Below are positions 1 through 64,000 of a DNA stretch of 64,000 nt, piece after piece. The first letter of the stretch is position 1. The number at the start of each line of letters is the position of its first letter. The stretch is from assembly GCA_964567575.1 (NCBI GenBank), contig CAZMMZ010000002.1, positions 26,004 to 90,003 on the forward strand, given 5' to 3'. The notes below the pieces were generated by a model. That model worked only from the letters and a program-made list of their open reading frames with translations. It did not search any database and had not been told where the DNA came from. Made by a program: the position numbers and the translations under genes. This stretch comes from Candidatus Undinarchaeota archaeon. GTDB taxonomy: Archaea > Undinarchaeota > Undinarchaeia > Undinarchaeales > UBA543.

Positions 1-349
1 CTCGAATAAGTTTGATTGTTTTATCAATTGCAATTTTAATGAACTTTGGAGCTTTTGCTCCTGTGCAAACCATCTTACCGGAGCTGAATACAAGTATAGC
101 AGATTTTGGATCTTCTAGTCTTAGAACAAGTCCTGGGAATTGTTCTGGCTCATATTCTGCGCCTGGTAATGAAGCAGCGAGTTTGTCAAGGTCTATTTCT
201 GCATCTACAGAAATAGAAGCCACGACATTTTCAATACGAATTTTCGGCTTAAAACCGCGAACAAGTTTCTTTGGTTTTGGTTTAGCTGATTTTTTTGACT
301 TGCTTGTGGTTTTTGCTTTAGTTTTAGTTGTTTTCTTTTTTAGTGCCAT
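1..349 (-). CDS. tbp: TATA-box binding protein (3' part runs off the window), with a ~30-aa Lys/Thr/Ser/Ala-rich N-terminal extension
   Basis: Manual translation (absent from ORF track): MALKKKTTKTKAKTTSKSKKSAKPKPKKLVRGFKPKIRIENVVAS...AEYEPEQFPGLVLRLEDPKSAILVFSSGKMVCTGAK. IENVVAS, YEPEQFPGL and FSSGKMVCTGAK are TBP signatures. GAGGTG SD precedes the ATG at 349. Confidence 0.95.
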   Translation of the reverse strand, partial: MALKKKTTKTKAKTTSKSKKSAKPKPKKLVRGFKPKIRIENVVASISVDAEIDLDKLAASLPGAEYEPEQFPGLVLRLEDPKSAILVFSSGKMVCTGAKAPKFIKIAIDKTIKLIR

Positions 350-374
350 TTTCCCACCTCGAGAATATTATTCT

Positions 375-429
375 CCTTTATAAATACCCTATAAAGGAAA
401 TTATTATTCATTGAAGCCCTTTATAAAGG
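375..429. promoter_or_regulatory. tbp promoter region with TATA-like inverted repeats
   Basis: CCTTTATA-n7-TATAAAGG at 375-397 and the palindrome CCTTTATAAAGG at 418-429, upstream of tbp. Confidence 0.45.
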
Positions 430-465
430 CTCCGGACATCCTACCTTTCCACTGGAGTTATAATG

Positions 466-1719
466 TTACGTTCCAGCACTGTAATCAGTAGCGTACTTCT
501 TCTGCTCTTCACTCAAAACATCAAGTCCCAATCCCATTGTGTTAAGTTTCAAATCAGCAATTTCCTGATCCTGCTCTTTTGCAATATCATAAACTCTGTT
601 CTCCAGGTCCTTGCCTTTTTCTGCAATGTGGATCATTGTTTTGAATTGGTTAGCAAAGCTCATATCCATAACTTCACTAGGATGGCCTTCAGCTGCTGCC
701 AGATTAACTAATCTTCCTTTAGCAAGCACATAAATTCGTCTTCCATCCGGCATCTTGTACTCTTCATTGTTTGGACGAATCTCCCGTTTGCTTTCAGAAA
801 GTTCTTCCAATTCCGGAATCTTGATTTCGCAGTCGTAGTGACCAGTGTTGCAAACAATTGCTCCGTCTCGCATTGTTTCAAAATGTCTTTTAACAATAAT
901 ATCTTTCATACCAGTTGCAGTAATGAAAATATCTCCAATTTTTGCAGCTTCATCCATTTTCATAACTCTGAAACCTTCAAGAGTTGCTTTCAAAGCCTGT
1001 ATTGGATCAACTTCAGTAACAATAACATTTGCACCAAGTCCTTTTGCGCGCATTGCACATCCTTTTCCGCAGTGACCGTAACCAGCAACTACAAAATTCT
1101 TTCCAGCAATTAGTACAGAAGTTGCTCGAATAATACCGTCAATAGAACTCTGACCAGTTCCGTAAACATTATCAAAATCCCATTTTGTTTCAGCATCATT
1201 TACAGCAATAACTGGGTAGAGCATTTTTCCGTCATCAGCCATTGCTCTCAATCTGTGAACGCCAGTTGTGGTTTCCTCAGAACCACCGAGAATTTCTTTA
1301 GCTAGTTCTGGGTGTTTGTTATGAACTGTGAAAATAAGATCAGCACCATCATCAAGAGTGATTGTTGGTTTTGCAGCAATGCACTGTTCAATACTCCAAT
1401 AAAATCCTTCAGTGTCTTGGCCGTACCATGCGAAAACATCAACATTTTCCTCTTCAGCAAGAGCTGCAGCAACATCATCCTGAGTGCTTAGTGGATTACA
1501 ACCACTCCACACAATTTTAGCGCCAGCATCACGTAAGGTTTTTACAAGAACAGCAGTCTCTTTAGTAACGTGGAGACAGCCAGCAATTGTTTGACCGGCT
1601 AGCGGTTTGGTCTCAGAATACTTTTTTCTGAGAGCCATCATGACAGGCATTCTTGATTCTGCCCAGTCAATTTTTAATCTTCCTTGTTCTGCAAGTTTTG
1701 GGTCTGCTACTTTTGACAT
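466..1719 (-). CDS. ahcY: Adenosylhomocysteinase (SAH hydrolase)
   Basis: Motifs GCLHVTKET, SGCNPLSTQD, LDDGADL, EETTTGVHRL, DNVYGTGQS, GYGHCGKG, NLAAAEGHPSEVMDMSF. Confidence 0.97.
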   Translation of the reverse strand: MSKVADPKLAEQGRLKIDWAESRMPVMMALRKKYSETKPLAGQTIAGCLHVTKETAVLVKTLRDAGAKIVWSGCNPLSTQDDVAAALAEEENVDVFAWYGQDTEGFYWSIEQCIAAKPTITLDDGADLIFTVHNKHPELAKEILGGSEETTTGVHRLRAMADDGKMLYPVIAVNDAETKWDFDNVYGTGQSSIDGIIRATSVLIAGKNFVVAGYGHCGKGCAMRAKGLGANVIVTEVDPIQALKATLEGFRVMKMDEAAKIGDIFITATGMKDIIVKRHFETMRDGAIVCNTGHYDCEIKIPELEELSESKREIRPNNEEYKMPDGRRIYVLAKGRLVNLAAAEGHPSEVMDMSFANQFKTMIHIAEKGKDLENRVYDIAKEQDQEIADLKLNTMGLGLDVLSEEQKKYATDYSAGT

Positions 1720-1832
1720 TCTAAATCACTCAAAAATAGGAATTCAAAGCTGTATAAGTAGTTTATGATAAAATATATTGTTTAGTAATATATTTAAAAT
1801 ACTGGCTTTACTTAATTCTTAAGGGGATTACA

Positions 1833-2618
1833 ATGGATTGGGGAATGAAAAACCGACTATCAAAAATAATCAAGCCAGATACTGGCAGGACAGTCATGCT
1901 CGCAATTGATCATGGCTATTTTATGGGTCCAACAACTGGTCTTGAAAAACCATGGGAAACTATCAAGGATCTTGCACCATATGCTGATGTTTTGATGATG
2001 ACACGTGGTGTTTTACGAAACTGTGTGCCACAAGATATTGACAAGCCAATTGTGCTTCGAGTTTCTGGTGGAACCAGCATAATCGGTAAGGAACTTCTTC
2101 ACGAAGGCAAGACAGTTGATATTGAAGATGTTATTCGATTGAATTGCGCAGGCATGGCTTATTCTATAATGGTTGGCAGTGATTTTGAGCGAGATACAAT
2201 TCTTGATCTTGCTAATTACGCAGACCTTGCAGAGCGATACAACATACCGCTTTTAGCAGTAACAGCTGTTGGAAAAGGACTTGAACGCGATGCACGATAT
2301 CTTGGCCTTGCTAGCAGAATTGCAGCAGAACACGGAGCTCATATTGTTAAGACTTATTATTGTGAGGACTTTGAAAAAGTTGTGAATGGATGTCCAGTAC
2401 CAATTGTTATTGCTGGCGGAAAGAAAATCCCAGAAAAGGATGCACTTACAATGGCTTACAATGCAATTCAAAAAGGTGCAATTGGTGTTGATATGGGAAG
2501 AAACATTTTCCAAAGCACTAATCCTGTTGCAATGATACAAGCAGTACGGGCTGTTGTTCATGACAATGCAACACCTGATGAAGCTTACAAGATTTTTGAA
2601 GAAAAATCTCAAAACTAA
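1833..2618 (+). CDS. lsrF: LsrF-type class I aldolase-fold thiolase (3-hydroxy-5-phosphonooxypentane-2,4-dione thiolase family)
   Basis: N-terminus MDWGMKNRL, LAIDHGYFMGPTTGLE, Schiff-base Lys in IVKTYY, GCPVPIVIAGGKK and GVDMGRNIFQS are typical of LsrF. Confidence 0.85.
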   Translation: MDWGMKNRLSKIIKPDTGRTVMLAIDHGYFMGPTTGLEKPWETIKDLAPYADVLMMTRGVLRNCVPQDIDKPIVLRVSGGTSIIGKELLHEGKTVDIEDVIRLNCAGMAYSIMVGSDFERDTILDLANYADLAERYNIPLLAVTAVGKGLERDARYLGLASRIAAEHGAHIVKTYYCEDFEKVVNGCPVPIVIAGGKKIPEKDALTMAYNAIQKGAIGVDMGRNIFQSTNPVAMIQAVRAVVHDNATPDEAYKIFEEKSQN

Positions 2619-2620
2619 AA

Positions 2621-3613
2621 ATGCGTGTAGCAATATATTACAACAATTCTGATGTTCGCATAGAAGAACGTGATATTCCTGAGATTGGTCCAGGCGAAAT
2701 TCTTGTAAAAGCAAAAGCATGTGGCATATGCGGTTCTGATGTAATGGAATGGTATCGCATAAAAAAAGCTCCACTTATTCTTGGTCATGAAATGACTGGT
2801 GTTGTAGAAAAAGTTGGAGAAGGTGTTACAAATTTCAAAGAAGGCGATAGAGTTTTTGTTTCACATCATGTTCCTTGTATGGATTGCAAATATTGCAAAG
2901 ATGAAAATGAAACAGTTTGTGATTCTCTTAGAACAACAAATTTTGCACCCGGTGGGTTTTCAGAATATGTTAAAGTGCCTGAAATAAATGTTAAACACGG
3001 AACATTTTTACTTCCTACTGAAATCTCTTTTGAAGAAGGAACACTTATTGAACCGCTTGCTTGTGTTCTTCGCGGGCAGAGGAAAGCCAATCTAAAAAGT
3101 GGAAATAGTGTTCTTGTAATTGGAAGTGGCGTTGCAGGAATGTTGCATGTCCAAATGGCAAAAGCAAATGGTGCGAGGAAAATAGTTGCAACAGATCGTA
3201 ATGATTACAAACTTGGACTTGTTCAAAAATTCGGAGCAGATGAAGCAAAAAATGCTAGTGAAGAATTAACAGAAAAATTTGATAGAGTTATAATTTGCGC
3301 TGCAGCGCTTCCTGCAATTGAACAAGGTTTCAAATCTGTTGACAAAGGTGGAAACGTACTTCTTTTCGCTCCAACAAAACCCGAAGTTAATGTTTCATTA
3401 CCTGTGTGGGATTTGTGGAAAGATTGTGTAACTGTTACAACTTCTTATGCTGGAGCTCCACGAGATATCAAAGAAGCAATTGAATTAATACGAACAAAGA
3501 AAGTGAATGCATCGGATATGATAACTCACAAGCTTCCGCTTGAAAAAGCGCAAGAAGGATTTAATCTTGCTGCTGGCTCTGGTGAGTCAGTTAAAGTTGT
3601 TTTAGAAATCTAA
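2621..3613 (+). CDS. Zn-dependent medium-chain dehydrogenase (sorbitol/threonine dehydrogenase-like)
   Basis: CGICGSD, GHE, structural Zn CxxCxxCx7C, Rossmann GSGVAG. Starts 2 nt after the lsrF stop. Confidence 0.9.
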   Translation: MRVAIYYNNSDVRIEERDIPEIGPGEILVKAKACGICGSDVMEWYRIKKAPLILGHEMTGVVEKVGEGVTNFKEGDRVFVSHHVPCMDCKYCKDENETVCDSLRTTNFAPGGFSEYVKVPEINVKHGTFLLPTEISFEEGTLIEPLACVLRGQRKANLKSGNSVLVIGSGVAGMLHVQMAKANGARKIVATDRNDYKLGLVQKFGADEAKNASEELTEKFDRVIICAAALPAIEQGFKSVDKGGNVLLFAPTKPEVNVSLPVWDLWKDCVTVTTSYAGAPRDIKEAIELIRTKKVNASDMITHKLPLEKAQEGFNLAAGSGESVKVVLEI

Positions 3614-3659
3614 GTTCTTAGGGAAAAAGCATTAATACCAAAGATAAGATAATTATTGT

Positions 3660-4031
3660 ATGGGTATATACAGAAAATTCAAAACATTTTTTTCAGCTAC
3701 AGATAGACACATTAAAGATGAATTGAATAAGCTTCTTAGTCGTGGTGGAAATATTTTAAGTGCGAATTTTAAATTAATTGATACTCATGGAGATGAACAA
3801 GAATTTTCTTGTAAAGATAATTTTGGGCATAAAATGACAATTACTCTTAATGATGGTGGCTGGGTGCAGAGTGTTAGTGGAAAATTATCAGAAGAGTTTG
3901 TAGAAACCATTATGGAAGCAATGCAACCTCCTGACAATAAAAAATCTGCGCGTAAAGCTAAAGCAGCAGCAGAAAAATTATTTGGTACTCCAGTGTCTAT
4001 GAGGCACAGTGGTCGCAACGCATATGCTTAA
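3660..4031 (+). CDS. Hypothetical protein
   Basis: 123-aa ORF filling the gap, BRE/TATA-like AAAAGCATTAATA upstream; no motif recognised. Confidence 0.6.
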   Translation: MGIYRKFKTFFSATDRHIKDELNKLLSRGGNILSANFKLIDTHGDEQEFSCKDNFGHKMTITLNDGGWVQSVSGKLSEEFVETIMEAMQPPDNKKSARKAKAAAEKLFGTPVSMRHSGRNAYA

Positions 4032-4571
4032 TTATTCTTTCACATCTTCATTATCGTAATGTTGCAGTGAAAGCAAATCATATTTTCCTAATTTTTCTCG
4101 TCCTTTCAAAAAGTCTAGTTCAACAACAAAGCACATTCCAGCAACTACCCCGCCAATCCTCTCAATAAGATTCGCAGTTGCTTTGATTGTCCCACCAGTA
4201 GCAAGAAGATCATCAACAAGCAAAACTTTTTGCCCTTGCTTTATTGTATCTTCATGCATCTCTATTTTGTCCGTTCCATATTCTAATTCGTATTCTTCGA
4301 AAACAGTTTTGCTTGGAAGTTTGCCTGGTTTTCTCACAATTGAAAGTGGCTTGCCAAGTGCATATGCAAGTGCAGCTCCAAAAATAAAACCACGAGCCTC
4401 CACACCAACAATAACATCAATTTCTTTATCTTTGTAATGCTCTGCAAAAGTGTCAATACAATACTTGAAAGCTTCTGGGTTTTCTAGGATAGTTGTAATA
4501 TCATAAAACAAAATCCCTTCTTTTGGGAAGTTTGGTATTTTTCTAATATGGTCGTCAATGTTAAATTCCAT
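4032..4571 (-). CDS. apt: Adenine phosphoribosyltransferase
   Basis: IPNFPKEGILFYDIT, VEARGFIFG, RKPGKLP, YELEYG, PRPP motif LLVDDLLATGGT. Start placed at MEFNIDD. Confidence 0.95.
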   Translation of the reverse strand: MEFNIDDHIRKIPNFPKEGILFYDITTILENPEAFKYCIDTFAEHYKDKEIDVIVGVEARGFIFGAALAYALGKPLSIVRKPGKLPSKTVFEEYELEYGTDKIEMHEDTIKQGQKVLLVDDLLATGGTIKATANLIERIGGVVAGMCFVVELDFLKGREKLGKYDLLSLQHYDNEDVKE

Positions 4572-4621
4572 AAAATGTTTAAAGAGCATGAACTATTTAA
4601 TCTTAACGTGAGGGATTAAAA

Positions 4622-5419
4622 ATGGCAAGTGCAGAAATTGGAATTATTGGTGGAACTGGTGTTTATGATCAGTCTCTTCTAGAAAATGTTGAGCAAGTCA
4701 ACATTGAAACTCCGTATGGGAAGCCATCGGATGTAGCAACAATTGGAGAATTTAAAGGACAAAAAATTGCATTTATTCCACGTCACGGTCCAAAGCATAC
4801 AATCCCTCCTCACATGATAAATTATCGAGCTAATATTCACGCATTCAAAGAGCTTGGTGTCAAGTGGATTCTTGCGCCGCAGGCTGTTGGTTCTCTACAA
4901 GAAAACTATCGACCAGGTGAAATTGTTTTTGCAGATCAATTTATTGACAGGACTTGGGGACGTCCAACAACTTTTTATGACGGTCCTGAAGTTTGTCATA
5001 TTTCTGTTGCTGAGCCATTTTGTTCTGACTTGAGAAAACTTCTTGCAGAAAAAACTAGACAACTTGGTTATGGTATGCATGATTCCGGGACATATGTTTG
5101 CATTCAAGGTCCTCGGTTTTCAACTAAAGCAGAATCCAAAGCATTCCAGCAATGGAATGGTCATATTATTGGTATGACTGCAGTTCCTGAATGCGTTCTT
5201 GCACGAGAAGCTGAGATATGTTATGCATCAATCGGAATGGTTACAGATTATGATGTTTGGAAAGAACATGTTGTAACAATTGAAGCAATTGTCAAAGTAA
5301 TGAAAGAGAATAATGATAAAGTCAAAAATTTAATTGCTGAGATTACGCCAGAGGTTCCAAAACTTCTTGGGGATCGAAAGTGTGAGTGTGCAACTGCATT
5401 AAAAACTGGTTTAATGTAA
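4622..5419 (+). CDS. mtnP: 5'-methylthioadenosine/5'-deoxyadenosine phosphorylase (MTAP family)
   Basis: GIIGGTG, TPYGKPS, PRHG, NYRANI, AVGSL, DQFIDRT, IQGPRFSTKAES, GMT, VTDYD. Confidence 0.93.
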   Translation: MASAEIGIIGGTGVYDQSLLENVEQVNIETPYGKPSDVATIGEFKGQKIAFIPRHGPKHTIPPHMINYRANIHAFKELGVKWILAPQAVGSLQENYRPGEIVFADQFIDRTWGRPTTFYDGPEVCHISVAEPFCSDLRKLLAEKTRQLGYGMHDSGTYVCIQGPRFSTKAESKAFQQWNGHIIGMTAVPECVLAREAEICYASIGMVTDYDVWKEHVVTIEAIVKVMKENNDKVKNLIAEITPEVPKLLGDRKCECATALKTGLM

Positions 5420-5433
5420 TTATTTTTTAAAAG

Positions 5434-5494
5434 TGTGGGTACAGCAGGGAGCTATTGCCCCCTACTGCAAGACGGTAACCGATAAGACGGTTAA
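5434..5494. other. GC-rich structured intergenic element between convergent mtnP and Lrp-domain genes
   Basis: Minus strand folds as AACCG-n6-CGGUU plus GCAGUAGGGGG/CUCCCUGCUGU (11 pairs incl. GU), followed by a U run. Direct repeat AAGACGGT occurs twice. Confidence 0.4.
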
Positions 5495-5500
5495 TATGAA

Positions 5501-5737
5501 TCAAACTTGTGCTGAAATCAGCAAAGTTTGTGTTTTTGTGAAATCAGGTAATTGTCGAATTTGTTCAAGGACTTCATTGCTCAAAGCAGTTTCTGTTTCT
5601 GCATGGACTTTAGCAATAATGTCATACTTTCCAAAAACAACATGAGCCTCTTCTACGCCTGTAATTGCTTTTAGTTTTTGGATCAAACCCTGTTCACTTT
5701 CAGGATTCACCTGACCGAGCAAATATGCACTGATCAT
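5501..5737 (-). CDS. Stand-alone Lrp/AsnC ligand-binding domain protein (no HTH)
   Basis: MISAYLLGQV...GVEEAHVVFGKYDIIAKVHAE...IRQLPDFTKTQTLLI, 78 aa; start reassigned to ATG at 5737. Confidence 0.85.
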   Translation of the reverse strand: MISAYLLGQVNPESEQGLIQKLKAITGVEEAHVVFGKYDIIAKVHAETETALSNEVLEQIRQLPDFTKTQTLLISAQV

Positions 5738-5772
5738 TTTGGTAATAAAACAATAGTCTTGAGAGTATATAA

Positions 5773-6150
5773 ATATACGGTTCATTTGTAGAAGACGGTC
5801 AGAAAGGAACAACAAAAGAATGGACTGACGTAAATGCTGTATTTGTTTGTGCAGAAGAACATGATAAAAAAATCGAAAGAATAGCCGAGAAAACAACTAC
5901 AATTATCAAAAACCATAGCAAGAAAGCAAGATATGACAAAATAGTTATAATTCCTTTTGTTCATTTATCACAAAATGTTGCATCTTCAAAAATTGCATAT
6001 AGTATTCTAAAAGAAATTGAACGAAGACTGCAAACAGAGGGTTTGGATTTTGAAAGATTTCGATTTGGGTGGCACAGGGTCTTAAGATTAAAAATCACTG
6101 GAAAAAACCCATTTCGTTATAAAGAAATAATCGAAATTGATGAAAAATAA
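5773..6150 (+). pseudogene. Free-standing archaeal ThrRS editing-domain-like frame lacking an in-frame ATG/GTG/TTG start
   Basis: Manual translation: ...NAVFVCAEEHD...KIVIIPFVHLSQNVASSKIAYSILKEI...RFGWHRVLRLKITGKNP. Resembles the xPFAHLS and PFGWYK motifs. Frame opens after TAA at 5770-5772. Confidence 0.7.
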
Positions 6151-6204
6151 AAAATTATTACGGTTCCGAAAAGCATTAAAACCAAAAGATCTCCACTAAC
6201 TATA

Positions 6205-6840
6205 ATGAAAACAGAAATTTCGCCGTCAATATTATCAGCTGATTTTAGCAAGCTTGGTGAAGAATTGAAAGCAATAGAAGCTAATGTCGATTCTTGGCAT
6301 TATGATGTAATGGATGGTCATTTTGTTCCAAATATAAGTATAGGGATTCCAGTTTTGAAATCAATACGTAAAATTACAAAGAAACCGATTGTTGCACATT
6401 TAATGATAGAACATCCTGAAGATTATATAGAAAAATTTGCAGAAGCTGGAGCAGATGTTATTGAATTTCATATTGAAACAGCACCAGAACCTGACAAATT
6501 AATTCAGCAAATTCATGACCTTGGGAAAAAAGCAGGAATTGCATTAAACCCAGATACATCCATTGATATGATCTCTTCTTATTTAGACAAGGTTGATATT
6601 GTTTTAATAATGTCGGTGCATCCTGGTTTTGGTGGACAGGAATTCATTGATGTAACTGAAAAAGTAAAAGAATTACGAGCTAAATATAAAGGTATTATTG
6701 AAATTGATGGTGGGATAAATAATGAAACAGCAAAGATAGTAAAAGATGCTGGGGCAAACAGCTTAGTTTCAGGATCTTATATTTTCCACTCAGAAAATCC
6801 TCTGAAAACAGTAGAGGAGCTACGAAAGCTCCTCAAATAA
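6205..6840 (+). CDS. rpe: Ribulose-phosphate 3-epimerase
   Basis: ISPSILSADF, HYDVMDGHFVPNIS, AHLMI, MSVHPGFGGQ, EIDGGIN, VSGSYIF. Confidence 0.96.
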   Translation: MKTEISPSILSADFSKLGEELKAIEANVDSWHYDVMDGHFVPNISIGIPVLKSIRKITKKPIVAHLMIEHPEDYIEKFAEAGADVIEFHIETAPEPDKLIQQIHDLGKKAGIALNPDTSIDMISSYLDKVDIVLIMSVHPGFGGQEFIDVTEKVKELRAKYKGIIEIDGGINNETAKIVKDAGANSLVSGSYIFHSENPLKTVEELRKLLK

Positions 6841-6842
6841 AA

Positions 6843-7715
6843 TTATCTAAAAATTTTATCAAGTTTTATATCAAAGAAACAAATTTTCCCAGCGTTTGGA
6901 TAATTATAATCAACAATAATATTTTCCTCATCTGCGTTTGTAACTACCCCGCCAATAATATTTCCATTCTCATTTTTTCTTATAGTTGCTCCAAGTTCTG
7001 GTTGATGTTTAATAATAATTCTAGATTCTGTGATGTTAAGAACTTTAATTGGCCACCAAACAAGCAACGGATTATAATAAAAGGAATCCAAAACAGGCAG
7101 TTGCTCTAACCGTGCTTCTCCAAAATCTCGATTAACATCTGTCACTTTGAAGAACCACATCTTATTTTTTATTGTGATTGTATTTCCTATTTGTATATTA
7201 TCATCTGTTAAAGATTCTAATTCTTCTAAGTTCATGTCAATATATTTCTTAATATCATAAACAGCCGGCATTACTTCAAGTTTTTCAGTTAAATGTTCAC
7301 CAAAACAATATCGTGATTCAACTTTTTCTCCTTTAAGTTCTGATCCTTCTTTCATACCATAAACATTACTTTCAAGACCTTTCATAACTTGATTTTCTCC
7401 CAAAACAAATTCAATTGTATCTGTACCAAAATTTTCCCCATCTTCAAATGAACCACTATATGTAACTCTAACTTTATCTCCTATTTCCGCTACTGGAGAA
7501 CGTAGTAATGCAAATGCAAAAACAGCTCCTAAAAGAACAATAAAAATTACTGTGATATAAAGATAAGGAAATTTTTTCTTTTTCTCTTGAATTTTTTTCT
7601 TTAAATTAGAACCTGCTATTTTTTCAATAACTTGGCTTATATCCTTCTCAATTTTAATTGCAAGATCTTTGTTTTTTGTAGAGGATTTTTTCTCCGAAGA
7701 TTTCTTCTTTGCCAT
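6843..7715 (-). CDS. Membrane-anchored FKBP-type peptidyl-prolyl isomerase
   Basis: N-terminal TM; GDKVRVTYSGSFEDGENF, FVLGENQVMKGLE, VDYNYPNAGKICFFDIKL with a large insert. Confidence 0.75.
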   Translation of the reverse strand: MAKKKSSEKKSSTKNKDLAIKIEKDISQVIEKIAGSNLKKKIQEKKKKFPYLYITVIFIVLLGAVFAFALLRSPVAEIGDKVRVTYSGSFEDGENFGTDTIEFVLGENQVMKGLESNVYGMKEGSELKGEKVESRYCFGEHLTEKLEVMPAVYDIKKYIDMNLEELESLTDDNIQIGNTITIKNKMWFFKVTDVNRDFGEARLEQLPVLDSFYYNPLLVWWPIKVLNITESRIIIKHQPELGATIRKNENGNIIGGVVTNADEENIIVDYNYPNAGKICFFDIKLDKIFR

Positions 7716-7765
7716 AGTAGAATCGTTAAAACTAATTCGCTTTTAAATATTGTGTATAACTAAAA

Positions 7766-9136
7766 TTACATGCCTGGAACTCGACCTTTGAGCATTTTCA
7801 TCATTTTTCCCATTGATCGTTTATTTCCGCCAACTTGCTTCATCATTTTTTTGCTGAGTTTATATTGTTTCAAAAGCATTCTAACTTCTTCAACTGATGC
7901 TCCGGCACCGGCTGCAATTCTTTTGACACGAGAACCGCTAATAACATCTGGATTTTCCATTTCATCTTTTGTCATGGATTCCATAATCACAGTGAAGCGC
8001 TTAATCTTTTCTTCAGACATTTGCATCTGATCTTTTGGAATTGCTCCTCCGAGAGGAAGCATGTCAAAAATTTTGCTGAGAGATCCCATTTTTTTCATAC
8101 TCTGCATTTGCTTATAGAGATCTTTTAATGTGAATTTTCCTTTTGCAAACTCCTTTGCTTGTTGTTCCATTCCTTCTTGATCTTCATCTTCATAAATCTC
8201 TTTGATTTTTTTAGCAAGGGATTCAAGATCCCCCATTCCAAGAAGTTTTTCAATAAATTTTGTTGGATTGAATTCTTCAAACTCGCTGATGCTTTCTCCA
8301 GTACCAACAAATTTAATTGGAACGCCAAGAGTTGAACAAGCAGATAATGCTCCACCACCTTTTGCACTTGAATCAAGTTTTGTGAGAATAACACCTGTTA
8401 CACCAACAGTTTCATTAAAAGCGCGAGCTTGCTGTGCAGCTTTTTGACCAACATCAGCGGGCATTATCAAAAGTTTTTCATCTGGTTTAAAATAATCATT
8501 AATTTTCTTTAATTCTTCTGTTAATTCTTTGTCAATAACGCTTCTTCCTTCTTCATCTTGTGTTAGAGCATCACGACCAGCCGAATCAACAAGAACAACA
8601 TCAGCGTCTTTCGTTTTGTCAATATTATCTTTTATAATTTGAACCGGATCTTTTCCACCACCAAAAACCGGGATTTGATTTTCTTCACCAAGTTGCTTTA
8701 ACTGCTCATAAGCAGCAGGTCTCCAAGTATCTGTGGAAATCATTACAACTTTCAAACCTTTTTTCTTCAAATATTTACCAAGCTTTGCAGTTGTTGTAGT
8801 TTTACCAGAACCAAAAAGACCAACAAGCATAATTTTTCCTTTGTCCTTTAATTCGAGTTTTCCTGCTTCGCCAGCAAGCGATGTCATAAGTTCTTCATAT
8901 ACAATATTTACAATATGTTCACGTTTTGAAAGTCCAGTTTTTGGTTTTTCTTCCGAAGATCTTTTTTTAATATTCTCCGAAAGTTGGAAAACAAGCTTAA
9001 CATTTACATCAGCAGCTAAAAGTGCGCGTTGAATTTCTTTTACTGTAGTTTCAAGAGTTTCTTTGTCAATATACCCGGCTCTCGCTATTTTTCGCAAACT
9101 TTCCCGCAATGCACTACCTAGCTTATCAAGTACCAT
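7766..9136 (-). CDS. srp54: Signal recognition particle 54 kDa protein
   Basis: MVLDKLG start, GLFGSGKTTT, DTWRPAAYEQL, DSAGR, TKLDSSAKGGGALS, Met-rich M domain with SRVKRIAAGAG. Confidence 0.97.
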   Translation of the reverse strand: MVLDKLGSALRESLRKIARAGYIDKETLETTVKEIQRALLAADVNVKLVFQLSENIKKRSSEEKPKTGLSKREHIVNIVYEELMTSLAGEAGKLELKDKGKIMLVGLFGSGKTTTTAKLGKYLKKKGLKVVMISTDTWRPAAYEQLKQLGEENQIPVFGGGKDPVQIIKDNIDKTKDADVVLVDSAGRDALTQDEEGRSVIDKELTEELKKINDYFKPDEKLLIMPADVGQKAAQQARAFNETVGVTGVILTKLDSSAKGGGALSACSTLGVPIKFVGTGESISEFEEFNPTKFIEKLLGMGDLESLAKKIKEIYEDEDQEGMEQQAKEFAKGKFTLKDLYKQMQSMKKMGSLSKIFDMLPLGGAIPKDQMQMSEEKIKRFTVIMESMTKDEMENPDVISGSRVKRIAAGAGASVEEVRMLLKQYKLSKKMMKQVGGNKRSMGKMMKMLKGRVPGM

Positions 9137-9237
9137 GGTGTATCCTCTTAATATTTCTATTAATATTTGTTGTGGTTGCTGATTTTGTAAGTGAAAATGT
9201 TTATAAGTACTTGCAACACTGAAAAGCTGAGGGGATA

Positions 9238-9387
9238 ATGTTGGATGAGGAGAGAGAGTTAGGTCCAATTACAGGATTAAGAGCAGGCCTTGCAGGGGTT
9301 ATGGTTCTTTTTTTAATTTTACTTATGATATACTATACATTTTGGCCAATTGTTAAGATAGCTATCGGTTTTCTTCCAACATTATAA
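9238..9387 (+). CDS. Small single-TM protein (49 aa)
   Basis: MLDEERELGPITGLRAGLAGVMVLFLILLMIYYTFWPIVKIAIGFLPTL; GAGGGG SD and TTATAA upstream; fills the gap. Confidence 0.6.
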   Translation: MLDEERELGPITGLRAGLAGVMVLFLILLMIYYTFWPIVKIAIGFLPTL

Positions 9388-9434
9388 TTTTAAAGTAACG
9401 AAAAGTATATAACGCATTTTTTGACAAAAACACT

Positions 9435-9989
9435 ATGCAATCTGGAAAACATATACTCATAAGTGCTGTAGCTGGAATCGCATTATTCTATTTACTCGGA
9501 ATGCCAATTTTTTCAAAAGAGCTTGCAATAATTGTAGTCTTTGGATTTTTAATTGATTTAGATCATTTGTTTAATCAAATGTGGAAAGGTAATCTAAGAA
9601 ATCCCCCAATAATGATACGCGAATGGGAAGCAACTGCTGAAGCTCATACTGGAGAACTTTATGTATTTCATTCTTACGAATTCATTGCAATAATTGGAGT
9701 TACAAGTATATTTTTCCCAATAATGCGTTTTGCACTTGTTGGATTAGTATTACACTTTTTTTGTGATGCAATTGTAAATTACAAATCCACGCGTACGTTT
9801 GAATGGGTGGAAGATTATTCAGCAATATACACCTTTTACACAATGCGTCACTACAATGTTGAAAAAAGACTTTTTAGATCATTCAAAAAAATGATTCACC
9901 CAAAAACAATTCCACATATTGTTATGATCTATCTTATCTATGTTTATACACATCCAAATCAATTCTTGAAATGGTTTCTTTTTAAGTAA
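9435..9989 (+). CDS. Membrane-bound metal-dependent hydrolase (YdjM-like)
   Basis: N-terminal His (GKH), DLDH, FHS and HFFCD motifs on TM helices. Confidence 0.7.
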   Translation: MQSGKHILISAVAGIALFYLLGMPIFSKELAIIVVFGFLIDLDHLFNQMWKGNLRNPPIMIREWEATAEAHTGELYVFHSYEFIAIIGVTSIFFPIMRFALVGLVLHFFCDAIVNYKSTRTFEWVEDYSAIYTFYTMRHYNVEKRLFRSFKKMIHPKTIPHIVMIYLIYVYTHPNQFLKWFLFK

Positions 9990-10031
9990 TTGAAAAGCTA
10001 TTTATACAAAACATCCAATGGATTATTCCAC

Positions 10032-10104
10032 GGGCCCATGGTCTAGTGGCTATGTCGTCGCCTTCACATGGCGAAGGTCGTCGGTTCAATTCCGACTGGG
10101 CCCA
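10032..10104 (+). tRNA. tRNA-Val(CAC), no intron, CCA not encoded
   Basis: Acceptor GGGCCCA/TGGGCCC; anticodon arm TCGCC-TTCACAT-GGCGA; T arm GTCGG-TTCAATT-CCGAC; U11-U24 mismatch in the D stem. Confidence 0.95.
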
Positions 10105-10112
10105 TTAATAAA

Positions 10113-10289
10113 ATGACAACTTGTACCAAATGTAAACTCGAAATATCACAAGCCGAGCTTGTGAACTGTTCAGAATGCAATACTGAGTTGCACAAAAAGT
10201 GCTCCCGCAAATACGGTGATAAACGATACTGCCGGAAATGCCGCAAACTAATTGCTGAAGATAATCCAACCTGGATTGGAATGGAATGA
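10113..10289 (+). CDS. Small C4HC3 (PHD/RINGv-like spacing) zinc-finger protein
   Basis: CTKC-x11-CSEC-x4-H-x2-C-x9-CRKC in 58 aa; 4-nt overlap with rnp4. Confidence 0.75.
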   Translation: MTTCTKCKLEISQAELVNCSECNTELHKKCSRKYGDKRYCRKCRKLIAEDNPTWIGME

Positions 10290-10591
10290 AAAACAAACCA
10301 TCAAGGCAAAGTATTGTAGAACAGATTAAGAATTTATTTAAGCGTGCTGAGGATATTGCCGATAAGAAACCTGATGTATCAAAACGCACTGTTAAAAAAG
10401 CGCGTGCAGTCGGGATGAAACATCGCGTTCACATGCCAAAAGAAGTGAAGCACAAATATTGTAAGAAGTGCAATACTTTTTTGAAACCTGGAGTTAATTG
10501 CACTATTCGTTTAAATCAAAAAAAACAACCGCACCGTGTGATAACTTGCAAAGAGTGCGGGGCGATTATGAGAGTTCCATACAAAAAATAA
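10286..10591 (+). CDS. rnp4: RNase P protein component 4 (Rpp21)
   Basis: KHKYCKKCNTFLKPGVNCTIRL and ITCKECGAIMRVPY Zn ribbon. Confidence 0.92.
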   Translation: MKNKPSRQSIVEQIKNLFKRAEDIADKKPDVSKRTVKKARAVGMKHRVHMPKEVKHKYCKKCNTFLKPGVNCTIRLNQKKQPHRVITCKECGAIMRVPYKK

Positions 10592-10628
10592 TTAATACAT
10601 TAGTTCTTCAAAAGGTATGTTTATTTCA

Positions 10629-10817
10629 TTATTCAATATGAACAAATGAAGTAAAAACAATAACACCGGCTGCAATAACACCTGTCAATCCCGTGAGCCA
10701 CAGAGTTGATTCTGGTAGGAATTCAAGACTTATTACACCCATTGCGGAAAGTCCAAGAATTGCTATTATTGCTGCAATAACCAGTTGTATGATTATTACT
10801 ACCTATTTAATTTCCAT
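10629..10817 (-). pseudogene. Small two-TM protein with in-frame TAG at codon 5
   Basis: GGAG SD then MEIK*(TAG 10803-10805)VVIIIQLVIAAIIAILGLSAMGVISLEFLPESTLWLTGLTGVIAAGVIVFTSFVHIE. Confidence 0.5.
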
Positions 10818-10945
10818 TGTATTCTCCAATTCTTTGTTTTTCTTTTTAAACTTGTCTATCTCATAACAAACCTTATAAACACCTTATCCGATGAATTGTT
10901 CACCAATGGGGATTGGTTTTAACTCCGCAGCGGGAGAAATATAAT

Positions 10946-11539
10946 ATGGTAAATGCATATGACGTACCTGCATCAGATCTTATTGATGCAGTTGCAAAAG
11001 AACTAAAAAAGAATGACGCAATGAAACCACCAGAATGGATGGTTTATGCTAAGTCTGGTGCTCATGCAGAGCGACCACCACAAGATGATGACTTTTGGTA
11101 TATTCGAGGAGCTTCAATTCTACGTAAGATTTACGTTAGAGGAACTCTTGGAACTGAAAGACTTCGAACAGAATATGGTGGAAAGAAAAATCGAGGATCA
11201 AAACCAGAACAACATAGAAAATCTAGTGGTTCTGTAATCAGAAAACTTCTTCAACAACTTGAAGCAGCTGGTTATTTAAAGAAAGAAAAAGTTGGACGCG
11301 TTATTTCGCCAACAGGACAAAAACTTCTTGACAATACAGCATATGCTGTGTTCAAAAAACCAAAGACAAAAGAAGAAGCAGTCGTTGCAGTTAAAGAAAA
11401 GGCAAAAGAAATCGCAGAAAAACTTCCTGAAGAAAAACAAGATAAGCCAAAAATAAAAGAAGAGAAACCAAAAAAAGAAAAGAAAGAAGAAAAGGAAGCA
11501 AAACCTGAGAAAAAAGAAAAGCCAAAGAAAAAAGAGTAA
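10946..11539 (+). CDS. rps19e: Ribosomal protein S19e with K/E-rich C-terminal tail
   Basis: PPEWMVYAKSG, DFWYIRGASILRKIY, YGGKKNRGSKP, SGSVIRKLLQQLE, SPTGQKLLD. Confidence 0.95.
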   Translation: MVNAYDVPASDLIDAVAKELKKNDAMKPPEWMVYAKSGAHAERPPQDDDFWYIRGASILRKIYVRGTLGTERLRTEYGGKKNRGSKPEQHRKSSGSVIRKLLQQLEAAGYLKKEKVGRVISPTGQKLLDNTAYAVFKKPKTKEEAVVAVKEKAKEIAEKLPEEKQDKPKIKEEKPKKEKKEEKEAKPEKKEKPKKKE

Positions 11540-11549
11540 ACTTATTCTA

Positions 11550-11924
11550 ATGAACGAACAAGAACTTGAAGCAATTAGGCAGAAGAAGCTTGCAGAATTA
11601 CAAGAGCAGCAAGCAGTAGCTCAACAACACGCTCAGCAAGAAGCTTCTGCTAAACATCAGGTTGAAACTGTTCTCAAACAAATTCTTACACCAGATGCGT
11701 GGGAACAATGGAATAATCTAAAATATCGAGATACAATCTCTAGAACTGGCAATGCGCATCGTGTAGCTATTCTTCTTATTCAAGCTGTCCAAACTGGACA
11801 AGTTCAAGGCAAAATTAACAAAGAGCAATTAAAGAAATTTTTAAGTATTGTTCAAGAAAAAACACATAGAGAAATTAATATCAAAGGTCTTTCAGATAAA
11901 TTCCGCACTCCGAAAAAAGACTAA
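11550..11924 (+). CDS. PDCD5-like DNA-binding protein
   Basis: ELEAIRQKKLAELQ, LKQILTPDA, INKEQLKKFL; conserved position after rps19e. Confidence 0.88.
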   Translation: MNEQELEAIRQKKLAELQEQQAVAQQHAQQEASAKHQVETVLKQILTPDAWEQWNNLKYRDTISRTGNAHRVAILLIQAVQTGQVQGKINKEQLKKFLSIVQEKTHREINIKGLSDKFRTPKKD

Positions 11925-11950
11925 GTAAATAATTTTTTACAATAATTCTT

Positions 11951-12118
11951 CTATTTCATATGTGGGATAAGTAAACCAATTACTACTCCAAGAACTATTC
12001 CAACTGGAATACAGGTATACAAACTTTTGTTTGCAATTATTCCAAATACAATACCTGCAGCAGTTCCTAACGCAGCACCAATGGCAATCCCATAAGCAAC
12101 TTTCTCATCCATATCCAT
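11951..12118 (-). CDS. Small glycine-zipper two-TM protein (55 aa)
   Basis: MDMDEKVAYGIAIGAALGTAAGIVFGIIANKSLYTCIPVGIVLGVVIGLLIPHMK, GxxxG repeats. Confidence 0.7.
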   Translation of the reverse strand: MDMDEKVAYGIAIGAALGTAAGIVFGIIANKSLYTCIPVGIVLGVVIGLLIPHMK

Positions 12119-12151
12119 CAAAAAAGGTAGTTAATGTGGCTTTATAAGTCT

Positions 12152-12952
12152 TTATTTATGGCAATATCTTAAAATTGTTCTTTTTTGCTTAGCAGTAATG
12201 GATTCAAGAACACGCTTTACTGTACTTAATGATGATCTAAGTTTTTCAATAACCATACTTTTAAAATTAATTAATTTTTGATTTCCAACAACATTAATTG
12301 CTTTTTCTAAATCCTGTTCTAATGCATTAAGGAGATTGTTTGCATATGGTAAATTATTATATATCTCAATATTGTTTTTCACTCCATTGAACATTGTTTC
12401 AATATTATTCAGGAAATCCTCAATTACAATTGAAAAAACGCGTCCTAGAATCTTTTTTTCTCCTTGTAATTCTGCTTTAGCTTTAATGACATTATCTAAA
12501 CAGGTTTCCATTATTGTAACGACTTTCGTATACTCTTCATTCTTAAATTCTGTTTTCGCTTCTTTAACGTCATCTAGAAAAACATCCAAAGATCTGAGAA
12601 TTCTGCTTATGATTTCAGCTTTTTTCCGAGCTTTTTCATCTTTTGTCATATCTTTGAAATCAATTTCTTTTTCTGTAGAAGTTGCGGATTTTGAATCTTC
12701 ATCCCCACTAAAGAAGAAATCCCCTGCTTTCTTTAATTTTCCACCAGAACCGCTAAACAAACTACCACTACTTCCGCCTGATGATGTTTTTGTACTGATT
12801 TTTTTATTTTTAACCAATTTAAACAATACAATAATAAGAATAATTGCTACAACACCACCAATTGCCCATGGTGCATATGTTTTTGCTTGAGCTCCAGTTA
12901 TTCCTAAATTTGGAAAACCTGCAGAACCGCCCCAGCGTGGATCAGTAGCCAT
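12152..12952 (-). CDS. Hypothetical membrane-anchored protein with Gly/Ser linker and helical domain
   Basis: 266-aa ORF, TM at aa ~29-47, SSGGSSGSLFSGSGG linker, helical C-terminus. Confidence 0.7.
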   Translation of the reverse strand: MATDPRWGGSAGFPNLGITGAQAKTYAPWAIGGVVAIILIIVLFKLVKNKKISTKTSSGGSSGSLFSGSGGKLKKAGDFFFSGDEDSKSATSTEKEIDFKDMTKDEKARKKAEIISRILRSLDVFLDDVKEAKTEFKNEEYTKVVTIMETCLDNVIKAKAELQGEKKILGRVFSIVIEDFLNNIETMFNGVKNNIEIYNNLPYANNLLNALEQDLEKAINVVGNQKLINFKSMVIEKLRSSLSTVKRVLESITAKQKRTILRYCHK

Positions 12953-13039
12953 GCTCTACTTGTGTATCTCCTTGTTTATAAATTCTGTTGAATGCAACCA
13001 AAATGCCTATATACCTCTGTAAAAACATTTCTTGCACTT

Positions 13040-13654
13040 ATGAAAGCAATATTGCTATACTCAGGAGGTAAGGACTCTTCACTTGTAGCTCATTTGCTAA
13101 AGCAGCTCGGTTATGAAATCACTTGCGTTACAGCGAATTTCGGAGCTGATCCTGAATGTGTTAAAGTAGCAGGCAATGTTGCAAAAACATTTGGATACAA
13201 ACACGAAGTTCTAGAAATGCCAAAAGAAATACTCGAAAAAGGAGTTGATATGTGTCTTGAAGCTGGTTATGGTAGGCCAGGCATCAATTATATTCATCAT
13301 GAAGTTCTTGAGAAAACTTGTGAGAAATATAGTAAAGATTATCTTGTAATTGCTGATGGTTGCAGACGCGATGATAAGACTCCAAAAATAACATATCCAG
13401 AAACTCAAAGCTTAGAAGCACGTCATAAAATTCAATATTTTTGTCCGCTAAATGGCTTCCCGCACGCCACCATAAAGTATTTAACAGACAATCTCTTCGA
13501 AATAGAAGTAATTAAGGCAGGAGCTGTGCCGACTTCTGAATATGAAACTGAAATACGCGCTATACTAAGCGCTCGCGGCGAAGATCCTACAAAAATATTT
13601 CCAAATCATCATACTCATACAATAGTTAAAGGTTACAAAAATGGCAGCACATAA
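13040..13654 (+). CDS. Archaeal PP-loop superfamily ATPase (conserved upstream of rpl39e)
   Basis: [12 protein letters not shown]-loop, [22 protein letters not shown]; position immediately before rpl39e. Confidence 0.85.
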
Positions 13655-13796
13655 ACATCTAAGTTACAAGCTTCGGCTTGGGAAAAGAGAGAAACAAAAC
13701 AGAATTGTTCCACTGTGGACTATAATGAAAACAAAGAGAAAAGTACGATCTCACCCACAACGAAGATATTGGAGAGCTTCAAAATTAAAGGTATAA
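13641..13796 (+). CDS. rpl39e: Ribosomal protein L39e
   Basis: Manual translation [51 protein letters not shown]; KQNRxVPxW and RRxWR motifs. Confidence 0.93.
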
Positions 13797-13800
13797 TCAA

Positions 13801-14277
13801 ATGGTAGATGAAGAAATAAAACCAAACAAGGAAGTTCAAGCAAAAGAACAGGACAAAAAGGCAGCTGAAGCTGTAGAGAAAAAGGAAAAGAAACAGGAAA
13901 AACCAGTTCCTAAAAAAGAAGAAAAGAAAGAAAAACCAAAAAAAGAATCAATTCTTGCTCAAGCAAAGCAAATGGCTCAAGCAAAGAAAACTGGAAAAGC
14001 CCCTGCAAAAGAAGACCCAAAAAAAGAAGTTAAGAAAGGTCCAGCACGCGTTTATACAATCTCACTCAAAAAATGCAGACCCCGAACTAAAAAAGTAAGG
14101 AAAGCAGTTATACAAATTAAAAACTTTGTGCTTAAGCATACAAAACAAGAGCCAGTAATTGACCAAGAACTTAATGAGTTGCTTTGGTCACATGGCAAAG
14201 AAAAACCACCTGCACGAATTCGCGTTTCTGTTGAGACAACTGATGATGGAAAATCTTTTGTTAGTCTCAAAAAATAA
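13801..14277 (+). CDS. rpl31e: Ribosomal protein L31e with ~80-aa K/E-rich N-terminal extension
   Basis: RVYTISL, KAVIQIKNFVLKH, IDQELNELLWSHGKEKPPARIRV. Confidence 0.88.
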   Translation: MVDEEIKPNKEVQAKEQDKKAAEAVEKKEKKQEKPVPKKEEKKEKPKKESILAQAKQMAQAKKTGKAPAKEDPKKEVKKGPARVYTISLKKCRPRTKKVRKAVIQIKNFVLKHTKQEPVIDQELNELLWSHGKEKPPARIRVSVETTDDGKSFVSLKK

Positions 14278-14287
14278 GGAGTAAAAA

Positions 14288-14593
14288 ATGAAAAATTTCA
14301 AAGTTACAGGCAATTACTTTTACAGACAAGACACATACCCTTTTACTAAAACAGTTACATCTGAAAACGAGGATGCTGCTCGCGAAAAAGTTTACATGCT
14401 TATGGGATCAAATCATAAACTTAAACGAGGAGAAATGGAAATTACTGAAGTTGAATCTATTAAATCTGAATCAAAACCAGTAACAAAATCAAAAGAAGAA
14501 AAACCTCCTGAAAAAGTTGAAGAAAAAACAGAAGAGCCAGTTCCTGAAGAACCAAAAGAAGAAGCCCCTGTTGAAACTCCAAAAGCTGAATAA
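14288..14593 (+). CDS. rpl18a: Ribosomal protein LX (L18Ae/L20a family) with acidic C-tail
   Basis: FKVTG, FTKTVTSENEDAAREKVYMLMGSNHKLKRGEMEI. Confidence 0.88.
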   Translation: MKNFKVTGNYFYRQDTYPFTKTVTSENEDAAREKVYMLMGSNHKLKRGEMEITEVESIKSESKPVTKSKEEKPPEKVEEKTEEPVPEEPKEEAPVETPKAE

Positions 14594-14598
14594 TTACA

Positions 14599-15039
14599 AT
14601 GGATAAAAAAATCGACGAACAAAATTTCCAGCAAAAATATATGCAATATAATCTTTACAAACAGCAAGCGCAGGGTTTGCTGAAAGAAATATCACTTCTT
14701 AATCAAACTATGCAGAATTTAACTATTGCACAAGAAGTTCTCACAAATTTAAATGGTGCAAAGAAAGATTCTGAAATTTTAGTTCCTGTTGGTGGAAACA
14801 CATTTGTTAAAGCAAAAATAGCAGATGAAAAAAATGTTCTTTCAGGTGTCGGTGCTGATGTTATTTTGAAAAAACCAATTCCTGAAGCACTTAAAACAAT
14901 TACTGAACAGCTTGAGAATTTGAAAAAGACCGGCGAAGAACTTGGAACCAAGATGAAAGAAATTGAAGATAATATGCGAGATCTTGAACCGGAAATTCAG
15001 AAGATGATGATGCAAGCTCAGAAAGAGCACAAGCATTAG
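14599..15039 (+). CDS. pfdA: Prefoldin subunit alpha
   Basis: Coiled coils flanking EILVPVGGNTFVKAKI...VLSGVGADV; conserved position before ftsY. Confidence 0.93.
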   Translation: MDKKIDEQNFQQKYMQYNLYKQQAQGLLKEISLLNQTMQNLTIAQEVLTNLNGAKKDSEILVPVGGNTFVKAKIADEKNVLSGVGADVILKKPIPEALKTITEQLENLKKTGEELGTKMKEIEDNMRDLEPEIQKMMMQAQKEHKH

Positions 15040-15085
15040 TTATTCCAAAACCCTTATATGTTACTAGTTTTATCCAGCTATTACA

Positions 15086-16447
15086 ATGTTTAAGAATTTA
15101 AAGAACAAGCTCAAGAAAGCCATTTTTGGCGTCTCCAAGAAGATTGAGGAGCCCGAAGGTGAAGTAGAAGAGCAAGAAGAAGTTATTGAAGAAGAAATTC
15201 CTGAAGAACCTGAAGAAGAAAAAGTAGAAGAGGTTGTTGAAGAGCCAGCGGAGGAAGAAAAAGAAGAACCTGAGTCAGAACCAGAGCCTGAAGTTAAACC
15301 CGAACCAGAAGAAATCCCAGTTGAAGAACCAGAAGAAGTTATTGAAGAAGAAATTACTGATGAACCAGTAATTCAAGAAGAAATTCCTATTTCTGATGAA
15401 GATCAAAAATTAATTGAAGAAGCACAAAAAGAAGCTGAAGAAGAAATCAAAAAGCATAAAGAAGTTTTGAAAAAAGAAGGAGAAGGTTTTTTCAAGAAGC
15501 TTTTCAAAAAAGAGAAAAAAGAAGAGCCAAAAGAAGAACCCGCAGAAAAGCCAAAAGAAGATGCAAAACCCGAACCAAAGAAAGCAACTTTAATGGAGCG
15601 CTTGAGAAATAAGAAAATTTCTGAGAAAGATTTTGATGGGATTCTATGGGATCTTGAACTTGCACTTGTTGAAAATGATGTTGCAAAAGAAGTTACTGAG
15701 AAAATAACAGGAGATATTAAAAAGGAGCTAATTGGTTCTGAAACATCACGTCAAAGTGTTGAGCAAATAATTACTGATGCTCTTAAAAAATCTGTTGAAG
15801 GTATTTTAGAAAAAGAATCAGTTGATGTTCTTAAATTAGTAAAAGAAAAAAGCGAGAAGCCGCATGTGATTTTGTTCTTTGGATTCAATGGCACTGGTAA
15901 AACAATGACTATTGGTAAATTCGCTAAGCTTTTGAAAGATAATGGATTGAGTTGTGTTATGGCTGCTGGTGATACTTTCAGAGCTGCAGCAATTGAACAA
16001 CTTGAAGTTCATGCAAAGAATCTTGATGTTCCTATAATTAAACAAGAAAGAGGTTCTGATTCAGCTGCTGTTATTTTTGATGCAATTGCTCATGCAAAAT
16101 CTAAAGGTATTGATGTTGTTCTTGCAGATACAGCAGGCCGATCTGATACTAATATTAATCTAATGGATGAGTTGAAGAAAGTTGTGCGAGTTAACAAACC
16201 TGATTTGAAGATTTTTGTTGCAGATTCACTTACTGGTAATGATGCAGCGGATCAAGCAAAGGTTTTCCATGATGCAGTTGGTATTGATGCATCTGTGCTC
16301 ACAAAAGTGGATTGTGATGCAAAAGGTGGAGCTTGTTTATCAGTATCTTACATGACTGATGCACCTATTATTTACATTGGAACCGGGCAGGAGTACGGCG
16401 ATATGGAGCCATTTAAACCTGAATGGTTCTTAGAAAAAGTTTTTTAG
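15086..16447 (+). CDS. ftsY: SRP receptor FtsY with acidic N-terminal domain
   Basis: [43 protein letters not shown]. Confidence 0.96.
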
Positions 16448-16461
16448 TATAATATAGTACT

Positions 16462-17082
16462 TTGTCATCTCTTTTTCAAAGAGAATTTAGCTACTTGTGT
16501 ACTTCTATTTCTTCTCTCTTTTGCGCTGTTTTTTTCCTTTACGTGAGCGTGGTTTGGGCGTTCCCCCTCCTACAAACCACGTCTCATTCTTTTCCAGTTA
16601 TAGATTCTCAAGAATCCACTGCAAATGAGGATTTCATTGTAGTTTTCGTAGATTTTCAAAATAAAAAATCATCAACTGAATTTGCGGATATTCAAAAAAT
16701 TTTCTCAAGTCAAGAGCCAGGATTTCCCAGCGTCTATAATTATTATAAGGAATCATCTGAAGGAAAATTCCTTCCCAGATTCCATTTCATTGATGGATGG
16801 TACACATCTGAACAAGATATGGAATATTATGGCAATGACGCAAAGAAATCCAAATCCAATTGCGGAACAGAAACAATAGATTCTGCAAACACTTGCACAG
16901 CTGAACTTGTAAAAGAAATTCTTGAACTTCTCTCAATTGTTTGGCTTGCAAAAATAGTTGCAATTGGTGTATTCGCGTATTTTTTCATTAAACATTTTAA
17001 GCTGTTTATGATAGCTGGCGCAGTTATGCTAATAACTTTCCTATTTTTCTCAGTTCTTTCAGTTGCATTACCAATGTTCTGA
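16462..17082 (+). CDS. Apparent chimera: N-terminal part of an M6 (InhA-like) metalloprotease domain fused to two TM helices; no HExxH
   Basis: IVVFVDFQ...SVYNYYKESSEGKF...GWYTSEQDMEYYGND resembles the M6 N-terminal subdomain, then switches abruptly to hydrophobic SIVWLAKIVAIGVF. TTG start. Confidence 0.5.
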   Translation: MSSLFQREFSYLCTSISSLFCAVFFLYVSVVWAFPLLQTTSHSFPVIDSQESTANEDFIVVFVDFQNKKSSTEFADIQKIFSSQEPGFPSVYNYYKESSEGKFLPRFHFIDGWYTSEQDMEYYGNDAKKSKSNCGTETIDSANTCTAELVKEILELLSIVWLAKIVAIGVFAYFFIKHFKLFMIAGAVMLITFLFFSVLSVALPMF

Positions 17083-17227
17083 GATAAAAAATGCGAGTAG
17101 GTTCTTTCTATGTTTTGCATAGTTTGCCATTCTCCTCCTCTCCTGCTCGCACTCATTTTTACTACTGGATAAACTCATTCGAGTTAAAAAAACTTTAAAA
17201 CCCTTCAGCGAGAGCACTATTTTTGTA

Positions 17228-17473
17228 ATGGAAAACAATGCGTTTCTCTTCGCGAGAATCAATATAAAAAATGAGCAGGAGGTTCTTGAAAAAGTGCAGA
17301 AGATAAATGGCGTAGATTACGCCGTTCTCCTCTTTGGTAAGGAAGACCTGCTCGCCAAACTTTCTGCAAAAAATGTAGATGTTATTTACAAAGAAACTTT
17401 GTCAAAGCTCAGAGAAATTCCTGGGCTTGAAGCAACAAAGATATTTCTTTGCAAAGGAGTAGAAGATGAATAA
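17228..17473 (+). CDS. Stand-alone Lrp/AsnC ligand-binding domain protein
   Basis: AFLFARIN...GVDYAVLLFGKEDLLAKL...LREIPGLEATKIF, 81 aa; overlaps the pilin gene. Confidence 0.8.
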   Translation: MENNAFLFARINIKNEQEVLEKVQKINGVDYAVLLFGKEDLLAKLSAKNVDVIYKETLSKLREIPGLEATKIFLCKGVEDE

Positions 17474-17786
17474 AAAAATTGTAATTGCAATTGTGTTTGC
17501 TTGTGTTTTTTTGCTTGTCCAAATCGGAAGTGTTCATGCAATTAAAAAAGATCAAAAAGAAGCAGTTGAAGGAATAGAGGATACTATTGGAAATGTAGTA
17601 GATCTTATTCAATTAATTGCAGGTTCTATTGGTGCTCTTGTTTTAACAGCCGGTGGAATTATGTTCATGGTTTCTGGAGAGAGTCCGGAAAAGAAAGATC
17701 AAGCAAAACAAATCCTAACAATGGGTGTTATTGGAATGGTGATTATTTTCGCTGGGCCCTGGATTGCACAATTTATTGTAAGTTAA
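17466..17786 (+). CDS. TrbC/VirB2-like T4SS pilin
   Basis: Signal peptide (VHA), then two TM helices joined by GGIMFMVSGESPEKKDQAKQILTMGVIG, typical of this pilin family. Confidence 0.8.
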   Translation: MNKKIVIAIVFACVFLLVQIGSVHAIKKDQKEAVEGIEDTIGNVVDLIQLIAGSIGALVLTAGGIMFMVSGESPEKKDQAKQILTMGVIGMVIIFAGPWIAQFIVS

Positions 17787-17787
17787 A

Positions 17788-18471
17788 ATGAAGTTGAAAA
17801 AGTTTGTAGTAATAGTATTAGCTTTAGTGCTTCTGCAATTACCAATTGTATATAGTGCAGAAACAGTTGCAATGCCAGTTGTTTCTGTTGGTGGTGGAGG
17901 TGGTGGTTGCAATTGTCCTGATGCAGAAGAAATTGCAGATAAGGTAGTTGTAAAACTTGAAGAAAAAGATGAAACAAAAAGTCAGGGAAAAGAAAAAATT
18001 AAAATTTCTGGAAAAGAGGAAGCGGATTCTGCAACAGAAATAGATAACCTTGTAAAAAAGGTAGAAACAAAAATATTCAATATTTCTGAATTCACAGGAG
18101 ATGCGCGTGAGATTATTGCACTCACGCGAGATAAAATGGATACTCCCTTGGCTGAAGTATACACTAGCGGAGGATTGAGTGTTGCAATGAAACTTCTCAG
18201 TCTTATTGGAATAGATACAGATGTGTTAGCGATTAGAGATGTTCCCAAAATAATATCTTGTGGTGCGGTTGCAACAGGAGGATTATGGAACTATTTCGCA
18301 GAATTACATAATTGCATTTCTAATGTAATTAATACTAAGCTTGAGAAATTAGAGCCTCAAACTATTGAAGAAAAGAAAAGAGAAATTGCAATAGAATCCG
18401 CATTTGAAACATCAAAAATAATTTCAACTGAGCTTGTATCAACTAAAGCATCAGAGGCATTTGGGTGGTGA
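17788..18471 (+). CDS. Secreted hypothetical protein of the T4SS-like module
   Basis: Signal peptide, GGGGGGCNCP linker, helical body; coupled to both neighbours. Confidence 0.65.
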   Translation: MKLKKFVVIVLALVLLQLPIVYSAETVAMPVVSVGGGGGGCNCPDAEEIADKVVVKLEEKDETKSQGKEKIKISGKEEADSATEIDNLVKKVETKIFNISEFTGDAREIIALTRDKMDTPLAEVYTSGGLSVAMKLLSLIGIDTDVLAIRDVPKIISCGAVATGGLWNYFAELHNCISNVINTKLEKLEPQTIEEKKREIAIESAFETSKIISTELVSTKASEAFGW

Positions 18472-19184
18472 TGATGAACAACACAATACTCGAGTTTTAT
18501 AAAATGTCACTTTCGCTTGTTTTTATGTTCTTAACTCCAATGTTACTAATTTTCGGGATTAGATTGCTGTTATCAAAATGGGGAACACCTGAAAAAAGAA
18601 CACAGATAAAGGAAACAGTTTCTGGCTTCATTTCATTTCTCATAGCAACACCAATTGGAATTTTGATGTATGGATTTCTAATAAAAATTTCTGAAAGCAT
18701 TTCATTATATTTTGTTGGAGAAAATTTTTCAGTTAATGGGTTAACAAATTTTTCAAATGCGTTTGCAAAAGTTTTGCAAAGTAAAACAATGATAGCAATT
18801 TATAATAAAGCTTCTATTTTTTCAACAATAACCATTTCAATGCAGCGCATATTACTTGTTTTGGGTGCTTTACTGATTCCAGTAACTTTTGCTCTAATTT
18901 TTCTTTCAACTTCAAATCAAATTAAAAACTTTGGACAGAGTATGATGATGTTTTTTGGATTAGTTATTTTTCTTCCAGTTCTTGATTCATTAATTTTTCA
19001 ATGTGCTGAAATTGCAATCACTCTAAGTACAAGTGCAGAATATATTGTAATTGGATCCTATTGGTTAGTTGGTTTCATGAATGTCTTTTTGCTTATCGCA
19101 GCTTTCCTAATTTCAAAATCAGGAGCAAATACAATAGTGCAAACAGTTGTTCAAAAAGTTAAGGAGGTTCGAATTAAAAAATAA
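18465..19184 (+). CDS. Polytopic membrane protein, VirB6/TrbL-like
   Basis: About six TM helices; lies between pilin and PrgI-like genes. Confidence 0.55.
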   Translation: MVMMNNTILEFYKMSLSLVFMFLTPMLLIFGIRLLLSKWGTPEKRTQIKETVSGFISFLIATPIGILMYGFLIKISESISLYFVGENFSVNGLTNFSNAFAKVLQSKTMIAIYNKASIFSTITISMQRILLVLGALLIPVTFALIFLSTSNQIKNFGQSMMMFFGLVIFLPVLDSLIFQCAEIAITLSTSAEYIVIGSYWLVGFMNVFLLIAAFLISKSGANTIVQTVVQKVKEVRIKK

Positions 19185-20050
19185 TGGCTTATGAAATTCC
19201 ACAATCCTTGAAATATGAAGAGAAAATAATTTTTGGATTAACAACTCGTCAATTAGCATATCTCAGCATTTCCTGTTTACCAATTGCAATACTTTTCAAA
19301 ACAGGACTTCCGTTTGCATTGAAAATTATTTTTTCAGTAATGTGTGTTTCTATTGGTGGTAGCTTTGCATTTTTGAAACTCGATAAAAAGTTTTTTGAAA
19401 TCTTTCAATTTTACAAGTCAAATAATCAGCTTGGATTTTTTGATAAAAAAATCTCAGAGATAATTGGTGTTAAAAAAGTTGAATGCGATTTGATAATTCT
19501 AAATGATAATAGTATTGTTGGGATTTTGCAAGTCATACCAATTAATTTTGAAACAAAAGCTGAAACTGATCAAAAAGCTATAATAAAAAATTATCAGGAA
19601 TTTTTGAATTCACTTGATTTTCCAATTCAATTACTTGTGAAAACAGTTAATGTAGATATTGATGATTATCTTAAACACCTTCGTACCGAAATTCAAAGAA
19701 AAATCAATAGCAAGCGAAGTAAGATGCAAAAGCTGTTTGAGAGCTATGTAGAGTTTATTGAGGATTACTTGAAAAATAATTCAGTAAAAAACAAATTGTT
19801 TTATGTTATTATTCGTGGTGGGCGAATTTCTCGAAATAAAACTGAAAATGAAAAAATTCTTACAGAAATTGAAAATCGTTTATTAGTTTGCAAAGAAGGT
19901 TTATCAAAATGCGGATTGAAAACAAATCGAATAAAAAGCGAAGCACTTGTTCCATTAATGTTAAGCTTTTTTGGATTTTCAGTAAATATTAAACAAAACT
20001 ATTCTTCACCATTAACTTTCTCTAGTAACAATAAAACCCACAATCTTTAG
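19184..20050 (+). CDS. PrgI/VirB3-like protein with extension of the type found just upstream of VirB4
   Basis: YEIPQSLKYEEKIIFGLTTRQLAYL, two TM, PINF...QKAIIKNYQEFLNSLDFPIQLLV, KLFYVII. Confidence 0.75.
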   Translation: MAYEIPQSLKYEEKIIFGLTTRQLAYLSISCLPIAILFKTGLPFALKIIFSVMCVSIGGSFAFLKLDKKFFEIFQFYKSNNQLGFFDKKISEIIGVKKVECDLIILNDNSIVGILQVIPINFETKAETDQKAIIKNYQEFLNSLDFPIQLLVKTVNVDIDDYLKHLRTEIQRKINSKRSKMQKLFESYVEFIEDYLKNNSVKNKLFYVIIRGGRISRNKTENEKILTEIENRLLVCKEGLSKCGLKTNRIKSEALVPLMLSFFGFSVNIKQNYSSPLTFSSNNKTHNL

Positions 20051-20980
20051 AATTTCGTTTTTGGCTTCTGAGTCTGGAAGTATATCTAATTCTTTTTTTG
20101 ATTCTTCTATTAATCTTGTAGCTTCTGTTTTTGCAAATTCAATTGATCCGGTTTTATCTAAAAGTTGAATTGCATTGTTTATCATTTCCTCTGTTGTTTC
20201 TTCTACAGATGTTTCTAAAATTTTCACAAGTTCTGCTTTATCAGTTTCTTCTAAATGTTGCAGTGCATGGCAAACAATACTTGTCTTTTTCCCTTTCTTT
20301 ATGTCAGAGCCGCGAGTCTTTCCGGTTTTGTTTGATGCAAAGTCAATATAATCATCCCAAATCTGATATGCTAATCCTAGTTTTATTCCTGCAGAATAAA
20401 TCTTTTCTTGAGTTTGTTTATCTGCATTAGCTATCATTGCTCCTAGTTTCAAAGATGTTGCAATATGCACTCCAGTTTTTAGTATTGACATTTGATTATA
20501 ATCTTCAATTGTTAGCGAATCTTTTTTCTCAAATAATACATCCCACGCTTGCCCTTCACACATATTTATAATTCCATTTGAAAAAACTTTAAAAACTTCT
20601 TGGTAATTTTCTCCAGTATATCTTAAAAGTGCTTCTATACTCTTTGCAAAAATTCCATCTCCAACATCTATTGCAAGTGCTTCACCTTGAGTTTTCCATA
20701 ACGTTGGTTTGCCTCTTCGTAATTCATCTTGATCCATTATATCGTCGTGTACTAAACTCATTGCTTGTATAAGTTCAACTGCTGCTGCTACTGGAACTGC
20801 GGTTTCTACATTTCCTCCTAGTGCTTCGCACACAAGTAAACAAAAAATAGGACGTATTCTTTTTCCTCCTGTTAAAACTTGTTCATTCATTGAATTGTAA
20901 AACTCAGAAGGATCTTTTTTTGGTAGAAGTTTTTCTAGTTCAATATCTACAAGTTGTTTGCATTGTTCTGTTGTTGTCAT
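20012..20980 (-). CDS. idsA: Short-chain trans-isoprenyl diphosphate synthase (GGPP synthase-like)
   Basis: GGKRIRP, SLVHDDIMDQDELRRGKPT, GQAWD, KTG, YQIWDDYID, SDIKKGKKT. Confidence 0.92.
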   Translation of the reverse strand: MTTTEQCKQLVDIELEKLLPKKDPSEFYNSMNEQVLTGGKRIRPIFCLLVCEALGGNVETAVPVAAAVELIQAMSLVHDDIMDQDELRRGKPTLWKTQGEALAIDVGDGIFAKSIEALLRYTGENYQEVFKVFSNGIINMCEGQAWDVLFEKKDSLTIEDYNQMSILKTGVHIATSLKLGAMIANADKQTQEKIYSAGIKLGLAYQIWDDYIDFASNKTGKTRGSDIKKGKKTSIVCHALQHLEETDKAELVKILETSVEETTEEMINNAIQLLDKTGSIEFAKTEATRLIEESKKELDILPDSEAKNEILKIVGFIVTRES

Positions 20981-21016
20981 TGCTATTCTGTATGGTGTTC
21001 TTGTTCAAATAATTTC

Positions 21017-22804
21017 CTAATCAACAGTCAAAGTCTTGCTTAAGTTTCTTGGAAAATCAGGATTCAAATCAAGATTCTTGCTTGCATAATAAGAAACCAA
21101 TTGCGCTGAAACAGTTGCTAAAATAGGAAATATTGTTTGTGAGGTTTTTGGAATTTTTACATAGCTTTCTGCATACTTCTGCAGAACATCATTATCTTCT
21201 GCAATCAGTAATACTTTCCCGTGCCTGCATGCAACTTCATTAATGTGGCTAATCATCATGTCAACATTATCTGGTGCAGTAATGAATGCAACTGGATAAT
21301 CTTTCTCAACTGCACTAAGTGGGCCGTGTTTGAATTCCGAACTGAAAATTCCTTCGCAGTGCATGTATGTGATTTCCTTGAGTTTGAGTGCACCTTCTTT
21401 TGCAATTGGGTGTGTGATTCCATACCCAAGATAATAAAGTTCTTTCCAACCTTTGATATGCCCTGCTAATTCTTTGCATTGCTCATCTGTTTCATCAATT
21501 GTTTTTTGAATAAGGTCAGGAAGTTCTGAAAGCCCTGCAGTGTCTTTTCCACCTTCGCGCATTGCAAGATAAAGGAACATTATTGCTTGATTCAAAAAAG
21601 TTTTTGTTGCAGGAACTGAAATTTCATATCCACATGCAATTGGTAAATAAACATCTGCGATGTTCATTAAAGTTGATCCAAGAACATTCATCATTCCTAA
21701 AACTTTGCATCCTTTTTCCTTTGCAAATTTCAAAGCATCTAGGACATCTTTTGTTTCTCCGCTCTGACTTACAAAAACAATTACATCTTCAGGTGTTAAT
21801 GTGTTTCCGTATTCTTCAGTGAATTGCTGAGGCAATGATGGGATAGCACGACGCTTTGCGATTTTATTAAAATAATATGATCCTAAAATACAAGCGTGAT
21901 GACTTGTTCCACATCCAACAAAATAAAGTTCTCTTGCATTTTTTATTTCTTCAACAAATGGTTCAACAAATTTTGAATCATTAAGTAAATCAATTAAATC
22001 CCGAGCTGCATTTGGTTGCTCGTGGATTTCTTTTAACATAAAATGTTCATATCCTCCTTTCTGCGCAGATTCCATACTTTCTGTATGCTCAACAGTTTCT
22101 CGCTCAACTTTTGATCCATCCTCTACTCTGTAAAATTCTGCTTTTCCTGGTTCAATAACTGCAATGTCTCCATCTTCCATATGGATTATTTTATTTGTAA
22201 GTGGTAATATTGATGGAACATCTGAAGAGCAGTATGATTCTTTTTCAGTAACTGCAACAACAAGTCCGGATCCTTTCTTAATTGCATAAAGTTTGTTCTC
22301 AGTTTTGTTCAAAAAAATAAGTGCATAATCTCCTTTGAATTCTTTGTAAGCAAGTTGTATGCTTTTCAGCATATCATTTCCTTGTCTCATATATTTTGCA
22401 ACAACATGCACACAAACTTCCCCGTCATTTGTACTTTCAATTGTGTGTCCTTCTTTTTCAAGAAGTTCTTGTAATTGTATTGTATTTACAACGTTTCCAT
22501 TCTCTGCACCAACAATTTCTTTTTTGCAATCCATAAATGGTTGCGCATTTACTTGTGCAGGAGCTCCAAAAGTAGCCCATCGCAATTGAATTATGCCTCG
22601 CTTGCCTGTTAATTCAGAAAGATTTAGCTTATCATCAACTTCTTCAACTTTTCCAATATCTTTTCTAAGATCAATAGTTTCTCCAGAAATTGTAGCAGCC
22701 CCAACTGAATCATAACCTCGATAAGAAAGTCTTTTTCCTCCCTCAACAAGCATTGAGCCAAGTTGCTTCTCTTCTTCTGAAACTATTCCAAATATGCCAC
22801 ACAT
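21017..22804 (-). CDS. glmS: Glutamine-fructose-6-phosphate transaminase (isomerizing)
   Basis: N-terminal MCGIFG, YRGYDSVG, SQSGETKD, PATKTF, LKLKEITY, EFKHGP, PRNLSKTLTVD. Confidence 0.94.
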   Translation of the reverse strand: MCGIFGIVSEEEKQLGSMLVEGGKRLSYRGYDSVGAATISGETIDLRKDIGKVEEVDDKLNLSELTGKRGIIQLRWATFGAPAQVNAQPFMDCKKEIVGAENGNVVNTIQLQELLEKEGHTIESTNDGEVCVHVVAKYMRQGNDMLKSIQLAYKEFKGDYALIFLNKTENKLYAIKKGSGLVVAVTEKESYCSSDVPSILPLTNKIIHMEDGDIAVIEPGKAEFYRVEDGSKVERETVEHTESMESAQKGGYEHFMLKEIHEQPNAARDLIDLLNDSKFVEPFVEEIKNARELYFVGCGTSHHACILGSYYFNKIAKRRAIPSLPQQFTEEYGNTLTPEDVIVFVSQSGETKDVLDALKFAKEKGCKVLGMMNVLGSTLMNIADVYLPIACGYEISVPATKTFLNQAIMFLYLAMREGGKDTAGLSELPDLIQKTIDETDEQCKELAGHIKGWKELYYLGYGITHPIAKEGALKLKEITYMHCEGIFSSEFKHGPLSAVEKDYPVAFITAPDNVDMMISHINEVACRHGKVLLIAEDNDVLQKYAESYVKIPKTSQTIFPILATVSAQLVSYYASKNLDLNPDFPRNLSKTLTVD

Positions 22805-22887
22805 ATTATTCAAGTTCCAGTATAACGTATATAATCTTTACTAAAATATTTATACTACTACTTTAAACTTATTTTTAGTGGTATACT

Positions 22888-23799
22888 ATGCAAATTGTAA
22901 TTAGAGAAGGAAAAAAAGTAAAATCTGTTTCTGCAAAAGAGATAGGCGGCGCCCAAATTAAGAGTCTTAGCTCTGACTTGGCCCAACAGGTATTAAAAAT
23001 TCTTTCAAAGGGGGAGAGTTATCCAAAGGAGATTGCAAAGAATTTGAAAATGCATGAGCAAAAAGTGTATTATCATATTCGTAATTTGGAAAAAGCTGGC
23101 ATCATTAAAGTTATTCGCGAGGAAACTCGACAAGGTGCAACTGCAAAATACTATGCTCTTTGTGATTCAGCCTTTGTAATGCGTTATCAAGATTTCCAAG
23201 ATGCTAAAAAAATTGCTGAAGATACTATAGATTTGCAACCATTTGTTTCAAATGGTGAGCTTCACTCTACAATCGTTATCGGTAGCCCGTTTTCGCACGG
23301 GCCAGAACGCTCGCAATCAAGAGATGGTTATTACGGAGTTGATCTTGCGCTTTTCTTAGGAACTTTCTTAACACATTTACCAGATTCAAAAGTTCGAATG
23401 GATACTGAAATGAAGGCAGAAGACCTAAAAGAAAATTTAATTTTGCTGGGTGGACCTGCTGTTAACAAAATTTTGGAAAGAGTGAACAGTAAATTGCCAA
23501 TACGTTTTGTAAAAGATAAGAAATGGTACATTTATTCAAGGTATTCAAAAAAGAAATACACAGCTGATGAATGCGGAATGATTGTTGAAGCCGAGAATCC
23601 GTTTGCAAAAGGAAAACGATTGCTTATAATTGCTGGAATTCGATATTCTGGGACAAAAGCTGCGGTTCTTGCTCTAATAAAAGGCTTTGACAAATTTGTT
23701 AAGGGAAATAAATATAATAAAAAAGCAAAAGCTAGTGTTGTTGAAGGTTTTGATGCGGATTCAGATGGAATTTTAGATACTGTGGAGTTTTCAGAGTAA
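22888..23799 (+). CDS. ArsR-like winged HTH protein fused to an S-layer-like C-terminal domain
   Basis: YPKEIAKNLKMHEQKVYYHIRNLEKAGII; C-domain NLILLGGPAVNK, NPFAKGKRLLIIAG, GTKAAV. Confidence 0.75.
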   Translation: MQIVIREGKKVKSVSAKEIGGAQIKSLSSDLAQQVLKILSKGESYPKEIAKNLKMHEQKVYYHIRNLEKAGIIKVIREETRQGATAKYYALCDSAFVMRYQDFQDAKKIAEDTIDLQPFVSNGELHSTIVIGSPFSHGPERSQSRDGYYGVDLALFLGTFLTHLPDSKVRMDTEMKAEDLKENLILLGGPAVNKILERVNSKLPIRFVKDKKWYIYSRYSKKKYTADECGMIVEAENPFAKGKRLLIIAGIRYSGTKAAVLALIKGFDKFVKGNKYNKKAKASVVEGFDADSDGILDTVEFSE

Positions 23800-24551
23800 T
23801 GGAATTAATTGATGTACATTCACACATCTCTGCAAGACAATTTGACAATGATAGAGAGGGTGTAGTGCAACACTCGCTTGATAGCGGTTTATTAATGATT
23901 CTTGATTCTGGAGAAACTTTAAAAGAAAATGAAAAGTCTTTGGATATTTCAGAGAAATTTGCAGGTGTGAAATCCTGCGCAGGGTTCAGTCCTAAGAATA
24001 TCAAAGCATTAGATGCAAAACTTGTTCTATCTTATATTCGTGCAAATGCAGATAAGTTTGTTGCAATCGGAGAAGTTGGTTTAGATTACTGGTACATTAA
24101 AGAACATGCTGATCGCGAAAAGCAAAAGAAAATATTTGTTGATTTTATTGAACTTGCAGTTGAATTAGATAAGCCGCTTGTTATTCATTCTCGTTCTGCT
24201 GGGAAATATGCAATTGATTTGTTAATTGCAAATAATGCAACGCGTGTTTGCATGCATGCATTCGATGGTTCTACAAAAAGCGCGCAAGCAGGAGTTGATG
24301 CAGGATTTTTCTTTTCAATTCCACCTAGTGTAACTCATTCTGAACAAAAAAGAAAACTTGTTGAGAAGCTTCCAATTGAGAATATACTACTTGAAAGTGA
24401 TGCGCCTGCTCTTGGTCCTGAGAAAGGAAAGAAAAACACACCTAAAAACATTGTTATTTCTCTTGAGGAAATTGCAAAAATTAAACAATTGGATAAATCC
24501 GAAGTTGCAAGAGTAACAACTGAGAATGCACGAAATTTGTTCAAATTGTAG
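23799..24551 (+). CDS. tatD: TatD family nuclease
   Basis: IDVHSH, AIGEVGLDY, VIHSR, MHAFDG, LLESDAP. Confidence 0.93.
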   Translation: MELIDVHSHISARQFDNDREGVVQHSLDSGLLMILDSGETLKENEKSLDISEKFAGVKSCAGFSPKNIKALDAKLVLSYIRANADKFVAIGEVGLDYWYIKEHADREKQKKIFVDFIELAVELDKPLVIHSRSAGKYAIDLLIANNATRVCMHAFDGSTKSAQAGVDAGFFFSIPPSVTHSEQKRKLVEKLPIENILLESDAPALGPEKGKKNTPKNIVISLEEIAKIKQLDKSEVARVTTENARNLFKL

Positions 24552-24569
24552 TACTGACATATGTCAGTA
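24552..24569. promoter_or_regulatory. Perfect 18-bp palindrome upstream of the transglutaminase-like gene
   Basis: TACTGACATATGTCAGTA directly before TATA-like CTTAAATA (24573-24580). Confidence 0.5.
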
Positions 24570-24613
24570 AAGCTTAAATACTGGTTTATTCACGTTTCTG
24601 TTGAAGTGAAGCT

Positions 24614-25288
24614 ATGAAGAAACAAAATCTAATAATCATTGTTTTGATGATAGTTATACCTCTGACTCTGTTCTTTTTGTCAGACTCGATATTAGCTGAT
24701 GGTTTTGAATCTGAATCACCAACAGGTTTTGTTACATTTGAAACTGTAGAATCTGAATGGGATTCATATGAGTACGGTTTTTTTGATACAAAAGCAGGTG
24801 CATGTAATCCTGAATATTTTTCATCTTCACCGAGAATGAATTCTTTTGAATTAACTCCAGATATTGCAGAACTTTCAAATTATCTAACAGCTGATGTAAC
24901 TACAGATCTTGACAAAGCTTACAAGCTTTTCGAATATACATCGCTTGATATCCTTTATGTTACTTATTCAAATGATTGGAGAACTCCAACTGAAGTTCTT
25001 GAAACAATGGATGGAGATTGCACAGACAAATCAATTGTTCTTGTTTCTCTTTTAGAAGAAGCAGGAATTGAAGCGTATGTTGTTTATGGTGGAGAAAACG
25101 AACTTTCTTATCAGCATGCTTGGGTTGTTGCAAACATCAATGGCGAATGGTTTGAAATGGATGCAACTTCAGAAGACTTTTATTCTGTTTACAAGTGCAA
25201 GCAGAATAAAGATTGTATTCATGAGAAATATTACAATGAAGTGCTTGGTGTTTTTGGTCCAGACATTGCTTTGAAATGTGCAAATTAG
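24614..25288 (+). CDS. Exported transglutaminase-like (Cys-His-Asp) protein
   Basis: N-terminal TM; GDCTDKS, HAWVV, WFEMDAT catalytic triad. Confidence 0.85.
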   Translation: MKKQNLIIIVLMIVIPLTLFFLSDSILADGFESESPTGFVTFETVESEWDSYEYGFFDTKAGACNPEYFSSSPRMNSFELTPDIAELSNYLTADVTTDLDKAYKLFEYTSLDILYVTYSNDWRTPTEVLETMDGDCTDKSIVLVSLLEEAGIEAYVVYGGENELSYQHAWVVANINGEWFEMDATSEDFYSVYKCKQNKDCIHEKYYNEVLGVFGPDIALKCAN

Positions 25289-27154
25289 TTATTTCAAAAC
25301 TTCTTTCCGTAATAATTCCATAACTTGTTTACCATCAGCTTTACCACGAACTTCTTTCATAACTAATCCCATTAGCGGTTGTATCGCTCGCTCACCCTTT
25401 TCCTTAATTAATTTCTGATGTTTCTTAATAATATCACTAATAACTTTTTCAAGAGCATTTGATTTAATACTTCCAGCACCCGCTTTCTTTATAATTTCTT
25501 CAAGTTTTAATTCAGGTTTCTTGAACCAAGCTTCCAGAATTTGTGGAATTGCTTCTTTACTGAATTTTCCAGAAACAAGTGCGTTGAATAATGTGCGCAA
25601 ATGTTCTTCAGAAAGTTCAATTTCATTTTCTTTTCCAATGTTTTTCAAAGTCGCTGTTAAAGTTGTTGCAATTAAAGTTGGATCTGCTTTTGTATTTACA
25701 AGTTCATTAAACAAATCAAAGAATTTTGAACGATAAATTGTTTCTGCTAATTCATGAGACATCTTGTGTTTTTTACTTAGGTTCTCAATTTGTTTCCAAG
25801 GCAATTCAGGAAGTTTTTTATTTAATTCAGAAAGATATTTTTTTGTAGCTTGTATTGGTGGCAAATCAGTTTCTGGATACATTCTTGATTTCCCAGGAAG
25901 CGGTCGTAAATAAGTTGAGGTTCCATCTAATTGCGCTTTTCTCGTTTCTTCAGGAACACCATCAAATGTCATATTAACTCGGTTCAAAGCTGCATTAATA
26001 CATTTCTCACAGCGTTCTTTTGTTTCTGCAATAAGAATGAATGCATCTTTTTCTTTGCATTTTAATGTTGATTTTAAATTTTTAACTTCCTCTTCTGTAA
26101 TTCCATAATTTGGAAGTTCATCACTGTGGAATAATCCTTTTGCCCCTAGCGATTTTGCATAATCTGATATCTCAGAACCAAGTCGACGTCCTGGCTGAAC
26201 GTCTTTTCCCAGTAATCCGGAAAATCCTGGAAGCTTGATAGCCATTATTTGCCCTTTTTTCTCATGAGCGCGTTTGATAACTTTTGATTTACTTTTTTTA
26301 AGAAGATCTGTTACATCTTTTGGTTTCTCATTTACTTTTGTTACTTTTCTTTTCTTTAATTCATCCCGAATTTCAAGAAGTTTTACTTGTCGTAAAACTT
26401 CATTTTCAACTTGCTTGCCGAGCATGTTCAGATCCTGCACACCTTTCAATTCAACACGTGCCCCTTCTTTAATTGAAATATTCAAATCCTGTCGGATTGT
26501 TCCAATACCACGTTTTACTTTTCTTGTAGCTCGTAGAATATCTCCAAGTGCGCGAGCAACTTTTTTTGCTTCTTCAGGAGTGTGAATGCAAGGATCGGTG
26601 GCGATTTCAACAAGTGGAATCCCTAAACGATCTAAGTTGTAAATTGTTTTGCCTTCTTCCTCGCCAATTTTTCGCGCAGCATCTTCTTCAATACAAACAC
26701 TTAGAATTTTGCAGTTGGTTCCTTGAATATCAAGTTCTCCATTATCTGCAAGCAAAGAGGTTCGCTGGAATCCTGAAACATTTGAACCATCAATAACAGT
26801 TTTTCGCATGATAAAGGTTTCATCAAGAATATCACAATTCAACATTAAACAAACTAAGTGAGAAATTTCAAGTGCTTCTTGATTTATTTGATTCGGTGGT
26901 TGCTCATCTGTTTCAATCATGCAATTGCAATCTGTCCAACCATGATAAACATAAGAATGTCCGCGAAGAAATGCTTGAAGCGCTGCTGGATCAATAACTC
27001 CAGTTTCTCCAGCTACAGGACGCAAGCTTCTGTTTATTTTAAAATTTGGAGTTCCATCTTTAAGCATTGATGGACAATTACAAAAAAGTTTTTTAGTATC
27101 TAATTGCTGGTGTATTTCCAGTCCTGCTTTTAGTCCCAGTTTCTTATAATCCAT
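25289..27154 (-). CDS. gatE: Glu-tRNA(Gln) amidotransferase subunit E
   Basis: GLEIHQQL, KLFCNCP, DGSNVSGFQRT, LDRLGIPLVEI, GTIRQDLNISI, RMYPETD, YqeY tail. Confidence 0.96.
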   Translation of the reverse strand: MDYKKLGLKAGLEIHQQLDTKKLFCNCPSMLKDGTPNFKINRSLRPVAGETGVIDPAALQAFLRGHSYVYHGWTDCNCMIETDEQPPNQINQEALEISHLVCLMLNCDILDETFIMRKTVIDGSNVSGFQRTSLLADNGELDIQGTNCKILSVCIEEDAARKIGEEEGKTIYNLDRLGIPLVEIATDPCIHTPEEAKKVARALGDILRATRKVKRGIGTIRQDLNISIKEGARVELKGVQDLNMLGKQVENEVLRQVKLLEIRDELKKRKVTKVNEKPKDVTDLLKKSKSKVIKRAHEKKGQIMAIKLPGFSGLLGKDVQPGRRLGSEISDYAKSLGAKGLFHSDELPNYGITEEEVKNLKSTLKCKEKDAFILIAETKERCEKCINAALNRVNMTFDGVPEETRKAQLDGTSTYLRPLPGKSRMYPETDLPPIQATKKYLSELNKKLPELPWKQIENLSKKHKMSHELAETIYRSKFFDLFNELVNTKADPTLIATTLTATLKNIGKENEIELSEEHLRTLFNALVSGKFSKEAIPQILEAWFKKPELKLEEIIKKAGAGSIKSNALEKVISDIIKKHQKLIKEKGERAIQPLMGLVMKEVRGKADGKQVMELLRKEVLK

Positions 27155-27226
27155 TAGAAGTGTGTTTAATGTGTAGGTTTTTAATGTTTTCCTGTTATAA
27201 CTTAATTTAGCAAAAGTTCAAAAATA

Positions 27227-27391
27227 TCACATTTGTGTAATGCCGTGCTGATCAAGGACTGTTTTAAAACTTTTTACAACGGTTTCAACATTTGTTCCTT
27301 TTACTCTCCAACCAATCTTCATTTCTACTGATTTCATCTTCGTATCTACCTTATTTACTTTTATTTTCTTAGTAGTTATTTTTATAGACAT
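27227..27391 (-). CDS. Small basic protein; frame stays open upstream to 27508 without a canonical start
   Basis: MSIKITTKKIKVNKVDTKMKSVEMKIGWRVKGTNVETVVKSFKTVLDQHGITQM; upstream in-frame IIIVNVKFDLYPGLGTDREII. Confidence 0.5.
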   Translation of the reverse strand: MSIKITTKKIKVNKVDTKMKSVEMKIGWRVKGTNVETVVKSFKTVLDQHGITQM

Positions 27392-27541
27392 TACTTTAAT
27401 TCCATTAAAGGCCCGATTTGTTCTTTTTATTTCTTTTATTTTATCTATAATTTCCCTGTCTGTTCCCAGTCCAGGATAAAGATCAAATTTAACGTTTACT
27501 ATAATAATTTAGATATAGTATTCTTCATATTTAAACCTTTT

Positions 27542-28822
27542 TCAGTTCAAAAACGCTTTAGGATCAATTCGCTCATTAAATTCCCCTGCAATATTTTCTA
27601 ACATCTTTTCTTTTACATCCCAATTTTTATGAGCAAGAACCCAGCTGAGTTTTACATAAGCAGTTTCAGGAAGCATATCTTTTAGGAATACGCATCCAGC
27701 GTCTTTTAATAATCTTCCTGCTGAGTAAACATAAGGATCTGTAGTTCCATAAAATGCTTGGCTTGTTATTCCAATGAAAACTCCTTTCTTTATTGCTTTT
27801 TTTATAACTGGGAGCCAATTATATTTTTCATCAGTAGGTTGTGTTGCAATATGTCCAAATCCAGTTCCAGCAAGTATTACTCCTTTGAAACCTTTCTCAA
27901 GAAGGAAGTCAAGTCTTTCTGGTTTTGAACTTGGATAAGAATACATAAGTCCTACTGCTCGTTCGAATTTATTATCAAGTTCTACTTTTCCCGTGCTTCT
28001 TGTTTTATGGTCTGTATTACCAATTATGATATTTCCATCTGGGAATATTTGTGCAAGTGGAGAATCATTAATTGGTCTGAAAGCATCTCGTCTTGATGTG
28101 TGCATTTTTCTTACTTTAGTTCCGCGGTTTGCAATACAATGATCATCATTACTTGTTCCATGCATTACAATTGCAACTTCAGCAATATCTGAAATACAAT
28201 ATTGTGCAGCACACATTAAATTCTGAGCACCATCAAATGAACCTCTATCTGTAGAACGCTGTGCACCAACAACAGCAACTGGCTTGTTTAAGTTGCGAAG
28301 CATGAATGCTAAAGCAGCAGAGGTGTAATGCAGAGTATCGGTTCCATGGGTTACAATAACTCCTTCTGCTCCTGAATTTAATTCCTTTGCAACAGATTCA
28401 GCAATCTTTCCCCATTCTGTTATTGTCATGTCCTCGCTTAGCATCTGAAAAGGACTTACCATATTCTTAATACTAACATGTTCGGCAAGTTCTGGTATTT
28501 TTGAAAGTAATTCTTCTGGAGATTCCGTTGGAAAAACTCCACCTGTTTTGTAATCAACTGTAGAAGTGATTGTTCCTCCTGTTGATACAATAGAAATTTG
28601 TGATTTTGTTTTGTCAAATTTTGTTGTTTTCTTTTTTGGACGTGCCCCAGCTTTTGTAATAATTTGAGAAGAAACAATACTGTCTTTTGGAAGTCCGATG
28701 TTATATCCATTATCCAGTTTCAGAACTAAGTGTGTATCATCTGCAAGTCCTGTACGCGGTAGCAAAATTCCTTGGTACTCACGCGTTTTCGTTTTGATTT
28801 TGACAAGGTCACCTGTGTTCAT
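27542..28822 (-). CDS. gatD: Glu-tRNA(Gln) amidotransferase subunit D
   Basis: LKLDNGYNIG, STGGTITS, HGTDTLHY, GAQRSTDR, RKMHTSRRDAF, MLPETAYVKL. Confidence 0.96.
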   Translation of the reverse strand: MNTGDLVKIKTKTREYQGILLPRTGLADDTHLVLKLDNGYNIGLPKDSIVSSQIITKAGARPKKKTTKFDKTKSQISIVSTGGTITSTVDYKTGGVFPTESPEELLSKIPELAEHVSIKNMVSPFQMLSEDMTITEWGKIAESVAKELNSGAEGVIVTHGTDTLHYTSAALAFMLRNLNKPVAVVGAQRSTDRGSFDGAQNLMCAAQYCISDIAEVAIVMHGTSNDDHCIANRGTKVRKMHTSRRDAFRPINDSPLAQIFPDGNIIIGNTDHKTRSTGKVELDNKFERAVGLMYSYPSSKPERLDFLLEKGFKGVILAGTGFGHIATQPTDEKYNWLPVIKKAIKKGVFIGITSQAFYGTTDPYVYSAGRLLKDAGCVFLKDMLPETAYVKLSWVLAHKNWDVKEKMLENIAGEFNERIDPKAFLN

Positions 28823-28856
28823 GGTCGGTATAAAGTGTAATGGCTTATAAGGTTTT

Positions 28857-28979
28857 TCAGAAAACCCCAATTAGCTTTAGAAGAAAAAAGATAAACCCAA
28901 TCACAACTAAAATACTAACAACTATAGGAGCGAATGTCATAAATAAAAAAACTTTCTCCCGCTTCTTCGGGTCTTTCAT
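28857..28979 (-). CDS. Small single-TM protein (40 aa)
   Basis: MKDPKKREKVFLFMTFAPIVVSILVVIGFIFFLLKLIGVF; basic N-terminus then TM; fills gap. Confidence 0.55.
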   Translation of the reverse strand: MKDPKKREKVFLFMTFAPIVVSILVVIGFIFFLLKLIGVF

Positions 28980-29001
28980 TATGCGTTTTAACCAGGAATT
29001 T

Positions 29002-29373
29002 CTACTCATTCAATATTGTTCTTTCAAGTGGTAGTAATACCACAAAACCAAGGAAGTCGCCTTTGGATACGTTTCCATCTATAATAGATGTGAATCGAGC
29101 GTATTCTATCTTCCGGTCCATGTCTAATGGTTTTGGTTCTGTTTCACTTACTCCAGATACATTTCCATTTTTGTTCATCCTATATAGGGATGTAAAAACC
29201 ATATGGTTTGCAGGGATGTGTATGTTTTTCACTTTTATGGATTGGCATATCCCTTTCTTAATGATATGATCTTCATCTGCTATTAGATGTTCGACCTTGC
29301 CATGGTCTTGTTTAATACCCACAGCTTGTCTTTTACTTTTAAAATCCTGCCAAAATTTATCAATTGTTGTCAT
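29002..29373 (-). CDS. DUF22-like protein at the end of the ATP synthase operon
   Basis: LIADED, IKVKNIHIP, DGNVSKGDFLG; overlaps the atpD end, the position DUF22 occupies in several euryarchaeal operons. Confidence 0.65.
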   Translation of the reverse strand: MTTIDKFWQDFKSKRQAVGIKQDHGKVEHLIADEDHIIKKGICQSIKVKNIHIPANHMVFTSLYRMNKNGNVSGVSETEPKPLDMDRKIEYARFTSIIDGNVSKGDFLGFVVLLPLERTILNE

Positions 29374-30025
29374 TTAATGATACCTCTTTTTTCTTTGCCA
29401 ATTTTCCCTTGATTTTCTTTAATCGTGAAAAGTCTTCTCGTTCCATTTCATCTAAACGCATTCTAATGAATTTGCTAGTATTTTTCATTCGCGGAATCAC
29501 AATATATTCAAGAGCATTAACACGGCGTTTTGTTTTTTCAACTTCACTTGCAAGAAGTTCAATTGTTTTTTCAATTTCTGCCATTTGCACAACTAACTTG
29601 AGTGCGTTTTCAAATTTGCCAGCTGCTTCATCCAAACTAGCTGAAGTTGTTATTGGGCTGTATCCTCGGTTTGAAAGATTTCTATCTTCTTCATCTAATT
29701 TGATTTCCGGAACCTTAATCCCAATAATGTTTCTTGTTTGGAATTCAGCATTTGCAATTTCACGAACAGCCATTGCTGCGCTTGTAACTTCCATTGGTCC
29801 CATTATTGATTTTGCTTTAACAAGATCGCCGTAAGCATTTTTGAAATATTTTTCAGCATCATCACGGAGCGTAGCACCTTTTTTAATAATATCAAGAAAT
29901 TTCATGATAAGCGCATCTCGCTTTTCTTTCAGAAGCTTGTATCCTTTCTCCGCTAGCTTCGTCTTTTTCTTGAGCTGTATCAGCTCCATTCTTGTCGGGT
30001 TTATCCCCGCAATGAGGTCTGCCAT
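29360..30025 (-). CDS. atpD: A-type ATP synthase subunit D
   Basis: NPTRMEL, GYKLLKEKRD, EVEKTKRRVNALE, EMEREDFSRLK. Confidence 0.95.
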   Translation of the reverse strand: MADLIAGINPTRMELIQLKKKTKLAEKGYKLLKEKRDALIMKFLDIIKKGATLRDDAEKYFKNAYGDLVKAKSIMGPMEVTSAAMAVREIANAEFQTRNIIGIKVPEIKLDEEDRNLSNRGYSPITTSASLDEAAGKFENALKLVVQMAEIEKTIELLASEVEKTKRRVNALEYIVIPRMKNTSKFIRMRLDEMEREDFSRLKKIKGKLAKKKEVSLNDNN

Positions 30026-30033
30026 TTATTATT

Positions 30034-31416
30034 TTACTCCGGTTTCAAATATTTCTCAATGTGTTCTGGTTTGAGACGTTTCAATTCTTCTCTTGGTAAG
30101 ATGTTAAACATGTCCCAACACAAGTCGAGTGTTTGTTCAATTGTCCTGTTCTCATCTTTACCTTGAGTAACGAATCTCTTTTCAAACTCTTGAGCGAATT
30201 TCAAGAAAGATTTATCACGTTCTGAAAGTGCTTCTTCTCCAATAACAGCAACAAGATCCTGCAAACTTCTTCCTTCTGCATATGCAGAATAAGCCTGGTT
30301 TGAAACACTAGAATGATCCTCTCTTGTTTTGCCTGGTCCAATACCCTTGTTCATCAAACGAGACAAACAAGGAAGTACATCAACAGGTGGGAATACGCCT
30401 TTCTTATGCAATTCTCTTGAAAGAACAATCTGTCCCTCTGTAATGTATCCAGTTAAATCAGGAATTGGGTGTGTTATATCATCCTGAGGCATGGAAAGAA
30501 TTGGGAGCTGAGTGATTGAACCTTTTTGTCCCTCAATTTTTCCAGCACGTTCATACAAACATGCCAAATCAGTGTACATGTATCCTGGATAACCACGTCT
30601 TCCTGGAACTTCTTCCCGAGCTGCTGAAATTTCACGAAGAGCTTCACAATAGTTTGTCATGTCAGTTAGAATAACAAGAACATGCATTCCTTTTTCAAAC
30701 GCAAGATACTCAGCTGCTGTAAGTGCCGCTCTTGGAGTAATAATACGTTCAATTGTTGGATCGTTTGCCAAGTTGACAAACATAACTACATTTTCAAGAG
30801 CTCCTGATTTCTCAAAATCCTCTTTGAAAAATGCTGCTTCTTCGAAAGTAATTCCCATAGCTGCGAAAATAACAGCGAAGTTTTCCTTTGATCCAAGAAC
30901 TTTTGCTTGTCGCGCAATCTGAGCAGCAAGCTCGTTGTGCGGCAAACCAGATCCTGAGAAAATAGGAAGTTTCTGTCCTCGAACCAATGTGTTCATTCCA
31001 TCAATTGTTGAAACACCAGTTTGAATGAAATCCTCTGGGTATTCTCGAGATGTTGGATTAATTGGCGCACCGTTAATGTCAATGAATTTCTCAGCAACAA
31101 GTTTTGGGCCATTGTCTAGTGGTTCTCCTCGAGAGTTGAACACACGACCAAGCATGTCTTCAGCTACTGGGAGCATAACTCCTTTTCCAGTGAATCGAGT
31201 GCTTGTTTTGTCAGTGTCAAGACTTCGTGTTCCTTCAAAAACCTGAACAATTGCAGTTGAACCTGCAACTTCAAGAACCTGTCCAAAACGCTTTTCCTTT
31301 TCAGGTGATTTAATTTCAACAAGTTCATTGTAAGTTACTCCTTCAACGCCTTCAACAACAATTAAAGGTCCACTAACTTCTTTTACTGTAGTATATTCTT
31401 TGTTTTTGTCTGTCAT
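30034..31416 (-). CDS. atpB: A-type ATP synthase subunit B
   Basis: [55 protein letters not shown]. Confidence 0.97.
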
Positions 31417-33188
31417 TATTCTTGCACCCCCGTTACAATTTTTTCACGCGTCATCAAGTTGTTAATACCTTCTTCAAACTTGTGTTTGATGTCTCTGATT
31501 TTTGCGCTAACTTTTGATTCTTCAAGATATTTAACAGCTGCAATAGCTTCAATAACAGGGATTTTTGAAATACCTGTATTAGCAATTCCTGCTTCTACTG
31601 CTTCCTGTGCTTTATGATGTTTCCAAAGAATAAGTTCAAGTAAATCAAATTGTTTCTTTGGTGAAGTGTAGGTATCAACCTCATCATACGCATTTTGCTG
31701 CAAGAAATCCTCTCTCAAGGATCTTGCGGTTTCAAGAAGAAGTTTGTCTTTTTCTGGTAATGCATCTGGTCCAACCAGTCTGACAATTTCTTGAAGTTCA
31801 GCTTCTCTTTGCAAAATAGTCATTGCTTCTGTTTTTGCTTCGAGCCAGTTTCCAACTTCTTTATTCCACCAGCTAGCTACATTGTCATTATACAAGGAAT
31901 ATGATGTAAGCCAGTTGATACTTGGGAAGTGACGTTTGTTTGCAAGATCTGCATCAAGCGCCCAGAAAACTTTACAAATACGTAGTGTATTTTGTGTAAC
32001 TGGTTCTGAGAAATCCCCTCCAGGAGGACTGACAGCTCCAATAACAGAAACTGAGCCTTTCTTTTCTTCTGTACCAAGTGTTTGAACAACACCAGCACGT
32101 TCATAGAATTGAGCAATTCTTGGTGCGAGGTAGGCTGGATAACCTTCCTCACCAGGCATCTCTTCAAGACGTGAACTGATTTCTCTCATAGCTTCTGCCC
32201 AACGGGATGTTGAGTCAGCCATGAGCGCAACATTGTAACCCATGTCTCGGTAATACTCAGCAATTGTAATACCTGTGTAAATTGAAGCTTCACGAGCTGC
32301 TACAGGCATGTTTGAAGTGTTTGCAATAAGTACAGTTCTTTCAAGAAGTGCTTTTCCAGTTCTTGGATCTTTCAAGTGTGGGAATTCTTTTAATACATCA
32401 GTCATTTCATTTCCACGCTCACCACATCCAATGTAGATAATAATATCTGCATCAGACCACTTTGCAAGTTGTTGCTGCATGACAGTTTTTCCAGCACCGA
32501 AAGGTCCTGGGATTGAACTTGCTCCGCCTTTAGCAACTGGGAAGAAAGTGTCAACAATTCTTTGTCCAGTAATCAATGGGATTGTTGGTTTGAATTTTTC
32601 AGTATATGGTCTTGGAATACGAACTGGCCATTTCTGTGCCATCTGAACTGCTTTTCCACCAATCTCAGCAATAGTTGTATGAACTGTGTATTTTCCTTCG
32701 CTAACAATTGAAGTAATTTCTCCTTTCATTTTTGGAGGTACCATAACTTTGTGTTCAACAACTTCAGATTCTTTGACAATACCAAGAACGTCTCCACCAA
32801 CTACTTTTGCACCTTTCTTAGCTACTGGTTTAAAATCCCAAGTCTTTTTTGTATCAAGAGTTGGAACGTCAATACCACGTGTGATGAAAGTACCAGCTTT
32901 CTTTTTGATATTCTCTAAAGGTCTGGCTATCCCATCATAGGTAGTTCCCATTAAACCTGGTCCAAGTTCGACAGAGAGAGGCATGCCTGTGTTTTCTACA
33001 GGTTGCCCTGGTCCGATTCCTGCAGTCTCCTCATAAACCTGAATTGTGGCTGTGTCACCATTGAGCTGAATGACCTCTCCTAGAAGGCCTTCTTCTCCGA
33101 CTTTGACAACGTCGTACATCTTAGAACCTTTCATGTTGTCTGCAACAATGACTGGTCCCGCTATTCGTGTAATCTTTCCTTTTATCAC
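31416..33188 (-). CDS. atpA: A-type ATP synthase subunit A (GTG start)
   Basis: Walker [36 protein letters not shown]; no intein. Confidence 0.97.
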
Positions 33189-33189
33189 T

Positions 33190-33519
33190 TTACTGTTCCT
33201 CCGTTTTCTTTGAAGTAATATCAATGCCAACCGCCTTGCGTATCATTTCTTGGATTTCTTTTTTTGCATGTCCTGTAGTGCCTGTTTTATCAGGGACTTC
33301 TATCACCACTGGGTGCGGTTTGCTTCTGAGTTTTCGAATCTGTTCATCTGCATAACTTGCATGATTCTCTGAAATTATAATAATGTCATATTCTTTCTGA
33401 AGTAGTTCTTCCAAAACTTGAGGAGTATCATTGATTTTATCAACACGAGCAACTGCTGTAACTCCAGCAAGTCTGAAACCAGTTGTCATATCTTTATCGC
33501 CTATCACACAAATGTTCAT
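33190..33519 (-). CDS. atpF: A-type ATP synthase subunit F
   Basis: [31 protein letters not shown]. Confidence 0.93.
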
Positions 33520-34670
33520 GCTGAAACACCTCCAGTTTCTGGATCTATTTTATTGGTACTGAAATTTGCAGCAATTCTGATTTTCTTTGCATCTCTTTCT
33601 TTTCCTGTAATCATATTCAAAGCAGGTCCAATTCCTAATCCATATTTTATTGATAATTGTTTGACAGTTTTCTCATAATATTCATCAATTGCTTTTTCTA
33701 TTTGATAAAGAGATCCTGTTTCTTTGAAGCTTGTTGAAACTTCTGATAAAACGTCTGAGTAAGGTGTTCCCTCAAGTTGTGATAAAATTTCGTCGACTGT
33801 TTCTGCTTTTGCAATTGCTTTAAGTTTTTCTTGTGTAAATCCATAAGAAGCATCAATAAGGAAGTTGTCTATGTTGTCAATTTTTCCTCCACTGCTTCTA
33901 AGTCTGAGCATTGTTTTCAAATTGAGAATATCTATTTTTGTTCCAAACATAATTGTTACTGCAACCATGTTCTTGTCTTTTGAAATTGCTATTTTTTTAT
34001 GAGCTTTTTCATAAACATATTTGTCAATTGCCATTTCTAAAGGAATTAAATTCTTTTGTTCCTGAACTTTTGGCATAGCTGCGGATACGATTTTTCCATA
34101 CTCTGTTGTTTCTAATTCAGAAGTTGCTTCTTCAATTGTTTTTGATTCAACTAATGTTTTCAAAACATGTTCTTTTAATGTTCCAATTTGATGTATTAAT
34201 TCAGCACGTTTTTCTATTGGAGTTCCATTTTGTATGGATCTGAATACCATTTTTATATTTTTAGCATCGTAAATCTTCAGAAGATCTTTTATTACATCCT
34301 TCATTTCTCCTGGTACAGTTCTTGTAACTTTTCCATAAATTTCAGCGGTGTGTTGATTAAGTGCTTTTTCAAGATCTTCTTCTGAATTTGGATTTTCCAT
34401 CTTTGTTAAATAAGGACCATAATCTGTGTTTTCAAGAGTGCTAATGCAATCGATTTGTGTTTTGCTATTTTTTAATTCTTCAATTTTTTGTTTTTTTAGA
34501 AGGCCAGCTTCCATTGCACGTATTTTTGCATTTGTATACATGTATGGAGCAAGGTCTACAATATTCATAATAACTGGAAGTATTAGCACTAAGAATCCTG
34601 CAACAGCTATAGCGACAATGATTGCCACAACCGGTGCGGATAAGACTAATGTCTCCAGTGAAAAGTTCAT
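33516..34670 (-). CDS. atpC: A-type ATP synthase subunit C
   Basis: YMYTNAKIRAMEAGLL, IDILNLKT; operon position. Confidence 0.88.
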   Translation of the reverse strand: MNFSLETLVLSAPVVAIIVAIAVAGFLVLILPVIMNIVDLAPYMYTNAKIRAMEAGLLKKQKIEELKNSKTQIDCISTLENTDYGPYLTKMENPNSEEDLEKALNQHTAEIYGKVTRTVPGEMKDVIKDLLKIYDAKNIKMVFRSIQNGTPIEKRAELIHQIGTLKEHVLKTLVESKTIEEATSELETTEYGKIVSAAMPKVQEQKNLIPLEMAIDKYVYEKAHKKIAISKDKNMVAVTIMFGTKIDILNLKTMLRLRSSGGKIDNIDNFLIDASYGFTQEKLKAIAKAETVDEILSQLEGTPYSDVLSEVSTSFKETGSLYQIEKAIDEYYEKTVKQLSIKYGLGIGPALNMITGKERDAKKIRIAANFSTNKIDPETGGVSA

Positions 34671-35257
34671 TATTTATTTTTGAACAGAATTGCTGCTACG
34701 TCCCCCCTTATTTTTTCAGAATCTCTTTCCATGATTCTCTCAATACTATTATCAATTTTCAAATTTCCATCTGCACTTTCAATTATAACTCCGCCTGCAA
34801 TTTCTACTGTTTTCCCAAGTTTTGATTTAAGTTCTTGTGCTAATTCTTTTCCATACGCTTCATTTTCTTGATTAAAACATAGTTTGCTGTTTTCTCCTAT
34901 TGCATCTATACCTTCTTTTGCTAGAATTTTTAGCGCGGTTTTATATCTGCCTGTTCCTTGTTTTGCCATTCTATCCAATTGTGTTTCAGCTTTTTCAATT
35001 GCTGAAGTTATTGTATTGTCTCTGCTTCTGAGGTGAATGTTGTGTGCTTCAAGATTTGTTGAAGAAAGTATTCTTTGCTGTTCTCGGTCTGCATTCTTTT
35101 TTCCAGTTTCTTTTATTACAGATTTTTCAGCATTGATTTTTTCTTTTTCAGTTTTTCTAAGCTCAGTTGTTTTCTCTTTTGCATCGCTAATAATTTTATT
35201 AGCTTCTGTTATTGCTTCTTTCATTATTTTCTGATTAATTTTTGTTATTCCTTCCAT
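34670..35257 (-). CDS. atpE: A-type ATP synthase subunit E
   Basis: Coiled-coil N-terminus, GGVIIESADG...IDNSIE. Confidence 0.9.
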   Translation of the reverse strand: MEGITKINQKIMKEAITEANKIISDAKEKTTELRKTEKEKINAEKSVIKETGKKNADREQQRILSSTNLEAHNIHLRSRDNTITSAIEKAETQLDRMAKQGTGRYKTALKILAKEGIDAIGENSKLCFNQENEAYGKELAQELKSKLGKTVEIAGGVIIESADGNLKIDNSIERIMERDSEKIRGDVAAILFKNK

Positions 35258-35267
35258 TTTATTCACC

Positions 35268-36728
35268 TCAACCGAATAGGCCAACTCCTAACATGATTAA
35301 TATTGCTATAAGCAAACCAAAGATAGCATATGTTTCTGGAATAACTGAAAGCACAAGGCCTTTTCCAGTTGCTTCTTTGTTTTTCACTGTTGCTCCAATT
35401 GCTCCACCAGCAACTATTCCTTGTCCAATAGCTGATAATCCAGCAAATCCTACTGCACATCCTGCTGCTATTGATGCTAATCCTGCTACGCTTGTTAGTG
35501 ATCCTGCTTTTCCAGCTCCAACAAGACCTACTGCTGCAAGTACGAGAATTGCGACAATGAATCCGTAAAGTGCTTGTGTTTCTGGGAGTACAGAGAAAAC
35601 CATACTCTTACCAAACACTTCAGGCTTTTCAGAAACTGCTCCAACACCTGCTGCTGCTGCGATTCCTTGTCCAATAGCTGATAGTCCTGCTACTCCGACT
35701 GCGATACCTGCACCAACACCTGCTAGTCCAATTGTTTCTGTTATTCCTTGACCACCACCTGATCCAAGTATTCCTGCACCAAGTAATATTAAAATAGCAA
35801 TAAGCATTCCGTAAATTGCTTGTGTTTCTGGTAGTACTGAGAAAACCATTCCTTTTCCCATCATCTTATCGTCTTCAGCAACTGTACTAACTGCAGCTCC
35901 AGCTGCAATTCCTTGTCCAATAGCTGATAATCCTGCTACACCAACTGCAAGACCTGCTCCAACAGCTGCTATTCCTGCACCCATTTTTAATGATCCTACA
36001 ATTGTTCCTCCAATCATTCCTGTTGAAACAAGAATTAGGATTGCGACAATGAATCCGTAAAGTGCCTGTGTTTCTGGAAGTACTGAGAAAACCATTCCTT
36101 TTCCAAACATGTCTTCTTTTTCAGAAACTGCTCCAATAGCTGAACTTGCTGCGATTCCCTGTCCAAGACCTGAAAGTCCTGCTACACCAACTGCGATTCC
36201 AGCACCAAGTGCTGCGAGTCCAATTGGTAATGGGAGTTTTGCAGATGTTGTTCCAATAATTCCTGCACCAAGTAAAATTAAAACAGAAATAAGCATTCCA
36301 TAAATTGCTTGTGTTTCTGGTAATACTGAGAAAACCATTCCTTTTCCCATCATCTTATCATTTTCAGCAACTGCGCCGATTGCAGATCCAGAAGTTATTC
36401 CTTGTCCAATAGCTGAAAGTCCTGCGAAACCAACAGCAATACCTGCTCCAAGACATGCAATTGCAGTACCGATTGAAATATCGGCTGTGGCAGTTCCTAC
36501 AATTCCTGTGCCCATTAAAATAAGTATAGCAATAAGGAAGCCGTAAATTCCCTGAGTTTGTGGAAGCGCTTGGAAAATAAGTGCTGTTGAGAATTTTTCT
36601 GGATCTTCTGTAATAGCTCCAGCTCCAGCAGCTCCTGCGATACCTGCTCCAATTCCACTAGCTAGTCCTGCTACTCCGACTGCAATTCCAGCTCCTATTG
36701 CAGCAATTGCAATTTCTGCAGTTGCCAT
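35268..36728 (-). CDS. atpK: A-type ATP synthase subunit K (c) with six fused hairpins (12 TM)
   Basis: Six ~81-aa units; C-helix motifs PQTQGIY, 4x PETQA(I/L)Y, PETYAIF; GQG in hairpins 2-6. Confidence 0.95.
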   Translation of the reverse strand: MATAEIAIAAIGAGIAVGVAGLASGIGAGIAGAAGAGAITEDPEKFSTALIFQALPQTQGIYGFLIAILILMGTGIVGTATADISIGTAIACLGAGIAVGFAGLSAIGQGITSGSAIGAVAENDKMMGKGMVFSVLPETQAIYGMLISVLILLGAGIIGTTSAKLPLPIGLAALGAGIAVGVAGLSGLGQGIAASSAIGAVSEKEDMFGKGMVFSVLPETQALYGFIVAILILVSTGMIGGTIVGSLKMGAGIAAVGAGLAVGVAGLSAIGQGIAAGAAVSTVAEDDKMMGKGMVFSVLPETQAIYGMLIAILILLGAGILGSGGGQGITETIGLAGVGAGIAVGVAGLSAIGQGIAAAAGVGAVSEKPEVFGKSMVFSVLPETQALYGFIVAILVLAAVGLVGAGKAGSLTSVAGLASIAAGCAVGFAGLSAIGQGIVAGGAIGATVKNKEATGKGLVLSVIPETYAIFGLLIAILIMLGVGLFG

Positions 36729-36781
36729 TTTAGTTGCCCCCCTTTAGGGTTTTCTTTTCAATTGATTCATGATTTCTCATT

Positions 36782-38743
36782 TTATTTTTCCTCTATTGTA
36801 GTATAATCTCGACTTACTGAAAACGGTGAATATTTTCTTCCACCGCCACTGTAGAATTTACTAAAGAATTCTACATATTGTAAACGAAGTCCGTGAACAA
36901 AAGCACCGAGTGCATTCATAGCAAAACTGAATGCATGACCTACTGAAAATATGATTATTGCAAGAAGTATTCCAAGGAATGGAACTCCTGAGACCATTCC
37001 TGCAAGTAAATTCATTGTCATTGCAATACCACCTGTTGCAAGACATAAAGCAAGAAGACGTGTGAAAGACATAACATCTCCAAAGAATCCTGTTACATCG
37101 AATAATCCTATAACTCCTTTAAATCTGATAAGTATTACTAATGAAAGTCCTGCAAGTACGTATGCTACATATTTGAGTCCACCTGCTAATTCTATTCCTA
37201 GCATTGGACCAAGAAGAATGAATGCTGCAGCTTGTAGGGAGAACCAAATTATCTGTCCGTGTAACATTTCAAGTTTCTTTCCCTGTTTCCAATTATTAAT
37301 TGCTCCAAGAATAAGTCCAAGATTCAAATGAGCAATTCCAACAAATAATGAAACTTTTAGAATAACAAGTGGGTTTGTTAATGGATCAACCCATGGGGCA
37401 AGGTTTGCAGGTTCTAATCCCCAAATATATTTTGGAAGATCTCCCAGATAACTTCCTGTAAGAACCCCAAAGAACATTGTTGAAAGACCAACTGCAGAAA
37501 CAATTGTTCCAACTTCTTTCATACTTGCATTGTGTTTTCCAAGTTTTACTAGTAGGAAAGCCCCTCCTATAAATAAAAGAAGTCCATAAACAAAATCAGT
37601 AAGCATCAACCCTGCGTAAAGAATCAAAAGTGGTGTTATAAGTGTTGTTGGATCAATTTCATTATATTTTGGAAGAGAATACATCTCTGTCATCATTTCG
37701 AATGGCTTTGCAATCCATTTATTTTTCAAAAGTACTGGCACATCATCGTCTTCAGTTGGTTCTTCTATTTTTATATGGCAACAATTATGTGAGGATTTTT
37801 GAATAGATTCTGTGATTTTTTTTGCATCTTTTTTTGGAACCCATCCATGCATTATGAATGTTTTTTTAGTTCCTGCCATTTTTCCCAGAGCATCTATTCG
37901 TTCTTTCTCAATAACAAGTTGTTCTCGTATTGTGCTAAGATTTAAACTCCATTTAGTGTTGAGTTTTTTCAGTTTCTCTTTTTTATTTTTAATATCCTCT
38001 TCTAATTCTTTTATTTTATCTTCAATACTTGTTTTTGTTTCTTTAACAGAAGGAATATCAAATTCTTCAAAGCCATAAGTTCTTAGAACAAGATTTGTTT
38101 TATCTTTATCATCAAGCATTACAGTTATTGTAGCAATACTTGTTTCTTGATCTAATTCTTCAATAATTATATGAGCGTCAGGTGTTTCGTGTGTAACATC
38201 TTTTACAAATTCTTCCTTTTTTTCATTTTGAATTTTTCCAGCAAAAGTATAAACACGACTTGAATAACCAACGTTGTGATAATCAACATTTATTTTTTCT
38301 AACAGTTCTTTTATATTTTTTAAATTTTTGTGTTGCTGGATATCGTTTTCTAAGCTTTCAATTTTTGAACTAATTGCTCCAACTTTAATATCAAGTTCTT
38401 TTATGATTTCACTATTTTCTTTAATAACTGCGTTTGGATCATTGTTTATGACTTTTGTTTTCTTTTCAATAGCTTCACTTCCAAACATTCCGCTTTTCTG
38501 TTCTTCTGAACTTTTAAGAATATCATTAATCCTGTCTAATTTTATTAAAAGTGGTGCTAATTCTGTTATTTCTGATGTGTGTGCAGTTCCTTCAAGAAAA
38601 CTTTTCCACTCTGGATGTTCAAGAAATTCGCTTGCATCTTCAAGTTGCATTGCACTAGTTTCATGAAGTGCCCTAATAACATCGTCTCTGTACTTGTTCA
38701 AGGCGATGAACTTGAACTTTTGCATGCGTGCTGGTATAAACAT
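36782..38743 (-). CDS. atpI: A-type ATP synthase subunit I (a)
   Basis: PKYNEIDPT, GDVMSFTRLLAL (stator Arg), HGLRLQYVEFFSKFY. Confidence 0.95.
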   Translation of the reverse strand: MFIPARMQKFKFIALNKYRDDVIRALHETSAMQLEDASEFLEHPEWKSFLEGTAHTSEITELAPLLIKLDRINDILKSSEEQKSGMFGSEAIEKKTKVINNDPNAVIKENSEIIKELDIKVGAISSKIESLENDIQQHKNLKNIKELLEKINVDYHNVGYSSRVYTFAGKIQNEKKEEFVKDVTHETPDAHIIIEELDQETSIATITVMLDDKDKTNLVLRTYGFEEFDIPSVKETKTSIEDKIKELEEDIKNKKEKLKKLNTKWSLNLSTIREQLVIEKERIDALGKMAGTKKTFIMHGWVPKKDAKKITESIQKSSHNCCHIKIEEPTEDDDVPVLLKNKWIAKPFEMMTEMYSLPKYNEIDPTTLITPLLILYAGLMLTDFVYGLLLFIGGAFLLVKLGKHNASMKEVGTIVSAVGLSTMFFGVLTGSYLGDLPKYIWGLEPANLAPWVDPLTNPLVILKVSLFVGIAHLNLGLILGAINNWKQGKKLEMLHGQIIWFSLQAAAFILLGPMLGIELAGGLKYVAYVLAGLSLVILIRFKGVIGLFDVTGFFGDVMSFTRLLALCLATGGIAMTMNLLAGMVSGVPFLGILLAIIIFSVGHAFSFAMNALGAFVHGLRLQYVEFFSKFYSGGGRKYSPFSVSRDYTTIEEK

Positions 38744-38750
38744 TTTACAG

Positions 38751-39068
38751 TTACTTCTCTTGTAATATGTGTTTTATCACAGTTTCAACAGCTTTTTCAA
38801 TATGTGCTTCTGATTTTTTCTCATCACTTTCAATATCTTTTTTTATTTTTTGAAGTGAGTGTGAAGATTCTTTTTCAGTACTATCTTTAGTTGTAGCTAA
38901 TAATTCTTCTGCTTCATCTTGTGCTTTTTTCAAAATTAGTTCTTTTTCTTTCTGAACATCTTTGGATGCATTGTCCAAGATCTTCTCAGCCTCTTTATGG
39001 GCTTTTTCCACAAGTGCTTCCGCCTTGTGTTCTGCTTCTTTTATTTCAACAAGTGCTTGTTTTGGCAT
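38751..39068 (-). CDS. atpH: A-type ATP synthase subunit H
   Basis: EIKEAEHKAE coiled coil; first gene of the operon. Confidence 0.85.
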   Translation of the reverse strand: MPKQALVEIKEAEHKAEALVEKAHKEAEKILDNASKDVQKEKELILKKAQDEAEELLATTKDSTEKESSHSLQKIKKDIESDEKKSEAHIEKAVETVIKHILQEK

Positions 39069-39239
39069 TAGACTCCAACCTCATTAAATTGATAATGATA
39101 CTATGCGCTATCTCCCCCTCATATGATTATAACTAAGCGCATCTGATATGGAGGGTGTAGATGTATATAAATGTTATTTTTTTTTATTCTTTCTTTCCAA
39201 AACTTTTTATATTTGGAATTTGAGTATTTATTGATAAAA

Positions 39240-40160
39240 ATGGCCAACTATGTAGTTACAGGGGGCGCTGGTTTTATTGGCTCTAACATTGTTGAAGAGC
39301 TTGTGAAGCGCGGCGAAACTGTTAAAGTTATTGACGATTTGAGCACTGGGAGTCGCTCAAACTTAAAGAATGTTTTAAAAGACATTGAATTTGTTAAAGG
39401 AAGCATTACTAATTATGCTCTTTTGAAAAAAGAATTTGCAGGATATGATTATGTGTTACATCAAGCTGCAGAAGTTTCTGTTCAAAAATCAATTAAGCAT
39501 CCAGTAAACACAGCTAAAATTAATGTTCTTGGTACAATTAATGTATTGAAAGCTGCTAAAGATACTGGTATCAATCGTGTTGTTATTGCATCTTCTTGTG
39601 CTGTTTATGGTGAAAGCCCAACTGCAGTTTCCGAGAATTCAATTGTAAAACCACTTTCTCCATATGCTGCATCAAAACTTTCTGCTGAAACATTTTCTCG
39701 ATTATATTCTGATCTATATGGTCTTGAAACAGTTTGCTTACGTTATTTCAATGTATTCGGACCTCGACAAAATCCTAAATCCGAATATGCTGCTGTAATT
39801 CCAAAATTTTTGAAAATAGTTAAAGCACGAAGAAAACCAGTAATTTATGGTGATGGTTTCCAAACTCGTGATTTTGTTTATGTTTCTAATGTTGTTGAGG
39901 CAAATATTTTAGCTGCAACCAAACCTGGTGTTGGTGGAAATACTTACAATATTGGAACTGGTATTAGTACAGATATTAACACTCTTGTTAAACATGTTAA
40001 CAAAGTTTTAGAGAAGAATGTCACTCCAAAATATGAAGCTGCGCGTGATGGCGATATTAAACAATCTAAAGCTCATATTAGTGCAGCAAAACAGGGTTTG
40101 AATTATTTCCCTAAAGTTGATTTAATAGCTGGTTTAAGAAAAACTGTTGAGGCACTATGA
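39240..40160 (+). CDS. NAD-dependent nucleotide-sugar epimerase (UDP-Glc/GlcNAc 4-epimerase-like)
   Basis: VTGGAGFIGS, HQAA, SSCAVYG, YAASK, LRYFNVFGPRQ. Confidence 0.9.
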   Translation: MANYVVTGGAGFIGSNIVEELVKRGETVKVIDDLSTGSRSNLKNVLKDIEFVKGSITNYALLKKEFAGYDYVLHQAAEVSVQKSIKHPVNTAKINVLGTINVLKAAKDTGINRVVIASSCAVYGESPTAVSENSIVKPLSPYAASKLSAETFSRLYSDLYGLETVCLRYFNVFGPRQNPKSEYAAVIPKFLKIVKARRKPVIYGDGFQTRDFVYVSNVVEANILAATKPGVGGNTYNIGTGISTDINTLVKHVNKVLEKNVTPKYEAARDGDIKQSKAHISAAKQGLNYFPKVDLIAGLRKTVEAL

Positions 40161-41362
40161 GTAAGGTTTGTGTTATAGGTCTTGGTTATGTTGGTTTACC
40201 TCTAGCACGATTATGTTCTGAAAAAGGTCATGAAGTTTCTGGATTTGATATTGATCCTGACAAGATTGAAAAATTAAAATCAGAATTAAAAGTAAGTTCA
40301 GATCCTAGTATTATTAAAGATTCTGAAATTATTTTGGTTTGTGTTCCAACTCCAGTTCATGAAGATAAAACTCCTAATCTTGATCCATTAAAAAGTGCTG
40401 TCAAATTTGTTTCTGAAAATTTGTCAAAAGATTCTATTGTTATTATTGAATCTACAATCTTTCCTGGAACAACTGAAGAAGTTGTTAAACCAATTCTTGA
40501 AGAATCTGGTTTGAAAGCAGGTTCTGATTTTTATTTGATTCATTGTCCTGAGCGAATTGATCCTGGAAATAAAGAATGGACTCTCTCAAATATTCCTCGT
40601 GTGGTTGGTGCATTAACTCCTGTTGGTGCGCGAAAAGCAAGAGAGTTTTACAGTTCTATTATTGATGCACCAGTTTCTGTTTTATCTTCATTAAAATCAG
40701 CTGAAGCTGTGAAAGTTGTTGAGAATACTTTCCGCGACATAAACATTGCTTACGTTAATGAACTTGCAATGAGTTTTGATAAAGCTGGAATTGATTTACT
40801 TGAAGTAATAAAAGGCGCAAGCACCAAACCATTTGGTTTCATGCCACATTATCCTGGTTGTGGGGTTGGTGGTCATTGTATCCCAGTTGATCCATATTAT
40901 TTAATTGATAAAGCTGAGCAAAATGGTTTCAAACATACTTTTTTGAAAATGGCCCGGGATATTAATCGAAACATGCCAAGTTATACAGTTTCTTTGTTAG
41001 AAAATATTGTTGAGGATATTTCAAATGCAAAAGTTGGTGTTCTTGGAATTTCTTACAAAGGAAATGTTAATGATGTTCGAGGAAGCCCAGGGTTGAAAAT
41101 GAAAAAAGTTCTTGAAGAAAAAAAGGCAAGTGTTGAAATTTTTGATCCATTTGTTCCTGAGCAAAGCACTGTTTCAAAACTTGATGAACTTCTTGAAAAA
41201 TCTGATTACATTATTTTAGCAACAGCGCATGATGAGTTTCTTAAAATTAATGGAGAGCAATTGAAAAAGAATGGGGTTAAGGCAATTGTTGATGGTAGGA
41301 ATTGTTTAGATCCGAAATCAATTGTAGGTGCGGATGTAAAGTATAAGGGGATTGGACTGTAA
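40157..41362 (+). CDS. UDP-N-acetylhexosamine 6-dehydrogenase (WbpA/WecC-like)
   Basis: GLGYVGLP, CVPTP, ESTIFPGTT, PERIDPG, ENTFRDINIA, GVGGHCIPVDP. Confidence 0.92.
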   Translation: MSKVCVIGLGYVGLPLARLCSEKGHEVSGFDIDPDKIEKLKSELKVSSDPSIIKDSEIILVCVPTPVHEDKTPNLDPLKSAVKFVSENLSKDSIVIIESTIFPGTTEEVVKPILEESGLKAGSDFYLIHCPERIDPGNKEWTLSNIPRVVGALTPVGARKAREFYSSIIDAPVSVLSSLKSAEAVKVVENTFRDINIAYVNELAMSFDKAGIDLLEVIKGASTKPFGFMPHYPGCGVGGHCIPVDPYYLIDKAEQNGFKHTFLKMARDINRNMPSYTVSLLENIVEDISNAKVGVLGISYKGNVNDVRGSPGLKMKKVLEEKKASVEIFDPFVPEQSTVSKLDELLEKSDYIILATAHDEFLKINGEQLKKNGVKAIVDGRNCLDPKSIVGADVKYKGIGL

Positions 41363-41403
41363 ATTTTTATTCTCTGACTTTCCACAACCTTTATATACAA
41401 CAA

Positions 41404-41440
41404 ATGAATCCTTATTCATATGAATTGCAATTCATATGAA
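41404..41440. promoter_or_regulatory. Two tandem ArsR/SmtB-type operator boxes overlapping the arsR start
   Basis: ATGAA-TCCTTA-TTCAT (41404-41419) and a perfect 26-bp palindrome TTCATATGAATTGCAATTCATATGAA (41415-41440), both TGAA-n6-TTCA. Confidence 0.75.
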
Positions 41441-41719
41441 ACATTCTTTCAGAACTTTGCCAATAAGGCAAAACTAAGTATTATAATGTGCCTGCGAGAC
41501 GGTCCTAAAAATGTCACACAATTATGTGGATGTGAGTGCGGTGAACAAAGTGCAGTATCTCATAATTTGCGCAAGCTGTGTGACTGTAATATTATTAGTG
41601 TAGAACAAAAAGGTAGAGAGCATGTTTATTCTTTAAACAAAAAAACAACTCTCCCTCTTCTTACTCTTGTGCAAAAACATGTTGAAGCAAATTGCACTGT
41701 GAGGTGTTGCAAAAAATGA
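41420..41719 (+). CDS. Cys-rich ArsR/SmtB family regulator
   Basis: NVTQL...EQSAVSHNLRKL...KGREHVYSL HTH; 10 Cys in 99 aa. Confidence 0.88.
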   Translation: MNCNSYETFFQNFANKAKLSIIMCLRDGPKNVTQLCGCECGEQSAVSHNLRKLCDCNIISVEQKGREHVYSLNKKTTLPLLTLVQKHVEANCTVRCCKK

Positions 41720-42900
41720 GCAAAGAAGTTTACTTAGATTCAGGAGCATCCACAATGGTGGATCCAAAAGTAGTGGAAAAAATGCTTCCATACTTTAATA
41801 CTAAATTTGGGAATGCAAGTTCTCTTCATTCTCTTGGTATTGAAGCTAAAGAAGCACTTGAAAGTGCAAGACGACAAATTGCTAGTTTAATTGGAGCAAA
41901 ACCAAAAGAAATTGTTTTTACAAGTGGCGGAACTGAATCAAATAATTTTGCTCTCAAAAGTGTTGCATTTACTAATCGAGATAAAGGCAATCATATAATC
42001 ACAACAAAAGTTGAACACAAATGTATTATGAAAACTTGTGAATGGCTTGAGAAGCAAGATTTCAAAATAACTTATTTAGATGTTGATGAAGAAGGTTTTG
42101 TAAAACCAGAAGCCCTTGAAGCAGCAATTACAGACAAAACTCTTATTGTTTCTATTATTCATGGAAATAATGAACTTGGGACAATTCAAGATCTTGAAAC
42201 TCTTGGAAAAATTTGCAAAGAAAAAGGAGTTTTATTTCATACTGATGCATGTCAAAGTTTTACAAAAACTTTGTTAGATGTTGATAAACAAAATCTTGAT
42301 TTAATTACTTTGAATTCTCATAAAATTCACGGGCCAAAAGGTGCTGGTGTTCTTTACATCCGAGCTGGTACAAAAATTGAACAATGGCAACACGGCGGAT
42401 CACATGAAAATGATATGCGAGCCGGCACTGAAAATATTCACGGTATTGTTGGATTTGCAGAAGCTGCAAGAATTGCATCTGATAAAAAACATGTTGATCA
42501 CATGACAAAACTTCGAGACAAATTAATCAAAGGAATTCTTGAAATTCCAGATAGTAGATTGAATGGCCCGCAAGGGGATAAGAGATTATGTAATAATACA
42601 AATTTCTCTTTTGCTCAAGTTGAAGGTGAAGCAATTGGTGGTTACTTAGATCAAAAAGGAATTTCAAGTTCAACCGGTTCAGCATGTTCAGCTAAAATCT
42701 TGGAGCCAAGTTATGTTCTTCAAGCAATTGGTTTAACCGATGAAGAAGCAAATGGAAGTCTTCGTTTAACACTTAGCCGATTCACAAAAGAAGAAGATGT
42801 TGATTATGTTTTAGAAGAGCTTCCAAAAATAATTAAAAAATTAAGAGGATTTTCGCCACTAGCGAAAGTAGCAAACTATGTACTCAAAAAAAACACTTGA
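41716..42900 (+). CDS. iscS: Cysteine desulfurase (IscS/NifS group I)
   Basis: YLDSGAST, FTSGGTES, HGNNELG, HTDACQ, NSHKIHGPKG, SSTGSACS. Confidence 0.95.
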   Translation: MSKEVYLDSGASTMVDPKVVEKMLPYFNTKFGNASSLHSLGIEAKEALESARRQIASLIGAKPKEIVFTSGGTESNNFALKSVAFTNRDKGNHIITTKVEHKCIMKTCEWLEKQDFKITYLDVDEEGFVKPEALEAAITDKTLIVSIIHGNNELGTIQDLETLGKICKEKGVLFHTDACQSFTKTLLDVDKQNLDLITLNSHKIHGPKGAGVLYIRAGTKIEQWQHGGSHENDMRAGTENIHGIVGFAEAARIASDKKHVDHMTKLRDKLIKGILEIPDSRLNGPQGDKRLCNNTNFSFAQVEGEAIGGYLDQKGISSSTGSACSAKILEPSYVLQAIGLTDEEANGSLRLTLSRFTKEEDVDYVLEELPKIIKKLRGFSPLAKVANYVLKKNT

Positions 42901-43318
42901 ACGATTTCAAAATCCAAAGCACTTGCATGATATGGAAGATGCAACAGTTACTGGACAAGTTGGAAATGTAAAATGTGGAGATGTTATGAAACTCTTCCTA
43001 AAAATCGAACAGGATAAAATTGTTGATGCTAGTGTGCAAACGTATGGTTGCGTGGCTGCAATTTCCGCATCAGATGCACTATGCGAAATTTTAATTGGAA
43101 AAACAGTTGCAGAAGCAAAAGCATTAACTTTTAATGATGTTATGGTTAAGCTTGGTGATGTTCCTCAAGTTAAAGTTCATTGTTCCCAACTTGGTATTGA
43201 ATCTCTAAAGAAAGCACTTGAAAATTATGATTCTGGGAAAAACACTGGGCGCGCAGATGTTCATAATTGTGAAGTCTGTGGTAGTTGTTCAAGAAAGAAG
43301 GGGGTAAAACATGACTGA
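42878..43318 (+). CDS. iscU: Fe-S scaffold IscU/NifU-N with C-terminal CxxCxxC
   Basis: GNVKCGDVM, TYGCVAAIS, KVHCSQL, tail NCEVCGSC. Confidence 0.92.
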   Translation: MYSKKTLERFQNPKHLHDMEDATVTGQVGNVKCGDVMKLFLKIEQDKIVDASVQTYGCVAAISASDALCEILIGKTVAEAKALTFNDVMVKLGDVPQVKVHCSQLGIESLKKALENYDSGKNTGRADVHNCEVCGSCSRKKGVKHD

Positions 43319-43409
43319 TAAAAAGAAAAAAAGTCTTTACAAAAAAGTTGATGATTGGCTAAAAGAAAAGACTAAACCTAAAAAAGGATGTAAATGCTAT
43401 AATTGTTAA
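43311..43409 (+). CDS. 32-aa basic peptide ending GCKCYNC
   Basis: [32 protein letters not shown]; GGGGT SD; overlaps iscU stop. Confidence 0.55.
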
Positions 43410-43417
43410 TAATAAAA

Positions 43418-44368
43418 ATGTTACAAGAAATTATTGATTGGATCTTGCAGGGACTTTTTGGTTTAAATCCAACTTCACATTTAACGCAGAGTCTTAATTT
43501 TTTTCTTTATGATACAGTTAAAATTCTTTTTCTTTTGTTTGTAATGATTACATTTGTAGGATTTTTAAGAACTTATATTTCTCCTAAAAAAATTCGCAAG
43601 TGGCTTAGTAAAAAATATGGTTTGAGTAATCTTGCAGCTTCAACTTTCGGAGCAATTACTCCATTCTGTTCATGTTCTTCAATTCCAATTTTCTTGAGTT
43701 TTATTAAATCAGGAGTTCCTCTTGGTGTAACCTTTTCTTTCTTAATTACTTCTCCACTTGTAAATGAATATCTAGTAGTCCTTATGCTCGGTTTCTTTGG
43801 ATGGAAAATAACTGCGCTTTATGTCTTAAGTGGAATGTTGCTAGGGATGATTCTTGGAATAATTCTTGGAAAGCTTGGATTAGAAAAATACTTGGAAAAA
43901 GATATTGTTCAATCAACTGAAATGAAAGAACAAAATTATTCTAATTTGAAAGAACGAATTTCTTTTGGATTTGCTGAAGCAATTTCAATTATCAAAAAAC
44001 TTTGGCTTTGGATAATTGTTGGTGTTGCTGCTGGCGCTATTATTCACAATTATATTCCATCAGAAGTTATTCAATCAGTAATTAGTAAAGGTGGAATTTT
44101 CACAGTTCCACTTGCCACGTTCCTTGGAGTTCCAATGTATGGAAGCTGTGCAGCAATTGTCCCAATTGCAGTTGTGCTCTTTAACAAAGGAGTACCTCTT
44201 GGAACTGCTCTTGCATTTATGATGGCCACTGCAGCATTGAGTTTCCCCGAAGCAATTATTTTGAGAAGGGCTATGAAACTTAAACTGATTTTAATTTTCT
44301 TTGGAATAGTTACTCTTGGAATAATTTTTACTGGCTATTTGTTTAATGTGTTGCAATTTTTAATTTAG
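43418..44368 (+). CDS. DUF318/ArsP-family permease
   Basis: [52 protein letters not shown]. Confidence 0.9.
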
Positions 44369-44405
44369 GTAAACTTTAAATAAACATACTCATATCTCGA
44401 AGAGC

Positions 44406-44801
44406 ATGAAAAAATTACTAAATGCACTTTGTATTTTAATAATCGTAATTTCTTTTATTATTCCTGTTTATGCCATTGAGGATGATGTCATAATCAATGA
44501 ACGCGAGGAGCTTCCTGTTGTTGATATTGAAACAACAGATCTTGTAATTGCTCCTGCTCTAGAAAAGGAAGGTGAAATCATTACTGAATCTCCATTAGAT
44601 GACGACGCAAACATGGAACCGAAAGATTTTGTTGAAAATCCAGAAGGAACAATTGGTATTGAAGATCCAGAACCTATAATGATGGAAACTACAACTCAAG
44701 CACCGCCAAAACCAGTAGTTAATTACCGATTTGTAATGTTCCCAGCCATACTAGTTTTTATTAGTTTGATTGTGTTCTTGATACTTGTATCAAAAAAATA
44801 G
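44406..44801 (+). CDS. Acidic surface protein with signal peptide and C-terminal TM anchor
   Basis: Signal peptide, D/E/P-rich body, TM plus KK tail. Confidence 0.65.
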   Translation: MKKLLNALCILIIVISFIIPVYAIEDDVIINEREELPVVDIETTDLVIAPALEKEGEIITESPLDDDANMEPKDFVENPEGTIGIEDPEPIMMETTTQAPPKPVVNYRFVMFPAILVFISLIVFLILVSKK

Positions 44802-44849
44802 AGTTAGAAAAATCTCAAAATTAAGAATTCAAAAATAATTTTTATTGTA

Positions 44850-44927
44850 TTACATAATAAAATAATAATATCCAGCAGCTGCAAGTGCAAGCAGGATGAT
44901 TACAATGATAATCCATTTAGCTTCCAT
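44850..44927 (-). CDS. 25-aa single-TM microprotein
   Basis: MEAKWIIIVIILLALAAAGYYYFIM; AGGAGGT SD overlapping the stop of the DegT gene. Confidence 0.6.
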   Translation of the reverse strand: MEAKWIIIVIILLALAAAGYYYFIM

Positions 44928-44938
44928 TAATTTACCTC

Positions 44939-46027
44939 CTACATATGATTGACAATTTGTTCTATTTGTTCTTTTGTCAATTCTGGATACATCGGAAGGC
45001 TTATTATTTCTTTCGATACCCGCTCAGTGATCGGAAAATTCCCTTCTTTGTAACCTAGGTCGCTATATGCCGGTTGCAGGTGTAATGGAATAGGGTAGTG
45101 AATCCCTGCTCCAATCCCCTTTTCATTTAATTTTGCTAAAATTTCATTTCTATTTTTTGTTCTAATAACATACAAATGATAAACGTGTTTTGAAATCGGT
45201 TCGCCATTGTATGGGATAATAACATCTTTTCCTGCTAAAAGTTCGTCATAAATTTTTGCATTCTCTCTTCGCTTTTCTGTCCAATATTCAATATGTTTCA
45301 TTTTCACATTTAATATTGCACATTGAAGAGCATCGATTCGTTCATTGGTTCCAAAGTGACTGTGTTCGTATTTGCTCTTTCTGCCATGGTTTCGCATAAG
45401 CATAACTTTTTCAGCAATTTTATCATTATTAGTAACAACTGCTCCGGCATCTCCATAAGCTCCAAGATTCTTTCCTGGGTAGAAACTAAATGCTGCTGCA
45501 TCGCCATAAGATCCAGCGCGTTTTCCATTCCATTCTGCGCCATGTGCCTGCGCACAATCTTCAATAACTTTTAAATTATGTTTCTTTGCGATTTCCATAA
45601 TATGTTCCATATCGCACATTTTTCCATACAAATGAACTGGTAATATTGCTTTCGTTTTTTCAGTAATTAATGGTTCAATATTTTCATAAGCTAAATTGTA
45701 AGTCTTTTCAAAAATTTCTCCAAAAACTGGTTTTGCTCCGCAAGTAATAATTGCTTCAATTGTTGCAGCAAAAGTGTGTGGAGTTGTAATAACTTCATCA
45801 CCTGCTCCAATACCGCAAGCAGCTAAAGCAAGTTTTAATGCTGTGGTTCCATTTGAAACTCCAATTGCATGTTTTGTTTGGCAAAATTCTGCAAAGTTTT
45901 TCTCAAAATCTTTAACATGTTTTCCCAGTATGAAAGCAGTATTATCAAGAACATCATGAATCGCTGTATCAATTTCTGTTTTAATTGTTTGATACTGCGC
46001 TTTCAAATCAACCAGTGGGATATCCAT
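44939..46027 (-). CDS. DegT/DnrJ/EryC1/StrS aminotransferase (WbpE-like)
   Basis: VSNGTTAL, PVHLYG, EDCAQAHG, FSFYPGKNLGAYGDAG, HVYHLY. Confidence 0.93.
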   Translation of the reverse strand: MDIPLVDLKAQYQTIKTEIDTAIHDVLDNTAFILGKHVKDFEKNFAEFCQTKHAIGVSNGTTALKLALAACGIGAGDEVITTPHTFAATIEAIITCGAKPVFGEIFEKTYNLAYENIEPLITEKTKAILPVHLYGKMCDMEHIMEIAKKHNLKVIEDCAQAHGAEWNGKRAGSYGDAAAFSFYPGKNLGAYGDAGAVVTNNDKIAEKVMLMRNHGRKSKYEHSHFGTNERIDALQCAILNVKMKHIEYWTEKRRENAKIYDELLAGKDVIIPYNGEPISKHVYHLYVIRTKNRNEILAKLNEKGIGAGIHYPIPLHLQPAYSDLGYKEGNFPITERVSKEIISLPMYPELTKEQIEQIVNHM

Positions 46028-46644
46028 TAGTATGGTTTCACTCCATCAGAATAAGAAAGTTCATTAATTTTTTTAATGACTTTTGCCGGGCTTCCAACAA
46101 CAACACTATTGTCTGGCACATCTTCTGTAACAACACTTCCTGCACCGACCATTGCATTTTCTCCAATTGTTACTCCTGGTAAAATTGTTGCATTAGCTCC
46201 AATTTTTGCGTTCTTTTTTATTGTAACTCCTTCAAGGCGTTTTTTGATTTCTTTGCCTTTTGGGAATCGTGCATTTGTGATTGTAACTTTTGGACCAAGC
46301 CATACTCCATCTTCAATAACTGTAAACTCTGGAACAAAAACTCCAGTGTGCATTCGTACTCCGTTTCCGATTTTCACATGATGTTCAACAACTGAATTTG
46401 TTCCAATACTTACATCATCTCCAATTTCATTTTCTTCGCGAACCATAACATGATGTCCTGTTTGAAAATTATTTCCAATAATATTTCCCGCGTAAATTAC
46501 AGTTCCAGATCGGATAGTAGCGCCAGTTCCAATTGTTGTTTTCAGTTCACCATCTTCTTTTCCGCGAGGCGGAACACCAATATCATTGCTACCACCAAGT
46601 TCACAATTTTCTGGTATTGTTACATTATTGAAAATTTTATTCAT
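46027..46644 (-). CDS. Hexapeptide-repeat N-acetyltransferase (WbpD-like)
   Basis: Left-handed beta-helix repeats, IGANATILPGVTIG, GAGSVVT, VVGSPAK. Confidence 0.9.
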   Translation of the reverse strand: MNKIFNNVTIPENCELGGSNDIGVPPRGKEDGELKTTIGTGATIRSGTVIYAGNIIGNNFQTGHHVMVREENEIGDDVSIGTNSVVEHHVKIGNGVRMHTGVFVPEFTVIEDGVWLGPKVTITNARFPKGKEIKKRLEGVTIKKNAKIGANATILPGVTIGENAMVGAGSVVTEDVPDNSVVVGSPAKVIKKINELSYSDGVKPY

Positions 46645-47578
46645 TTTTTATTTCACATCCTTCTTCTGCAGATTTCAAACAGAGTTCACAAAGTTTTGTA
46701 GTATTATAAGAATCACTTGAAGCAAAATCTTTGCTTTCAACTTTTTCAACAAATGCAATTAGCTCATCCTTTAGTGGTTCGTTTTTGTGGATTTCTAATT
46801 CCTGTGCGGATTCAATTTTATTTCCATCATAACTAACTTCAATTGGATAAATTGTAATTATTTGCTCAAGCAAATCAACATATGCTTTTTTCTTTGAACC
46901 AATTATCCACATGTCTCGTTTCTTTAATGGATGTAACCAGCTCATTTCAAGTTCTGCCATGAAGTTTCCATAATCGAACACAGCAATAGCAGCGTCGTCG
47001 CGCTCATCTGAAAGAAACTTTTTAGTTTTGCAGAAAATCTTTTCTGGTTGTTTTTCAAAAACAAAACTTAGAATATCAATCAAATGAACTCCGAAATTGA
47101 AAACAACTCCCATATCTTTGCGTGGAGGTTTGTTTGAGTGCATGTATCGAGCTGTAACATATTGAATATCTCCAAGTTCTGGCAAGCGTTTTTTCAATTC
47201 TTGAACAGCAGCATTGAATCTGAATAAATAACCAACTGTTAGGTAAACTCCTTTTTCTTGTGCAAGTGCCCGAAGTTCTGCAGATCTTTCAGATTTTTGT
47301 GTAAGTGGCTTTTCAACAAGAACGTGTTTTCCTGCATTCAAACATTCTTTAACAATATCATAATGAAGTGTTGTTGGAACTACAACAGAAACAGCATCGC
47401 ATTTCTCAAGCATCTGTTTATAGTCTGTAAAAAATCCTGTTTTGAATTCATCAGCAAGTGCTTTAGTATCTGGATTAATATCTGCAATTCCAACTAGTTC
47501 GCAGCTTTCCAGTTCTGAATAAACGCGGACATGGTTCTTTCCCCATTTGCCAGCACCTATCACACCTACTCTAATCAT
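46637..47578 (-). CDS. Gfo/Idh/MocA oxidoreductase (WbpB-like)
   Basis: GVIGAGKWGKNH, VVVPT, HVLVEKP, VGYLFRFN. Confidence 0.88.
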   Translation of the reverse strand: MIRVGVIGAGKWGKNHVRVYSELESCELVGIADINPDTKALADEFKTGFFTDYKQMLEKCDAVSVVVPTTLHYDIVKECLNAGKHVLVEKPLTQKSERSAELRALAQEKGVYLTVGYLFRFNAAVQELKKRLPELGDIQYVTARYMHSNKPPRKDMGVVFNFGVHLIDILSFVFEKQPEKIFCKTKKFLSDERDDAAIAVFDYGNFMAELEMSWLHPLKKRDMWIIGSKKKAYVDLLEQIITIYPIEVSYDGNKIESAQELEIHKNEPLKDELIAFVEKVESKDFASSDSYNTTKLCELCLKSAEEGCEIKNE

Positions 47579-47675
47579 AGTTTTTGAAATCAAAATTGAG
47601 TATTTAATAGTTTATGTATTAAAAATCGGAGTGAGAATCACAGATTTTTTATAGTCTCGGTGCTTCAATATTTTA

Positions 47676-48749
47676 ATGAAAATTCTTTCAATCGTTGGAG
47701 CACGTCCAAATTTCATGAAAATCGCTCCAATTGCAGATGCGCTCAAAAAGCACGAGAATATTGAGCACTTTATTGTACATACTGGACAGCATTACGATGA
47801 GAACATGTCCAAACTTTTTTTTGATGAACTTGGTATTCCAGAACCAAATATGAATTTAGGGGTAGGTACTGGTTCACAAGCTCAGCAAACAGCTGAAATG
47901 ATGGTGAAGCTTGAGAAAGTTATGATTGACCAGAAACCAGATTTAGTTTTAGTTGTTGGTGATTGTAATTCTGCACTTGCTGGTGCAATTGTTGCAGCAA
48001 AATTAAAAATTAAAATTGCACATATTGAAGCTGGACTTCGTAGTTTCAATTGGGAAATGCCTGAAGAAATAAATCGAATTGTTGTTGACAAAGTATCTTC
48101 TTATCTTTTCACAACTGAACAAAGTGCAAATGAAAATTTAAAAAAAGAAGGAATTGAGAATAATGTTTTCTTTGTTGGAAATGTAATGATTGACACTCTT
48201 TTGAAATCTCTTGAAAAATCAAAGACATCAAAAGTTTTAGATGTTTTGAATTTGCAATCAAAAGAATATGCTGTTTTAACAATGCACCGACCTGGTAATG
48301 TTGATAAGAAAGAAGTGCTTGAAAGTTTATTGAATACTCTATCAGAAATTTCTGAAAAAATTAAAATTGTTTTCCCAATTCATCCGCGCACAAAAAAAAT
48401 GATTGAGGAATTTGGATTGCAAGATAAATTAAATTCTTTCCAAATTATTGAACCTCTTGGTTATCTTGATTTCTTGAATTTGAATTCAAATGCAAAAATA
48501 ATACTCACTGATTCTGGTGGAATTCAAGAGGAAGCGACCATATTGAAAGTTCCTTGTGTAACACTACGCGGAGAAACAGAACGTCCTGTGACTGTTGAAG
48601 TTGGTGGAAGTGTAGTTGTTGGTCAAGATCATGATAAAATTCTCTCTGCAGTTAATAATATATTAGGAGAAATTATAACTGAACCTAGAGTTCCTGAACT
48701 CTGGGATGGTAAAGCTGCTGAAAGAATTGTTGAGAAACTTCTGCTTTAA
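47676..48749 (+). CDS. wecB: Non-hydrolysing UDP-GlcNAc-type 2-epimerase (WecB/WbpI-like)
   Basis: VGARPNFMK, HTGQHYD, VGDCNS, HIEAGLRS, PEEINR, TDSGGIQEE, TERP. Confidence 0.92.
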   Translation: MKILSIVGARPNFMKIAPIADALKKHENIEHFIVHTGQHYDENMSKLFFDELGIPEPNMNLGVGTGSQAQQTAEMMVKLEKVMIDQKPDLVLVVGDCNSALAGAIVAAKLKIKIAHIEAGLRSFNWEMPEEINRIVVDKVSSYLFTTEQSANENLKKEGIENNVFFVGNVMIDTLLKSLEKSKTSKVLDVLNLQSKEYAVLTMHRPGNVDKKEVLESLLNTLSEISEKIKIVFPIHPRTKKMIEEFGLQDKLNSFQIIEPLGYLDFLNLNSNAKIILTDSGGIQEEATILKVPCVTLRGETERPVTVEVGGSVVVGQDHDKILSAVNNILGEIITEPRVPELWDGKAAERIVEKLLL

Positions 48750-49495
48750 TCATTATTACTCATCAATTGAGCCCAAGTGTTATTTCCCCCCAATCCGCCA
48801 AGATTCATATAATAAAATTTAATCCATTTATATTTTTTAAACAGTTTTTCTTCTTCTTTTGTATATGTGTGTTTTAATAATTGCTTTAATAAATTTTGGA
48901 GGTATGCGTATTAATGGTTGTAATATTTTTTTATGAACAAAATATGCTCTAACACCAAAAACTGGGTGAACTCCAATAAGATTCTCAAGAACTGCTAAAG
49001 TGTAAAGATATTCGCCAAGATAGTGTATTTCACTCTTTGTAATGTCATCTCTTACTAATTTCACTTTTTCTATTCCATACTCTTTAAATTTTTCAATAAT
49101 ACTATCCCAAGAACCAAGTTTCCATTCAAACATAGATTCAAAAATCTTATGTTCTGGCTCGTGTGTTGTATCAACAAGTTCTTCTATCTCTTTTTTTTTA
49201 AGAGATCCTCTAATTAGTTTTGTAAATTTTTCATTCAAGATTATTCCCCAGTTTTTGTGTGTTGCTGACCAATTGAGTGCCCATGGTATCCCTGGTTTGA
49301 ATAAAGCAGACCCCCTCTACGTTCTGCCAAGTGAAATGAAAGAGCTGCTTCATCATCTTCTGGACTGTGTTTTAATAAAATTCCTTCTTTTAAAAAATCT
49401 TCGAGCTTTTTATCATACAAATCTACTATTTTTGAAAAAGTTCCTGGTTTATTTGCTAATTCCGTTATTTCATCAATTTCTTCTTTGACATCCAT
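48746..49495 (-). pseudogene. One ~250-codon gene broken by two compensating frameshifts (track ORFs 49241-49495 and 48837-49238)
   Basis: The second ORF's frame is open upstream to just past the G5 run (plus C5 49311-49315; RGSALFKPGIPWALNWSATH). The original frame resumes near 48911 (YAYLQNLLKQ...MNLGGLGGNNTWAQLMSNND) and stops at 48746-48748, overlapping the wecB stop. Total span 750 nt. Confidence 0.55.
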
Positions 49496-49567
49496 ATCCT
49501 CCTCTTGTTTCTTTGATTATTTTAATCTACCGCACACTTTTTATACAAACTTTTCATATCCAATTTT

Positions 49568-50590
49568 ATGCAAAAAGGTTTTGACACAAAAAAGTATGTA
49601 GAACTCCAGTCAAAGGAAATTCTCAAAAGATTAACAGGTTCCATTTCTAGATCTTATTTCGAAATTGGAGGAAAGCTTGGTGCAGATATGCATGCGTCGC
49701 GAGTTCTTCCAGGATACGAACCAGATGCAAAGCTTCAAGTTCTTGCAAAAATTTCCAAGAAAATGGAATTGGTTTATTGTATAAGTGCTATTGATCTTGA
49801 ACGCCAGAAACATTATCCAGATACGGGCCTTACGTATAATAAACAACTTTTCAAGGATTTGGAACTGTTAGAAAAACGAGGTCTTGACATTCGGTGTGTT
49901 GCAATTACAATTTACAATAAGGAGAAAAAAGCAGATGAATTAATGATAGAGTTGAAAAAAAGAGGTATTGATTATTATGTTTTTAATCGCATTGAAAATT
50001 ATCCAAATGATTTGAAATTAATTCTCAGTGACAAAGGTTTTGGAAAAGAACCTGAAATTGAATTTGACGAACATCTTATTGGAATAACTGGTCCTGGGGG
50101 AGGTTCTGGAAAATTTGGTATTTGCATGACTCAACTTTATCATGATTACAAAAAAGGAAACTATACTCGTTATGCAAAAAATGAAACTTTCCCTGTTTGG
50201 GATTTACCAATTGACCATGCTGTGAATTTGTCTTATGAGGCAGCAACTGCAGATTTGGGAGATGAGAATATGATTGATCTTTATTACAAGAAAAAATATG
50301 GGAAAGATTCTGTAAATTATAATCGTGATATTGAAAACTTTGCAATAATGAAAGAACTCCTTTCAAAACTTGCCCCAAAAGCTGTGAAGTGGTGCAGTTC
50401 TCCAACTGAAATGGGGATAAATATGGTTGCAAAAGCAATAACAAGCGATGCACTTGTTTCAAGTGCTGCAGAACAAGAAATTATTCGTCGCTACAAAGAA
50501 TATCAAAAAGAGCACAAAGAAGGAATGGCTTCTCCAGAAACTGTGGCGCGAGCAAAACAAATTATGGAAAAAGCAGGATTGTCTTCCTAA
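49568..50590 (+). CDS. DUF1846 family protein, short form
   Basis: GFDTKKY, EIGGKL, HASRVLPGY, TGPGGGSGK, ETFPVW, YEAATADL, NYNRD, SPTEMGIN, EIIRRY. Confidence 0.85.
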   Translation: MQKGFDTKKYVELQSKEILKRLTGSISRSYFEIGGKLGADMHASRVLPGYEPDAKLQVLAKISKKMELVYCISAIDLERQKHYPDTGLTYNKQLFKDLELLEKRGLDIRCVAITIYNKEKKADELMIELKKRGIDYYVFNRIENYPNDLKLILSDKGFGKEPEIEFDEHLIGITGPGGGSGKFGICMTQLYHDYKKGNYTRYAKNETFPVWDLPIDHAVNLSYEAATADLGDENMIDLYYKKKYGKDSVNYNRDIENFAIMKELLSKLAPKAVKWCSSPTEMGINMVAKAITSDALVSSAAEQEIIRRYKEYQKEHKEGMASPETVARAKQIMEKAGLSS

Positions 50591-50628
50591 TCCATTACGT
50601 TTAAATAAGAAGTTTCTAATTTAATTTT

Positions 50629-51120
50629 ATGGAAAATCGTCAAACAGGGTTTATTGTAATTGGATTGTCTGCAGGTATGGGTATAATTATTTTTCTTTTT
50701 AATCGAGCTCTTACAAGTATTGTAAACACTTCATGTTCACATGGTCCTTCTTGTCCAATGTGGCAGTCAATAAAATATCAAACCAATATTAGTATTGGTC
50801 TTATGGTTTTTGTAATCCTAATTGGATTATATCTTGTTTTTTCTGAACAATTAGATCGCGTATTATTCAAACCAAAAAAAGAGAAAAAGAAAATAACAAA
50901 AAAAAGTTTCAAGACAGACATGTCTAAACTTTCTGCTAATGAAAAAACAGTTTTTGAAAAAATCATAGAATCGCAAGGTGCATTGTTTCAATCAGAGCTT
51001 GTTGAAAAATCTGGATTCAATAAAGTTAAAGTAACACGCATTTTAGATAAGCTTGAAGGAAAAGATTTAATAGATCGAAAGCGCCGAGGCATGTCAAATA
51101 TTGTTATTCTAAAACACTAA
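50629..51120 (+). CDS. Two-TM protein with C-terminal winged HTH and CxHxxxCxM loop (putative metal-sensing regulator)
   Basis: TM-SCSHGPSCPM-TM, then FQSELVEKSGFNKVKVTRILDKLEGKDLIDRKRRGMSN. Confidence 0.8.
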   Translation: MENRQTGFIVIGLSAGMGIIIFLFNRALTSIVNTSCSHGPSCPMWQSIKYQTNISIGLMVFVILIGLYLVFSEQLDRVLFKPKKEKKKITKKSFKTDMSKLSANEKTVFEKIIESQGALFQSELVEKSGFNKVKVTRILDKLEGKDLIDRKRRGMSNIVILKH

Positions 51121-51121
51121 A

Positions 51122-51970
51122 ATGGATTTTATGAAAGATATTGAAAACAAAGTGAGAAGCACGATTAAAGATTATAAATTAGCTACTAAAAAAGATAAAA
51201 TTATTGTTGCTTGCTCTGGTGGAAAAGATTCTACTGTAATACTTTATCTTCTCAAAAAACTTGGTTATAATGTTGAAGGTTTAATGATTGATCTTGTAAT
51301 TGGCAAATGGTCTGATGATAATTTAGCGAACACAATTAAATTTTGCAAGGAACAAAATATCAAACTTAATGTTGTGGATATTCGTAAAGAATTTGGTTGT
51401 TCAATTTGTCACATTCGAATGGGAATACAATCAAGAAAAAAATTAAACAATTGTATGATTTGTGGTGTAATAAAACGGTGGTTAATTAACAAGCATGCCA
51501 GAGAGCTTGGTGGAACAAAACTTGTAACTGGTCACAATCTTGATGATGAAGCAGAAACATTGATGATGAATTTGTTTACTGGAAATCAAGAGCTTCTGCT
51601 TGGTTTTGGTCCTAAACGAAATTGTCCTGATAAGAAATTTGTCAATAGAGTTAAACCACTTTTCTTCTGCACTAATGACGAAATTCGAAAATATTCTAAA
51701 GCAAAAAAATTCCAAGTTCTTTATGAGCCATGTCCGTGTTCTCATGGGGCGTTCAGAAGCGATGTTCGCGAGTTCATTGCAGAAATAGAAAACAAAGAAT
51801 CAGGAACTAAAGAAAAAATGGTTAGGAACTTTTTGAAAATTTTCCCAGTTCTTAACCAAAAAATAATTCCTAGTAAAAAGCTAACTTATTGTGCAGTTTG
51901 CAAAGAACCAAGCAGAAACGAACTATGCAAACGGTGTGAACTTGTTAAAATTCTTGGAATAAAGAAGTGA
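51122..51970 (+). CDS. ttuA: TtuA/Ncs6-family tRNA 2-thiolation protein
   Basis: ACSGGKDS, CMICGVIKR, TGHNLDDEAE, RVKPL, CPCS, C-terminal CxxC...CxxC. Confidence 0.85.
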   Translation: MDFMKDIENKVRSTIKDYKLATKKDKIIVACSGGKDSTVILYLLKKLGYNVEGLMIDLVIGKWSDDNLANTIKFCKEQNIKLNVVDIRKEFGCSICHIRMGIQSRKKLNNCMICGVIKRWLINKHARELGGTKLVTGHNLDDEAETLMMNLFTGNQELLLGFGPKRNCPDKKFVNRVKPLFFCTNDEIRKYSKAKKFQVLYEPCPCSHGAFRSDVREFIAEIENKESGTKEKMVRNFLKIFPVLNQKIIPSKKLTYCAVCKEPSRNELCKRCELVKILGIKK

Positions 51971-51982
51971 AACTAGTTTCAC
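51967..51982. promoter_or_regulatory. Perfect 16-bp palindrome before the copper operon
   Basis: GTGAAACTAGTTTCAC just upstream of TATA-like CTTATAT and the ATG at 52020. Confidence 0.55.
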
Positions 51983-52019
51983 ATCTTAACTTATATGCTG
52001 TTTCATCTAGTAGTATTCT

Positions 52020-53510
52020 ATGAAAACAAAAAAAGATTTTAAAATAAGTGGAATGCACTGTGGGAGTTGTGAAACTTTAATAACAAATCTTGTTAAAGAT
52101 ATTGATGGTGTAATCAGTACTAAAATCGATTATGAAATAGAAGAAGGAAAAGTAACCTTTAATTCTCGAAAAACATCAATTAAGAAAATTTTCAATGCAA
52201 TTGAAAAACATGGTTATGAATGTTCTTTGAAAGATTATGAAAAAGAAGAAGATGAATCTAAATCTTCTTCTAAAATTAACACAAAGACAATTGGAATCGC
52301 GTTTGGGATAATTGGAATTTTAATTATTGGGTATTTTATTTTCTCTTTTGCAGATAGCATAGCAATTCCTGAAATCAGCCAAAATATGGGGTATGGTCTT
52401 TTGTTCTTAGTTGGTCTTCTTACTGGTTTTCATTGCGTGAGTATGTGTGGTGGATTTGTTGTTAGCTACACTGCAAAACATGCGCAGGAAGGTACAAAAT
52501 CTTACAAATCTCATATGATGTATGGCGCTGGTAAAACTTTATCTTACACTATAATGGGTGCTGCTTTTGGTTTACTTGGTTCAATAATAATATTCACGCC
52601 ATTAATGCGCGGGACTGTAGGAATAATTGCTGGACTTTTCTTAGTTGTATTTGGTCTTAACATGTTACACATTTTCCCCTGGTTGAGAAAAATACGAATA
52701 AAGACTCCAAAATTCTTGAGTAAGTTTGTTAAAACTGAAGAAAAGAAACACAAAAGTCCTCTTATTATTGGGTTGCTAAGTGGATTGATGCTTGCATGCG
52801 GTCCATTACAAGCAATTTATATTATGGCTGCAAGCACAGGAAGCATGATTGAAGGTGCAAAGCTTTTGTTTGTTTTTGGATTAGGTACTTTGCCAGTGAT
52901 GCTTAGTTTTGGATTTTTTACAACTTTCATTTCAAAAAAAGCAACTCATAAAATTTTGAAAGTGTCAGGAATAATTGTTATTGTTCTTGGTTTGATAATG
53001 GTTAATCGTGGTCTAGCATTAACTGGCTCTGGGTTTGATGTGAATTCTTTATTTACTTCTAGAAGCGGAGCTGATGTGTCAGAAAGTTTAATAACTGTAG
53101 AGGATGGATATCAAATTATTAACATGGATGTAACACGTTACGGATGGGAACCTGATAAATTTGTTTTGAAAAAAGGTGTTCCTGTAAAATGGATAATTAA
53201 TGGGAAAGAAATTAATGGCTGTAATAATGCAATACAAGTGCCGAAACTCGGTTTAAATTTTGATATAGAATATGGTGAACAGATTATTGAATTCACTCCA
53301 GAAAAAGAAGGTATACTATCTTGGAGCTGTTGGATGGGTATGATTCCTGGTGTTTTTGTTGTAACTGATGATGTTGATTTGAATAATGCAGAAGCTGTTC
53401 AGAAAGAACTAGCTAATGTTCCAGAACAAGTTGCAGGATCTTGCGGCGGAAGCTGTGGTAGTTCAACCTGTGGTGGTGGTACTAGTAGTGGGTGTGGGTG
53501 CGGAGGATAA
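52020..53510 (+). CDS. HMA + DsbD_2/TauE-like membrane + cupredoxin fusion with Gly/Cys tail
   Basis: GMHCGSC, HCVSMCGG, ACGPLQ, CNN...SCWMGM, tail GSCGGSCGSSTCGGGTSSGCGCGG. Confidence 0.85.
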   Translation: MKTKKDFKISGMHCGSCETLITNLVKDIDGVISTKIDYEIEEGKVTFNSRKTSIKKIFNAIEKHGYECSLKDYEKEEDESKSSSKINTKTIGIAFGIIGILIIGYFIFSFADSIAIPEISQNMGYGLLFLVGLLTGFHCVSMCGGFVVSYTAKHAQEGTKSYKSHMMYGAGKTLSYTIMGAAFGLLGSIIIFTPLMRGTVGIIAGLFLVVFGLNMLHIFPWLRKIRIKTPKFLSKFVKTEEKKHKSPLIIGLLSGLMLACGPLQAIYIMAASTGSMIEGAKLLFVFGLGTLPVMLSFGFFTTFISKKATHKILKVSGIIVIVLGLIMVNRGLALTGSGFDVNSLFTSRSGADVSESLITVEDGYQIINMDVTRYGWEPDKFVLKKGVPVKWIINGKEINGCNNAIQVPKLGLNFDIEYGEQIIEFTPEKEGILSWSCWMGMIPGVFVVTDDVDLNNAEAVQKELANVPEQVAGSCGGSCGSSTCGGGTSSGCGCGG

Positions 53511-55678
53511 TGACTAAAACAACGTTTCAAGTAACTGGAATGCATTGTGCAAGCTGTGCTGCTAATATTGAAACAACTCTTAAAAAAGAGAAAGGTGTTT
53601 CAACAGTAAATGTTAATTTTAGTACAGCAAAAGCAGTTGTTGAACACGATTCTTCAATTAGTGAAACTAAGATTGTAGAATTAATAAATGGAGCTGGATT
53701 TTCAGCTGAAGTTTTAAAAGAAGCAGATGTTCTTAAGGATTCCAATTTTCAAAAAAAAGAAGTTGATTATTTCAAGAAAAGATTTTTGTTCAGTATGATT
53801 TTTGCTATTCCTGCATTTATTTTTGGAATGGTTTTCATGTGGGCTGGAATTATGATTCCATATAATGATTATATATTATGGGCGCTTGCAACTCCGGTTC
53901 AATTTATTGTTGGCTGGCAATTTTACAAAGGCACATGGTCTGCACTCAAAAATAAATCAGCAAATATGGATTCTTTAATTGCTCTTGGTACGAGTGCTGC
54001 GTATTTCTTTAGTGTTTATCTTGTGCTTTTTCATCCAGGGAGTGGACAATATTTTGAAACTTCTGCAATTTTAATCACTCTTGTAATTATGGGGAAATAT
54101 TTCGAAGCAATTGCAAAAGGAAGAACGTCTGAAGCAATTAAAAAATTAATGCAATTAACTCCGAAAACCGCTATGGTTAAGCGCAATGGTGAGTTTGTTA
54201 GTGTTCCGGTTGAAAACGTAAAAGTTGGGGATATTATAATGGTCAAGCCTGGAGAAAGAATTCCTGTTGATGGTATTATTATTGAAGGAAGTTCCTCTGT
54301 TGATGAGAGTATGGTTACTGGAGAAAGTATTCCAATTGAAAAGAAAAAAGGATCTGAAGTTTTGTCTGCAACAATAAACAAGAATGGATCTTTCACGTTC
54401 AAAGCAACAAAAGTTGGTGCTAATACAACGCTGTCAAGAATAATTAAACTTATTGAAGAAGCTCAAGGCCAGAAAGCACCTATCCAGAGATTTGCAGATA
54501 CTGTTTCAAAATATTTTGTACCTATTGTAATTTTAATTTCAATCTTTACATTCATTACTTGGTTCTTCATCTTTTCAGCTGAATTATCATTTGCTTTAAT
54601 TGCATCAGTTGCAGTTTTGGTAATTGCATGTCCATGTTCTCTTGGTCTTGCCACACCAACAGCAATAATGGTTGGGTCTGGTAAAGGCGCGCAGAATGGT
54701 ATTCTTATCAAAGGTGGCGAAGCTCTTGAAACAGCACACAAGCTTGACTATGTTATACTTGACAAAACCGGCACAATCACAAAAGGGAAACCAGAAGTTA
54801 CTGATATTGTTACATTTAGTGGCGATGTTTTGAAAATAGCAGCGTCTCTTGAAAAAGCTTCAGAGCATCCTCTTGCAGATGCAATTGTTAAGAAAGCAGG
54901 CAGTACAGTATTGGATAAAGTTTCTGGATTTACAGCAGTTCCAGGTCATGGTGTTTCAGGAACAATCAACTCTCAGAAATATTTGCTTGGAAACAAAAAG
55001 CTTATGCAAATAAATAAAATTGATGTTTCAACTCATCTTAATAAAATTTCAGAATTAGAATCTCAAGGAAAAACAGTAATGATTCTTTCTGACACAAAAA
55101 CCATTTTAGGTTTTATTTCAGTTGCAGATACTCTCAGAAAAACATCCAAACAAGCTGTCCAAGAAATTAAGGATCTTGGTGCAGAAGTTTACATGATTAC
55201 TGGAGATAATGAACTTACTGCAAAAGCAATAGCAAGCGGTGTTGGAATTACTAATGTTTTTGCAGAGGTTCTTCCAAAAGATAAGCTTGGTTATGTTAAG
55301 AAGTTACAAGAAAAAGGAAAAGTTGCAATGGTTGGAGATGGTATTAATGATGCTCCTGCTCTTGCGCAAGCAGATATTGGGATTGCACTTGGTTCAGGTA
55401 CTGATGTTGCAATGGAAACTGGAAACATTGTTTTGATGCAAGATGATTTGCTTGATGTTCCAAATTCTATTAGGTTAAGCCAATCAACAATGAAGAAAAT
55501 AAAACAGAATATGTTCTGGGCATTATTCTATAACACTCTTGGAATACCAATTGCAGCAGGAGTTCTTTATCCATTTACTGGATGGCTTCTTTCACCAATA
55601 ATTGCCGGAGCAGCAATGGCGTTCAGTTCTGTAAGTGTTGTAACAAATTCTTTGCTTTTGAAAAGATTGAAACTTTAA
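53510..55678 (+). CDS. copA: Cu(I)-translocating P1B ATPase
   Basis: GMHCASC, TGES, IACPCSLGLATP, DKTGT, SEHPLA, GDGINDAP, YN and MAFSS. Confidence 0.95.
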   Translation: MTKTTFQVTGMHCASCAANIETTLKKEKGVSTVNVNFSTAKAVVEHDSSISETKIVELINGAGFSAEVLKEADVLKDSNFQKKEVDYFKKRFLFSMIFAIPAFIFGMVFMWAGIMIPYNDYILWALATPVQFIVGWQFYKGTWSALKNKSANMDSLIALGTSAAYFFSVYLVLFHPGSGQYFETSAILITLVIMGKYFEAIAKGRTSEAIKKLMQLTPKTAMVKRNGEFVSVPVENVKVGDIIMVKPGERIPVDGIIIEGSSSVDESMVTGESIPIEKKKGSEVLSATINKNGSFTFKATKVGANTTLSRIIKLIEEAQGQKAPIQRFADTVSKYFVPIVILISIFTFITWFFIFSAELSFALIASVAVLVIACPCSLGLATPTAIMVGSGKGAQNGILIKGGEALETAHKLDYVILDKTGTITKGKPEVTDIVTFSGDVLKIAASLEKASEHPLADAIVKKAGSTVLDKVSGFTAVPGHGVSGTINSQKYLLGNKKLMQINKIDVSTHLNKISELESQGKTVMILSDTKTILGFISVADTLRKTSKQAVQEIKDLGAEVYMITGDNELTAKAIASGVGITNVFAEVLPKDKLGYVKKLQEKGKVAMVGDGINDAPALAQADIGIALGSGTDVAMETGNIVLMQDDLLDVPNSIRLSQSTMKKIKQNMFWALFYNTLGIPIAAGVLYPFTGWLLSPIIAGAAMAFSSVSVVTNSLLLKRLKL

Positions 55679-56151
55679 CCAAACCAAATTCGAATCCCGA
55701 TTCCAATATAATGAGTTATTATTATAACTGCTATTGTAATTGTCAAATGTTCTAAGATTACTTTCCATGCAGTTATTTTTTCTTGCTTTGCAAGATAGAA
55801 ACTGAAACCTCCAATAATTAGTAAGCCCCACGCAATGCTTACAATAATTGCTGTTGAAAGTTGGAAAAGAAGAACTGGTATAAGGAATGTTAATCCAAAA
55901 ACTATCTTCGTAAGGAAAGTTGTCAAGGTGCTAGTCCAAATTTCTTTTGCTGTGTGTTTGCCTTCTGATTCTTCAGAAATGTGAATGCCGAGTGCATCTG
56001 AAAAAGCATCAGCAATTGCAATTGTAAGGATTCCTCCAATAACTACCATCTGTGAATTTGTTCCAGAATTTAATCCAACCATTAATCCAAGTGTTGTAAT
56101 TACTGCGGTTGTGATTCCAAAACTAAATCCTGTTTTTGTTGAGTGTTCCAT
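55675..56151 (-). CDS. VIT1/CCC1 family membrane protein
   Basis: FGITTAVITTLGL, IAIADAFSDALGIHISEE. Confidence 0.8.
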   Translation of the reverse strand: MEHSTKTGFSFGITTAVITTLGLMVGLNSGTNSQMVVIGGILTIAIADAFSDALGIHISEESEGKHTAKEIWTSTLTTFLTKIVFGLTFLIPVLLFQLSTAIIVSIAWGLLIIGGFSFYLAKQEKITAWKVILEHLTITIAVIIITHYIGIGIRIWFG

Positions 56152-56229
56152 CGGTCTGACTACTTTATTTCCGTAAATAAGTGTTTTGGTTTGAGTAAAG
56201 CTTTTATACTACTTTTCCTTCCAATCAGT

Positions 56230-57828
56230 ATGCAAACAAAATACATTATCACTACCGGCGGAGTAATATCCGGCCTTGGTAAGGGTATTGTCTCTTCTTC
56301 TATTGGGCGTCTTCTAAAAGCTGCTGGCTACAAAATTACTATTGTAAAAATTGATCCGTATATCAATGTTGACGCTGGCACAATGAACCCGTTTGAACAT
56401 GGCGAGGTTTTTGTTCTTGATGATGGTGGCGAATGCGATATGGACTTGGGAAATTATGAGCGCTTTCTTGGACTTAATCTCAAGAGAAGTAATAACATAA
56501 CCACTGGCAAGGCCTACAAAGCAGTTATTGACAAGGAGCGTAAAGGAGATTACCTTGGAAAAACTGTTCAGATTATTCCACATGTTACAAATGAAATTCG
56601 CGATCAAATACATAAGGCAGCAAAAGGTTTTGAAATTTGTATTGTTGAACTTGGTGGAACAGTTGGAGATATTGAAAGCATGCCTTTCTTAGAAGCAGTT
56701 CGACAACTACATCTGAAAGAAGGTGATGAGAATGTTGCATTTATTCATGTTACTTTAGTTCCGTCTTTGAGTGTTGTTGGCGAGCAGAAAACAAAACCAA
56801 CTCAACACAGTGTTCAGAGATTACAAGAAGCTGGAATTCAACCTGATTTCATTGTTGCAAGAGCAGAAAAAAGATTGCACAAAAAAACGCAGGGGAAAAT
56901 CGCAAACTTCTGTAATGTTCGCATTGAACAAGTTATCTCAGATCCTGATTGCAAGAGTTTGTATGAGGTTCCTCTTCTTTTGAAAAAGGAAGGTCTTGAC
57001 AGAAAGTTAATGAAGAAATTTGGCTTGAAAAAGAAAGGCAGTGGAAATATGAATGAATGGAGAAAAATTGTTAATCGAATGGTTAAGCCAAAAAAGAAAG
57101 TTAAAATTGCAATGGCTGGAAAATACACAGAGCTTTCTGATTCTTATGTCAGTATTCTGGAAGCATTGAAACATGCAGGTGCTGAAAATAATTGCGAAGT
57201 TGAAATTGAATGGATTGAGACAACTGATTTTGAAAAAGACAAGAACAAGGTTCATATTTTGGATAAGGTTGATGGTTTATTGGTTCCTGGTGGATTTGGT
57301 TCAAGAGGAGCAGAAGGAAAAATCACTGCAATAAATTATGCTAGGAAAAACAAGATTCCGTTCTTAGGATTATGTTATGGTTTTCAAATGGCAGCTGTTG
57401 GATTTGCTAGAAAAGCATGTAATTTGAAAGGTGCTAATTCTGTTGAGATTAAGAAAAATCCAAAGCATCCAATAATTTGCATTTTGCCAGATCAATATGA
57501 TGGTATAAACATGGGTGCTACAATGCGTCTTGGGTCATGGCCATGTAAAGTTGAAAAAGGAACACTTGCGCATAAGATTTACGGAAAAACATTGATTCAT
57601 GAAAGGCACAGGCATAGATATGAATTGAATCCAGAATATATTGAAGTTCTTGAAAAAAATGGTTTGAAGTTTTCTGGAAAAGCTCCGGATTCTCCAATAA
57701 TGGAAATGCTTGAATTGCCAAAACATCCATTCTTTATAGCAACACAAGGTCATCCAGAATTCAAGTCTCGTGTTGAATCACCAGCTCCTTTGTTTGTGCA
57801 TTTTGTTAAAGCTTGTATAAAAAAATAA
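56230..57828 (+). CDS. pyrG: CTP synthase
   Basis: TGGVISGLGKG, MNPFEHGEVF, ELGGTVGDIES, KTKPTQ, LGLCYG, ERHRHRYE, QGHPEF. Confidence 0.97.
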   Translation: MQTKYIITTGGVISGLGKGIVSSSIGRLLKAAGYKITIVKIDPYINVDAGTMNPFEHGEVFVLDDGGECDMDLGNYERFLGLNLKRSNNITTGKAYKAVIDKERKGDYLGKTVQIIPHVTNEIRDQIHKAAKGFEICIVELGGTVGDIESMPFLEAVRQLHLKEGDENVAFIHVTLVPSLSVVGEQKTKPTQHSVQRLQEAGIQPDFIVARAEKRLHKKTQGKIANFCNVRIEQVISDPDCKSLYEVPLLLKKEGLDRKLMKKFGLKKKGSGNMNEWRKIVNRMVKPKKKVKIAMAGKYTELSDSYVSILEALKHAGAENNCEVEIEWIETTDFEKDKNKVHILDKVDGLLVPGGFGSRGAEGKITAINYARKNKIPFLGLCYGFQMAAVGFARKACNLKGANSVEIKKNPKHPIICILPDQYDGINMGATMRLGSWPCKVEKGTLAHKIYGKTLIHERHRHRYELNPEYIEVLEKNGLKFSGKAPDSPIMEMLELPKHPFFIATQGHPEFKSRVESPAPLFVHFVKACIKK

Positions 57829-57859
57829 GTATAAATAGCAGCTGAGATATTATCTTATT

Positions 57860-58291
57860 ATGGTACTACCGTTTGTTATGACGCCTTCTGCAACAGTAAT
57901 TATAGGCGGATCTGCAGCTTCACTTGCTGCTGTTGGTGGATATTCTATGTATGCTCGAATTAAGAATCATAAGGTTAGGCAATCTGAAGATGCAAAAGAT
58001 ACAATTCGCCAGCATGTCAAACATGAGCTTCGTCTTGGTAGTCAGCTTCCCACAATCAAAAAAAGATTAATTCAATCTGGTCATCAGGAGGATCATGTGC
58101 GCGAAGTTGTTGGAGCTTTAGAATTATATCATTATGTTTATCATAATCTAAATCAAGGGCATGCTGCTGTTAAAGTAAAACAAGCATTACTTCATTGGGG
58201 TTGGAGTGAAGCTCAAGTGAATAAAACTCTTCTTCATGCTTCTAATCGTTTGTTAGCTCAGAAATATTCTCAAAAACATATTACTGTGTAA
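57860..58291 (+). CDS. Hypothetical TM protein with two copies of a small helical motif
   Basis: Two units of the form (H/Y)V-x3-L-x2-G...(I/V)K-x2-L-x3-G-x5-V; the motif recurs in DPANN proteins. Confidence 0.7.
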   Translation: MVLPFVMTPSATVIIGGSAASLAAVGGYSMYARIKNHKVRQSEDAKDTIRQHVKHELRLGSQLPTIKKRLIQSGHQEDHVREVVGALELYHYVYHNLNQGHAAVKVKQALLHWGWSEAQVNKTLLHASNRLLAQKYSQKHITV

Positions 58292-58338
58292 TCACCACAA
58301 ACTTTTTAAATACTATTTAATATCTAATCGGAGTTACA

Positions 58339-58500
58339 ATGGCTAAATTTCCAGAAGCAGATGCACGATTGTTCGAGAACGTGTACATTTGCATGAAATG
58401 TCAAGCACGTCAGCGCGTGGATAAGCGCAGAATTAGATTGGGGAAGGCCAAATGTCGTGAGTGTCACTATCCAAGACTTCGACAAAAGAAAAAGAAATAG
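58339..58500 (+). CDS. rpl40e: Ribosomal protein L40e
   Basis: Manual translation MAKFPEADARLFENVYICMKCQARQR...KCRECHYPRLRQKKKK. Confidence 0.92.
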   Translation: MAKFPEADARLFENVYICMKCQARQRVDKRRIRLGKAKCRECHYPRLRQKKKK

Positions 58501-58546
58501 TTCTATTTTATAAAATATTTATATCGCTTAATGACAGTTATACTTT

Positions 58547-58631
58547 GCAGAGGTGGCAGAACTCGGTATTGCGCTCGCCTCGAAAGCGAGTCCCTTTGGG
58601 ATTGCAGGTTCAAATCCTGTCCTCTGCGCCA
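58547..58631 (+). tRNA. tRNA-Ser(CGA), CCA encoded
   Basis: Acceptor GCAGAGG/CCTCTGC, discriminator G; anticodon arm CTCGC-CTCGAAA-GCGAG; variable arm TCCC-TTT-GGGA; GGTTCAAATCC. Confidence 0.95.
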
Positions 58632-58721
58632 ATTTCTAATAAAATCAGGGCTTCGCGAAGCGAATGCCCCCTGCCATCGTCCGCGGCAAGGCGGACGGGG
58701 CAAGTCCTGTCCTCTGCGCCA
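58611..58721 (+). repeat. Direct repeat of the tRNA-Ser 3' end flanking a 69-nt structured insert
   Basis: CAAATCCTGTCCTCTGCGCCA (58611-58631) vs CAAGTCCTGTCCTCTGCGCCA (58701-58721), 20/21 identical. Confidence 0.9.
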
Positions 58722-58723
58722 CT

Positions 58724-59272
58724 TTATCCTTGCATCTCGCTTATAATTTCGCCATCAGCATTTTTTAGAATTACTGTGTCGCCTACATTCCAGAAATCAT
58801 CTCTAAACAGGTACCATTCCATATCTGTTGCAATTCCACGTTCTGTGTTTATTAAAAGATAATTGTTTAGTGTTGTATAATCTAAGAATGTGTAAAATAC
58901 AGTTCCGTTTTGGTTTTCAAGTGTCCATTCATCAACTCTGTAATTATTTGCAGTTATTCTGATCCATTCCTTTTCACCTAATTGTACTTCTGTTATAGTT
59001 GGTTCTGAGCTTTCTTTTTGTCTGCAACCTGTGATTAATGTGTTAGTACATCCTCCTTTTACACAAGATTCTGTTGTACAATAATCATCATCATCACAAT
59101 CTTTATCAATTGAACATTCTGGTTCTATAATAGGTTCTATTTCCACTTCATCAATTGGTTCAATATCGGGTGTTTCCACTTTTGGAAGTTCCTGTTCTTG
59201 TGGTTCTATACAACCAGCAACAAAAACAGCAGTTAGTATTATCAATGTCAAAAGAATTGTTTTGATTTTCAT
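58724..59272 (-). CDS. Lipoprotein with Cys-rich repeat and lamin-tail-like domain
   Basis: Lipobox VAGC, acidic linker, CSIDKDCDDDDYCTTESC...C, EWIRI, WTLEN, DTVILKNADG. Confidence 0.7.
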   Translation of the reverse strand: MKIKTILLTLIILTAVFVAGCIEPQEQELPKVETPDIEPIDEVEIEPIIEPECSIDKDCDDDDYCTTESCVKGGCTNTLITGCRQKESSEPTITEVQLGEKEWIRITANNYRVDEWTLENQNGTVFYTFLDYTTLNNYLLINTERGIATDMEWYLFRDDFWNVGDTVILKNADGEIISEMQG

Positions 59273-59366
59273 AATTCGAGCTAATCATTATTGATATTTA
59301 AACTTATTCTATTCGCAGATTTTCTATTAACAATACTTAAATACTGATTTCAGTAACTCTGATATT

Positions 59367-59885
59367 ATGATATATGAAGTTCGTTTTCATGGCCGTGGTG
59401 GACAAGGCGCAGTGACTGCTGCTAATTTACTTGCTGTAGCTGCTGGTTTTGAAGGAAAATATTCTAGGGCATTTCCATTCTTCGGAGTGGAGCGCCGAGG
59501 CGCGCCGGTTCAAGCGTTCTGTAGAATTTCTGACAAGCCATTTAGATCTTATCAAAATGTTTACACTCCTAATACCGTTGTTGTTTTAGATTCATCTTTA
59601 ATCAAAGATGTTGATGTTGCTTCTGGTTTGGAGAAGGACGGGCATGTTGTTGTGAATTGTCATGAGTGTCCTAAATTGAAAAATGGAAATACTCATTATG
59701 TTGATGCAACAAAAATAGCTCTCAATCATATCAAGAAGCCGATTGTAAATACTGCAATGCTCGGGTCGTTTGCAAAAGTTACTGATGTTGTTAAATTAGA
59801 TTCATTAAAGAAAGCAGTTCTTGAAAAATTCGGAGAATCAAATGTTAAGGCACTTGAAGAATGTTATAATGAGGTGAAATCATGA
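59367..59885 (+). CDS. porG: Pyruvate/2-oxoacid:ferredoxin oxidoreductase gamma subunit
   Basis: RFHGRGGQGAVT, FFGVERRGAPV, NTAMLG. Confidence 0.93.
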   Translation: MIYEVRFHGRGGQGAVTAANLLAVAAGFEGKYSRAFPFFGVERRGAPVQAFCRISDKPFRSYQNVYTPNTVVVLDSSLIKDVDVASGLEKDGHVVVNCHECPKLKNGNTHYVDATKIALNHIKKPIVNTAMLGSFAKVTDVVKLDSLKKAVLEKFGESNVKALEECYNEVKS

Positions 59886-60136
59886 ATCCACCGAATTCAA
59901 AACCTGGAACAACTGTAGCGAACAAAACCGGTAGCTGGCGCACTTACAAACCAACTGTTGATCTAGCAAAATGTACAAAGTGTAATATCTGCGCAGGCTT
60001 TTGTCCAGAGGGTTGTATTAATATTGACAAAAACACTGGAGCAATTATTGATTTTGATTATTGCAAAGGATGTGGAATCTGCGCAAAGGAATGTCCAGTA
60101 AAAGCAATTATAATGTCGCTGGAGGTAAAGAAATGA
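59882..60136 (+). CDS. porD: POR delta subunit (2x[4Fe-4S])
   Basis: TGSWRTYKP, CTKCNICAGFCP, CKGCGICAKECP. Confidence 0.93.
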   Translation: MNPPNSKPGTTVANKTGSWRTYKPTVDLAKCTKCNICAGFCPEGCINIDKNTGAIIDFDYCKGCGICAKECPVKAIIMSLEVKK

Positions 60137-61266
60137 AAAAAACATTAGAAGGTTCAATAGCAGTTGCAGAAGCAATTAAGAATTGTGATCCTGATGTTGC
60201 TGCTTGTTATCCAATTACTCCAAGCACTCACATTGGCGAGCACTTGTCAGAATTTTTCGCTAATGGCGAATTGAAATCTTATGTTAATACAGAAGCTGAA
60301 ATTTCTTCTATTGCCGCATTAATCGGTGCATCAGCTGCTGGTGGCAGAGCAGTTTCAGTAACTGCTTCTCAAGGATTGGCTTACATGCACGAGTCACTTT
60401 TCTGCGCAGCTGGTATGCGCCTTCCAATGCTTATTGTTGTTGGAAACCGTTCTCTTTCAGCACCGCTCAGTATTTGGAATGATTGGCAGGACAGTATTGC
60501 AGAGCGCGATTCTGGTTGTCTGCAATTTTATGCAGAGAATAATCAGGAAGCAGTTGATCTTGCAATTCAGGGTTTCAAAATTTCAGAGGCAGTTAATTTG
60601 CCTGCACTTATGGGAATGGATGGTTTTTATTTGACTCATTCTGTTGAGCCACTTGATATTCCTGAAAAATCTGATGTTCAGAAATTCCTTCCGGCTCGCA
60701 AATCAGTTGTAAAACTTGATTCAGCAAATCCAATTACAATGGGTGCTTATGCATTCCCAAAATATTATCAGGGTTTCCGAGAGGATTTGCACAAGGATTT
60801 GACAGCTGCTAAAACCACTATCAAGCAAGTTCATGATGAATTTGCAAAACAGTTTGGTAGGAAATATGGTAATGGATTAATTGAGGAATACAAAACAAAA
60901 GATGCTGATTATATTTTAATTTCAATGGGAAGTGCTGCAGGAAATGCAAAGGATGCAGCAGATGAATTGCGAGCGCAAGGCGAGAAAGTTGGTGTGCTTC
61001 GAATTCGCTGTTACAGGCCATTCCCATCTGAAGATATTGCAAAAGCATTAGATGGCAAAAAGGGTGTTGGTGTTTTTGAAAAGGCATACAGCTTGGGGGC
61101 AATCCCACCTGTTTATGGAGATGTTTCTGAAGCAATTACAAATTGCAAAACCAGGCCCCAACTTTCAAGTTTTGTTGGCGGACTTGGTGGAAAGGATGTT
61201 ACTGTTGATTCTCTTAAAATTTTATTTGGAAAATTAAAGAAGGGGGTGAGTAAAGAATGGGTATAG
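60133..61266 (+). CDS. porA: POR alpha subunit
   Basis: YPITPST, TASQGL, NRSLSAPLSIWND, IRCYRPFP. Confidence 0.93.
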   Translation: MKKTLEGSIAVAEAIKNCDPDVAACYPITPSTHIGEHLSEFFANGELKSYVNTEAEISSIAALIGASAAGGRAVSVTASQGLAYMHESLFCAAGMRLPMLIVVGNRSLSAPLSIWNDWQDSIAERDSGCLQFYAENNQEAVDLAIQGFKISEAVNLPALMGMDGFYLTHSVEPLDIPEKSDVQKFLPARKSVVKLDSANPITMGAYAFPKYYQGFREDLHKDLTAAKTTIKQVHDEFAKQFGRKYGNGLIEEYKTKDADYILISMGSAAGNAKDAADELRAQGEKVGVLRIRCYRPFPSEDIAKALDGKKGVGVFEKAYSLGAIPPVYGDVSEAITNCKTRPQLSSFVGGLGGKDVTVDSLKILFGKLKKGVSKEWV

Positions 61267-62126
61267 ATCCAAATCACTTACTCACTGCAGGACACACAGC
61301 ATGCGCTGGATGTCCAATGCCTGTGATAATTCGGCATGTTCTTGATGTTCTTGGAAAGGATACCATTGTTGTAAATGCAACAAGCTGTTCTGAAATTATT
61401 TCATCTCAATATCCTACAAGTGCTTTCAAAACTCCGTACATTCATTCTTTATTTGAAAATACTCCTGCTGTTGCAACAGGAGTTGTTCGATCCTTGCGCG
61501 CGCAAGGAAATGATCACACTCAGGTTGTAGTAATTGCAGGAGACGGAGCAACTTACGATATTGGATTCGGAGCAATGTCTGGAGCAATGGAACGGAACGA
61601 AGACATTCTTTACATTTGCTATGATAATGAAGCGTACATGAACACTGGAGTCCAGCGTTCAAGTGCAACTCCACCACTTGCAAAAACAACAACTTCACCA
61701 GTTGGTTCAAAAATACATGGCAAGATGATGCCAAAGAAACCAATTGTAGAAATCTGCGCAGCGCATGGAATTCCTTATTCTGCATCTGCAAGTATTGCAT
61801 ACCTTCCGGATTTCAAAGCAAAACTTGAGAAAGCAAAAGCAATGAAAGGATTCAGATTCATTGATGTGATTTCACCGTGCGTTCCTGGATGGGGATATGA
61901 TCCTGCAATTTCAATAGAACTCTCAAGACTTGCTGTTGAAACTGGAATGTGGGAATTATTTGAAATTGAGAATGGAGTAAGAAAAGACACTTTCAAGCCA
62001 GGGCAATTAAAACCAGTTGAATTATATTTGAAACCGCAGAAGCGGTTTAAGCATTTGACTGATGCTGAATTAAAAGGGATTCAGAAAAAGATTTTGGAAA
62101 GAACGAAGATTCCGTTGTTGAAATAA
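61257..62126 (+). CDS. porB: POR beta subunit
   Basis: GHTACAGC, ATSC, FEN, GDGATYDIG, YDNEAYMNTGVQRS, SPCVPGW. Confidence 0.93.
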   Translation: MGIDPNHLLTAGHTACAGCPMPVIIRHVLDVLGKDTIVVNATSCSEIISSQYPTSAFKTPYIHSLFENTPAVATGVVRSLRAQGNDHTQVVVIAGDGATYDIGFGAMSGAMERNEDILYICYDNEAYMNTGVQRSSATPPLAKTTTSPVGSKIHGKMMPKKPIVEICAAHGIPYSASASIAYLPDFKAKLEKAKAMKGFRFIDVISPCVPGWGYDPAISIELSRLAVETGMWELFEIENGVRKDTFKPGQLKPVELYLKPQKRFKHLTDAELKGIQKKILERTKIPLLK

Positions 62127-62132
62127 TTAAAT

Positions 62133-62489
62133 TTATTCATAAACTAAATCTTCTGATTTAAAAAATTCTTTTGTAAATTGAATAACTTTTTCAACATCAA
62201 ATTTTTTACAACTATATATGTCTGATGTGAAAAATTTATGTTTTCTTCAAGCATGTACGTGACATCCCGATTCTGTCCAAGCAACAAAACCATTTAATTC
62301 AAAAAGTGGAACTTCTGGATTATCCCATTTATCTGGTGGCCAAGAATACGGTCCTGAAAAAATCTTCATTTCTAATACTTTAGATAATTCATCTAAGTAT
62401 TTTTTTATTGTCTCTCCTGTTTGTTCGTTTGTATAATGACCTTCTATGGTTAATCTTTGTCTGTATATGTTTGGTTCTAAATTTATCAT
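62133..62489 (-). pseudogene. AdoMet decarboxylase-like proenzyme with in-frame TGA at 62247-62249
   Basis: RQRLTIEG...WTESGCHVHA*RKHKFFTSDIYSCKKFDVEKVIQFTKEFF; family-like sequence continues in frame to TAA at 62133-62135; the stop sits where Trp is expected. Confidence 0.75.
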
Positions 62490-63664
62490 ACTTTCATAAA
62501 CTCCTCAATTTTATCAAATGCTTTTGTTAAAGTTTCCATTGGTGGCAAATAAACAATTCTAAAGTGCCCTTTTCCATATTCTTGTCCAAATCCTGAACCG
62601 AACACAGTAAGCACATTCTTCTGTTTCAATAATTCAAGCACCCATTCCTTATCATCTTTGTATTTGTTATTCTCAATTTTTGGGAAAATGTAAAATGCTC
62701 CTTCTGGCTTTGCAGCTGATAAGCCATCAATTTCATTCAATCGCTTGTAAGCAAAATCTCTTCGCTCTCGCAGTTTCTCAACAGTTGGTTTAATGTGGCT
62801 GTGATCGCTCATTAATGCTTTTGCATAAGCAAACTGCGCAGGGCCATTTGCGCAAAGACGAATCCGCGCTTGTTTCATACAAGCTTCGAAAATCTCATCG
62901 CAACCGCCTCTGAAAGCCATTGAACCAATTCTCCAGCCAGGAGACAAATAAACTTTTGACATTCCATTCAAAAGAATCAATGGAACATCTTTTGCAACAG
63001 CGCTCATGTGCGCTGGTTCTTTGAAAGTCATTAAATCATAAATCTCATCAGAAATTATTGGAATACCAGTAGGTGCAAGCACATCAACCATTTTCTTCAA
63101 AGTCTTCTCATTAGCAAGTGCGCCAGTTGGATTATTTGGATTAATACTTACAAAAGCTCTGGTTTTGTCACTAATCTTGCTTGCAATATCATCAACATCT
63201 GGCTGCCAACCATTTGATTCATCGCATTTGTATTCAACTGGTTTTGCACCAAGCATTTTCACATAAGAAGTATAAGGGGGATAACTTGGTCCTGGAATCA
63301 GAACCTCATCTCCTTTTCCAACAAGTGCGCAGAACAGGAACATCAAAGCTTCAGAAACTCCATTTGTTACAATAATTTTGTTAGGATCAAGATCAACTCT
63401 TTTAAATCGTTTTTCGCGATCTGCAATTGCAGTTCGCAGCATCTCGCTTCCTGCAGATGCAGTGTAACCATTATTTGTATGATCTTTAACTGCCTCAACA
63501 AGCGCATCCTTGATAAATTGCGGAGTATCAAAATCAAATTGATCAGGATCACCAATATTCAGCTTCAGGATTTTCTTTCCTTGTTTCTCAAGTTCTTCAG
63601 CTGGAGCTATAATATCGCGAATAGCATATTTGATGTGATCACATCTTGGGTTTGCGCAAATCAT
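62486..63664 (-). CDS. Class I/II PLP aminotransferase, alanine aminotransferase-like
   Basis: YAIRDI, LNIGDP, NPNNPTG, SDEIYD, GMSKVYLSPGWRIG, GAFYIF, GHFRIVYLP. Confidence 0.88.
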   Translation of the reverse strand: MICANPRCDHIKYAIRDIIAPAEELEKQGKKILKLNIGDPDQFDFDTPQFIKDALVEAVKDHTNNGYTASAGSEMLRTAIADREKRFKRVDLDPNKIIVTNGVSEALMFLFCALVGKGDEVLIPGPSYPPYTSYVKMLGAKPVEYKCDESNGWQPDVDDIASKISDKTRAFVSINPNNPTGALANEKTLKKMVDVLAPTGIPIISDEIYDLMTFKEPAHMSAVAKDVPLILLNGMSKVYLSPGWRIGSMAFRGGCDEIFEACMKQARIRLCANGPAQFAYAKALMSDHSHIKPTVEKLRERRDFAYKRLNEIDGLSAAKPEGAFYIFPKIENNKYKDDKEWVLELLKQKNVLTVFGSGFGQEYGKGHFRIVYLPPMETLTKAFDKIEEFMKV

Positions 63665-63692
63665 AAGTTTGACTTAGAACTAAGGTTTTAAA

Positions 63693-64000
63693 TATGCTGC
63701 GAAACTATCTGCTCTTGATGAAAATAGGGGAACTTCTCAAAAATCACCCCAATCTCAAGATAAATCCTTCTAGAAAATCTCTTATCCACGATTCTGTAAA
63801 CAGCAACGAAGCAAAAATTTCCAAATGCGGGGCACTTGCAACTTTCACTCCGCCTGAATCCACTGGCCGAAGCCCGAAGGACACATACATTGTGAAAAAC
63901 CCGGAATCTGAGAAAACAATTGACTGGAATTCTCCATATTGCATCCCAATGCAGCCAAAAGTTTTTGAACAGATTTTACAAGATGCTCTACTTACTCTTT
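63693..64000 (+). pseudogene. pckA: PEP carboxykinase (ATP) 5' part, no in-frame start codon
   Basis: Manual translation ...LLKNHPNLKINPSRKSLI...CGALATFTPPESTGRSPKDTYIVK...IDW. Frame opens after TAA at 63681; ATGs at 63694 and 63718 are in the +1 frame, which stops at 63760-63762. Confidence 0.75.

Follow-up and report, generated by a model that had tools for sequence, protein, structure and literature searches.

The best explanation of the locus includes an lsrF-type gene and a Zn-dependent dehydrogenase gene acting as a mobile, translationally coupled two-gene cassette, and genome comparison gives good support to the conclusion that this cassette substitutes for the class II aldolase step after MtnA. 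The full proposal, in which the cassette acts after MtnP and MtnA, replaces the aldolase and would proceed by C4 oxidation and then CoA thiolysis to DHAP and acetyl-CoA, is held with moderate confidence. In a 64,000-nucleotide stretch of DNA (the window) from an archaeon with a small genome, the cassette sits among genes that recycle by-products of S-adenosylmethionine (SAM), and the gene order is ahcY (-), lsrF (+), Zn-dehydrogenase (+), orphan ORF (+), apt (-), mtnP (+), Lrp regulator (-) and rpe (+).

466-1719, minus strand: ahcY, S-adenosylhomocysteine hydrolase, divergent from the cassette (TIGR00936 632.3 bits, cut-off 497.6; NF004005 642.7 bits)
1720-1832, no strand: AT-rich divergent spacer of 113 bp between ahcY and lsrF, read off the sequence
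1771-4029, no strand: inserted segment of 2.26 kb (lsrF, dehydrogenase and orphan ORF); 481 unrelated bases occupy the same place in sister genome G013
1833-2618, plus strand: LsrF-type class I (Schiff-base) aldolase-fold enzyme, 261 aa (NF006081 413.9 bits, cut-off 297)
2621-3613, plus strand: Zn-dependent medium-chain dehydrogenase (MDR), 330 aa (PF08240 and PF00107)
3660-4031, plus strand: orphan ORF, 123 aa, inside the inserted segment, without a Pfam or NCBIfam family
4032-4589, minus strand: apt, adenine phosphoribosyltransferase (TIGR01090 235.9 bits, cut-off 185.9)
4622-5419, plus strand: mtnP, 5'-methylthioadenosine/5'-deoxyadenosine phosphorylase (NF006334 387.9 bits, cut-off 382; TIGR01694 333.7 bits, cut-off 274.9)
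5501-5896, minus strand: Lrp/AsnC-family regulator, between mtnP and rpe (PF01037 42.9 bits)
6205-6840, plus strand: rpe, canonical ribulose-phosphate 3-epimerase (TIGR01163 263.6 bits, cut-off 212.6)

A preliminary description of this DNA had reported ahcY divergent from an lsrF-dehydrogenase pair with a 2-nt gap, followed by apt, mtnP and rpe. Profile matches and the sequence agree with the first part, the lsrF stop and the dehydrogenase start being separated by 2 nt (TAA-aa-ATG), and the three downstream genes were all found in place, each above its family cut-off. A GGGG(A) ribosome-binding-like motif was read immediately 5' of the lsrF ATG, inside the 113-bp spacer. The apt and mtnP genes are themselves divergent, with a spacer of 32 bp.

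The description was also right that MtnA is absent from the window. A search of the genome located a bona fide MtnA on another contig, C9 (TIGR00512 402 bits, cut-off 279). The dependence of LsrF on this isomerase was evaluated in 401 genomes of another phylum, where MtnA was present in 104 of 105 genomes with LsrF and in 143 of 296 without it; the counts carry no correction for kinship and related genomes are not independent, therefore odds ratios from this sample overstate the signal. MtnA was also found in all five distant genomes carrying the pair. Among the 247 genomes with MtnA, a strong class II aldolase occurred in 16 of 104 that have LsrF versus 106 of 143 that lack it. This aldolase often directly adjoins mtnA and was seen in only 2 of the 154 genomes without MtnA. 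As companions of MtnA in this set, LsrF and the aldolase are almost mutually exclusive. In the archaeon's own phylum, seven genomes with LsrF, one of them 98% complete, had no class II aldolase of any kind.

The dehydrogenase follows the same division. An orthologue is present in 85 of the LsrF genomes of the 401-genome sample and in 0 of 106 aldolase-route genomes; the enzyme goes with LsrF and not with the disposal of aldehydes. The MtnA dependence, the near-exclusivity and the absence of the dehydrogenase from the 106 aldolase-type genomes together indicate that the cassette replaces the aldolase step. The preliminary description had placed LsrF and the Zn-dehydrogenase downstream of MtnP and MtnA; a role there in place of the aldolase is upheld by these three observations, while the C4 oxidation and thiolysis that it proposed are consistent with the protein features from which we infer them. 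One result counts against this reading: another contig of this genome encodes an atypical protein of 348 aa that combines a class II aldolase domain with a Zn-ribbon tail, and the genus shares it. Its gene in the same-genus genome G012 is 0.75 kb away from LsrF, a single gene standing between the two, and the true aldolase might be this protein.

Co-occurrence was also checked at the level of gene neighbourhoods. In 57 of 80 related loci, LsrF has an orthologue of the dehydrogenase no more than 7 kb away, and these loci come from many phyla of archaea and bacteria, among them Thermoplasmatota, Altiarchaeota, Deltaproteobacteria, Acidobacteriota, Gemmatimonadota, Anaerolineae and Omnitrophota. 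Moreover, of 17 genomes from the archaeon's own phylum, 10 carry LsrF, and the same 10 and no others carry the dehydrogenase. The adjacency of LsrF and dehydrogenase is well beyond chance. MtnA was close to LsrF in 10 of the 80 loci, a low number that counts against the proposal. Among loci that lack the dehydrogenase, three have a class II aldolase-SDR fusion, itself a dehydrogenase, next to LsrF, and one has an ADP-forming acetyl-CoA synthetase there.

The position of the cassette beside ahcY, apt and mtnP is the result of a recent insertion and is not an old operon. The comparison with sister genome G013 by blastn matched window positions 467-1770 (the ahcY side, 87% nucleotide identity) to L106 6352-7654 and positions 4030-5326 to L106 8136-9424; ahcY, apt and mtnP are contiguous in both sister genomes, G012 and G013. 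No repeats were found flanking the 1771-4029 segment. Because the insertion is recent and neither sister genome has it at this position, adjacency to ahcY, apt and mtnP is weak evidence alone. Identity to the proteins of G012 is only 59% for the dehydrogenase and 88% for LsrF, which counts against the main reading.

One gene in the genome encodes the LsrF-type protein, which has the appearance of a genuine LsrF. Residues 1-257 match the E. coli LsrF structures 3GKF and 4P2V (E 5e-89), and the global alignment with E. coli LsrF gives 54% identity. LsrF is said to have been defined as a thiolase by Marques et al. in 2014, converting 3-hydroxy-2,4-pentanedione 5-phosphate and CoA to DHAP and acetyl-CoA, and a CoA-dependent thiolase acting on this same substrate is predicted here. 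All ten ligand and catalytic residues named by PMC2728841 are retained, D26, H27, K173, Y175, G195, G196, D220, M221, G222 and R223 of the window protein corresponding to E. coli D57, H58, K203, Y205, G226, G227, D251, M252, G253 and R254; in the alignment all ten are invariant in 83 homologues. The protein has the fold and family of the E. coli and Salmonella LsrF of the lsr operon (PDB 3GKF, 3GLC and 4P2V), with the Schiff-base Lys203 and Asp251 in common, although it lacks the 31-residue N-terminal domain-swap arm of the E. coli protein. Unlike its lsr counterpart, the cassette LsrF is partnered with a Zn-dehydrogenase and, genome-wide, with MtnA, and its substrate would come from oxidation of a deoxy-pentulose phosphate, not from phosphorylation and isomerisation of AI-2.

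MJ0400 and DhnA-family aldolases are tied to 5'-deoxyadenosine recycling in Methanocaldococcus. MJ0400 (ADH synthase) and the archaeal class IA FBP aldolases of the DhnA family belong to the same DeoC/LacD-DhnA superfamily and are decameric TIM-barrel relatives; however, the window LsrF is only about 30% identical to them and scores far under their NCBIfam cut-offs (191.8 versus 299; 120.8 versus 430). In a quick tree a long, fully supported branch splits them from the LsrF-type clade, and E. coli LsrF groups within the cassette-type clade, well away from the DhnA-type aldolases. At the position of the LsrF-specific Asp251, ordinary aldolases have Ala or Ser, and the MJ0400 and class IA proteins have Ala (PMC2728841).

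The dehydrogenase is the only MDR of its kind in the genome. Its best matches are TDH, sorbitol dehydrogenase and ketose reductase, all under equivalog cut-offs; TDH models head the NCBIfam matches, with a score of 172.7 bits against a cut-off of 458, and the enzyme is therefore not a TDH. The catalytic Zn ligands are C37, H56, E57 and E144 (EPL motif) and the structural ligands C86, C89, C92 and C100, with a GxGxxG at 168-173, D192, and the family-invariant basic residues R13, R46, H82, H83, R151, H303 and K325. The EPL-Glu ligand marks the secondary-alcohol polyol-dehydrogenase subfamily, and by sequence the enzyme is classed as of polyol/threonine-dehydrogenase type. Asp192 is typical of NAD binding, so an NAD-type enzyme is predicted, one that would oxidise the C4 hydroxyl of 5-deoxyribulose-1-P with NAD+.

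MtnP, Apt and MtnA carry out established family functions. MtnP would release adenine, passed to Apt, and 5-deoxyribose-1-P from the 5'-deoxyadenosine produced by the 10 radical-SAM proteins of this genome, and the MtnA of contig C9 would isomerise the sugar to 5-deoxyribulose-1-P. The dehydrogenase may then oxidise the C4 secondary alcohol beside the methyl group, giving 3-hydroxy-2,4-pentanedione 5-phosphate, and LsrF, as in E. coli, may form a Schiff base via Lys173 and transfer the acetyl group to CoA. The waste sugar would probably be converted by the cassette to DHAP and acetyl-CoA, with a net yield of NADH as well and no free acetaldehyde; methylthioribulose-1-P derived from MTA may go the same way. 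The logic of a dehydrogenase followed by a thiolase would resemble threonine dehydrogenase/Kbl or beta-oxidation. In the mechanistically analogous Tdh-Kbl pair a Zn-MDR likewise oxidises CH3-CHOH to a methyl ketone, and CoA cleavage then gives acetyl-CoA and a C2/C3 fragment, although Kbl is a PLP enzyme whereas the cleaving enzyme of the cassette is a Schiff-base TIM barrel and its substrate a sugar phosphate. TIM and a CoA-dependent 2-oxoacid:ferredoxin oxidoreductase are also encoded, in keeping with the proposed products. A search of this genome, which is 82% complete, for an ADP-forming acetyl-CoA synthetase gave no hit, a point against the proposal. The DHAP shunt or 5-deoxyribose salvage (MtnP or MtnK/DrdK, MtnA/DrdI and the class II aldolase Ald2/DrdA; PMC6079011) shares with the proposed route the entry genes MtnP and MtnA, Apt for adenine, the inputs 5'-deoxyadenosine and MTA, the product DHAP and the MtnA dependence. 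The difference is that the metal-dependent class II aldolase is exchanged for a dehydrogenase and an LsrF-type enzyme, with acetyl-CoA (and NADH) predicted as second product in place of free acetaldehyde. The literature yielded no paper linking LsrF to this salvage or describing this route, and no characterised precedent for the C4 oxidation.

The possibility was considered that the cassette runs the DHAP shunt by means of a non-orthologous, plain class I aldolase: LsrF would cleave 5-deoxyribulose-1-P or methylthioribulose-1-P to DHAP and acetaldehyde or methylthioacetaldehyde, and the dehydrogenase would reduce the aldehyde to ethanol or methylthioethanol. The protein has a class I aldolase fold (PF01791), Diaz et al. 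put LsrF among the class I aldolases from its structure, and 5-deoxyribulose-1-P is known to undergo aldol cleavage to DHAP and acetaldehyde (PMC6079011). Aldolases are often paired with alcohol dehydrogenases, and the MtnA dependence and class II displacement are explained equally well. However, the aldolase proton-shuttle Tyr/Glu is not kept in LsrF, which has Asp251 instead and no detectable aldolase activity (PMC2728841), and the window protein has the same residues. The dehydrogenase belongs to the secondary-alcohol and not the primary alcohol/aldehyde type; moreover, an aldehyde-disposal enzyme would be expected with the class II route, which makes the same aldehydes, yet none of the 106 genomes has it. 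The LsrF locus followed by acetyl-CoA synthetase argues in the same direction, and aldol cleavage by the cassette is considered unlikely, although it retains some weight.

A different substrate with an indirect link to MtnA is quite improbable. One candidate is ribulose-1-P from adenosine or nucleosides, with DHAP and glycolyl-CoA as products; another is a diketo-pentose phosphate that arises spontaneously and is removed as metabolite repair. In favour of such a substrate, ahcY, which encodes an adenosine-producing enzyme, adjoins the cassette here and LsrF in 2 of the 80 loci, the genome has a nucleoside pathway of RuBisCO/ribose-1,5-bisphosphate-isomerase type, and MtnA neighbours are scarce. 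The near-complete co-occurrence with bona fide MtnA and the exclusion with mtnA-linked class II aldolase nevertheless point to the MtnA product; the methyl ketone required by LsrF arises only from a 5-deoxy sugar, and the nearest characterised relatives of the dehydrogenase, the threonine and butanediol dehydrogenases, oxidise CH3-CHOH. A genuine role in degrading autoinducer-2, like that of the enterobacterial lsr operon, would agree with the score above the LsrF equivalog cut-off (the automatic annotation) and with PMC11442133, where archaeal lsrF is read as an AI-2 processing gene. Against it, the genome yielded neither an FGGY kinase nor LuxS, LsrK, LsrG, LsrR or LsrB, none of these turned up within 10 kb of LsrF in the 80 loci, and LsrACDB is likewise absent from both. 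The organism uses AhcY and not Pfs/LuxS, so that no DPD is made, and a cell without LsrK and LsrG has no way to make the LsrF substrate from AI-2; a role in AI-2 breakdown is very improbable indeed.

Two genes of the locus had been missed by the preliminary description, the 123-aa orphan ORF and the Lrp/AsnC regulator. The orphan ORF had no homologue in 80 and 8 related loci and five related genomes and matched no Pfam or NCBIfam family; it is probably outside the pathway. Neither the regulator nor rpe adjoins mtnP in G012 and G013. The earlier suggestion that Rpe might set the C3 stereochemistry found no support, because rpe is a single canonical copy, is separated from mtnP by the regulator gene and has LsrF in its neighbourhood in no more than 2 of the 80 loci. 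It is probably a housekeeping gene outside the pathway.

The gene content of the region from 466 to 6840 was found to be as the preliminary description had it.

Genes of the region, with coordinates, strand and family assignment
466-1719, minus strand, ahcY, above the curated NCBIfam cut-off
1833-2618, plus strand, LsrF-type gene, above the curated NCBIfam cut-off
2621-3613, plus strand, Zn medium-chain dehydrogenase, matching general families only
3660-4031, plus strand, orphan ORF of 123 aa without family
4032-4589, minus strand, apt, above the curated NCBIfam cut-off
4622-5419, plus strand, mtnP, above the curated NCBIfam cut-off
5501-5896, minus strand, Lrp/AsnC regulator
6205-6840, plus strand, rpe, above the curated NCBIfam cut-off

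The stop codon of lsrF and the start of the dehydrogenase gene are two bases apart, and a 113-bp AT-rich spacer separates the divergent ahcY and lsrF genes. The host assembly (745 kb, 18 contigs, 82% complete) carries the archaeal markers ribosomal protein S19e, NreA and a RuBisCO large-subunit homologue, and its SRP54 matches the bacterial ffh model and the eukaryote-type SRP54 model alike. The SRP54 ORF (7766-9268, minus strand) is listed with a TTG start about 45 codons ahead of the first conserved domain; the real start is probably further downstream. The only Rfam matches in the window were two tRNAs. The promoter and terminator scan used bacterial models and is uninformative for an archaeal host.

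LsrF is said to transfer acetyl to CoA, converting 3-hydroxy-2,4-pentanedione 5-phosphate to DHAP and acetyl-CoA, in work reportedly by Marques et al. in 2014. The window protein scored 413.9 bits against the NF006081 LsrF equivalog, for which the cut-off is 297, and the E. coli LsrF crystal structures aligned to it at an E value of 5e-89. In a sample of 401 genomes, all at least 85% complete and belonging to the same phylum as a Thermoplasmatales genome that bears the LsrF-dehydrogenase pair, the NF006081 scores were bimodal, with LsrF-type proteins at 355 bits or above and other DhnA-type proteins at 241 bits or below. The Schiff-base lysine of LsrF is Lys203 and its phosphate ligands are His58, Gly226, Gly227, Gly253 and Arg254; the enzyme is without the catalytic Tyr/Glu of true aldolases, has Asp251 where close aldolase relatives carry Ala, and showed no aldolase activity detectable to the authors of the structure (PMC2728841). 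The window protein and 83 homologues share ten LsrF residues without change (D57, H58, K203, Y205, G226, G227, D251, M252, G253 and R254). The equivalents in the window protein are K173 for Lys203, D220 for Asp251, H27 for His58, G195 and G196 for Gly226 and Gly227, G222 for Gly253 and R223 for Arg254. The 31-residue N-terminal domain-swap arm of the enterobacterial LsrF decamer is missing, and the first residue of the window protein aligns with E. coli residue 32; the spacer upstream of lsrF is too short for an N-terminal extension, and most LsrF-type homologues have 0-3 extra residues at this end.

A quick maximum-likelihood tree set the LsrF-type sequences apart from the DhnA-type aldolases of the same genomes by a branch that is long and fully supported. 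E. coli LsrF fell, on a long branch, within the clade of cassette-type sequences, a placement that is provisional because the careful search was incomplete and long branches are unreliable. The possibility was considered that the LsrF-type protein is a housekeeping FBP aldolase; this was rejected on a score of 120.8 bits against the archaeal class I FBA model, whose cut-off is 430. In the control E. coli genome, a match to NF006081 was detectable but below the cut-off. E. coli K-12 has lsrF, and the lsr operon may be absent from the control strain.

The families nearest to the dehydrogenase are the threonine and sorbitol dehydrogenases, both far under their cut-offs. Its score on the L-threonine 3-dehydrogenase model TIGR00692 was 172.7 bits against a cut-off of 458.35, which by sequence places it as a relative of that enzyme, not a member. 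The catalytic Zn ligands are C37, H56 and E57, together with an E144-P-L motif; the structural Cys4 Zn site comprises C86, C89, C92 and C100, and the fold with the Rossmann motif G168-x-G170-x-x-G173 ends in Asp192, a residue typical of NAD+ over NADP+ specificity. The Zn ligands, EPL Glu, Cys4 lobe and GxGxxG are those of the polyol-dehydrogenase subfamily. The EPL motif marks this subfamily, which includes the sorbitol, threonine and butanediol dehydrogenases and has secondary alcohols as substrates. The basic residues R13, R46, H82, H83, R151, H303 and K325 are invariant in the family and could hold a phosphate.

It had been proposed that the dehydrogenase and LsrF turn the sugar of 5'-deoxyadenosine or MTA into DHAP, acetyl-CoA and NADH. 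A genome search for MtnA, the isomerase that such a route would depend on, located a bona fide MtnA (402 bits, cut-off 279) on the host's contig C9 and, with MtnP in the window, both entry enzymes of the DHAP shunt are present. LsrF was above its cut-off in 105 of the 401 genomes and MtnA in 247. MtnA was present in 104 of the 105 genomes with LsrF as against 143 of the 296 without it; one of the 105 (G391) is unpublished, and its omission shifts each count by one. All five distant genomes with the pair also had MtnA.

Strong class II aldolase matches (E of 1e-30 or lower) in the 401 genomes
With MtnA and LsrF (104 genomes): strong class II aldolase in 16, no class II aldolase at all in 80
With MtnA, without LsrF (143 genomes): strong class II aldolase in 106, often directly beside mtnA
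Without MtnA (154 genomes): strong class II aldolase in 2

From the counts of 16/104 and 106/143, LsrF and the class II aldolase are two near-exclusive partners of MtnA. Within the host's own phylum, for which 17 species-level genomes of 0.6-1.1 Mb were compared, class II aldolase was missing from seven LsrF-positive genomes, one of them 98% complete, and a standard short class II aldolase was present in two LsrF-negative genomes. The same 10 of the 17 genomes had both LsrF above the cut-off and the dehydrogenase orthologue; one family was without MtnA, LsrF and dehydrogenase alike. In the DHAP shunt the cleaving enzyme is a metal-dependent class II aldolase of the fuculose-phosphate-aldolase type. 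The only class II aldolase match in the host genome was an atypical 348-aa protein on contig C11 (L003:1429-2475, plus strand; PF00596, 90 bits) that has a Zn-ribbon tail and is below the cut-off on all NCBIfam aldolase models. Proteins of this atypical family are 348-369 aa long with a C-terminal zinc-ribbon, and a rhomboid gene is always adjacent. The copy in the same-genus sister genome G012 (L086:3370-4479, minus strand) is separated from the pair by 0.75 kb, in which there is a GDPD gene. In loci L012 and L075 the pair is flanked by class II aldolase genes of the stand-alone kind.

At a threshold of E 1e-85 or lower, the dehydrogenase orthologue was found in 89 of the 401 genomes, 85 of which have LsrF, and in none of the 106 class II aldolase-route genomes. 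Since the latter would make the same aldehydes, the dehydrogenase appears tied to LsrF and not to aldehyde disposal. Twelve of the 20 LsrF-positive genomes apparently without dehydrogenase were inspected: two do have it beside LsrF, in one case below threshold and in the other split, a third has its LsrF at a contig end, and nine have a second LsrF subclade with 51-58% identity to the window protein. In three genomes the second-subclade LsrF adjoins a fusion of class II aldolase and SDR, 655 aa long (PF00596 + PF00106), which from its domains would be another dehydrogenase partner for LsrF.

Class II aldolase-SDR fusions beside LsrF
L101:6197-8164 (genome G253), minus strand
L102:3740-5713 (genome G343), minus strand
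L103:3543-5516 (genome G418), minus strand

A hint that the product of LsrF is an acyl-CoA comes from a single locus (L097:2931-5630, minus strand, in genome G079, another of the nine), where an ADP-forming acetyl-CoA synthetase fused to GNAT lies 167 bp downstream of the LsrF-type gene on the same strand.

A comparison was made of 80 genome loci in which the LsrF-type protein and that of the window share 64-75% identity. In 57 of them an orthologue of the dehydrogenase, 48-64% identical, lay within 7 kb of LsrF, mostly directly downstream; these loci represent Thermoplasmatota, Altiarchaeota, Aenigmatarchaeota, Deltaproteobacteria, Acidobacteriota, Gemmatimonadota, Anaerolineae, Omnitrophota, WOR-3 and further groups. 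MtnA was next to the pair in 10/80 loci and ahcY in 2/80, and one locus groups MtnA, LsrF, dehydrogenase, class II aldolase, MtnP and Apt. The remaining recurrent neighbours at the 80 loci (LemA, M48 and M20 peptidases, UbiA, NAD kinase and others) were rejected as pathway genes, being lineage-specific synteny, and the genes found between LsrF and dehydrogenase in relatives (GDPD, OsmC, MBL, SAM methyltransferase) are inconsistent. In one family of the taxonomic order to which the host belongs, there is an overlap between a SAM methyltransferase gene (Methyltransf_11) and the beginning of the dehydrogenase gene (L087:7673-8302, plus strand, in G010; L092:1065-1682, minus strand, in G009; L093:4281-4952, plus strand, in G011).

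In both sister genomes, G012 and G013, ahcY, apt and mtnP are contiguous. Relative to G013, where the nucleotide identity of ahcY to the window is 87%, the segment 1771-4029 (lsrF, dehydrogenase and orphan ORF) stands in place of 481 unrelated bases. No flanking repeats, the signature of a mobile element, were found around the inserted segment. In G012 the pair is elsewhere in the genome and adjoins genes for GDPD, for a class II aldolase-domain protein and for a rhomboid. Because it is inserted relative to G013 and placed elsewhere in G012, the cassette moves as a unit. Its landing here within a pre-existing cluster for SAM by-products fits the proposed route, and on its own is weak evidence. 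The orphan ORF at 3660-4031 was rejected as a conserved member, as no homologue was found in related loci or genomes; in G013 this position is taken by a small ORF of unrelated sequence. AhcY is 48% identical to that of the window in G012 (L107:6360-7592) and 96% in G013, and between the host and G012 the identity is 88% for LsrF and 59% for the dehydrogenase. These uneven identities suggest gene replacement or very uneven rates.

In the proposed route, MtnP and then MtnA would act first, both in their established family functions. The dehydrogenase would oxidise C4 of 5-deoxyribulose-1-P (CH3-CHOH-CHOH-CO-CH2OP to CH3-CO-CHOH-CO-CH2OP), giving 3-hydroxy-2,4-pentanedione 5-phosphate, the substrate of LsrF. 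By analogy with E. coli LsrF, the LsrF-type enzyme would form a Schiff base at Lys173 and pass the acetyl group to CoA, yielding DHAP and acetyl-CoA. Threonine dehydrogenase with Kbl, and beta-oxidation, are precedents for an unfavourable dehydrogenase pulled by thiolytic cleavage. The position of the cassette after MtnA is well supported by the MtnA dependence and the exclusion of the aldolase, and the predicted oxidation-thiolysis chemistry is plausible. The part tentatively given to Rpe, that of setting C3, is not supported: the gene is housekeeping-like and was rejected as a pathway member from neighbourhood and genome comparison. C3 of the product is flanked by two carbonyls and on chemical grounds should epimerise readily, so that no epimerase would be needed. 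In one Anaerolineaceae locus the gene immediately upstream of LsrF is Rpe-like (L048:9301-9951), and the Salmonella lsr operon includes lsrE, an Rpe homologue (PMC2728841). There may be a sporadic link of LsrF to epimerases, though the window rpe looks housekeeping.

The host genome encodes 10 radical-SAM proteins and a TIM for DHAP. The gamma, alpha and beta subunits of a CoA-dependent 2-oxoacid:ferredoxin oxidoreductase are encoded at 59367-62126 (plus strand) of the window, and the cell therefore uses CoA. Searches of the host genome for spermidine synthase and for ADP-forming acetyl-CoA synthetase were negative, which at 82% completeness does not establish their absence. The negative result for spermidine synthase makes 5'-deoxyadenosine the likelier main input.

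The main rival explanation is that the LsrF-type protein is a class I aldolase and the dehydrogenase an aldehyde reductase. This accounts for the link to MtnA equally well. It agrees poorly with three observations: the LsrF-specific residues of the active site, the subfamily of the dehydrogenase, and the lack of the dehydrogenase in all of the aldolase-route genomes. Action of the cassette on another substrate, ribulose-1-P or damage products, is possible, but leaves the tie to a bona fide MtnA unexplained. Genuine AI-2 catabolism is very unlikely; one paper takes archaeal lsrF for a quorum-sensing gene (PMC11442133). Neither an FGGY kinase nor LuxS was found in the 82% complete host genome, E. 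coli LsrK, LsrG, LsrR and LsrB gave no tblastn match there, and no homologue of LsrK, LsrG or LsrB turned up within 10 kb of LsrF at any of the 80 related loci. At a single locus, L062 from Anaerolineae, an LsrR-like regulator lies 3 kb from LsrF, with no other Lsr homologue nearby. Furthermore, the host recycles S-adenosylhomocysteine via AhcY and so makes no AI-2 precursor.

Every cell with radical-SAM enzymes needs to dispose of 5'-deoxyadenosine. To our knowledge, the only established disposal routes have a class II aldolase as their last enzyme and set acetaldehyde free. Full-text searches found no link of LsrF to MtnA, 5-deoxyribulose or SAM-waste salvage, and the DHAP-shunt papers found leave LsrF unmentioned. 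We put at about an even chance the broader proposal that 3-hydroxy-2,4-pentanedione 5-phosphate is a regular intermediate of an old, widespread and aldehyde-free MtnP-MtnA-dehydrogenase-LsrF route, which in many anaerobic archaea and bacteria turns radical-SAM 5'-deoxyadenosine into DHAP, acetyl-CoA and NADH, and from which the enterobacterial AI-2 pathway borrowed LsrF. In the phylum sample, about 40% of MtnA-positive genomes (104/247) bear the cassette in place of a clear aldolase partner. If the proposal is true, a large gap would be filled in the reconstructed metabolism of Thermoplasmatota, DPANN archaea, Omnitrophota, Deltaproteobacteria and other groups, and the two-carbon fragment would be conserved as acetyl-CoA. 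The last step of AI-2 catabolism would gain an evolutionary origin, and hundreds of 'LsrF / autoinducer-2' annotations, now read as archaeal quorum sensing (e.g. PMC11442133), would be relabelled.

The RuBisCO large-subunit homologue of the host (PF00016, 288 bits) is on contig C9 at 19343-20143 (L085). A ribose-1,5-bisphosphate-isomerase-like paralogue, separate from MtnA, is on contig C16 (L001:1480-2376, minus strand) and at 290.8 bits is just under its cut-off of 314. Judged by family membership, these two proteins would fit the archaeal AMP/nucleoside pathway, apart from MtnA.

What the first reader, a model, noticed from the sequence alone, without database searches (positions are those of the whole stretch)
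35268..36728. ATP synthase c subunit with six fused hairpins and five Na+-type sites
Seen: 486 aa, six hairpins. Hairpin 1 has Gln instead of Glu (PQTQ), hairpins 2-5 have Q...PETQAxY, hairpin 6 has PETYAIF. Established: archaeal c subunits have 1, 2, 3 (Methanococcales, first hairpin without Glu) or 13 (Methanopyrus) hairpins, and Q/E/T/Q/Y is the Na+ signature. I do not know of a six-hairpin form. Inference: two copies would give a 12-hairpin ring with 10 sites (about 3.3 Na+/ATP), fixing rotor stoichiometry genetically.
Basis: partly seen in the sequence, partly recalled or inferred. Interest (0 to 1): 0.82.

Follow-up and report, generated by a model that had tools for sequence, protein, structure and literature searches.

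The report
Six-hairpin half-ring ATPase rotor subunit
This tiny marine archaeon encodes its ATP synthase rotor as one protein of six fused hairpins with five sodium-type sites; two copies probably close a 12-hairpin ring, a design common in public genomes but not described in any paper I could search.

Summary
Window 35268-36728 (minus strand) encodes a 486-aa K/c subunit with six ATP-synt_C hairpins, inside a complete H-I-K-E-C-F-A-B-D A-type ATPase operon. It is the only c-type gene found in this 82%-complete Undinarchaeota genome.

Hairpin 1 has no site (A28, Q57). Hairpins 2-6 each carry Gln and Glu and receive Thr/Gln/Tyr from the preceding hairpin, giving five complete Na+-type sites. 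The odd residues of hairpin 6 (Y467, F470) face the blank seam.

It is not an assembly artefact. The repeats are at most 85% identical, and two sister species have the same six position-matched hairpins.

The dimer idea gains comparative support:
- Among relatives, apparently whole genes have mostly 6, 12 or 13 hairpins.
- Some Thermoplasmata genes are exact 6+6 or 6+3+3 fusions.
- A same-order relative has 12 hairpins in one chain.
- None exceeds 15.
- A two-copy model closes head-to-tail (ipSAE 0.72, best control 0.00).

Ring size, ion and direction remain untested.

The six-hairpin form is not unique. It is the commonest multi-hairpin class, present in cultured Methanomicrobiales, and this scan flagged it before on other DNA. 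Searchable papers still list only 1, 2, 3 or 13 hairpins.

The parts
35268..36728 (-). atpK/ahaK: 486-aa rotor (proteolipid) subunit made of six fused two-helix hairpins
   Evidence: ORF; six PF00137 stretches, E 1.6e-96; the only PF00137 gene found in the genome
36495..36716 (-). Hairpin 1 (aa 5-78), no ion site: A28 at the helix-1 Gln position and Q57 (codon 36558-36560) at the carboxylate position. It keeps T58, Q59 and Y62, which serve the site of hairpin 2
   Evidence: Signature AQTQY. Aligns to hairpin 1 of E. hirae NtpK, which likewise lacks the carboxylate
36252..36473 (-). Hairpin 2 (aa 86-159): Q109, E138 (codon 36315-36317), T139, Q140, Y143
   Evidence: Signature QETQY; these residues are invariant in alignment A1
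36009..36230 (-). Hairpin 3 (aa 167-240): Q190, E219 (codon 36072-36074), T220, Q221, Y224
35763..35984 (-). Hairpin 4 (aa 249-322): Q272, E301 (codon 35826-35828), T302, Q303, Y306. Its DNA is 85% identical to hairpin 2
35517..35738 (-). Hairpin 5 (aa 331-404): Q354, E383 (codon 35580-35582), T384, Q385, Y388. Its DNA is 79% identical to hairpin 3
35271..35492 (-). Hairpin 6 (aa 413-486): Q436 and E465 (codon 35334-35336) form a live site. T466, Y467 and F470 are degenerate donor residues that face the blank seam
   Evidence: Signature QETYF. In the dimer model, residues 413-482 touch residues 2-77 of the other copy
38751..39068 (-). atpH (peripheral-stalk G/H-like subunit)
   Evidence: Weak V-ATPase_G_2 match, E 7.6e-05, below the Pfam cut-off; named mainly from its position in the operon
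36782..38743 (-). atpI (stator a-type subunit, the ion channel partner of the ring)
   Evidence: PF01496, E 1.7e-27. A homologue lies directly upstream of the K gene in nearly all related loci
34670..35284 (-). atpE
   Evidence: PF01991, E 2.1e-19
33516..34670 (-). atpC (d-type subunit that couples the ring to the central stalk)
   Evidence: PF01992, E 4.4e-67
33190..33519 (-). atpF
   Evidence: PF01990, E 2.2e-22
31416..33230 (-). atpA (catalytic subunit)
   Evidence: PF00006, PF16886, PF22919, PF02874
30034..31416 (-). atpB
   Evidence: PF00006, PF22919, PF02874
29360..30025 (-). atpD (central stalk)
   Evidence: PF01813, E 8.2e-62

Best explanation
The gene encodes the sole rotor subunit of this Undinarchaeota archaeon's A-type rotary ATPase, as one chain of six fused hairpins (12 membrane helices).

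Each ion site lies between neighbouring hairpins. Gln (helix 1) and Glu (helix 2) of hairpin n combine with Thr, Gln and Tyr from helix 2 of hairpin n-1. This gives five complete Na+-type sites, at hairpins 2-6. The junction from hairpin 6 to hairpin 1 is blank on both sides (Y467/F470 on one side, A28/Q57 on the other).

Two chains most likely join head-to-tail into a closed 12-hairpin ring with 10 sites and two blank seams, which means 10 Na+ per turn, or about 3.3 per ATP. Because hairpins come in blocks of six, the ring size and the ion/ATP ratio are largely set by the gene and not by assembly.

Shown here: the gene, its architecture, the residue pattern and its conservation, and the operon.

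Inferred: two copies per ring (about 65-70% likely), Na+ as the coupling ion, and the direction of work. In a fermentative symbiont without a visible respiratory chain, the enzyme may mainly pump Na+ out at the cost of ATP.
For: Architecture: six PF00137 stretches, six helical hairpins in the AF2 model, and a full H-I-K-E-C-F-A-B-D operon. It is the only PF00137 gene in the genome.

Site rule: the ProAD supplement. The alignment to E. hirae NtpK, where a carboxylate-less first hairpin precedes the carboxylate-bearing second one, places the query's first site on the NtpK site.

Junction statistics over 217 related sequences:
- A complete donor hairpin is followed by a live hairpin in 1323 of 1323 junctions.
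- Every dead hairpin (72 of 72) follows a degenerate donor.
- The last-to-first seam behaves the same way: 200 are degenerate plus dead, and 8 Methanopyrus-type seams are complete plus live. This is what is expected if last and first hairpins are neighbours in a ring.

Ring of 12:
- Apparently whole genes have mostly 6, 12 or 13 hairpins.
- L021 and L024 are exact 6+6 fusions that keep both blank seams. L016 and L051 are 6+3+3.
- L007, from the same order, has 12 hairpins in one 978-aa chain.
- Among proteins of 852-2430 aa, none has more than 15 hairpins.
- T. thermophilus entries hold 12 single-hairpin K chains each.
- The two-copy model scores ipSAE 0.72 against a best control of 0.00. That mark was reached by 20 of 30 solved pairs of one chain and by 1 of 23 proteins solved as single chains. 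Partner pLDDT is at least 86 and the runs share at least 97% of contacts. Both copies use both hairpin 1 and hairpin 6, so the ring is closed.

Direction: no PF00361 antiporter-type subunit was found in the 82%-complete genome. Undinarchaeota are described as fermentative (PMC7414124).
Against: Nothing here measures ring stoichiometry.
- Apparently whole genes with 4, 5, 7 (4+3), 8 and 9 (6+3) hairpins also exist. Five, 7, 8 and 9 do not divide 12.
- The E. hirae K ring has 10 two-hairpin chains per entry, so A/V-type stators can accept rings larger than 12 hairpins.
- The complex model may pass because solved c-rings were in its training data, and two chains offered alone tend to be closed on each other.
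- My survey is ranked by similarity to a six-hairpin query, so forms with fewer than six hairpins are under-sampled. Many of the sequences are kin, not independent cases.
- Sequence motifs predict Na+ binding but do not prove it.
- Reads were not available.
Confidence: 0.68

Rival explanations
1. The same six-hairpin subunit forms a larger ring of three or more copies (18 hairpins with 15 sites, 5 Na+ per ATP, or more). That is a high-ratio rotor suited to ATP synthesis at very low driving force.
For: The closest solved relative, E. hirae NtpK, has 10 two-hairpin chains per entry, that is 20 hairpins. Five-, 7- and 9-hairpin genes show that 12 is not a universal frame.
Against: No gene with 18 or 24 hairpins was found among proteins of 852-2430 aa; the maximum is 15. 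Natural fusions add up to 12 (6+6, 6+3+3). A same-order relative carries exactly 12 hairpins in one chain. The two-copy model closes with both seams formed.
Confidence: 0.17
2. The ring carries H+, or both H+ and Na+, despite the Na+-type motif.
For: Ion choice cannot be read with certainty from sequence. Sister families in the same order have single-hairpin K subunits of the ET[IL]VIF type, which lack the Na+ ligands, so the lineage has changed ion type at least once.
Against: All five sites have the full Q...E-T-Q-x-x-Y set. These residues are invariant across six-hairpin proteins from several phyla. The first site aligns residue for residue with the Na+ site region of NtpK. The close relatives come from marine samples (Tara source names).
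Confidence: 0.15
3. The six copies are an assembly artefact, produced by expansion or collapse of a repeat.
For: The gene is internally repetitive. In relatives the repeats do break assemblies: the G003 gene is split over two contig ends, and G005 has a 101-nt exact internal repeat.
Against: In this gene the copies are only 47-85% identical in DNA and the longest exact repeat is 36 nt. Two sister species have six hairpins each, and each hairpin is most similar to the one at the same position. The identical protein is recorded on 6 contigs.
Confidence: 0.02

Closest known systems
[quoted passage not shown]
   Same: Same six-hairpin plan and same site signature: blank first hairpin, four full hairpins, last hairpin with Glu but degenerate donors. 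The gene sits directly after atpI. Identity is 52-57%.
   Different: Those genomes also carry one or two single-hairpin K genes elsewhere, whereas here the six-hairpin gene is the only one found. Their last hairpin reads ETFAIF, not ETYAIF. None has been described or characterised in the papers I could search.
Methanocaldococcus jannaschii-type AtpK, three fused hairpins (triplication cited in PMC2359735)
   Same: Same design logic of fused hairpins. The best NCBIfam match is the 220-position model NF004913. Three-hairpin units with a blank first hairpin occur as modules of the 6+3+3 fusions.
   Different: It would have one full internal hairpin where this protein has four, so it would be a quarter-ring rather than a half-ring on a 12-hairpin frame. 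That the first hairpin of the M. jannaschii protein lacks the carboxylate is from memory and was not re-checked on its sequence here.
Methanopyrus kandleri AtpK, 13 hairpins, proposed monomeric rotor (Lolkema & Boekema 2003, as cited in PMC2359735)
   Same: Many fused hairpins carrying the Na+ motif. Methanopyrus-type proteins turned up in my own search (P0148, P0149).
   Different: All 13 hairpins, including the seam, carry a carboxylate, and one chain is taken to be the whole ring. Here there are six hairpins, a blank seam, and a need for at least two chains.
Enterococcus hirae NtpK (PDB 2bl2), Na+-binding K ring
   Same: It is the closest solved relative by sequence (E 2e-19) and by fold (TM 0.76 over the target, 33% identity). 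NtpK looks like the 'first' plus 'last' hairpin of this family with nothing in between, and its single site corresponds to the hairpin 1/2 site here.
   Different: It has two hairpins and one site per chain, and 10 chains per entry. No solved chain covers more than about two of the six hairpins (TM over the query at most 0.29).
Single-chain 12-hairpin K subunits: 6+6 fusions in Thermoplasmata (L021, L024) and the 1+10+1 form in a same-order Undinarchaeota genome (L007)
   Same: Built from the same hairpin types. The 6+6 form is two copies of this gene's plan joined in one chain, with both blank seams kept.
   Different: They are covalently complete rings with 10 or 11 sites. The Thermoplasmata forms also carry an N-terminal exported PKD domain.
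Thermus thermophilus V/A-ATPase K ring (for example 6qum)
   Same: A solved A/V-type rotor with 12 K chains of 73-102 residues per entry. Each of these chains aligns to only one hairpin of the query. This shows that a 12-hairpin ring fits this class of enzyme.
   Different: It consists of twelve separate chains. Its helix-2 motif is ETLVIF, which lacks the Na+ ligands.

Membership tests
A/V-type ATPase proteolipid subunit K/c (Pfam PF00137, ATP-synt_C) | Two-helix hairpin domain matching ATP-synt_C | tested here: met
   Six stretches, E 1.6e-96, 316.9 bits against a cut-off of 24; helical hairpins in the model
A/V-type ATPase proteolipid subunit K/c (Pfam PF00137, ATP-synt_C) | Membrane-buried carboxylate in the second helix | tested here: met
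   E138, E219, E301, E383 and E465 are present. Hairpin 1 has Q57 instead
A/V-type ATPase proteolipid subunit K/c (Pfam PF00137, ATP-synt_C) | Encoded in an A-type ATPase operon next to the a-type subunit I | tested here: met
   H-I-K-E-C-F-A-B-D order confirmed by Pfam
A/V-type ATPase proteolipid subunit K/c (Pfam PF00137, ATP-synt_C) | Assembles into a closed membrane ring | tested here: inconclusive
   The two-copy model closes (ipSAE 0.72, best control 0.00; the mark was reached by 20 of 30 solved pairs of one chain and 1 of 23 proteins solved as single chains). This is a prediction and may rest on likeness to solved rings
Na+-binding c/K subunits (Mulkidjanian 2008 motif, as applied in ProAD, PMC11738941) | [Q/E] in helix 1 plus E in helix 2 of hairpin n, together with [ST][STQ]xxY in helix 2 of hairpin n-1 | tested here: met
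   Met for the five sites at hairpins 2-6. Not met at the hairpin 6 to hairpin 1 seam
Na+-binding c/K subunits (Mulkidjanian 2008 motif, as applied in ProAD, PMC11738941) | Measured Na+ binding or transport | not testable with these tools
   Needs biochemistry: Na+-protected DCCD labelling, 22Na+ transport
Fused multi-hairpin K subunits with a blank first hairpin (the plan I attribute from memory to M. jannaschii AtpK) | First hairpin without carboxylate, followed by hairpins with carboxylate, in one chain | tested here: met
   Signature AQTQY - QETQY x4 - QETYF. The pattern is shared by 200 of 217 related sequences
Monomeric single-chain rotor (M. kandleri type) | One chain holds enough hairpins for a whole ring (12-13 or more) | tested here: not met
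   Only six hairpins. At least two chains are needed

The most novel reading that the evidence does not exclude
The six-hairpin K subunit is the half-ring module of a widespread, undescribed family of hard-wired 12-hairpin A-type rotors, built as 3+3+3+3, 6+6, 6+3+3 or one chain of 12. Each chain or module start puts one blank seam in the ring, so the number of seams (4, 2, 3 or 1) sets the ion/ATP ratio at 8/3, 10/3, 9/3 or 11/3. This would be a natural gearbox written in gene architecture. Lineages such as Undinarchaeota would have shifted gear (5-, 6-, at least 10- and 12-hairpin genes within one phylum) and ion type (H+-type single hairpins in sister families).
Probability: 0.4. Interest if true: 0.72.

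Novelty: new variant of a known kind. Interest (0 to 1): 0.58.

Why it matters
The ion/ATP ratio of a rotary ATPase is set by the number of sites in its ring. For separate c subunits that number can only be learned from structures.

Fused hairpins put part of the number into the gene. If two six-hairpin chains make the ring, this organism's ratio (10 Na+ per 3 ATP) can be read from its genome. The 3/6/12-hairpin series would then show how archaea tune the ratio in steps of one site.

The published list of archaeal c subunits (1, 2, 3, 13 hairpins) would need extending. The commonest fused form, six, is also found in cultured methanogens, so the prediction can be tested directly by cryo-EM.

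For this DPANN symbiont it is the only rotor gene found, so its energy coupling depends on it.

Tried and rejected
- Literature: seven full-text searches found no description of a six-hairpin c/K subunit. Two key reviews (Mayer & Mueller 2014; Grueber et al. 2014) are not held, so a mention there cannot be excluded. ProAD (PMC11738941) groups K subunits by hairpin number but shows only 1- and 2-hairpin cases.
- Ancient or repeatedly evolved six-hairpin plan: this could not be settled. The first and last hairpins match by position across phyla, but the internal hairpins resemble each other more within a lineage than between lineages. That fits either separate internal amplification or concerted evolution.
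- Foreign operon: not supported. A-subunit identity falls smoothly with taxonomic distance inside the phylum, 86% in the genus, 67-69% in the next family and 59-64% beyond.
- Assembly artefact: rejected.
- Respiratory Na+ or H+ pumps in the genome: only PF00361 (absent) and the membrane pyrophosphatase (present) were searched. Rnf, decarboxylases and others were not searched.

Full report
**1. What is in the sequence**

The minus strand of window 35268-36728 holds one ORF of 486 codons. Pfam finds six ATP-synt_C (PF00137) stretches, with E 1.6e-96 for the whole protein. NCBIfam's best matches are models named 'V-type ATP synthase subunit K'.

Taking 74-residue units anchored on the carboxylate position, the six hairpins align without gaps. 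I read five positions in each: the helix-1 Gln, the carboxylate, and the residues at +1, +2 and +5 from it. The signatures are:
- Hairpin 1: A28, Q57, T, Q, Y
- Hairpins 2-5: Q, E, T, Q, Y
- Hairpin 6: Q, E, T, Y, F

It omits only that hairpin 1 has also lost the helix-1 Gln. An AlphaFold2 model built on ten homologues is confident (pLDDT 88.7, pTM 0.90) and shows six helical hairpins.

**2. Context**

The gene sits in a complete A-type ATPase operon, all on the minus strand:

| Gene | Coordinates |
|---|---|
| H | 38751-39068 |
| I | 36782-38743 |
| K | 35268-36728 |
| E | 34670-35284 |
| C | 33516-34670 |
| F | 33190-33519 |
| A | 31416-33230 |
| B | 30034-31416 |
| D | 29360-30025 |

The assembly holds 745 kb in 18 contigs and is 82% complete. 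The six PF00137 hits inside this ORF are the only ones in it. The closest relatives in public genomes are named 'archaeon UBA543' and 'Candidatus Undinarchaeota archaeon', so this is a DPANN archaeon of the phylum Undinarchaeota.

**3. Not an artefact**

- Hairpin DNA copies are 47-85% identical. The best pairs are hairpins 2 and 4 (85%) and hairpins 3 and 5 (79%).
- The longest exact internal repeat is 36 nt.
- Two other species of the same genus, from separately deposited MAG records, have six hairpins. Each hairpin is most similar to the one at the same position, at 76-86% DNA identity.
- The identical protein is on record from 6 contigs.
- Reads could not be consulted.
- Hairpins 2 and 4 are slightly more alike within this genome (85%) than hairpin 2 is to its orthologues (81%). 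This hints at some gene conversion.

**4. How the sites are built**

In multi-hairpin subunits the published rule is that a site needs Gln/Glu and Glu from hairpin n, plus [ST][STQ]xxY from helix 2 of hairpin n-1 (ProAD supplement, PMC11738941).

The alignment to the solved Na+ rotor subunit NtpK of Enterococcus hirae (2bl2) fits this rule. NtpK's carboxylate-less first hairpin (PGTQGLY) aligns with hairpin 1 here (PQTQGIY). Its second hairpin (Q...ETYAIL) aligns with hairpin 2.

Applied here, hairpins 2-6 each make a complete Na+-type site. The deviant residues of hairpin 6 (Y467, F470) are donors for a site that does not exist, namely that of a following hairpin 1 (A28, Q57). The protein thus has five full sites and one seam that is blank on both sides.

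Across 217 related sequences this coupling is strict:
- A complete donor is followed by a live hairpin in 1323 of 1323 internal junctions.
- All 72 dead internal hairpins follow a degenerate donor.
- The last-to-first 'seam' follows the same rule: 200 are degenerate plus dead, and 8 Methanopyrus-type seams are complete plus live.

That is the pattern expected if the last hairpin of a chain lies next to a first hairpin in a ring. These sequences are kin, so the counts overstate independence.

**5. How many copies per ring**

*Within the phylum.* A survey of the 17 genomes, followed by fetching the genes, gave:
- Six hairpins in the window's genus.
- Five hairpins in G005 and 12 hairpins in one 978-aa chain in G006, both in a neighbouring family.
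- At least 10 hairpins in G003, where the gene is split over two contig ends that overlap by 88 nt.
- Single hairpins in the other genomes.

*Across GTDB species genomes.* A pattern scan confirmed 285 stretches that encode a relative; the best 79 distinct loci were kept. In those loci, genes not touching a contig end have 6 hairpins (about 48 loci), 12 (9 loci), 13 (10 loci) or rarely 5. Counts of 7, 9 and 10 occur only at contig ends.

*Natural fusions.*
- L021 and L024 (Thermoplasmata) are exact tandem fusions of two six-hairpin units. Both blank seams are kept: 12 hairpins, 10 sites.
- L016 and L051 are 6+3+3.

*Upper limit.* A search restricted to proteins of 852-2430 aa found 37 relatives, all of 853-1186 aa. 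They have 11-13 hairpins, or 15 in an H+-type Promethearchaeota group. Nothing near 18 or 24 hairpins appeared.

*Structural precedent.* Thermus thermophilus entries hold 12 short K chains each, and each chain aligns to only one hairpin of the query.

*Model.* A two-copy model gave ipSAE 0.72 (three runs, 0.71-0.72) against a best control of 0.00. The mark was reached by 20 of 30 solved pairs of one chain and by 1 of 23 proteins solved as single chains. Partner pLDDT is at least 86 and the runs share at least 97% of contacts. In both copies, both residues 2-77 and residues 413-482 are in the interface, so the ring is closed head-to-tail. Such a pass can come from likeness to solved c-rings, so I weigh it lightly.

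Together these make a 2 x 6 ring with 10 sites (3.3 ions per ATP) the best reading.

*Against it.*
- Apparently whole genes with 4, 5, 7 (4+3), 8 and 9 (6+3) hairpins exist.
- The E. hirae ring has 20 hairpins.
- My sampling favours genes with at least six hairpins.

**6. Direction and ion**

The Na+ motif is complete, and it is invariant across six-hairpin proteins from Undinarchaeota, Methanomicrobiales and an unclassified 'Halobacteriota archaeon' MAG.

Sister families in the same order carry single-hairpin K subunits with ET[IL]VIF, which lack the Na+ ligands. A-subunit identity nevertheless declines smoothly with taxonomy. The rotor gene thus changed type inside the order without obvious replacement of the catalytic head.

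The genome shows no antiporter-type respiratory subunit (PF00361) but does have a membrane pyrophosphatase. Undinarchaeota are described as fermentative (PMC7414124). I therefore think ATP-driven Na+ export is at least as likely as ATP synthesis. This is inference only.

**7. Comparison with what is known**

- The closest solved structure is NtpK (sequence E 2e-19; fold TM 0.76 over the target). No solved chain covers more than about two of the six hairpins.
- In print, archaeal c subunits are listed as having '1, 2, 3, or even 13 hairpins' (PMC9171764, 2022). A 2026 preprint says the number 'can vary widely' but names only Methanopyrus.
- I found no paper on a six-hairpin form. Two reviews could not be read.
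- In databases, six is by far the commonest fused class: 139 of 220 intact sequences in my combined set, which contains duplicates and is biased toward the query's length. It occurs in cultured Methanomicrobiales, where it coexists with single-hairpin K genes, and in Thermoplasmata, where it carries an exported PKD domain.

**8. Earlier notes of this scan**

After my own survey I looked up earlier notes of this scan. The scan had already flagged, on other DNA, six-hairpin K genes (two separate notes, one with an added PKD domain), a 6+6 single-chain rotor and a 13-hairpin DPANN rotor. These agree with what I found independently.

**9. Verdict**

It is a new (undescribed) variant of the known fused-hairpin K subunit, not a new kind of machine, and it is not unique to this genome.

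Its main value is comparative. Together with the 12-hairpin and 6+6 relatives, it makes a hard-wired 12-hairpin ring with a gene-encoded ion/ATP ratio a testable proposal.

Noticed in passing
L007:3010-5943 on the reverse strand (G006:C2, about 96058-98991); also L018: A same-order Undinarchaeota genome encodes a 978-aa K subunit with 12 hairpins in one chain: one blank hairpin and 11 Na+-type sites. Internal hairpins alternate between two types, which points to growth by two-hairpin units. Its longest exact internal repeat is 71 nt.
   Followed up: partly
L010:2938-3873 (G003:C7 end) and L009:2-1624 on the reverse strand (G003:C17 end): In another Undinarchaeota genome the K gene is split across two contig ends that overlap exactly by 88 nt. 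Joined, it would have at least 10 hairpins. The true number may be higher if repeats collapsed in assembly.
   Followed up: partly
L008:2131-3345 (G005:C3): A five-hairpin K gene (405 aa) in the same genus as the 12-hairpin one. It contains a 101-nt exact internal repeat, so a collapsed assembly cannot be excluded. Five does not divide 12.
   Followed up: partly
L092, L093, L096 (G010, G015, G009; same order as the window): Sister families have single-hairpin K subunits with AEQ...PET[IL]VIF, which lack the Na+ ligands (H+ type). A different class-level relative (L094, G001) has a Na+-type single hairpin. The order has therefore switched both ion type and hairpin number.
   Followed up: partly
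P0154-P0157 (one named Promethearchaeota archaeon): K subunits of 1108-1147 aa with 15 fused hairpins. All carry Glu in an EALY context (H+ type) and there is no blank seam. This is the longest fused rotor seen here.
   Followed up: no
P0064, L019, L022 and many other Thermoplasmata loci; L021 and L024 for the 6+6 form: The six-hairpin (or 6+6) K subunits of Thermoplasmata begin with a signal-peptide-like segment and a PKD domain. This would place an extracellular domain on a rotating ring.
   Followed up: no
window 31416-33230 (-): The listed TTG start of atpA gives a basic N-terminal extension that overlaps atpF. In both sister species the aligned stretch contains one in-frame TGA, so the true start is probably further downstream.
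   Followed up: no
window 29002-29373 (-): A 123-aa DUF22 (PF01629) gene overlaps the end of atpD and may be co-transcribed with the ATPase operon.
   Followed up: no
G000:C3:60358-62286 (-), outside the window: The genome encodes a membrane-bound pyrophosphatase (H_PPase, E 2.5e-271). This is a second possible ion pump beside the ATPase in a genome where no PF00361 respiratory subunit was found.
   Followed up: no
L097 (G007:C117, a 1-kb contig): The only PF00137 hit in G007 is an F-type-looking c subunit (…AFCEAIAIYALV…) on a 1024-nt contig. It may be contamination, and that genome's real K gene may be unassembled.
   Followed up: no
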